The translations under genes and the position numbers were made by a program. From an uncultured bacterium (GTDB lineage Bacteria > Schekmanbacteria > GWA2-38-11 > J061), in assembly GCA_964549305.1 (NCBI GenBank), contig CAZJVM010000034.1:1-27666 (forward strand): 27,666 bases of DNA. The letters are read 5' to 3'. How positions within the stretch are numbered: position 1 is the stretch's first letter; each line of letters begins with the position of its first letter. Shown here one piece after another: positions 1-27,666 of the stretch. The notes under the pieces are model-generated. The model saw only the letters and a list, made by a program, of their open reading frames with translations. It was not told the origin of the DNA and made no database searches.

Positions 1-1295
1 GGCTTGAATCTGAATTTATCGCCGAAAAGCAGGGAAACTCCTTTGCCCGTTGCATCGAGTGTTAGAAAATCAGGATTTTTCGGATATTTGTGAGATTTGT
101 CTTTCTTAAGATGAGCATTGATTTCAAGGTTTTTGAGATTAATTCTTCCTCCCCGTATTCTTTCTGACATAAAGTTTCTGAGAGAGGGTTTGAATATGTT
201 AAAGGGTATGAATGTCTTGCCGTAATCATCATAGGGAAAATCGTCAGCGGAGAATTGAAGATAAAGATTGCTTTCATTTTCGTTGATTCTTCGAAAACCG
301 ACAGCGCCTTTTACGGTGAAGGAATCAAGCCTGACAGTGTATTTCGTGATATTTAAACTGCCGGGCTTTTCTTCCAAAGAAAAATCTATAAGTGCCTTAT
401 TGCTGATTAGCGGTTGTTGAAACAACCTTTTATGGATGAAGTTCAGATTGTCGATGCTCAGATTGCCCGATAAAAGAAAACCTTCCTTTAATTTGTCCGA
501 CTGCAGTCTGAGATTGGCATCAAATTTATCGGCAATGTCTTCAAAGGGAAGCAATTCAGATAAGTATTGCCAAAGGGCATTTAATTCCAGTGACCTTATT
601 TTTACATTTAAATCAAGTGGTGTGGCTAAAATATTTTTAAGGTCAATATTTCCTGTTTTTCCTTTGACTTCAATAAAAGACGGATTTGATATTTCGTTTT
701 TACATAGGAAACTCATATTAAGCGAATGGTCATCTGAAAAGAACTTTTTGTTAAGGTTGAGGTCAATTCCGCTTACAATAAAAGTTTGCGCCGGTATTAA
801 GGATTTGTCACTGAAAACAAGACTTCCGTTGAGTATTTCAAATGAGTCTGCGAATGAAAGAGGCGTACTCTTTTTTTCCGGTTTGCCCCTTCCCGGTGAG
901 GTTCCGTTTTTTTTCAAAAAGGCGGGCAGAAGTATATTTCCCTTTTTGTTTCTTTCAACGGCAATCGAAGGCGAATCGATTATGATAGTGGCGGGACTGA
1001 CTTTGCCAATAATAAGTCCCGTAATTTTCAGACTAATGCGCAGTCTCTTCGCGGAAATTATCTTCCTTGCGTTTTCCGTTTCGGAAATCATAATGTCACT
1101 TAGTATTATGCTTGGACGGGGAATGAGTGTGAAATGAAGTCGATTGTAATCTACCTTGATTCCTGTTTCGTCAGCCGCTTTCTTTAGAAAATCATCGGCA
1201 AATTTCGAGGCGTTGAAGTACACGCCGAGAAGAAGATAGAAAGAGAGAAAGATTATTAATGTAATAAAAAAAAGAGCAGTGATTTTTTTAAGCAA
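1..1295 (-). CDS. AsmA-like / DUF748-type envelope protein (N-terminal ~430 aa; runs off window start)
   Basis: Not in the ORF track because it has no stop in the window. Translated by hand from TTG at 1295, with GGAG ~10 nt upstream: LLKKITALFFITLIIFLSFYLLLGVYFN (TM anchor) ...AADETGIKVDYNRLHFTLIPRPSIILSDIMIS...IIIDSPSIAVERNKKGN. This is the typical AsmA N-terminal pattern, followed by amphipathic beta-strands. The frame is open to base 1. Confidence 0.75.
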   Translation of the reverse strand, partial: MLKKITALFFITLIIFLSFYLLLGVYFNASKFADDFLKKAADETGIKVDYNRLHFTLIPRPSIILSDIMISETENARKIISAKRLRISLKITGLIIGKVSPATIIIDSPSIAVERNKKGNILLPAFLKKNGTSPGRGKPEKKSTPLSFADSFEILNGSLVFSDKSLIPAQTFIVSGIDLNLNKKFFSDDHSLNMSFLCKNEISNPSFIEVKGKTGNIDLKNILATPLDLNVKIRSLELNALWQYLSELLPFEDIADKFDANLRLQSDKLKEGFLLSGNLSIDNLNFIHKRLFQQPLISNKALIDFSLEEKPGSLNITKYTVRLDSFTVKGAVGFRRINENESNLYLQFSADDFPYDDYGKTFIPFNIFKPSLRNFMSERIRGGRINLKNLEINAHLKKDKSHKYPKNPDFLTLDATGKGVSLLFGDKFRFK

Positions 1296-1315
1296 CTGAT
1301 TTTGGCTCCGTTACC

Positions 1316-2395
1316 TTATTTTGTAAATACAAGTTTTTTCACTTTGTGGTTGTAAAGGTCAGCAATATAGATTGTTCCGGTTTTTCTGTCTATTGCCAGA
1401 CCACCGGGTTCATTCATCTGTGCTGTATTTTCATCTCCGTCCAAATCGCCTTTTCCCCCGCTTCCCGCGACGGTATAAACTTTGCCGTCAGGTTTGATAC
1501 AGCGGATTACGTTGTTGTAAAGTTCGGCGATATATATGATTCCTCTGTCGTCAATGGCTATTCCGTGAGGGCCGCCGAATTCCGCTTCGGACAGGGGTCC
1601 GTCGCGATACCCTTTGTTGCCGTTTCCGGCGATAGTGGTAACGGCACCATTTGAGATTTTTCTTATTCTCGAGTTTTTAATGTCGCATACGATTATGTTT
1701 TCGTCAGCGTCAAGAGCGATATCGATTGGCATGTTAAACTGCGCTTCAAGCGCCTTGCCGTCCCTGTATCCTGCCTTCAGGTTTCCCGCTACGGTAGAAA
1801 CTACTCCTTCAGGTGTAATCTTTCTTATGAGATTGTTGCCTATGTCAGCGATGAAGAGATTGTCACCGGAGTCGATGGCAATGGCGTGAGGATTGTTTAG
1901 CATTGCCTCTTTTCCCTTGCCGTCTTTATAGCCGGGAGTGCCCGCGCCGGCAAATGTGGAAACTATTCCGTCAGGGGTTATTTTGCGTATCGTGGATGAG
2001 AGAAGGTCTGTTGCGTAAATAATGCCTTTGCTGTCAACGGCAACTCCGTGGGGAGTGCCGAAACGGGAGTCTTTCGCGGGACCGTCGATATATCCTCCCT
2101 CGATATTGCCTGCAAGTGTTTTGACAATGCCATTATTGTCAATCAGTCTGATGGAATTATTGAAGATGTCAGATACCAAAACATTTCCGCTGTGGTCAAC
2201 TGCGAGGCGTATGGGAACATTAAAGCGCGCTGTTTCGCCTGCGCCGTCAACAAGCCCCATCTTTGCGCAACCGGCAATTGTGGTGATTGTCGATTTATCG
2301 GGAATTCTGATTATCCTCTGCTCGCAGAATGCTGTAAAAGAAAGAAATAAGGATAAAAAAATAAAGATGGCAACGGGATAAAAGCTTCTTCTCAT
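1316..2395 (-). CDS. Secreted NHL-repeat beta-propeller protein
   Basis: Six ~55-aa repeats (T[IL]AG...GY.DG....A.F..P.G[IV]A[VI]D..G.IY.AD..N..IR.I..DG.V). Signal peptide MRRSFYPVAIFIFLSLFLSFTAFC. The probable start is ATG 2395 with RBS GAGGAG; the ORF-track start at 2482 lies in the promoter region. Confidence 0.9.
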   Translation of the reverse strand: MRRSFYPVAIFIFLSLFLSFTAFCEQRIIRIPDKSTITTIAGCAKMGLVDGAGETARFNVPIRLAVDHSGNVLVSDIFNNSIRLIDNNGIVKTLAGNIEGGYIDGPAKDSRFGTPHGVAVDSKGIIYATDLLSSTIRKITPDGIVSTFAGAGTPGYKDGKGKEAMLNNPHAIAIDSGDNLFIADIGNNLIRKITPEGVVSTVAGNLKAGYRDGKALEAQFNMPIDIALDADENIIVCDIKNSRIRKISNGAVTTIAGNGNKGYRDGPLSEAEFGGPHGIAIDDRGIIYIAELYNNVIRCIKPDGKVYTVAGSGGKGDLDGDENTAQMNEPGGLAIDRKTGTIYIADLYNHKVKKLVFTK

Positions 2396-2542
2396 GACTT
2401 TTCTCCTCTTAAACAGTTTAACATCAGTCACAAACAGAATAGGCGATTTATTGGAATAATTGTATATCAAAGTAAGATTCATTAGTATAATTAAAATGTT
2501 TGTAATGAACGCGATTCACATTTTATCAGGTTAATTGTTCTT

Positions 2543-3214
2543 ATGAGAAAAAAAGTGATATTTCTCTTAACTGCCGCGTTGTTGTCAACGCAATGGAGTT
2601 GTGAAATGAAGAAATATGATGAGATAACTTTTAAAACCGTTGACGGAGCGCTCATAGAAGCGTCGGTTTTCGGAGATTATTCGTCACCTCTGGGAGTTGT
2701 CCTTGCCCACGGAATGATATTTGACAGGGAAAGCTGGTATGATTTTGCCCAATTGCTTTCATCGAAAGGTTTTACGGCGTTGTCGTTCAACTTCCGCGGT
2801 TACGGCAATTCCGTCGAAGGCAGGGAAGGCAAAAAATCGATATATCCCGATGTGCTTGGAGGGGTGAAATATTTGAAGGAGAAGGGAATTCAAAAGGTAT
2901 GCGTAACAGGCGCAAGTATGGGCGCGATTGCGACAATCGATGCCGTATTGAATGATAATGAGAGAACTATCGATAAAATTATTCTTCTGTCACCTCCGCC
3001 TCATAACAGAATAAATGAAGTTGGTATTCCGGCGTTATTTCTCTACAGCAAAAATGAAAAGCTTGCCTCCCGCATAGAGAAGATGTTTGGTAAGGCGACA
3101 GGCCAAAAAAAGCTGAAAAGTTTTAAAGGCGATGCCCATGGTCAGCATATTTTTAACACCGAAAACAGGCAAATGCTCGAAAATGAAATAATCACCTATC
3201 TCAGAGAAGATTAA
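2543..3214 (+). CDS. Exported alpha/beta hydrolase (possible lipoprotein)
   Basis: LAHG oxyanion motif, FNFRGYG, nucleophile elbow GASMG, C-terminal His (DAHG). The signal peptide ends in WSC, a possible lipobox. Confidence 0.85.
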   Translation: MRKKVIFLLTAALLSTQWSCEMKKYDEITFKTVDGALIEASVFGDYSSPLGVVLAHGMIFDRESWYDFAQLLSSKGFTALSFNFRGYGNSVEGREGKKSIYPDVLGGVKYLKEKGIQKVCVTGASMGAIATIDAVLNDNERTIDKIILLSPPPHNRINEVGIPALFLYSKNEKLASRIEKMFGKATGQKKLKSFKGDAHGQHIFNTENRQMLENEIITYLRED

Positions 3215-3297
3215 GGTTTCCGGATTTCCACCACCCCCGCGAAACAATTACTGTGCCGGTATAGTGTTCGTAGCGGATTTTTTGTTTTTATTCTTTT

Positions 3298-4017
3298 TTA
3301 GGGTGTCCGGTTTTTCTTTTTTTCTTTGGCGGGCTTTGACTTTTTCTTAATAGCTTTCAGCGTACTCGATTCCGTTTTCTTGCATATTTCATCAGCTATC
3401 TGTGACGCGGTGGTATAAGTTTCAAGAATGGATTTAAGTTTTCTGTTCTTTTTCTTTAACTTGTCGTCGCCCTGCAATTCAGTCACTTTGGTAAGTTGCT
3501 CTTCCGCGTTTTTTATTTTTGATTGTGCTTTGTTTTTGAGTTTATCAAAATATTTCAGCACAACAGATTTTGCAGAGCTTGTTTTTCCGAGAACTTTGCC
3601 TGATATATCGCTTACGCAGGAATCATTAATGGCGTCTATGCTTGCCTTTGCTTTTTCCTTCGCGGTATCAATTTCCGCGGTAACAGATTGTATACTTTCT
3701 TCAAGGCTTGATTTTTTATTTTCTCCTTTGCCGTTTATTTCGAGAAGTTTCTTTCTTGCCATATCATAAAAACGTCCCGCTTTTTCCAACTCCTGTTTCT
3801 TCGTCTTGTTGCCGGCTTTTTTCATCAGGTTTAACGCTTTTTTATATTTGCCGGGGAAAAAATTATAAGCTCCTGATTTTCCAACGGCTTCTTTTGCCGC
3901 TTCTGCAGATTTTCTGGCTTTTTCAATTCCGGAATTGCAGGAGAAGATAAAAGGCAGTAATGAAAAAGCGATCAGGAATTGTAAAAGGAAACGATTCAAT
4001 TTGAATGGGCGATTCAT
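3298..4017 (-). CDS. Lys-rich helical lipoprotein, DUF4398-like N-terminal domain
   Basis: Lipobox IFSC. The segment AEAAKEAVGKSGAYNFFPGKYKKALNLMKKA resembles the DUF4398 pattern. The remainder looks coiled-coil, with a basic tail. Confidence 0.6.
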   Translation of the reverse strand: MNRPFKLNRFLLQFLIAFSLLPFIFSCNSGIEKARKSAEAAKEAVGKSGAYNFFPGKYKKALNLMKKAGNKTKKQELEKAGRFYDMARKKLLEINGKGENKKSSLEESIQSVTAEIDTAKEKAKASIDAINDSCVSDISGKVLGKTSSAKSVVLKYFDKLKNKAQSKIKNAEEQLTKVTELQGDDKLKKKNRKLKSILETYTTASQIADEICKKTESSTLKAIKKKSKPAKEKKKNRTP

Positions 4018-4051
4018 CTTTTGTCAAACCTCCGAAAAATAAAAAAGTTAA

Positions 4052-4951
4052 TTATGTTTTAGCGGGCTCAATATGCACTGAAATGTGCGTTTCATCACCG
4101 AAGGTATTTTTAAGTCTGTCTTCAACGGAAGATGCAATATTATGCGCGTCGGTAATAGTTAAATCTTCTCTAACTTCGATGTGAATGTCAATAGCAATGT
4201 TGTTGCCCACCTTTCTCGTTTTTAATTTGTGGGGGTTTTCAGCGCCTGCCACATTGTTTGCAATGCTCAGTATTTTATTTTCCTCTTCGCCGTCAAGAGA
4301 TGATTCGAGAAGCTCGCTTGTGCCCTTTCTGGTGATTTCTATACCGACTTTTATAATTAGTATGCTTACTAAAATTGCCGCCGCAGGGTCGAGGATATAC
4401 CATTTTTCGCCGAGAAGGATTGCGCCTCCTATGCCAATAAGCGCGCCTACCGATGATAGGGCATCCGAGCGTTGATGCCACGCGTTGGCAATGATTGCCT
4501 GGCTGTTAATTTTTCTGCCTGTGGAAATCGTGTAGCGGTAAAGTATTTCCTTTGAAACAATGGAAAGAAGGGCGGCATAAAAGGCAATCCATTCCGGTTT
4601 TTCAAGGGGTATTCCCTTAATGAAATCATATATGCTTACCGCACTTGCCCAAATAATGCCAAATCCTACGATTATAAGGATAATACCCACTATCGTCGCG
4701 GTGAGAGTTTCAAACTTTCCGTGACCGTAATCGTGATCTTCGTCAGGCGGTTTTCCCACAAACCGAAATCCGAAGAGGACTACCATATCTGTCCCAAGGT
4801 CTGACAATGAGTGGATACCATCGGCTATCATTGCTTCGCTTTTTCCAACTATGCCCGCAGACAGCTTGCAAATCATAAGAATCGTGTTGACAAAAAAGCC
4901 GGTCCACGTAACCTTGTTGGCTTTTTCAATTCTTGTTTTCAACTTGTCCAT
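4052..4951 (-). CDS. Cation diffusion facilitator (FieF/Fe-Zn type) transporter
   Basis: S.AMIADGIHSLSD, PPDEDHDYGHGKFE, NAWHQRSDALSS, and a C-terminal domain IDIHIEV...AHNIA...VHIEP. Confidence 0.95.
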   Translation of the reverse strand: MDKLKTRIEKANKVTWTGFFVNTILMICKLSAGIVGKSEAMIADGIHSLSDLGTDMVVLFGFRFVGKPPDEDHDYGHGKFETLTATIVGIILIIVGFGIIWASAVSIYDFIKGIPLEKPEWIAFYAALLSIVSKEILYRYTISTGRKINSQAIIANAWHQRSDALSSVGALIGIGGAILLGEKWYILDPAAAILVSILIIKVGIEITRKGTSELLESSLDGEEENKILSIANNVAGAENPHKLKTRKVGNNIAIDIHIEVREDLTITDAHNIASSVEDRLKNTFGDETHISVHIEPAKT

Positions 4952-5079
4952 TTTTTCTCAACCGTCTTCTGAATAAAGAGGGAGTGCAGTTTTAAAATGA
5001 CTTTCTATCGAAATATTTATTATATTATTTATGACAATTATGCAAGATAATAAATAATTATGTGATATAGTGTATTATT

Positions 5080-6375
5080 TTAATAATGCTTCTCATTCTC
5101 AATCCAATCAAGAATGATATCGGCATAATCCTTCCAGTTTTTCTGAAGCATCATATCGTGGGACATATTTTCGAAAACACGGCAGTCTTTCGCAGATAAA
5201 TCTTTCGCTTTCATTTCATTGAGGCGGTGTCCCGTAGGTGAAAAAGCTTTCCCTAAAATATAAAGTGGGCATTTGATTTTTTCCTTTTTAACTTCGATCT
5301 TTCCGGTGAATACATCTGTAAGTATGGTGCCCGACTCCTCCTGTACCAAAGTCAGATATCTTCTGATTGCCTCTGCTCCCGTCAGGTCAGGAGCAAAGAA
5401 ATTAAACGATGCTTTCTCATCGCTCAGTGAAAACCTGTAATCTTTGGTAACTGAGAAATTGCTTTCAATTCCTTCAGGCGTCATTACCTTGTCGAGTCCA
5501 GCGTCGAGGAATATTTTCCGGTAGGGCGCGCCGTCGAGAAGAACCGCTTTTTTTGTTTCGTTACGCCCGGCGAAAACAAGGGATATAAGCGCGCCCATAC
5601 TGTGCCCCACAAGAATCGGAGAATTTTTGAAAAGTTTTTTTGCCGATTTTTCACAATCCTCCACTGCGTCTGCGATGCTTCTTTTACCAAGTTGCGGATC
5701 GGGTTTCGAAAGGTAATGTCCCTTCCAGTTTACGGCATAGGTATCAAATCCGAGACGGGCAAAATATTTTTGAAAATAATGGTAACACCACGACCCGTGG
5801 AAAGCGCCGTGAATAAAGAGAATCGGATTTTCCCTCGTTATCTCTTCAGGGTAATATCTTTCCAGTGTTATTTTCTCTACTTCTTCAAGTTCGTGGAATA
5901 TTGTTTCAGCGAACTGTCCGTCAACTGGTTTTTTCCAAAGTATCCTGAATCCCCTTTTTACTTCCGAATCCATATAATCGATTTTGTCGGGAATTATCTC
6001 GAGAATTTTCAGAAAATTCTGAAGACCGTTTGCCTCAATCATTTTTTTCGGCAATCCGTATTCTTCGGCGAGTTTCAGGAAGTTTTCTCCCGATGATACG
6101 GTAATATTTACTGTGCCCCATGCCTGAAAACCCCGGGACTTTCCGAAACTCTCGAATTTATCCGTTACTGCGAATGAAATCCTGCTTCCCGAATCGATGT
6201 TTTCGAATTTTTCCCCCTCTTCGCTTACTATGAGAAATCTTCCCCTGACGAATTTATATACAAGAGGCGTTGCGCGCGGGATATTCTCTCTGCACGTTGA
6301 CAGCACGAGTGTGTTGTTATCTTTGATATATGATTCTATTGTGGCAAAACCCTTTCCTTTTTCAGTATTTTTCAT
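5080..6375 (-). CDS. Fusion: pyridoxamine-5'-phosphate-oxidase-like split-barrel domain + alpha/beta hydrolase
   Basis: N-terminal ~150 aa: LVLSTCRENIPRATPLVY...GEKFENIDSGSRISFAV...RGFQAWG (PNPOx-like). C-terminal: LFIHGAFHGSWCY, VGHSMG, MSHDMML. The probable start is ATG 6375 with RBS AAGGA. Confidence 0.8.
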   Translation of the reverse strand: MKNTEKGKGFATIESYIKDNNTLVLSTCRENIPRATPLVYKFVRGRFLIVSEEGEKFENIDSGSRISFAVTDKFESFGKSRGFQAWGTVNITVSSGENFLKLAEEYGLPKKMIEANGLQNFLKILEIIPDKIDYMDSEVKRGFRILWKKPVDGQFAETIFHELEEVEKITLERYYPEEITRENPILFIHGAFHGSWCYHYFQKYFARLGFDTYAVNWKGHYLSKPDPQLGKRSIADAVEDCEKSAKKLFKNSPILVGHSMGALISLVFAGRNETKKAVLLDGAPYRKIFLDAGLDKVMTPEGIESNFSVTKDYRFSLSDEKASFNFFAPDLTGAEAIRRYLTLVQEESGTILTDVFTGKIEVKKEKIKCPLYILGKAFSPTGHRLNEMKAKDLSAKDCRVFENMSHDMMLQKNWKDYADIILDWIENEKHY

Positions 6376-6439
6376 CGATTTTCCTTTCAATTAAAATGAG
6401 CGCCTATTGTTGATATGTATAAACAAATAACTAAGGAAT

Positions 6440-6467
6440 ATTCTATCACTCTCCCTGCTTCGTGCAA
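6440..6467 (-). promoter_or_regulatory. Putative sigma70 promoter of the split-barrel/hydrolase gene
   Basis: Minus strand TTGCAC-16 bp-TAGAAT with extended -10 TG. Confidence 0.45.
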
Positions 6468-6475
6468 TAAGAGAG

Positions 6476-6504
6476 TGGACAAAAGGGATATCCGGTTGTA
6501 GAGT
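6476..6504 (+). promoter_or_regulatory. Putative sigma70 promoter of polB
   Basis: TGGACA-17 bp-TAGAGT, 30 bp upstream of ATG 6535. RBS CAGGA. Confidence 0.4.
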
Positions 6505-6534
6505 TAGCAGGGAAAAAATTACAGGACGATTTCA

Positions 6535-8775
6535 ATGGATAAACTCAAAAACTTTTCACAAAACGAACTTCTCTTTGGCCACGACAGGGAAGAATCAATC
6601 GTCGCCGTTGAACTGGCGGGCGATTCTGTCGTAGAGATATTTAAAAGAGAAGATGGAAAACTTACATCGAGACAGGAAAATTTCGATCCCTTCATACTGC
6701 TTGAGAATGAAGATTACCTTGTTGAGTTAAATGAAAAATATGAAGTCAGAGAACTTGAAGGCGGCAACTTCTTCAGGTATTTAGTTTCCTTCCCCTCGTG
6801 GAGCGCCTGTCTGAGGGCTAAGGATTATCTCAGAAAACTGTCTCGTAAAACAATGTCGCCCCTCCTGTCTCCCTATATGTTTATCAATGACCCTGTGCAT
6901 CAATATCTTCTGTTGAGCGGCAAGACTCTTTTTAAGGGTATGTCAATGGGAGATATCCACAGGATTCAGCTCGACATAGAAACATATTGCGAAAAAGGGT
7001 TTGAGTTTTCAAATGCGGCAAGAAAAGGGGACAGAATCATATCCATAGGATTATCGGATAACAGAGGGTGGAGTTATGTGATTGACGGTTCAAAAAAAGA
7101 GGAACCGGAAATGCTTGAAGAACTCAATGACCTCATTGCTGAAAAAGATCCCGATGTTATCGAGGGGCATAATATATTTAGATTTGATTTTGAATACATA
7201 AAGACACGCGCCGGAATGCACAAGATTAAGCTGAAATGGGGCAGGGGAGGAAAAGCTGTAAAATCCCATTCTTCGAGGGTCGCCTTTGCCGAGCGGGCAA
7301 TTTCCTATCCAAAGTGGGATATTTACGGAAGGCACGTAGTGGATACATGGTTCTTGGCGCAGGCATACGATATATCGGCGCGCGAGCTCGATGAATACGG
7401 CTTGAAAAGCGTGGCGAAGCAGATGGGAGTGGCTTCATCGGACAGGACTTATATCGAAGGGAAAAGAATTGCCGAAATATTCGATACGAATCCCGAACAA
7501 CTTATGAAATACAACCTTGATGATGTCTTCGAAACAAGGGCGCTTGCCGGGATATTCGGAGAGGGTTATTTCATAGAAGCGCAGATATTTCCCTATTCCT
7601 ATCAGAATGTAATTATACGGGGAAACGCCGCAAAGATTAACTCTCTTTTTCTCCGTGAATATATTTACCGTTCTCACTCCATACCTCAAATACCCGGTGA
7701 GCGAAGCAATATCGAAGGGGGATACACGGATGTTTTTATTACAGGAATTGTGAAAAGAGTGCTTCACTGTGATGTGCGGTCGCTTTATCCATCTCTTATG
7801 CTGAATTATAACATTGGTCCGTCAAGCGATTCACTGCTGATTTTTCACTCCCTTTTAAAAGATTTGAAGGATTTCAGAATAAGAGCAAAGGAGATGGCGC
7901 TTTCGGAGAAGGATGATATAAAAAACAAATACTACGACGCTCTTCAGAGGGAATTCAAGATTCTTATCAATTCCTTTTACGGCTATCTCGCGGCAGGTTT
8001 TTCGAATTTTGCGGACTATGAAAAAGCGGGAGAGGTTACCGCGCGCGGACGGGATATCATAAAGAAAATGATAAAATGGTTAGAGGAGAGAAAATGCCGT
8101 CCAGTTGAAATCGATACCGATGGAATATATTTCATCCCTGCTGAAAATATAAAAGGCGCGGAAGATGAGGAGAAACTAATCAGTGAACTTTCGCAGTTTC
8201 TTCCCAAAGGAATCGAAGTGGAATTTGACGGAAAATACAGGGCAATGTTCAGCTACAAGATGAAAAATTACGCTCTGCTCGACTATAAGGGGAAATTGTC
8301 AATAAAAGGGTCGGGATTGAAATCAAGAGGACTCGAAAAATTTCAAAGGCAGTTTCTCAGAGAGATGATAAATCTGATGCTTACGGGAGAATTCGGTGAG
8401 GTGGAAAAACTTTACAGGGAATATATAAAAAAAATCAGGGGGCACGCCTTTGATGTCGAACTGCTCTCCAAGACAGAAACCCTTTCTGATTCCCTTGATT
8501 CATACAGACAGAAGGTTGTACTAAAAAAAAGAAATCAGTCCGCGCCCTATGAACTTGCCATAAAATCCGGAAGAAACTATCAGGCAGGCGACCAGATATC
8601 CTACTATGTCACGGGAAGTAAAAAAAGAGTAACTGTTTACGATAACTCAAAACTTACATATGAGTGGGACAGGAATGACCCTGACGAGAATGTGGAATAT
8701 TACTGCCGGAAACTTTCAGACCTGTATAAAAAATTCACGCCTTTCATAGAAACTTCGCAGGATTCACTCTTTTAG
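6535..8775 (+). CDS. polB: Family B DNA polymerase (Pol II-like) with 3'-5' exonuclease
   Basis: ExoI DIETY, ExoII GHNIFRFD, ExoIII YNLDDV. Polymerase motifs DVRSLYPS, KILINSFYG, EIDTDG, KNYA. The C-terminal QDSLF is a clamp-binding-type motif. Confidence 0.93.
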   Translation: MDKLKNFSQNELLFGHDREESIVAVELAGDSVVEIFKREDGKLTSRQENFDPFILLENEDYLVELNEKYEVRELEGGNFFRYLVSFPSWSACLRAKDYLRKLSRKTMSPLLSPYMFINDPVHQYLLLSGKTLFKGMSMGDIHRIQLDIETYCEKGFEFSNAARKGDRIISIGLSDNRGWSYVIDGSKKEEPEMLEELNDLIAEKDPDVIEGHNIFRFDFEYIKTRAGMHKIKLKWGRGGKAVKSHSSRVAFAERAISYPKWDIYGRHVVDTWFLAQAYDISARELDEYGLKSVAKQMGVASSDRTYIEGKRIAEIFDTNPEQLMKYNLDDVFETRALAGIFGEGYFIEAQIFPYSYQNVIIRGNAAKINSLFLREYIYRSHSIPQIPGERSNIEGGYTDVFITGIVKRVLHCDVRSLYPSLMLNYNIGPSSDSLLIFHSLLKDLKDFRIRAKEMALSEKDDIKNKYYDALQREFKILINSFYGYLAAGFSNFADYEKAGEVTARGRDIIKKMIKWLEERKCRPVEIDTDGIYFIPAENIKGAEDEEKLISELSQFLPKGIEVEFDGKYRAMFSYKMKNYALLDYKGKLSIKGSGLKSRGLEKFQRQFLREMINLMLTGEFGEVEKLYREYIKKIRGHAFDVELLSKTETLSDSLDSYRQKVVLKKRNQSAPYELAIKSGRNYQAGDQISYYVTGSKKRVTVYDNSKLTYEWDRNDPDENVEYYCRKLSDLYKKFTPFIETSQDSLF

Positions 8776-8928
8776 TTTCCAGGAAAAGAGACAGAGTCAG
8801 TTGTGCAAGAGATGAAGATATGAAAAAGAAATCATTATCTGATTTTTTGCTTTCGCGCGAATTAAAAATCTGAAAATACGACATTTCATTGTATGTATAC
8901 GGAGAGGCACTAAATTAAAAACGCGACT

Positions 8929-9120
8929 TTAAGCTGAAATTAACTCTATTATTACAGCAATCGTTAAGGCAATACCGCAAATTGCGGAAAAAGCATATAA
9001 GCCGCTTTTTACCGCCTCTTTTGTCCCCACAGAGTTTGCGTCATAGGAAATGATTCCCCATAAAGTGGATATACAGGATACGAGAAATATGAATGATATT
9101 ACAAATCCTGAAGTATTCAT
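8929..9120 (-). CDS. Small two-TM membrane protein
   Basis: 63 aa with two hydrophobic helices. ATGA overlap with the stop of the upstream gene (9117-9120) suggests translational coupling. Confidence 0.7.
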   Translation of the reverse strand: MNTSGFVISFIFLVSCISTLWGIISYDANSVGTKEAVKSGLYAFSAICGIALTIAVIIELISA

Positions 9121-9521
9121 TGTTTTTTATTTATACAGATGTCGTAATTGTCAAATATAGTGAGAATATTCAATATTCCGGCAACAAGCAGATATGTACC
9201 TCCTATCTCATCGAATGCGAGGACACCCTTCAACCCCTTTACTGTGAAGTTGCATATCCAGAATATGATGCCGTCAAACAACTGAATCGTAACTGCCGAA
9301 AGCTGAATTATGTCAAAAAGTCCGGGATTGCTCAATTCGCCTTCAGGAAGAAAAAACGACCCTAAAATGTAAAATCCCGCAATTGACAGGGAAGTGACTA
9401 CGAGAAATGTAATCAATGCCCTTATTTTTTTACCGAGTATGAAATATCCCGCACCGGGTAAAATAATTCCGGCGATACAGACATATGCCTTTGAGGGGGT
9501 CGGGTTATTGTTTTCTGCCAT
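9117..9521 (-). CDS. Membrane protein (DUF6677-like)
   Basis: ILPGAGYFILGKKIRA...EIGGTYLLVAGILNILTIFD.YD pattern; ~4 hydrophobic segments. Confidence 0.75.
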   Translation of the reverse strand: MAENNNPTPSKAYVCIAGIILPGAGYFILGKKIRALITFLVVTSLSIAGFYILGSFFLPEGELSNPGLFDIIQLSAVTIQLFDGIIFWICNFTVKGLKGVLAFDEIGGTYLLVAGILNILTIFDNYDICINKKQ

Positions 9522-9551
9522 ATCCGAATTTAATTTTAAATTTAAAGTCGG

Positions 9552-9580
9552 AGAGTATCACTTTCAAAGTTTATAATCAA
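9552..9580 (-). promoter_or_regulatory. Putative sigma70 promoter with adjacent operator-like palindrome
   Basis: Minus strand TTGATT-17 bp-TACTCT with extended TG. It is immediately followed by a 30-bp imperfect palindrome at 9523-9552. Confidence 0.5.
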
Positions 9581-9664
9581 GGGGTGATGCAATAGTGTGA
9601 AGGCGTCAGCAAAAAAAAAATCAACTGAAACGATGGATGCCGGAAATTCTTTCGATATTTCGCC

Positions 9665-10405
9665 TTACATCATTGCCTTCATAAACTTGCCGAAGTTTTC
9701 TTCGCCGTAGACATCCTTTATGACTTTTCCCATCCTGTCCGTGTCACGCATTCCGGCAAACTGTGCCATAATCCGAGCCTGTTGTTTCTTTCTCAATTCA
9801 TCGCCGCCGTTTTCAGATTCTCTGAACATTCTAATCCAAAGCTTTATATACTCTCCGGCAAGACTTTTTACAGTTCCGGATTTTTCAACGGTTGTTTCGG
9901 CAATCATAAATATGGGCGATGTGTGTGTGCGTACCCAGGTCGTCCTTTCGTGAACGGGGATTACCTTAAGCCCTTTTTCCGTTGAATAGGTTTTGAAAAC
10001 ATCACTGAAGGCGTCGATGTATTTCATAGTGAAGTCGTAGTCCGTAACAAGGTCAAATCCGAAGGAAAAATCCGTGTCAAAGTAATATGTGCCATCCTTT
10101 GCAATGATTGTGTTTATTCCCCACGAAGGTATCTTGTAAGCGTAGTCCGGTTTTACTACGAAAAGTTCGGCATCGGTTACAATCTGATTGTTTCTGTGAG
10201 GCACGGGAATTCCTTCACCGAATTTAAAATGTACCATTGATACATTGTCTATTCCTTCTCCCTTGTATTTTCTTATAGTTCCCCCGTCTTTGCCGTCGGG
10301 GAGACGGAGTTGCTCAAGGTCTTCAAGACCGGTAATCCTTTCAAGGGGTATTTCCTTTGAAAGCGCATCGAAGCAATATTCGGGCAATGATTGTTTTTCC
10401 ATCAT
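9665..10405 (-). CDS. Red chlorophyll catabolite reductase / ferredoxin-dependent bilin reductase (FDBR)-like protein
   Basis: 246 aa from ATG 10405 (RBS AAGGAG). The ORF-track extension to 10630 overlaps the upstream gene. Pattern P.Y.IP.WG...D....FDLVTDYDFTMKY...WVRTHTSP...EYIKLW...D.MGKVIKDVYGEE follows the RCCR/FDBR layout. Recognised by eye. Confidence 0.6.
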   Translation of the reverse strand: MMEKQSLPEYCFDALSKEIPLERITGLEDLEQLRLPDGKDGGTIRKYKGEGIDNVSMVHFKFGEGIPVPHRNNQIVTDAELFVVKPDYAYKIPSWGINTIIAKDGTYYFDTDFSFGFDLVTDYDFTMKYIDAFSDVFKTYSTEKGLKVIPVHERTTWVRTHTSPIFMIAETTVEKSGTVKSLAGEYIKLWIRMFRESENGGDELRKKQQARIMAQFAGMRDTDRMGKVIKDVYGEENFGKFMKAMM

Positions 10406-10500
10406 TCTTTCTCCTTTTAAATGAAATCGTGTTCGGCGTTGTTTTTCAGAATACATATCTGATTTTATAAATATTTCCAAGCCAAAGGTTATAACGCGAA

Positions 10501-11352
10501 TTAGAGTGCAACTTTTCTGTGAAGGGCGATTTCGATAAAAAGGGCGCAAAAAGCCACGGCAAGCAGTGCGGGAGTGTGGATATAGAGTCGGTTGTAAAAG
10601 AGTTCGATAATGAAAAATAAGTGAAGGCACAGGCGTATGAAAAAGATTACAGGATGAATATCCGAATTTATTAATTCCTTCCTTCGTCGTGAATCTATAA
10701 GTGGAATAAGGATAAAAGTGAAGACTATGGCAATGAATGTGAGAAGTTTCGTGTTTTCATCGAGGTTGAAATAATTATTGAAGCTTCCAATTAACAGGAT
10801 TCCGGTGAAAAGTCCCGCGTAGGATAAAAAAGGCACAACCGAAATGAGCGCGAGGAACTTCCTGTTTTTCATCCAGAGTTTTCTAATAATCCTGCAAAAG
10901 AGTGAAAAGAAAAAAACTACAAACATCCACGCATAAAGGTTTCCCGCAGGCACACCAAACCATCCTTCCGAAAGGGGTATTTTCCAGTGCCAGTATCCGA
11001 GTCGAATAGCTACGGCATCAACGGATAGGTCAATCAGCACGGCAAGCAGGGCATCGGCGAAGGGTCTGATAAATTCCGAAAGGTGGTAGGCATCGGTAAC
11101 CTGCATACCGCTGTAAATGATTATTGACCAGGCGAGGGCGATTACAATGGGCACATTACCTATAACAAGCGTGTAACCTTCTCCATAGTGATAGGTTTTG
11201 AAAAAAAGCATATCGAGCTCTTCGAACAAAAGCGCGTAAAGAAAGGCGGTGGCAACCTCAGCGCGGTGACAGGGCGTACGCCTCGTGGAATGCCACAGGG
11301 TAATTATAAAAACCCCCAGCACGCAGACTTCAAAGAAAATGAAAGATTTCAT
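10501..11352 (-). CDS. CruF-like (DUF422, carotenoid biosynthesis family) membrane protein
   Basis: E...YHY...IGNVPIVIALAW...IDLSVDAVAIRLGYWHW...WFGVPAGNLYAW signature; multi-TM. Confidence 0.75.
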   Translation of the reverse strand: MKSFIFFEVCVLGVFIITLWHSTRRTPCHRAEVATAFLYALLFEELDMLFFKTYHYGEGYTLVIGNVPIVIALAWSIIIYSGMQVTDAYHLSEFIRPFADALLAVLIDLSVDAVAIRLGYWHWKIPLSEGWFGVPAGNLYAWMFVVFFFSLFCRIIRKLWMKNRKFLALISVVPFLSYAGLFTGILLIGSFNNYFNLDENTKLLTFIAIVFTFILIPLIDSRRRKELINSDIHPVIFFIRLCLHLFFIIELFYNRLYIHTPALLAVAFCALFIEIALHRKVAL

Positions 11353-11538
11353 AAATAACCTTTGATATTTTTAAACTATATTTGCCCTGTTATATTTGTT
11401 TCCGGTGCCATTATTTGGAATGAATAAGCCCGTCAGCGCTATTCAATAACAGGCGCCGGCATTTTCACTGTTGATGTTACATTATTTTTCTGGTTAAAAA
11501 CCATTTAAAACTCATTATCTATATAAAGGGGCAATACT

Positions 11539-12309
11539 ATGGATATGGAAGAAAAATTCGGAAAAATGAGGAGCGTAACTCAGGAAATGGCTTCTGCCAT
11601 TGACGGAGGCAGGGAATGGGAAGAAAAGAAATGGAATGTGGAGGAGGGAAGTTTCAATATTTCCATAATAAGGGGTGAGTCCGTGCAGAAGGCATCGATA
11701 GGACGAATCAGACTTAGTGTGGACAAAAAAATCACAGGACCCGGAAATGAAGTCGTGAATCCTATGAAACTAAACAGTTGCCAGTTGAATGTCTATCCTT
11801 CAAATCCTCTGCTTCCCGTGGCATACCTCAACCTTGAAAATCGCGTAATCGAAGATGAATCAGATACACTTGGCGGTTATTTGAGCATATTTCCCATGAA
11901 GGATGAGGGAGAAATAATCAATCCCCTGCGTGATATCGTTGACTCGAAAATTTCCCAATACGGCAAGGACAAGAATGAAGTTATGAGGGCTTATGATGCC
12001 ATGTGGCAGGATTTGGATTGGGAATTCAAGGGTGAAAAAGGAATAGGAATGAAAATCAAGGCAGACAAAGACGACGCGGAATTTGTTTTTGATATGCTCC
12101 TCTCGCTACTCGAAGGCTTTTTTGACTGTCTGTCGAAATTCAATGACAGACATTTCAATGCTGAAGATGAGGAAAGGATGTATCTGTTCCGTTACAGGAT
12201 AACGGAGTTTATTATTCTTAAAGATGCAAGCAGTAAGTTTGTCTTTGGCAAGGGTCTTCCCCTCGAGACTATTTCATCTATGATTCTGCCACCTGTGGTA
12301 AAACTTTAG
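11539..12309 (+). CDS. Divergent coproporphyrinogen III oxidase (HemF)-fold protein
   Basis: IIRGESVQKA, YPSNPLLPVAYLNLE (cf. HP.NP..PT.H.N.R), LGGYLSIFP (cf. FGGG.DLTP), KGIG (cf. RGIGG), FRYRITEFIILKDASSKF...LETISSMILPPVVKL (cf. RRGRYVEFNL..DRGT.F...ESILMSLPP...W). RBS AAGGGG. Confidence 0.65.
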   Translation: MDMEEKFGKMRSVTQEMASAIDGGREWEEKKWNVEEGSFNISIIRGESVQKASIGRIRLSVDKKITGPGNEVVNPMKLNSCQLNVYPSNPLLPVAYLNLENRVIEDESDTLGGYLSIFPMKDEGEIINPLRDIVDSKISQYGKDKNEVMRAYDAMWQDLDWEFKGEKGIGMKIKADKDDAEFVFDMLLSLLEGFFDCLSKFNDRHFNAEDEERMYLFRYRITEFIILKDASSKFVFGKGLPLETISSMILPPVVKL

Positions 12310-12337
12310 GTGCGGATTTTAAGAGCAGGTGCGGTTT

Positions 12338-14278
12338 TCAACCGCCTCTTTTTGCGGTGAGAAAGTTTTCAAGGGTCCTTATCTTCTCTTCAAGTGACGC
12401 GTCTTTAGTGTCGAGGTTTCTCGCTTTCTTGTAAACCCTCAAAGAGTTCGCGTATTTTCCGGATTTGTAATAAGCATCGGCTAACTGCTTCAGGAAATCC
12501 GCCTTATTGGTGAAACGGTCGCTTGCGTAATCGAGGTCATTTTCGGAATCTTCAAGCTCTCCTTTTTTTATAAATACTGATGCCCGCACGATATAAGCCT
12601 TGTTTTCCGCTGTTTTATCCAATTCTATCGCTTTGTTCAGATAAAAAAGAGATTTATCGTAACTGCCCTCAATGGCGTAAAGGTTTCCAATGTTTATGTA
12701 CGGAGAAATGTATTCCGGATTCAACTTTATCGATTCTTCAAACTCCTTCAATGCTTCCCGGGATTTACCTTTGATTGCGAAGACTACGCCGAGATTGTTT
12801 CGAAGGTATCCGTCAGCAGAATTTAATTCGAGCGCTTTCAGGTAATAAGTCAAAGCATTGTCAATATCGTTCTTATCAAAATAAATATTCCCAATATTCA
12901 CATAGGCGTAACTCATTTTTGGATTTAGAGCTATTGCGGAATTGAACAGCTTTATGGCGTTTTCCAAATCTCTCTTTGCCTTATATGCAAGACCCAAATT
13001 AAATCTTGCGCGCGCGAATTTCGGATTCATTTCTACCTGGTTGGAGAAAAGCGTCAATTCATTCTTCCAGATTTTATTCCTTGCAAAGGAAATTGATGAA
13101 TAGGAAATCACCGTGATTGATAAAAGCATGGCGGTAATCACCTGAAGGGCAATTTTCTTCCTGTTTTGAAAATTCCTCAGCATGCCGGAAATGAATATTC
13201 CCCCAATCAGCGCGATTCCCACAGAAGGCAGATAAAGAAAATGCTCGCTCTTTACATTGGGCGAGAAGGGAATGATGTTCGATATGGGAATAAATACCGC
13301 CGCGCTCCAGCAAAAGGCGAAAAGTAAAAGTTTTTTGAACCTGCCTAAGAGAGAATAAAGGACAATCAGAAACAATGCGGTAAGAATGAGAAATAAAAGA
13401 GTCCACGCCGAAATTCCATAAGACTTTCCCGGAGGATAGAGTGTGTTAAGGTTAAAGGGGAAAAGCAGTAACTGTATATAGTCGCTAAGGACTCCAAACA
13501 TTGGCGAAATTCTCCGCGCCACTGAATCAGCAGATGATGAGGGAATGAAATTTACTCCCATCGCTTCAATCCTCAAAAAAAAGTAAAGGACAACAGCGGG
13601 AATGAACGCAAAATAGGCGAAGAGTTTCTTTTTTAAAAACTCAGCGACTGCGCCCTCATTATAAATGATTTCGTAAAGTATCAGCGCGAGAGGAAGGGTT
13701 ACTGCCATTTCCTTTGAAAGCAGTGAGGCAAAAAAGCAGAGAGATGACAAAGAGAGAAAAAGATGTGAGGGAAATCCCTTTCTGCCCCGTGATTCCATAA
13801 AAAGGTAGAAGGCGATAATGTAGAAAAGCGCGCATAAAATATCTGTCCTTCCGGAAATCCACGCCACTGATTGAGTATGAATCGGATGCGAAGCGAAGAT
13901 GAGAGCGCTTATGAAAGATACTTCGATGTTTCCGTCTATCTTTAAAATCAGAAGGAAGACTGCCAGAGTCACAAGGCAGTGCAGAAGTATATTGGTTAAA
14001 TGGAAACCTCTCCCGTCAACTCCCCATATACTGTAATCCGCCACATATGAAATCATTATCGCCGGACGGTAAAAGAGTATATCCTTGCCGAACTGCGAAG
14101 GATGCCCGTAAGGTGACAGCAGAAGTTTAGGAATATTGCCTATGCTTCTTATATCAGGATTGTCCCGGGCAATATCCACGTCATCCCAAACAAAGTCGTG
14201 GTTGAGCGTGTTGCAATAGGTGATCAGGGAAACTGCTATGAGAATCGCAATGATATATTTTTTTTCAATGACAGGCAC
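12338..14278 (-). CDS. TMTC-like GT-C glycosyltransferase with C-terminal TPR repeats
   Basis: FVWDD, FYRP, FHLTNILLH, FASHPIHTQSVAWISGRTD, LLSKE, EHFLYLPSVG, RNKIWKNE, then ~6-7 TPRs. The start is uncertain: GTG 14278 is preferred because the ORF-track start at 14392 leaves only 26 bp to the divergent gene. Confidence 0.88.
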   Translation of the reverse strand: MPVIEKKYIIAILIAVSLITYCNTLNHDFVWDDVDIARDNPDIRSIGNIPKLLLSPYGHPSQFGKDILFYRPAIMISYVADYSIWGVDGRGFHLTNILLHCLVTLAVFLLILKIDGNIEVSFISALIFASHPIHTQSVAWISGRTDILCALFYIIAFYLFMESRGRKGFPSHLFLSLSSLCFFASLLSKEMAVTLPLALILYEIIYNEGAVAEFLKKKLFAYFAFIPAVVLYFFLRIEAMGVNFIPSSSADSVARRISPMFGVLSDYIQLLLFPFNLNTLYPPGKSYGISAWTLLFLILTALFLIVLYSLLGRFKKLLLFAFCWSAAVFIPISNIIPFSPNVKSEHFLYLPSVGIALIGGIFISGMLRNFQNRKKIALQVITAMLLSITVISYSSISFARNKIWKNELTLFSNQVEMNPKFARARFNLGLAYKAKRDLENAIKLFNSAIALNPKMSYAYVNIGNIYFDKNDIDNALTYYLKALELNSADGYLRNNLGVVFAIKGKSREALKEFEESIKLNPEYISPYINIGNLYAIEGSYDKSLFYLNKAIELDKTAENKAYIVRASVFIKKGELEDSENDLDYASDRFTNKADFLKQLADAYYKSGKYANSLRVYKKARNLDTKDASLEEKIRTLENFLTAKRGG

Positions 14279-14418
14279 TTTCGGAAATATTAGCTTATCC
14301 CTTTTAAAGTTACATATGCTTGAGAAAATTTTATCATTTATTGCCTTGAGTAAAAAACTTTTATTTTTTATATTTAAAATCATGGGAATCAAAACTATCT
14401 AATCACTGGGGAAATAAT

Positions 14419-16593
14419 ATGAAAAAATTCTTTTGTCTTCCGCTCTTTATTTCTGTTTTTTTATTTTGCACATTGCCTGCTTCCGCGGTGCAGTGGGAAA
14501 ATATCGGTCCGGGCGGAGGCGGTTATTTAATGTCCTGTGCCATTCAGCCTGATAATGCCAATATTATGTACATAGGAAGTGATGTGGCGGGTATCCACAA
14601 GACGACAGACGGAGGAGCGACCTGGACGAAAGCAAATAATGGTCTCGCTTCTTCAACTACAAGCGCTGATGCCTACGGAATCGAAAACATTATAATAGAC
14701 CATACGGACTACAATATTCTCTATGCAGCGGGATGGGGAGGTGTTTTCAAGACTACTGATGCAGGCGCGTCCTGGACAAGGATTTTTAAAAAAAGCAGAA
14801 GTTTCGGCGCTTTGGCAATCGACCCCGCGGACCATAATATCGTTTACGCGGGAATCGGCGAGCTCGATACAGATATGGACGGCAAGGGTGAACTCTACAG
14901 AAGTACCGACGGTGGACAAAACTGGGAGAAGATAAGCAGCGGATTTCACCGGAAAGCGGTTATTTACGGTGTCGCCATAGACCCCGATTCATCGCCTTCG
15001 TCACGGACAATAATCGTTGGTACCGGAAAAGGCGTTTACAAGAGCACAGACGGAGGGGAAAACTGGCAAAAAGCGAATTCAGGGATTTCCGTAAAGAACA
15101 TTCGTATGATGGATTCACTTTATAAAAACGGCACTCTCACAATATATATAATTTCCTATAACAAGCGTAAAAAAAAGCTCGGTGTCTACCGCTCAGACAA
15201 TCTCGCGTCGAGCTGGAAAAATGCCAAAGGGGATTTGCCTGAAGTACCTTTTTCCGAGATAAAAATCAGTCCCGCCGACCCTGACACTGCATATGCGGGC
15301 AACTGGGTGTGGAAGAAAAAACCATTGGGAGTCTATAAAACGACAGACGGAGGCGCCACGTGGACTTTCCTTTCAAAAGAAAAGAATATGACATTCGGCT
15401 GGCTTTTCAAATGGTGGAATCAGGAGGGAGCAAGTTATTTGTGCGTATCGGAAAGCAACCCTGATATTATAGTTTATGGTGAAACATCGGTTTTCAAGAC
15501 AACCGACGGAGGCGAGAAATGGGTGCAGGCATACACGACGGATTTGGGGAACAAAAAGTATCACGGCGAGGGACTTGCGCCCACGTATGCCTATACCGTC
15601 GCTTTTGACCCCGATGACAAGGACAGGTATTATATCGGTTATGAGGACATCGGTGTTTGGCGTACTGAAGACGGTGGAAGTTCATTTATTTATCCCACGG
15701 GCGTTAATAAAGTTGCCGAAGATTTCGACGCGGTAAGCTCGATTGCAATCGACCCCGCGGTAACTTCGACAATTTTTATGAGTCTGGCGCCTTCGGGGAT
15801 TGCCACTGACAGAGGATACACATCGACAAAGGGTTATATTTTAAAAAGTACCGATTACGGCGCAAACTGGTCTGTCGTTGGAAACAAGAAATCGGGATTT
15901 CCGGGCGGTGCGGCGAAAATTATCATAGACCCGTCTTCGCAAACATCATCACGAACGGTTTTTGCCGCTGTGTATAAGAGGGGAATTTACAAGTCTGTTG
16001 ACGGAGGCGCATCGTGGAAGCCATCATCTTCGGGCTTTGGCAAAAAGAAAAAGGGGGTATGGAGCATTGTATTTGACCCTTCAAAAAGCAGTACTCTTTA
16101 CGCGGGCATCAACTCATTCAACGGCAAGAAGGGCGGATTATACAAATCAACTGATTCAGGAAATAAATGGGTTAAACTCAAAGGAATCGGAAAATCAGAT
16201 GTGATAGATGTCATAGCTGATAAAAACAACGCGAATACGCTTTATGCCTGCGCCCTCGGTAAAAAATGGAAAAAAGGCGGACTCTACAAGAGCACCGACG
16301 GCGGGCAGAACTGGAATCTCATCCTTGATAAAAGATATATGTTTGCCGCGGTCATCGACCCGTCAAACTCAAACAGAATATTTGCCGCGGCATCGCAGTG
16401 GTGGGCAAGCGGCAAGAATCCCGATTTTGGCATTTTTGAAAGCACAGACGGCGGAAGCAACTGGTCAAAAATCGATTCACCGCCGCACCTCTATATAGAC
16501 TATCTGGGAATCAATCCGCTCAATCCCGATTATCTATATGTTGGGTCGCACGGAGGAGGGCTTTTCACCGGTAATATCAACCAGGCTAATTAG
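14419..16593 (+). CDS. Secreted BNR/Asp-box double beta-propeller, GH74/Vps10-like
   Basis: Signal peptide (ASA-V), 13 Asp-box repeats (e.g. YKSTDGG..W), N-terminal WENIGPGGGGY, SDVAG and YEDIG motifs. Confidence 0.85.
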   Translation: MKKFFCLPLFISVFLFCTLPASAVQWENIGPGGGGYLMSCAIQPDNANIMYIGSDVAGIHKTTDGGATWTKANNGLASSTTSADAYGIENIIIDHTDYNILYAAGWGGVFKTTDAGASWTRIFKKSRSFGALAIDPADHNIVYAGIGELDTDMDGKGELYRSTDGGQNWEKISSGFHRKAVIYGVAIDPDSSPSSRTIIVGTGKGVYKSTDGGENWQKANSGISVKNIRMMDSLYKNGTLTIYIISYNKRKKKLGVYRSDNLASSWKNAKGDLPEVPFSEIKISPADPDTAYAGNWVWKKKPLGVYKTTDGGATWTFLSKEKNMTFGWLFKWWNQEGASYLCVSESNPDIIVYGETSVFKTTDGGEKWVQAYTTDLGNKKYHGEGLAPTYAYTVAFDPDDKDRYYIGYEDIGVWRTEDGGSSFIYPTGVNKVAEDFDAVSSIAIDPAVTSTIFMSLAPSGIATDRGYTSTKGYILKSTDYGANWSVVGNKKSGFPGGAAKIIIDPSSQTSSRTVFAAVYKRGIYKSVDGGASWKPSSSGFGKKKKGVWSIVFDPSKSSTLYAGINSFNGKKGGLYKSTDSGNKWVKLKGIGKSDVIDVIADKNNANTLYACALGKKWKKGGLYKSTDGGQNWNLILDKRYMFAAVIDPSNSNRIFAAASQWWASGKNPDFGIFESTDGGSNWSKIDSPPHLYIDYLGINPLNPDYLYVGSHGGGLFTGNINQAN

Positions 16594-17719
16594 CATTCCT
16601 TGATTCGAGAAGCATTATGATGAAGAAGATGAATCCCATCGCGCACATTGGGTAAAAAAGAAATTTGATGCCGAGATAATTTGTGAACGCTCCCGTAACT
16701 ATTGGACCTATGATGCTTCCGAAACCGAAAGCGAAGGAGAATGTGGAGTTTGCCGCGCCCATCTGCTCGGCGGGAACAAGGTCAGCGATGAGTGAAAGAG
16801 CTATGGGATAGATTCCTCCCGCGACGAATCCCACTCCGAAAATAAGCCCGAGAATAGTATAATAATTGGGTGAAAGATTGAATGAAAATGTGAGGCAGGC
16901 AAGAATTCCCGCAAGAATGTAGAGAGATTTTCTCTTTCCGATTCTGTCTGATATATGTCCTATGGGCACAGGCGACAACATTCCGCCCCCCGCGAAAAAC
17001 ATAAAAATAGTTCCAAGCGCCGCGCCGCGGATATTTATTGAATCGAGATAAAGCGACAGGAATACTCCGATGCTTACTTCAATAAAAGCATATGAGCATC
17101 CCGCAAGAATGGGTGTTTTGAGAATTTTGACAAGCTCTAACATTGCAAAGCGTTTTTCCTTTTTTTCAACTTTTTGTTCGCTGAAGAAAACCATTATCGC
17201 GCCTGTGGACGCAATGAACATCGATGTGCAGAAGAAGAAAGGAAGTTCGCGCCATACATCAAAGAGAGACGCGCCTATGACGGGACCAAGACCAAATCCC
17301 AGTCCGAAAACGAGAGTGTAATATGCCATATTTTTTGAACGGTTTTCTGGAGAGGAAAGAATATTTATTGCCGCCTCCGTTGCCACAAAGAGGCAGGCAT
17401 TTCCTACGCCCTGAATACCGCGAATCAGGTAAAAAAGCGCTGTCGTATGAACAAGAGGGAAAAAAAGGGCAGGGACACCATAGAGCAGCAAGCCGGTAAT
17501 TATAATCGTTCTGCTTCCCGCCTTATCAACGAGTTTTCCCACGTAAAGCGTTGCCGCGGTGAAGGTGAAAAAAAATGTCGAGCCGATTTGCCCGATTGTC
17601 ATTAGATTGATGCCGGCATCTTTGAGTACGAGGGGAATAATCGGAGTGATAAAACTCATACCGAAACCCGTCAGAGTTACGGCAAATAATATGGGGATTA
17701 GTCCTTTATCAAGTTTCAT
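16586..17719 (-). CDS. MFS transporter
   Basis: ~12 TM. Motif A GKLVDKAGSR and GHISDRIGKR; GFGLGPVIG. The start overlaps the moaB stop by 11 bp and the end overlaps the convergent gene by 8 bp. Confidence 0.92.
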   Translation of the reverse strand: MKLDKGLIPILFAVTLTGFGMSFITPIIPLVLKDAGINLMTIGQIGSTFFFTFTAATLYVGKLVDKAGSRTIIITGLLLYGVPALFFPLVHTTALFYLIRGIQGVGNACLFVATEAAINILSSPENRSKNMAYYTLVFGLGFGLGPVIGASLFDVWRELPFFFCTSMFIASTGAIMVFFSEQKVEKKEKRFAMLELVKILKTPILAGCSYAFIEVSIGVFLSLYLDSINIRGAALGTIFMFFAGGGMLSPVPIGHISDRIGKRKSLYILAGILACLTFSFNLSPNYYTILGLIFGVGFVAGGIYPIALSLIADLVPAEQMGAANSTFSFAFGFGSIIGPIVTGAFTNYLGIKFLFYPMCAMGFIFFIIMLLESRNAN

Positions 17720-18233
17720 TAGCGGAGAGGTGCTTTCTCAATTCCCAAAGTATATGGGAAAGTTCGGGAATGATAAGTTTCTCGAGAGCAAGGGAAACAG
17801 CACCTCGTGAACCGGGAATGGAAATGATTACTTTTCCGTTTTTAATGCCTGCCGTCGCGCGCGACATTATCGCGGCGGAACCGATATCCTCATAACTTAA
17901 ATGGCGGAATATTTCACCGAATCCGGTGAGTGTTTTATCGAGAATGCCTTCAATCGCTTCGAAGGTAGAATCCCTGAGTGATATGCCCGTACCGCCGTTT
18001 AAGATGATTGCGTCTATATTATCTTTTCCTGATTCTTCAATGACGGTGTTTTTGATTATTTCCGGCTCATCGGGAAGAATTATTTTAGATACGACGGTGT
18101 GTCCGGCATTTGTCAATTCTTCAGAAATCAGCTTTCCGCTTGTATCGGTTTCATCTGTGCGCGTATCGCTAACTGTTATGATAAAGCAGTTTGCCTTTAT
18201 TTTCGCTTTTTCCCTGTGGTCTTTGTGCCCCAT
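17709..18233 (-). CDS. moaB: Molybdenum cofactor biosynthesis protein B (MogA/MoaB family)
   Basis: ITVSDTR...DTSG, ILPDE, NGGTGISLRDSTFEA, GFGEIFR.LSY..IGSAAIMSRA.AG, PGS. Confidence 0.93.
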   Translation of the reverse strand: MGHKDHREKAKIKANCFIITVSDTRTDETDTSGKLISEELTNAGHTVVSKIILPDEPEIIKNTVIEESGKDNIDAIILNGGTGISLRDSTFEAIEGILDKTLTGFGEIFRHLSYEDIGSAAIMSRATAGIKNGKVIISIPGSRGAVSLALEKLIIPELSHILWELRKHLSANET

Positions 18234-18351
18234 TTTATTCCTGAACTTAAAGTTAGTTAAAAAATTTCCTGAAAGTTAATCTATTAAAATTAATATTTCC
18301 AGAAAAAATCCTGAGAAGTCAGCATAGCAGGATATGACTTCAATACAGCGC

Positions 18352-19272
18352 TTAAAAGTATTTTGTACAGTCGGCAAGGGTTTTGAAGGAATATCCCTTC
18401 TTTTTAAGCACGGAGAGCACATAACCGATACTCTCCGCCTTTGATTCAGCGCTTTGTTTGAGACCGGGGTGCTGAGCGAGGATGGGATTATAGACGGGGG
18501 AATCGCTTTTGTCCGCGAAGTCAATCATATGGAGTTCGATATTTATGAACTTTTTCCTGCTTAAAAATGAGATGAGCGTGCTTAGAATGATTCGGGGAAG
18601 AAGTATAATTGTCGTTCCTATAAAAGGCACCAAAAAGATCGATGATATGGGGAATTCAATCAGCGCGGAATTTTTATCGCTTCTTGCGGGCAAATCTCCC
18701 AGGCGGTAAGGGTGACTGCTGTCAAAGGGAGTGGATTGGCTGTGAATATAACTTTTTGATTCAGTCTTCAATATTTTTTTCAGCTTTAGGAAAAACCATT
18801 TTCCGAAAAAATAGAGCGGAGAGGGAAGAGAGGAACTGTCATAGGAGTACCCCCTTTTCTTCAAAATGCCGATTAACTCCGATGAAATGTTATATCCGGG
18901 CGCTCTGAATCCTGCCGGTTTTTCACCTGTTATTCCTTCAATGAAGGATTCGTTTTTTCCCAAGTCGTCGTCAAGTTCATTGCCGCGCATTTTCGCCAGT
19001 CCGTAATCGTGCGAATGGCTATGGCTTGCGATTTCATGGCCTTCTTCCCTTATCCTCTTTATCATTTGAATTGTTGATTCGTTATTCTCACGGGCAGTTA
19101 TAAAAAAAGTCGCCCGGATATCGTGCTTCTTTAAAAGGTCGAGACAGCGGGGTATCGCTTTCATGTAGAGGGCGTTGTCTTCGCCCGTGTTTTTGTTTAT
19201 GCCGTAGATTTCGTAATAGCAGACAACGGGGTCTACATCGATATTTACGGAAGAAATTTTGGTAATGGACAC
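18352..19272 (-). CDS. Polysaccharide deacetylase (NodB/CE4 family)
   Basis: NIDVD, IRATFF, GHEIASHSHSH, GFRAPGY, YSYDSS, ELH..DF. Confidence 0.9.
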   Translation of the reverse strand: MSITKISSVNIDVDPVVCYYEIYGINKNTGEDNALYMKAIPRCLDLLKKHDIRATFFITARENNESTIQMIKRIREEGHEIASHSHSHDYGLAKMRGNELDDDLGKNESFIEGITGEKPAGFRAPGYNISSELIGILKKRGYSYDSSSLPSPLYFFGKWFFLKLKKILKTESKSYIHSQSTPFDSSHPYRLGDLPARSDKNSALIEFPISSIFLVPFIGTTIILLPRIILSTLISFLSRKKFINIELHMIDFADKSDSPVYNPILAQHPGLKQSAESKAESIGYVLSVLKKKGYSFKTLADCTKYF

Positions 19273-19282
19273 ATCAGCACTT

Positions 19283-20002
19283 TCAGTTTCTTTTAATTCT
19301 AATATTCCAGAAAAGCGTCAGGATATTCATCAACGCCTTGAATACACGTCTTCTCAGTCTTATAGAGGGGGTGCGTTTTTCGTCGAGAGTCATAGGCACC
19401 TCTTTTATTCTTATGCCGGCTTTTTCCGCCCTGATGACAAATTCGCTTGCAAATATATCCTTGGCCACTACGCATCTGTCCAAAACGGGCATAAGAGCGT
19501 CTTTTTTGAAAGCTTTTACACCGTGAGTGTCCGTACCACTGAATCCGAGAAATATCCATAAAAGCTTGTTTAGCACGAATGTGGCAAGGCGCCTTTTGAA
19601 GGGTCTGTTGTCCTTTGCGCCTTTCATCGCCTTTGAGCCGATTACCATTTCGGCATTGTTTTCTTCAAATTCCCTGAGGGCATTTTGGTAAAAGTCCTGA
19701 AAACAAAGGTCGATTTCATCGCAGACTACATATAAACCCTTTGCGCGCCTTATGCCTTCCTGAAGGGCAAGGCCGTAATTAGGTTCGGGATAATGGAAAA
19801 TTGATACTGCGGGATAAACCAATGACAATTCCTGTCCTTTTTTTATCGTATTGTCGTTACTGCCGTTTTCGGCGAGTATCAGTTCGAAGTCGTATTTGTC
19901 TTTGAAAGAAGCAAGGTCATCAAATAAGCTTTTGACGGCTTTTTCGAGAATATTTTCTTCGTTATAAACGGGAATAACTATGCTGACTAATGTTTTATCC
20001 AT
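19283..20002 (-). CDS. GT2 glycosyltransferase (polyprenol-phosphate glycosyltransferase / DPM1-like)
   Basis: SIVIPVYNEE, ENGSNDNT, NYGLALQEG, EID (DxD-like), MVIGSK, DTHGVKAF, IKEVP. Confidence 0.9.
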   Translation of the reverse strand: MDKTLVSIVIPVYNEENILEKAVKSLFDDLASFKDKYDFELILAENGSNDNTIKKGQELSLVYPAVSIFHYPEPNYGLALQEGIRRAKGLYVVCDEIDLCFQDFYQNALREFEENNAEMVIGSKAMKGAKDNRPFKRRLATFVLNKLLWIFLGFSGTDTHGVKAFKKDALMPVLDRCVVAKDIFASEFVIRAEKAGIRIKEVPMTLDEKRTPSIRLRRRVFKALMNILTLFWNIRIKRN

Positions 20003-20130
20003 TGAGCTTTTAAATCGTTAATTATACAGTTGCTAAAATTTTACTATAAAGCGCCTATATAGTCGACAGATTATCGCTTTTATAAAAGATAATTAGAATA
20101 TTTCATAGGTCTTTTGAAATTAAAAAATTC

Positions 20131-20161
20131 TTGACTAAATTTTTAAAAATTTATCTATACT
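20131..20161 (+). promoter_or_regulatory. Promoter with 19-bp spacer and perfect 18-bp dyad (MerR-type architecture)
   Basis: TTGACT (20131-36), 19 bp spacer, TATACT (20156-61). TAAATTTTTAAAAATTTA at 20136-20153 is a perfect palindrome. Confidence 0.5.
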
Positions 20162-20229
20162 TGAACATTAAATCTTTTTGTACGGCATAAAAATATTCCT
20201 GAAACTAATTCAACGGTGCAAAGTATCTT

Positions 20230-20943
20230 ATGAAAAAAAACGAGCTTAGCAGTCTTCTTAAAAAAGATTTAAAACTGGAGAAGGAAGTTATCGCCCTGAG
20301 AGTTTTTGACGGTGAGCTTCCCGAAAATATAATGGTGCCGCAATACGAGGGCGTAACGATGATGGGATTATGTTCGCTTATAGGCGAAATACAGTCAGAC
20401 CGGCGCGCTTTTTATATTACAAAAGGCAATGTTCGCTGTCCCGAAGCCCTCATATCTACCGGTTCCTGCGAAAAGCTTACCGACGAAGAACATATTAAAA
20501 CGATTGAGGAAATAATCGAAAACTTTCCCTATCACAAGGATGTAAAAACCGCGAAGAAATATTATGATGGTTTGGACGAATCCCTGACTTTTCCCGAAAA
20601 GAAATTCGACTCAATGATAGTGGGCACTCTTGAAGATGTGGAAGACCCTGATCTCGTACTGCTTTTCCTGAAGCCTAAATACGCGGACATTCTCAACAGG
20701 GTGCATGCCTATTTGGGTGAATTTATACGGGGGTTCGGCGGTACGGGCGGATGTATATTTCTTGTGCGTTATCCCTTTGTTACGGGGAAACCCACATTTT
20801 CCACAAGCGACCTTGCCTGGAGAACATTTACCGGAATGAACGAAAATGAGCTTACATTTGTGTATCCCTATAAAAAGCTTAAGGAAGTGGCGGGGGAGAT
20901 TCACGAAGTAGCGGAATACTGCAACGCATTCGGCAGTTGGTAA
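20230..20943 (+). CDS. DUF169 family protein
   Basis: LKLEKEVIAL, LCSLIG, RCP....G, GTLE....PDLVLLF..P, GGC....YP..TGKP..S..D...R..TGM.ENEL...YP. Confidence 0.75.
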   Translation: MKKNELSSLLKKDLKLEKEVIALRVFDGELPENIMVPQYEGVTMMGLCSLIGEIQSDRRAFYITKGNVRCPEALISTGSCEKLTDEEHIKTIEEIIENFPYHKDVKTAKKYYDGLDESLTFPEKKFDSMIVGTLEDVEDPDLVLLFLKPKYADILNRVHAYLGEFIRGFGGTGGCIFLVRYPFVTGKPTFSTSDLAWRTFTGMNENELTFVYPYKKLKEVAGEIHEVAEYCNAFGSW

Positions 20944-20988
20944 GAATGAACGGAAAGCTGATTAATTAATTTTTATAAGGGAGTAAAA

Positions 20989-22950
20989 ATGGCAACTGAA
21001 TATGGATGGAGAGGAAAAATATTAAATGTGGACCTTTCATCGGGGAAAGCAGGCGCGGAAAAGACTCCCGATTATGCGGACAGTTATATAGGAGGCAGAG
21101 CGCTTGCATCGAGAATTTACTGGGATGAGGTCAGCGCGAATACGGGCGCTCTTGATGCCGATAACCTTTTGATGATTTTGCCCGGACCGCTTACGGGAAC
21201 TCACGCCACTGCGTCGTCAAGATGGGTTATGACCGCGAAATCTCCCCATTCATATCCTGATCAATACGGTTTCGGAAATTCCGGAGGTTTTTTGGGCGCG
21301 GCGATTAAGCTTGCGGGATATGACGGTATAAAGGTTAGAGGCAAGGCGGATAAACCTTCATATGTATTCGTTGAAAACGGGAAAGTTGAAATTAAGGATG
21401 CAGGCGGATTGTGGGGGACAACTTCCGATGAAGCCCTCAAAAAGCTTCGCGAAGCGCACGGCAACAAAGCGAGAATTGTGACGATAGGTCCTGCAGGTGA
21501 AAACCTCGTGCGTTTTGCAATTGCCGTATCCGACCAGGGCGGTACCATATCAAACGGCATAGGTGCTGTGATGGGGTCGAAGAATCTCAAGGCGATTGTC
21601 GTAATGGGAGACAAGGGCGTGCCGGTTGCCGATGGTGAAAGACTGAAAGCCCTTAATCAGAGAATAAGGTTTTTGAGGAAAGGGCTTAACGAGAGCGTTT
21701 ATATGTCGGAACCGACAGTTGTAATCACCGACATTGAGAAGGGACAGAATACTCCCTGTTTCGGTTGTCCTGCCGGGTGCATGCGGGCGAAATTCAAGCA
21801 TAAATCGGGACTCGAAGAAGTCAGAAAGACCTGCGCCGCGGCATTTTTCTATTCTCCCTGGGATACTGCGAAACACGGTGAATCAACAGACGCGCCTTTC
21901 TTCGCCACCTCCCTCTGCGACCGTTACGGGCTATGCACAGGTGAAATGTCAAACATTATGAACTGGCTAAATAACTGCCACAAGCGCGGAATTATAAGCG
22001 AAGAAGAGATGGGCGTGCCCATCTCGGACATTGGAAGCGTTGATTTTATAGAAAAGCTCGTACATTCCATTTCATACAAGAAAGGATTCGGCGCGCTCAT
22101 GGCAGAAGGCACAAGAAGGGCGTCAATAGAAAAGGGGAAAGATGCCGAAGAGGTCGCGCTCGAGCGCATCATGCCTTCCGGTTATGTGAATGATTCATAC
22201 GGCGGAAGGGTATTTCTCATAACTTCGCTCTTTTATGCCACAGAGCCGAGGAATCCCATAATTCAGCTGCACGAAGTAAATTACGTGCTTCTGAAATGGG
22301 TGCTTTCATACACCACAAACGGGATGATGTCGCCCATCGATATCAAGACTCTCAAAAAAATATCAAAGAGAGTATGGGGAAGCGAGGAGGCAGCTGACCT
22401 GTCAACCTATGACGGCAAAGCGGAAGCTGCATACAGGATTCAAAACCGCCAGCACGCGAAGGAAACAATGGTCTCCTGCGACAGGTATTTTCCGATCTTT
22501 GAAACTGACCAGGAAGAGGGATATATGGGAGATCCCACATTTGTGCCTCAGCTTTTTTCGGCTGTGACGGGAGTCGAGATGTCAGAGGAAGAATATTACA
22601 AGGTTGGCGAAAGGTCTGTAAACCTGCAGCGCATAATTCAGGGCAGAGAGGGCAGAGCGGGGAGAAAAGACGACAAAATCCCCGAGTTTAATTTTACCCA
22701 ACCCGTAGAAACGTCTGAAGGCGTGCTTGGAATGTTCGATCCCGACCTCGAGTTTCCGGGTCCCGGCGAGGAGATAGTCAGCAGAAAAGGAAAAACTCTT
22801 GACCGCGACGGATTTGAAAGAATGTTGAGTGAATTCTATGAATTTCGCGGATGGGATGTGGAAACCGGACTGCAGAAGAAGGAAACTCTCGAAAAACTCG
22901 GCCTTGGCGACATCAGTGATGAAGCCGGTAAGCTTGGTTTGATTAAATAA
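20989..22950 (+). CDS. Aldehyde:ferredoxin oxidoreductase-family W/Mo-bis-pterin enzyme
   Basis: YGWRGKILNVDLS, YIGGR, GPLTGT, KSP, GYDGI, IGPAGENLVRFA, GAVMGSKNLKA, CFGCPAGC, DRYGLC, FYEFRGWD.ETG. RBS AAGGGAG. Confidence 0.93.
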   Translation: MATEYGWRGKILNVDLSSGKAGAEKTPDYADSYIGGRALASRIYWDEVSANTGALDADNLLMILPGPLTGTHATASSRWVMTAKSPHSYPDQYGFGNSGGFLGAAIKLAGYDGIKVRGKADKPSYVFVENGKVEIKDAGGLWGTTSDEALKKLREAHGNKARIVTIGPAGENLVRFAIAVSDQGGTISNGIGAVMGSKNLKAIVVMGDKGVPVADGERLKALNQRIRFLRKGLNESVYMSEPTVVITDIEKGQNTPCFGCPAGCMRAKFKHKSGLEEVRKTCAAAFFYSPWDTAKHGESTDAPFFATSLCDRYGLCTGEMSNIMNWLNNCHKRGIISEEEMGVPISDIGSVDFIEKLVHSISYKKGFGALMAEGTRRASIEKGKDAEEVALERIMPSGYVNDSYGGRVFLITSLFYATEPRNPIIQLHEVNYVLLKWVLSYTTNGMMSPIDIKTLKKISKRVWGSEEAADLSTYDGKAEAAYRIQNRQHAKETMVSCDRYFPIFETDQEEGYMGDPTFVPQLFSAVTGVEMSEEEYYKVGERSVNLQRIIQGREGRAGRKDDKIPEFNFTQPVETSEGVLGMFDPDLEFPGPGEEIVSRKGKTLDRDGFERMLSEFYEFRGWDVETGLQKKETLEKLGLGDISDEAGKLGLIK

Positions 22951-22995
22951 TATTTTGATTTTCGATAGATTCGTGTTTTCGAATAAGTGAATTTA

Positions 22996-23030
22996 AAAAG
23001 GGATATAAGGGGTTACCTTATATCCCTTTT
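22996..23030. terminator. Bidirectional intrinsic terminator
   Basis: Perfect 15-bp inverted repeat AAAAGGGATATAAGG-ggtta-CCTTATATCCCTTTT between convergent genes, with a T-tract on both strands. Confidence 0.85.
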
Positions 23031-23037
23031 AATCATA

Positions 23038-23283
23038 TTAAAAGAAATCAAACTTAATAGGCAAAGGTGAACAAAGGTTTTTTTCGCTTTTTGCCGCCCT
23101 GCCGCAGACATGACAGATATATTTTGCGTCTTTTGCAAGCTTGGCAACAGTTTTCATTTTTCTTGTACTTGTGATGTGACATAGATGTTTGCTGTGTCCC
23201 GGATGAGAATCTGACAGAGCTTCTTTTTTCTTCGAAGCAGTTTTTTTCACGGTTTTACCCTTAGTTGTTTTTTTACCGGCCAT
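23038..23283 (-). CDS. Small Lys-rich protein with Cys/His metal-binding motif
   Basis: Strong RBS GGAGG. Sequence KKTTKGKTVKKTASKKK, then HSKHLC...CHVCGRAA....LC.P. Followed by the terminator. Confidence 0.8.
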   Translation of the reverse strand: MAGKKTTKGKTVKKTASKKKEALSDSHPGHSKHLCHITSTRKMKTVAKLAKDAKYICHVCGRAAKSEKNLCSPLPIKFDFF

Positions 23284-23449
23284 AAAAATACCTCCATTTT
23301 TAAAGGTTTACGGATGAACAAAAACTTTCCTATTTTTTAGTTAATTAAAAGAAGAAATGCAAACACTACGAAGTTCTTTTGCCTGTGTATTCTGTGTGTT
23401 CAGAGGTTAATATTTTTGATTTTAATTTTTTACCACGGAATAAGTTAAA

Positions 23450-25204
23450 TTATCTTCTGTCGAAGAATTTTTCGATTTGCAAAGTGTCGAGCTTGAAGAC
23501 TGAATTTCTTCCGTGCGGGCAGTATGTGGAAAAGACGGTTTTGTCCATCTGTTTGAGGAGATTGTCCATCTCCTCCCTTTCGAGGCGATGATTTGCCCTG
23601 ATAGCCGAGTGGCATGCAAGGGATTGAAACATTGAATTGATAATAAATCCGTTATCTTTGCCTTCTCCCCTCGCGTCTATTCTTTCGATGCAGTTTTTGA
23701 GAAAATCATCAGGGTTTCTGCTGCCAAGCACGGCAGGCACTGCTGTTATCCGTAAACTACCGTCCCCGAAATCCTCGGCAAAGAATCCGAGTTTTTCAAA
23801 GTCTTCGCGGTTGCTTTCCCAGATGTTTTTTTCTTTCAACGTAACATCGCAGAGAAGTGGTATGAGAAGGTTTTGAGATTCGCTTTTTCTGATTAAGAAG
23901 TTTTCCTTGATCTTTTCGAAAAGTATCCGCTCGTGCGCCGCGTGCTGGTCTATAAAATAAATACCGTCTTGCGACTGCGCTATTATATATGAGTTTCTAA
24001 TCTGGCCTATAACATCGAGAGAAGAGTATCTGAAATTATTTTCGATATTAATTTGCGTGTCTCTGACAGTATATTCTTCTTTTGTATCATTTTCTCCTCC
24101 ACGTTTCCCGATGAATTCGCTGAGCTTTTCATCACTGTCAAAACTGTAGCTTTCAAAAAGGTTGAATTTGTCCTTTCTTTCCGGAGATATGCTTTCGCCG
24201 GAAAGTTTTACGGTCTTTACTTTTCTTTCTCCTCCAAGGGCGTCTCTTATTGCGTGTATGACGGCGGAAACAACCTTTCCTGAGTCGGAGAAGCGCACTT
24301 CCTGTTTTGAAGGGTGAATGTTTACATCGACAAGCGCGGGGTCGATTTCAACGAAGAGAAAAAGTGCGGGGTGCTTACCGCTTTTCAGTGTTTCGCCGTA
24401 TCCCCTGTTTATGGCGTGGTAAATGCCTTTGTCCCTTACACTTCTTCCGTTAACGAAAACATACTGCCAGTTTCTTGTCGCCCTGAGGTATGAGGGTCTC
24501 GATATGAAACCTTTCACGGATATGGTGCCGGGTGATTCGATTTTGATAAGGCTTTCCTTCATCTCTTTTTCAAAAATCTTTTCTATCTTATCGGTGAGCG
24601 AGTCGCTTTTCAATATTCTGAATATCTCTTTGTTGTTTGCCTGATAAATGAATTCTACGCCTTCTTTGGAAAGGGCGAGCTTTGTAATGCAGTCATCGAT
24701 ATGTCCCTGCTCGGTAGGTGTGGTTTTTAAAAACTTTCTTCTTGCCGGAGTGTTGAAGAAAAGGTTTCTGACTTCAACGGTCGTGCCTTTCGTAAAACCT
24801 TTTTTGCCGGTGCCTTTTATTTTTCCGCCTTCGATTTCTATTACAGTCGCACCCTCCATTTCATCCTTGCATGTGGTGATTGTGAAAAGGGATACCGCGG
24901 CAATGCTCGGAAGCGCTTCTCCCCTGAATCCGAATGTCTTAATGGTGTCAAGGTCATACTCTCTTTCAATCTTGCTTGTAGTATGCCTTTCGATTGCAAG
25001 CAACGCTTCTTCTTCGGGCATTCCGCATCCGTTGTCTGAAATCCTGATAAGCGCTTTGCCTCCGTCAATAACGGAAACTGTGACCGAAGTGCTGCCGGCA
25101 TCCAATGAATTTTCAACAAGTTCCTTTACGGCAGAAGCAGGTCTTTCAACGACTTCTCCCGCGGCAATTTTATTGATTACGCTGTCAGAAAGTTTCTTAA
25201 TCAT
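23450..25204 (-). CDS. mutL: DNA mismatch repair endonuclease MutL
   Basis: NKIAAGEVVERPASAVKELVENSLDAG, GFRGEAL, DVNIHPSK.EV, endonuclease motifs DQHAAHERILFE, ACH, CPHGR, clamp motif QNLLIP. Start at ATG 25204 by family alignment. Confidence 0.98.
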   Translation of the reverse strand: MIKKLSDSVINKIAAGEVVERPASAVKELVENSLDAGSTSVTVSVIDGGKALIRISDNGCGMPEEEALLAIERHTTSKIEREYDLDTIKTFGFRGEALPSIAAVSLFTITTCKDEMEGATVIEIEGGKIKGTGKKGFTKGTTVEVRNLFFNTPARRKFLKTTPTEQGHIDDCITKLALSKEGVEFIYQANNKEIFRILKSDSLTDKIEKIFEKEMKESLIKIESPGTISVKGFISRPSYLRATRNWQYVFVNGRSVRDKGIYHAINRGYGETLKSGKHPALFLFVEIDPALVDVNIHPSKQEVRFSDSGKVVSAVIHAIRDALGGERKVKTVKLSGESISPERKDKFNLFESYSFDSDEKLSEFIGKRGGENDTKEEYTVRDTQINIENNFRYSSLDVIGQIRNSYIIAQSQDGIYFIDQHAAHERILFEKIKENFLIRKSESQNLLIPLLCDVTLKEKNIWESNREDFEKLGFFAEDFGDGSLRITAVPAVLGSRNPDDFLKNCIERIDARGEGKDNGFIINSMFQSLACHSAIRANHRLEREEMDNLLKQMDKTVFSTYCPHGRNSVFKLDTLQIEKFFDRR

Positions 25205-25290
25205 AGTAGAAGGTTTTATGCGGATATTGGTAAAACTTTGTTTTCTTAAAATCAAGCAGTTACGGGGAAGAAAAACTATTTTTGACGGAT

Positions 25291-27417
25291 TTAATTCATA
25301 TAGCCCAATGCCCGCAACTTATCTTTTGTTTCTTCATCAAATACGATTTTTTCCTCTTTTGCAAGTCCGAGCATTTTTCTTTTTTCCCTGGCAGTTCTGT
25401 GCTCTTCGGCTATGAGCGATTTCGCTTTTTTCAACAATTCAGGCGAGGTGCCTGCGATGGAATTTGTTTCAAGGTGATCGACGGCAATGTTGTATAACTC
25501 CTCCCTGTCCGAAATCAGGGAATGTATATACTTGTAACCGTCAAAGATAACCGATTCCCTGTCCTCAAAATAGAGATGTCCCGAAGCATAAACAGTCCTG
25601 TCTTTAAAGGGGTTGTCTTCGTTTTCCGGAGTTAAATCGAGTGCCGGTACGGAAAGCGTTCCTTCGTCATATGCAACATCGCAGAGTTTGAGTATGGTGG
25701 GCATTGTGCTTGCTGTGGATACGATTCTGTCTGATCTTCCCGTAGATTCCATCGCGGGGAGTTTAATCATTAAAGGTATGTTAACAAGCTCATTGTAAAG
25801 GGTGTGCCCGTGCTCATAACCGTCGTGGTCCCAGAATTCTTCTCCGTGGTCGCTTAAAAAGATTATAAGCGAGTCATCGTAAATACCCAGTTCTTTGAGA
25901 CGCGCAATGAACCGTCCTATGTTGTCGTTTACATAACGGACTTCGCCTTCATAAAGTCCCTTAATCCACTTCCTGCTCTCCGGAGACGAAATATAATATC
26001 CGTAACGGATGCTTTTCCCGTCGTTGAATGATTTGCTAAGTCCCTTGGGCACTTCCATATCAGGCATATATTCTTTAGGCGGAGCATAGGGCACGTGGGG
26101 GTCAATGTAATGAAACCAGAGGAAAAAATCCCTTTCCCTGTTTTCTTCAATCCAGTTGATTGCAAGGTCGGTCAGTTCCTCTGTGTTGGCGTTAAGGGTG
26201 AAGAGATTGGGAAAAAGTCCACCTATGAGTTGGGTAATGTATGAGCTTTGCCCCTCCATTTTGGGGTAAAAGTCGATGTAATTAAAGCCCTGAAAAAGAT
26301 TGTTTGTCTTTATTGAGAGATAAACATTGTTTCCTATGGCGCCGCTGTAATAACCGTTTCCTGCCATATATTCCGCGAGAGTCTTCAAATCTCCGGTAAG
26401 TTTCGAATCTCTTTCGGTCATCTGATGTACGTGCGGATAAGTGCCCGTCATTATGGACGCGAATGACGGTATTGTCCAGCAGGACGACGATATGGCATTG
26501 TTGAAGACAACGCTGTCTTCGGCAAGTTTGTCTATGTTGTCCGTGCGAAATTTCGTTCCTCCGTAACAGGAGAGCATATCCTTCCTCAGCGTATCCACGG
26601 AAAGGAGAATGACGTGTTTGATTTTGTGATCTTTCTGTACAAAGCTTACAGGTTTGAATTTCGCATTGTTCCCCGCAATCACTTTTAGCATAACCGCGAA
26701 GACCATAAGGAATACAAGAGCGATAATGAATTTTAGAGGTCCGGAACTTTTTTGAGGATGCCTGAATATAATTGCCGTGGAAAATATCAGAAGCAGATAA
26801 ATAAATAAAACATACAGAAAATTGAGGGAAATATAATGCTCCACGTATTTTACGCAAATGACTGCAAAGAGCACCGTTTCAAGAAGTATGAAGGGGATGC
26901 TCAAACCGGAAGACGCAATCCTTTCCTTTAATCCCTTGCGAAATGCCGTGAGCTTTACGATTATATAGATCAATATTGCCGCAATGAAGGATATTATAAT
27001 AATTCCGTAAATTGTTTTAACAAGACTTGCCAGAAACCTTACCATATTGATTATGTAAATAATTATTCTCGCGTTGCTTTGATTAATTGAAGGCAACAGC
27101 AGAAGGAGGACAAAAGCGAAAGAGACGGACATCGCCAATGCGATGGCGTTAAGTGGAAAAATCTTTTCCAAAGCGGAATAAACAATGAGTATCGTAAAAA
27201 TATAAATTACAAGAAAAGCCATGAAGGTTATGAACATCAGAAGAAATGTGGCAGGGAGTGATTTCATACCGAAACTGCCGTAACTAAGCACGCTCACAAG
27301 AGGGTCAAGAAGAGATGTCAAAAGCGCTCCCGCAATGCCCGCCAGAAACACGGGATTTATGGAAGTATCATTGATATCAATATGTTTGTTAAGTTTCTTT
27401 ATAATCTTATCAACCAT
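25291..27417 (-). CDS. Membrane-anchored sulfatase-like hydrolase/transferase (alkaline phosphatase superfamily)
   Basis: ~7 N-terminal TMs. SVDTLRKD, WTIPSFASIMTG, HYIDPHVPY, YEGEVRYVN, SDHGEEF.DH...EHGHTLY, ELYN, LRALGY. Confidence 0.9.
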   Translation of the reverse strand: MVDKIIKKLNKHIDINDTSINPVFLAGIAGALLTSLLDPLVSVLSYGSFGMKSLPATFLLMFITFMAFLVIYIFTILIVYSALEKIFPLNAIALAMSVSFAFVLLLLLPSINQSNARIIIYIINMVRFLASLVKTIYGIIIISFIAAILIYIIVKLTAFRKGLKERIASSGLSIPFILLETVLFAVICVKYVEHYISLNFLYVLFIYLLLIFSTAIIFRHPQKSSGPLKFIIALVFLMVFAVMLKVIAGNNAKFKPVSFVQKDHKIKHVILLSVDTLRKDMLSCYGGTKFRTDNIDKLAEDSVVFNNAISSSCWTIPSFASIMTGTYPHVHQMTERDSKLTGDLKTLAEYMAGNGYYSGAIGNNVYLSIKTNNLFQGFNYIDFYPKMEGQSSYITQLIGGLFPNLFTLNANTEELTDLAINWIEENRERDFFLWFHYIDPHVPYAPPKEYMPDMEVPKGLSKSFNDGKSIRYGYYISSPESRKWIKGLYEGEVRYVNDNIGRFIARLKELGIYDDSLIIFLSDHGEEFWDHDGYEHGHTLYNELVNIPLMIKLPAMESTGRSDRIVSTASTMPTILKLCDVAYDEGTLSVPALDLTPENEDNPFKDRTVYASGHLYFEDRESVIFDGYKYIHSLISDREELYNIAVDHLETNSIAGTSPELLKKAKSLIAEEHRTAREKRKMLGLAKEEKIVFDEETKDKLRALGYMN

Positions 27418-27494
27418 AATATTCCGCTTGTTTTTGTAAAAACTCCTTTTTAATTTACTACAAAAAAGATGGTGCTGTTAAGGTTTTTTTGGAG

Positions 27495-27666
27495 TCACCC
27501 CAGATATCCCAAAGTCTTGAGGCGTTTTGCCGTATCCTTGTCGATTTCCGTTTCGCCGGAATTTCTTATCTTTATTTGATTTTTAATTTTTATTGCCCTG
27601 TCGCGGTAAAGTGTAATTGCTTCCTCGAGCAGGTTTGCCTTGCCGGGAGATGTCCCCTCGAAATTG
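27495..27666 (-). CDS. C-terminus of a second sulfatase-like protein (runs in from window end)
   Basis: Hand translation NFEGTSPGKANLLEEAITLYRDRAIKIKNQIKIRNSGETEIDKDTAKRLKTLGYLG* parallels the downstream paralogue's end (SIAGTSPELL...FDEETKDKLRALGYMN). Confidence 0.8.
   Translation of the reverse strand, partial: NFEGTSPGKANLLEEAITLYRDRAIKIKNQIKIRNSGETEIDKDTAKRLKTLGYLG

Follow-up and report, generated by a model that had tools for sequence, protein, structure and literature searches.

An FDBR-fold gene, a CruF-like gene and a HemF-fold gene side by side in a Schekmanbacteria genome, probably as neighbours rather than as a pathway

Ferredoxin-dependent bilin reductases (FDBRs) are cofactor-free enzymes that receive single electrons from ferredoxin and protonate their substrate through two aspartates. 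The FDBR/RCCR and HemF folds are described as related in the accessible parts of two papers (PMC10151467 and PMC13446030). In the first of these, Rockwell, Martin and Lagarias (2023) present all known enzymes of the fold (FDBR, RCCR and CPOX) as ultimately oxygen-dependent and place the diversification of the fold after the rise of oxygenic photosynthesis. Their tree (PNAS 2023) also holds Schekmanbacteria sequences that lie between FDBRs and RCCRs, in the RCCR outgroup; the function of this group is uncharacterised and its hosts are not oxygenic phototrophs. The accessible text of that paper reports no per-genome copy number, HemF-like paralogs or gene neighbourhoods for the group. It was the sole match on Schekmanbacteria bilin reductases in the literature that we searched, where we found no description of a copy-number expansion of Schekmanbacteria FDBR-like genes or of HemF-like families in anaerobes.

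The same text describes pre-PcyA clusters in which an FDBR gene is accompanied by genes for a heme oxygenase, an Fe–S protein, two V4R proteins and a BBAG globin (PMC10151467). Among HemF proteins, HemF2 sets a precedent for a paralog with a changed substrate, although its reaction remains an O2-dependent propionate decarboxylation. CruF, a carotenoid 1′,2′-hydratase/bisanhydrobacterioruberin hydratase, is a multi-pass membrane protein with a PF04240 domain. Here we analyse a locus in which relatives of all three kinds of protein are encoded side by side, and which had been proposed to form a pigment/tetrapyrrole module.

Results

The locus lies in a window of 27,666 nucleotides, by which we mean the whole stretch of DNA analysed. 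ORF coordinates confirmed the positions and strands given for the three genes in the original prediction. F1 (9665–10405, minus strand) encodes a protein of 246 aa that has the FDBR/RCCR fold and belongs, as a divergent member, to the FDBR superfamily. The CruF-like gene (10501–11352, also minus strand) encodes a 283-aa integral membrane protein of the PF04240 (Caroten_synth) family, and the divergent gene H1 (11539–12309, plus strand) a 256-aa HemF-fold protein that lacks the catalytic residues of coproporphyrinogen oxidase (CPO). The CruF-like gene and F1 are separated by 95 bp (10406–10500, minus strand) in which no terminator-like site was predicted, so the two genes may be co-transcribed. 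The CruF-like gene and H1 diverge from an intergenic region of 186 bp (11353–11538), where a single promoter-like match (minus strand, 11509–11481) is not above shuffled expectation. Directly 3′ of H1, a terminator-like hairpin and T-run was found at 12331–12345 on the plus strand, as a pattern match only. As predicted, the 22 window ORFs scanned include no member of the heme oxygenase, phytochrome, hem or crt families, and no phycobiliprotein gene. The anaerobic look ascribed to the neighbourhood is a fair description of the window, which contains an AFOR gene, but extends less well to the genome, which encodes one COX1-family protein (C28:31244–32524, 335 bits).

The F1 ORF spans 9665–10630 on the minus strand, and its start codon is almost certainly the ATG at 10405, preceded by AAAGGAG. 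This start gives the 246-aa form, of which homologs of 245–246 aa cover 99–100%. F1 scored 20 bits (E 6e-4) against PF05996 (Fe_bilin_red), under the gathering cut-off of 31, and is tied to the family solely through paralogs and profiles. It matched the paralog at C67:6027–6719 directly at E 1e-20, and this paralog scored 56.7 bits on PF05996. The AF2 model of F1 (pLDDT 92.5) retrieved RCCR, HY2, PcyA, PebB, PebA and PebS in Foldseek (49 matches at E≤1e-3, TM up to 0.73, with RCCR, HY2 and PcyA at 0.65–0.73), with CPO appearing from rank 43 on. Given the direct paralog match, the model and the Foldseek result, the weak Pfam score is not a chance match.

The top Foldseek matches of F1 were RCCR structures (PDB 3aga and 2zxk; E 4.7e-9, TM 0.68–0.72). 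RCCR is nevertheless more distant by sequence profile: searched against the PDB, an alignment of the F family gave E-values of 4e-32 for PebB (6qwq), 4e-22 for HY2, about 1e-15 for PcyA and 3e-10 for RCCR. The host of F1, moreover, is a non-phototroph. With PebB, HY2, PebA and PcyA (PDB 6qwq, 6kmd, 2x9o and 2d1e; family profile matches at E 4e-32 to 1e-14) F1 has in common the alpha/beta/alpha fold and both FDBR proton-donor aspartates, one in the central sheet and one in the C-terminal helix. D112 was invariant in 40/40 aligned relatives, and D223, which aligns with the aspartate of EKDP/ERDP in PebB, HY2 and PebA, was kept in at least 90% of the 40. F1 differs from these reductases in the motif around the second aspartate, where an Arg replaces the Pro of the C-terminal-helix 'DP' (TDRMG versus (N/K)DPGx), in its score below the Pfam cut-off, and in a genome that lacks PF01126. 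Its best named homolog is a Ca. Schekmanbacteria MAG protein with 70% identity, from the phylum of the group in the published tree; only two of 75 homologs (P0001 and P0002) are nearer to F1 than to the in-genome paralog F2 at C42.

H1 likewise scored below threshold, with 28.3 bits against PF01218 (Coprogen_oxidas; cut-off 31.8, aligned residues 6–254) and 26.3 bits against the NCBIfam HemF equivalog PRK05330 (cut-off 297). A precomputed annotation assigns PF01218 to H1. That the weak Pfam score does not reflect chance follows from direct matches to eight paralogs (E 1.5e-16 to 2.7e-7), from the AF2 model (pLDDT 87.5) and from Foldseek, where the model matched coproporphyrinogen oxidases at TM 0.70–0.76 and E about 1e-10. 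The H family alignment matched CPO (PDB 3e8j) at E 6e-30. RCCR and FDBRs appeared among the Foldseek matches of H1 from rank 20 on, so the predicted relatedness of the two folds was recovered from both models. Pfam, AF2 models and Foldseek, the last run on F1 and H1, upheld all three family or fold calls, including both soluble folds.

The description of H1 as degenerate was also borne out. H1 has the same fold as HemF/CPO over its full length and keeps the scaffold motifs G46..K51, R218, D229 and PP 251–252, but carries Y96, N98, E100 and S116 at the positions of human CPOX H258, N260, R262 and D282; the roles of these CPOX residues are discussed in the accessible text of bioRxiv 10.64898/2026.07.02.735896. 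All eight sequences of the H1 clade read [Y/F/L]-N-E-S at these sites. Because Tyr, Glu and Ser replace His258, Arg262 and Asp282, H1 is, on its sequence, not a coproporphyrinogen oxidase. We also rejected H1 as the HemF of this organism, given the missing catalytic residues and the nine paralogs. H1 belongs to a rare clade: 1.84 billion cluster representatives yielded 22 relatives at E≤1e-3. For the distant relatives P0204 (423 aa) and P0207, a fusion scan gave PF01218 and a methyltransferase fragment alone, neither of which hints at a function.

The CruF-like protein scored 52.7 bits against PF04240 (cut-off 25; domain at residues 10–183), far more clearly than against the CruF equivalog TIGR03460, where its 33.6 bits fall far from the cut-off of 154.7. 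It has a single gene copy in the genome. Among 121 homologs, 21 columns were invariant, and the invariant acidic and aromatic residues of this multi-pass protein include E44, D100, D108, D112, W121 and W142. The recurrent neighbours at 80 homolog loci were MarR, PAP2, YceI, sigma-70 and Rieske genes, with no crt family in the 12 neighbour clusters that recur most often. In control genomes, PF04240 was also matched in Methanosarcina acetivorans. The host genome has no phytoene/squalene synthase: PF00494 gave no match in the assembly (G000), which is estimated to be 100% complete. A role as carotenoid hydratase for an endogenous pathway was rejected on this ground.

An iterative HMM search over six-frame ORFs found 17 FDBR-like (F) and 9 HemF-like (H) genes in this genome of 2.94 Mb, 13 of the former passing the Pfam cut-off for PF05996 and 7 of the latter that for PF01218. 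None of the nine H proteins has the full His/Asn/Arg/Asp set of CPO. A search for the canonical heme oxygenase family, PF01126, gave no match in this genome; ALAD and a HemN_C radical-SAM protein are each encoded by a single gene. Neighbourhoods of F and H genes vary from copy to copy, with small 4Fe–4S ferredoxins, AFOR (4 loci), DUF169 (3 loci), DUF362-Fer4, FAD oxidoreductases, PNPOx-like and MBL genes recurring. The PNPOx-like genes that head F2-type clusters, tested for HugZ-type identity, gave only 19–20-bit matches to the F420-dependent PPOX class, too weak to use, and an 'a/b' paralog pair that flanks F genes has a weak, below-threshold resemblance to ATC_hydrolase/DUF6144 (ESM Atlas). 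As in the pre-PcyA clusters, FDBR-family genes occur here in a non-photosynthetic bacterium and often beside Fe–S proteins; the partners of those clusters are all missing from the window, where F1 is accompanied instead by the PF04240 and HemF-like genes.

The expansion is not confined to this genome. The four phylum relatives G003, G004, G001 and G002 gave 13, 8, 3 and 3 PF05996 matches and 6, 7, 3 and 2 PF01218 matches, and five sediment MAGs of Thermodesulfobacteriota gave 7–14 and 1–4 matches each, so that the F family is expanded there as well. Of 14 well-known control genomes, one matched PF05996 and three matched PF01218.

The proposed three-gene module found no support in gene neighbourhoods, as no recurrent co-occurrence of the trio was seen in the genomes and loci examined. 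The trio occurs together in 0/4 other genomes of the phylum, where orthologs occur separately. An ortholog of F1 is present only in G003, of the same genus (70% identity), in an unrelated neighbourhood beside EF-P, TPR and beta-propeller genes, and this genome has no H1 ortholog (best 22% identity). H1 has an ortholog only in G004, of the same family (48%), plus a 116-aa fragment in G001. The CruF-like protein, too, has an ortholog only in G004 (62%), flanked by a ComF-like PRTase and Era; it lies 25.6 kb from the H1 ortholog, among housekeeping genes, and no F1/F2-type gene was found in that genome (best 26%). The five Thermodesulfobacteriota MAGs, which carry the nearest homolog of F1, have neither an H1 ortholog (0/5, best 27% identity) nor a PF04240 gene (0/5), and no CruF or H1 relative was detected at six F2-type loci. 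None of 80 metagenomic CruF-like loci (444,918 bases) contained a match to the F or H HMMs.

Other observations point the other way. P0001 (F1-like, 74%), P0077 (H1-like, 71%) and P0084 (CruF-like, 68%) are each a Logan singleton found on 2 contigs, the longest of 32,749 bp, which makes it probable that the three genes, adjacent or not, share one 32.7-kb contig in at least one close relative. G000 and G004, and probably the Logan assembly, also hold both an H1-clade gene and a CruF-like gene, and G003, G002 and G005–G009 hold neither; this pattern would fit a link between the two, although it is small and lacks phylogenetic independence.

In this genome, F and H genes are found close together more often than expected by chance. 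An F gene lies within 3 kb of three of the nine H genes, whereas the random mean is 0.35 (simulated P about 0.004); the statistic counts the window pair, which prompted the test. The pairs are spaced by 1,134 bp on C34, by 160 bp in tandem on C9, and by 2,105 bp on C8, where they belong to one same-strand cluster that begins with a TonB-dependent receptor. No partner lies near the other six H genes or near most of the F genes. An F–H tandem recurs on contig C284 of G003, and C17 of G004 carries an F and an H gene with 4.6 kb between them.

Discussion

Our results are best explained, we think with somewhat better than even confidence, by three real genes that are neighbours and not a pathway, F1 and H1 being members of radiated paralog families. 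As F1 is one of 17 paralogs and H1 one of nine, chance adjacency becomes far likelier, and the cluster would serve as a convenient pair of divergent representatives. The original prediction, that the CruF-like hydratase, F1 and H1 together scavenge chlorophyll, heme or carotenoid breakdown products, or act on one lipophilic substrate, draws on the adjacency itself, with two genes 95 bp apart on one strand and the third divergent, on the probable shared contig in a close relative, on the co-occurrence of H1-clade and CruF-like genes in two genomes, and on the TonB-dependent receptor of the C8 cluster, which would fit uptake of a large exogenous ligand. We nevertheless regard it as improbable, because the trio is missing from 4/4 phylum relatives and 5/5 genomes with F2-type genes, no CruF-like locus of 80 has an F or H neighbour, the G004 orthologs are far apart in housekeeping surroundings, and the genome has neither a carotenoid pathway nor a canonical heme oxygenase. 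Somewhat less unlikely, though still doubtful, is that F- and H-type proteins form functional pairs, acting in consecutive steps or as a complex, with F1 and H1 as one such pair and the CruF-like gene incidental. The excess of F–H neighbours, their arrangement in G003 and G004, and the homology of two tetrapyrrole-binding folds (Foldseek; PMC13446030, accessible text) speak for pairing; yet G003 has the F1 ortholog without H1, G004 the H1 ortholog without an F1/F2-type gene, none of the five F2-type genomes holds an H1-clade gene, and six of nine H genes are unpartnered in a statistic that includes the prompting pair.

That F1, H1 or both are non-enzymatic ligand-binding, carrier or sensor proteins reusing a tetrapyrrole-binding fold appears to us the most improbable of these alternatives. 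The lost CPO residues and the rarity of the H1 clade would suit such a role, as would the binding of cyclic tetrapyrroles by Pre-3 FDBR variants (PMC13446030, accessible text). Against it stand the two catalytic aspartates of F1, invariant or nearly so across 40 relatives, and the many paralogs that directly adjoin ferredoxin genes, which fits redox catalysis.

If the three genes are indeed neighbours, F1 and H1 would be single divergent members of two related families that radiated in a Candidatus Schekmanbacteria-like lineage. F1 would then be a cofactor-free enzyme to which ferredoxin supplies single electrons, with a bound, extended conjugated substrate protonated through D112 in the central sheet and D223 in the C-terminal helix. 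This substrate is probably bilin-like or another open or cyclic tetrapyrrole derivative, and is not biliverdin from a canonical heme oxygenase, since the genome has none. H1 appears to have kept the HemF fold and pocket scaffold and to have lost the His, Arg and Asp of oxidative coproporphyrinogen decarboxylation, and would more likely bind or convert a related ligand through different chemistry. The probable substrate of the CruF-like protein is a polyprenyl lipid other than a carotenoid, and its function is probably separate from those of F1 and H1.

The main interest lies less in the particular cluster of three genes than in the large and uncharacterised families of FDBR-fold and HemF-fold proteins that have radiated in non-phototrophic bacteria of sediments. 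A tentative reading, to which we give well below even confidence, is that this radiation, with 26 F and H copies here and 7–14 FDBR-like copies in each of the five Thermodesulfobacteriota MAGs, in largely anaerobic hosts without a canonical heme oxygenase, consists of undescribed, cofactor-free, ferredoxin-driven radical enzymes, often in F–H pairs, that catabolise or remodel tetrapyrrole-derived or other extended conjugated substrates without O2. Seventeen FDBR-like and nine HemF-like genes in a genome that lacks a canonical heme oxygenase and a carotenoid pathway, many of them adjoining ferredoxins and tungsten-type aldehyde oxidoreductases, do not fit the oxygen-dependent picture of the fold. 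If this reading is true, the chemistry of the fold would predate, or be independent of, the oxygen-linked roles (heme oxygenase–FDBR, PaO–RCCR and O2-dependent HemF) on which current evolutionary scenarios are based. Identifying the substrate of any one F or H protein would extend tetrapyrrole or ferredoxin-linked metabolism by a new branch and would also inform the origin of bilin biosynthesis.

Fold and family membership of the three genes

We found the three ORFs exactly where the original prediction had placed them. The ORF of F1, the FDBR/RCCR-fold protein, spans 9665-10630 on the minus strand, and translation almost certainly begins at ATG 10405, preceded by AAAGGAG, which gives a predicted protein of 246 aa; the CruF-like gene lies at 10501-11352 (minus strand, 283 aa) and H1, the HemF-fold protein, at 11539-12309 (plus strand, 256 aa). 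F1 scored 20 bits on PF05996 (Fe_bilin_red; cut-off 31) and H1 scored 28.3 bits on PF01218 (Coprogen_oxidas; cut-off 31.8), both under the Pfam cut-offs, and the CruF-like protein passed that of PF04240 (Caroten_synth) with 52.7 bits (cut-off 25). Against the NCBIfam equivalogs, the CruF-like protein reached 33.6 bits of the 154.7 needed for CruF (TIGR03460) and H1 reached 26 of the 297 needed for HemF. The weak Pfam scores of F1 and H1 are backed by independent support from paralog matches, AF2 models and Foldseek. F1 matched an in-genome paralog at E 1e-20, itself scoring 56.7 bits on PF05996, and H1 matched eight (E 1.5e-16 to 2.7e-7). The AF2 model of F1 (pLDDT 92.5, pTM 0.90) had RCCR, HY2, PcyA and PebB as its top Foldseek matches (TM 0.65-0.73), and that of H1 (pLDDT 87.5, pTM 0.88) had coproporphyrinogen oxidases (TM 0.70-0.76), confirming both folds. 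Each model also matched the other's fold further down the list, in agreement with the relationship between the FDBR/RCCR and HemF folds described in two papers (PMC10151467, PMC13446030). The family calls made from sequence alone were all correct.

On the same strand as F1 and 3' of it, 143 bp beyond its stop, lie a gene for a DUF6677 membrane protein (9117-9521, minus strand; 61.5 bits) and an overlapping ORF for a hydrophobic protein of 63 aa (8929-9120, minus strand). Upstream of the cluster, at 6535-8775 (plus strand), this bacterial genome encodes a DNA polymerase of family B that includes an exonuclease domain.

Active sites of the two families

We aligned 40 F-family (FDBR-like) sequences, including 16 copies from the genome itself, with F1's paralog F2 (contig C42) excluded. 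D112 of F1 was the sole invariant column and D223 was kept in at least 90% of sequences. Profile-to-PDB alignment equated D112 with the central-sheet Asp of PebB, HY2 and PebA, and D223 with the Asp of their EKDP/ERDP motif, positions that we take to be the FDBR proton donors. Of the 16 own-genome copies, 13 have Asp at the second position, two have Glu and one has Thr. Because the Asp pair is kept, F1 looks catalytically competent in the manner of FDBRs.

The motifs of the H family (HemF-like) were fixed by alignment to Leishmania CPO, which places H-x-N-x-R at human CPOX His258/Asn260/Arg262 and GGGxD at Asp282. In a deep-mutational-scanning preprint, substitutions at His258, Asn260 and Asp282 are reported not to be tolerated, and Arg262 is named as the substrate-recognition residue (10.64898/2026.07.02.735896). 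Whereas CPOX has His/Asn/Arg/Asp, H1 has Tyr/Asn/Glu/Ser (Y96, N98, E100 and S116), and [Y/F/L]-N-E-S occurs in 8/8 H1-clade sequences. This clade is rare: among 1.84 billion cluster representatives, H1 had 22 relatives at E<=1e-3, of which five reached <=1e-10 and a single one <=1e-30. None of the nine H paralogs in the genome carries the full His/Asn/Arg/Asp set; Asp is kept in seven of the eight other than H1, among them C30:17102-17902. Since three of the four CPO active-site residues are replaced, H1 is predicted not to be a coproporphyrinogen oxidase, a candidate function that we rejected on Y96, E100 and S116 at the catalytic positions.

His occupies the His258 position only in the paralogs at C8:36450-37322, C66:10267-11253 and C82:3835-4749, which in the alignment also have signal- or anchor-like N-terminal hydrophobic extensions. 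If these three proteins are exported, cytoplasmic ferredoxin would be out of their reach.

Expansion of the FDBR-like and HemF-like families

We searched the genome (2.94 Mb in 169 contigs, completeness estimate 100%) with F1 and H1 as queries and then with iterated HMMs over six-frame ORFs of at least 80 aa. It carries 17 FDBR-like genes (229-254 aa), 13 of which pass the Pfam cut-offs (scores up to 143.8 bits; C123:134-844 is one of the high scorers), and nine HemF-like genes, seven of which pass (up to 137.8 bits); the CruF-like gene has one copy. F1 and H1 rank among the most divergent members of their families, and the best named homolog of F1 is a Candidatus Schekmanbacteria MAG protein (70% identity). 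The expansion extends beyond this genome: four others of the phylum have 13, 8, 3 and 3 matches to PF05996 and 6, 7, 3 and 2 to PF01218, and five Thermodesulfobacteriota MAGs found via F1 homologs have 7-14 and 1-4 each. Among 14 control genomes, PF05996 matched only in Synechococcus.

Annotation of 145 ORFs around the other 24 F/H copies revealed no single shared gene context; certain neighbours come back. These are small 4Fe-4S ferredoxins or Fer4 domains, tungsten-type aldehyde:ferredoxin oxidoreductases (AFOR; 4 loci, three of them at an H gene and one at an F gene), DUF169 (3 loci), DUF362-Fer4, FAD-dependent oxidoreductases, PNPOx-like proteins, MBL hydrolases, radical-SAM enzymes, one UbiD, TonB-dependent receptors and MFS transporters. 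In the window, 8 kb away from H1, DUF169 (20230-20943, plus strand) is paired with AFOR (20989-22950, plus strand), which it directly precedes.

Neither PF00494 (phytoene/squalene synthase) nor PF01126 (heme oxygenase) was found in the genome, which has one ALAD and one HemN_C radical-SAM protein; tetrapyrroles are therefore made, whereas carotenoids by the CrtB route and a canonical source of biliverdin are absent. Cytochrome bd was not found in the genome. Although anaerobe-type enzymes otherwise abound in the genome, it has a COX1-family gene (heme-copper oxidase or NO reductase; C28:31244-32524, 335 bits) and is thus not strictly free of oxygen- or NO-reductase-type enzymes.

Dispersal of the trio and proximity of F and H genes

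The original prediction had joined the three genes in a candidate novel pigment/tetrapyrrole module and named co-occurrence in other genomes as a test; the trio was absent from all four other genomes compared within the phylum. The same-genus genome (G003) has an F1 ortholog (70% identity) adjoining EF-P, a TPR protein and a beta-propeller protein, no CruF-like gene when queried with the window protein, and no H1 ortholog (best match 22%). The same-family genome (G004) has a CruF-like ortholog (62%) flanked by a ComF-like phosphoribosyltransferase and Era, an H1 ortholog (48%) adjoining RmuC 25.6 kb away, and no F1/F2-type gene (best match 26%). G001 has, of the trio, only a 116-aa H1-like fragment, and G002 has none of it. 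The remaining window genes showed no synteny with these ortholog loci.

As only 2 of F1's 75 database homologs lie nearer to F1 than to F2, F1 is, on sequence comparison, a branch particular to its lineage within a clade that is common in Thermodesulfobacteriota. None of six F2-type loci has a CruF-like or H1 relative, and the five Thermodesulfobacteriota genomes with such loci contain neither an H1 ortholog (best match 27%) nor any PF04240 gene. At none of the 80 metagenomic CruF-like loci (444,918 bases) did we detect an F or H HMM match; their recurrent neighbours were MarR (14), PAP2 (10), YceI (9), a sigma-70 factor (8) and Rieske (5). Four of the 120 CruF-like matches listed (P0110, P0115, P0117 and P0131; 432-448 aa) carry a precomputed HEPN annotation (PF05168), an unexpected fusion for a protein presumed to act on carotenoids.

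An F gene lies within 3 kb of three of the nine H genes, at C34 (the window; 1,134 bp), at C9, where the two are in tandem (160 bp), and at C8, where they share a same-strand cluster (2,105 bp). Under random placement a mean of 0.35 is expected (simulated P 0.004), a figure inflated because the window pair, one of the three, prompted the test. Contig C284 of G003 also bears an F-H tandem, and F and H genes lie 4.6 kb apart on C17 of G004.

Of the F/H clusters in the genome, that on C8 (C8:35336-41561; L021:4336-10561) looks most like a pathway: on one strand it encodes DUF169 (with a PCP_red C-terminal domain), HemF-like, MBL hydrolase, DUF362 and FDBR-like proteins and, at its end, two paralogous proteins, a and b, of ~226-236 aa; upstream lie genes for a TonB-dependent receptor and for an unknown protein of 603 aa. 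Conserved genes also precede the F2-type gene at Thermodesulfobacteriota loci L037, L039, L040 and L041: the order a/b-FDBR occurs at 4/6 F2-type loci, and PNPOx-like (181 aa), a (~229 aa), b (~220 aa), FDBR-like at 3/6. These a and b proteins are mutual paralogs, homologous to the C8 pair and to a 250-aa protein adjoining the HemF-like gene on C82; they match no Pfam or NCBIfam family, and an Atlas search gave just a weak ATC_hydrolase/DUF6144 resemblance. On C66 (8279-12808; L028:3779-8309), genes for a UbiD-family decarboxylase, a HemF-like protein and AFOR are consecutive on one strand and adjoin a di-heme cytochrome c peroxidase; the UbiD decarboxylase beside a propionate-decarboxylase relative may hint at the substrate class.

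Neighbourhood or pathway

We favour, with some reserve, the reading that the three genes are neighbours and not a pathway. F1 would probably be active, reducing a bilin-like or related conjugated substrate with electrons from ferredoxin and without a cofactor; its fold and Asp pair are established, and we infer the electron donor and substrate class. H1, which has lost the catalytic residues, would have a remodelled pocket serving non-HemF chemistry or ligand binding. The CruF-like PF04240 membrane protein would act on some non-carotenoid isoprenoid, given that the carotenoid pathway is absent and that homologs of the protein neighbour YceI and PAP2 genes. That F1, H1 or both bind ligands without catalysis would suit the residues lost from H1, sits poorly with the Asp pair of F1, and seems very improbable.

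Two observations count against the neighbourhood-only reading. The best matches to F1, H1 and the CruF-like protein (P0001, 74%; P0077, 71%; P0084, 68% identity) are Logan singletons, each from two contigs, the longest 32,749 bp; from the shared contig counts and this length, one close relative probably carries all three genes on a single contig. H1-clade and CruF-like genes also occur together in this genome and G004, while G003, G002 and the five Thermodesulfobacteriota MAGs lack both, a small, non-independent coincidence. With orthologs scattered across the phylum, and F2-type and CruF-like loci lacking the partners, the three-gene pathway is not sustained, and we consider it improbable. 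A functional F-H pair with the CruF-like gene as bystander is unlikely too, if less so: the proximities make some functional coupling between the families plausible, though not one particular to F1 and H1, as each has orthologs in genomes without the other.

Rockwell et al. 2023 (PMC10151467) place Schekmanbacteria sequences between FDBRs and RCCRs, so the family of F1 is already known, though uncharacterised. In literature covering few subscription journals, we found no published description of the per-genome FDBR-like expansion, of a companion HemF-like family without the CPO residues, or of their ferredoxin/AFOR/DUF169 contexts; added here are the total F/H copy counts and the HemF-like family of this genome. 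The finding points to an unexplained radiation of FDBR- and HemF-fold proteins in largely anaerobic, non-phototrophic bacteria.
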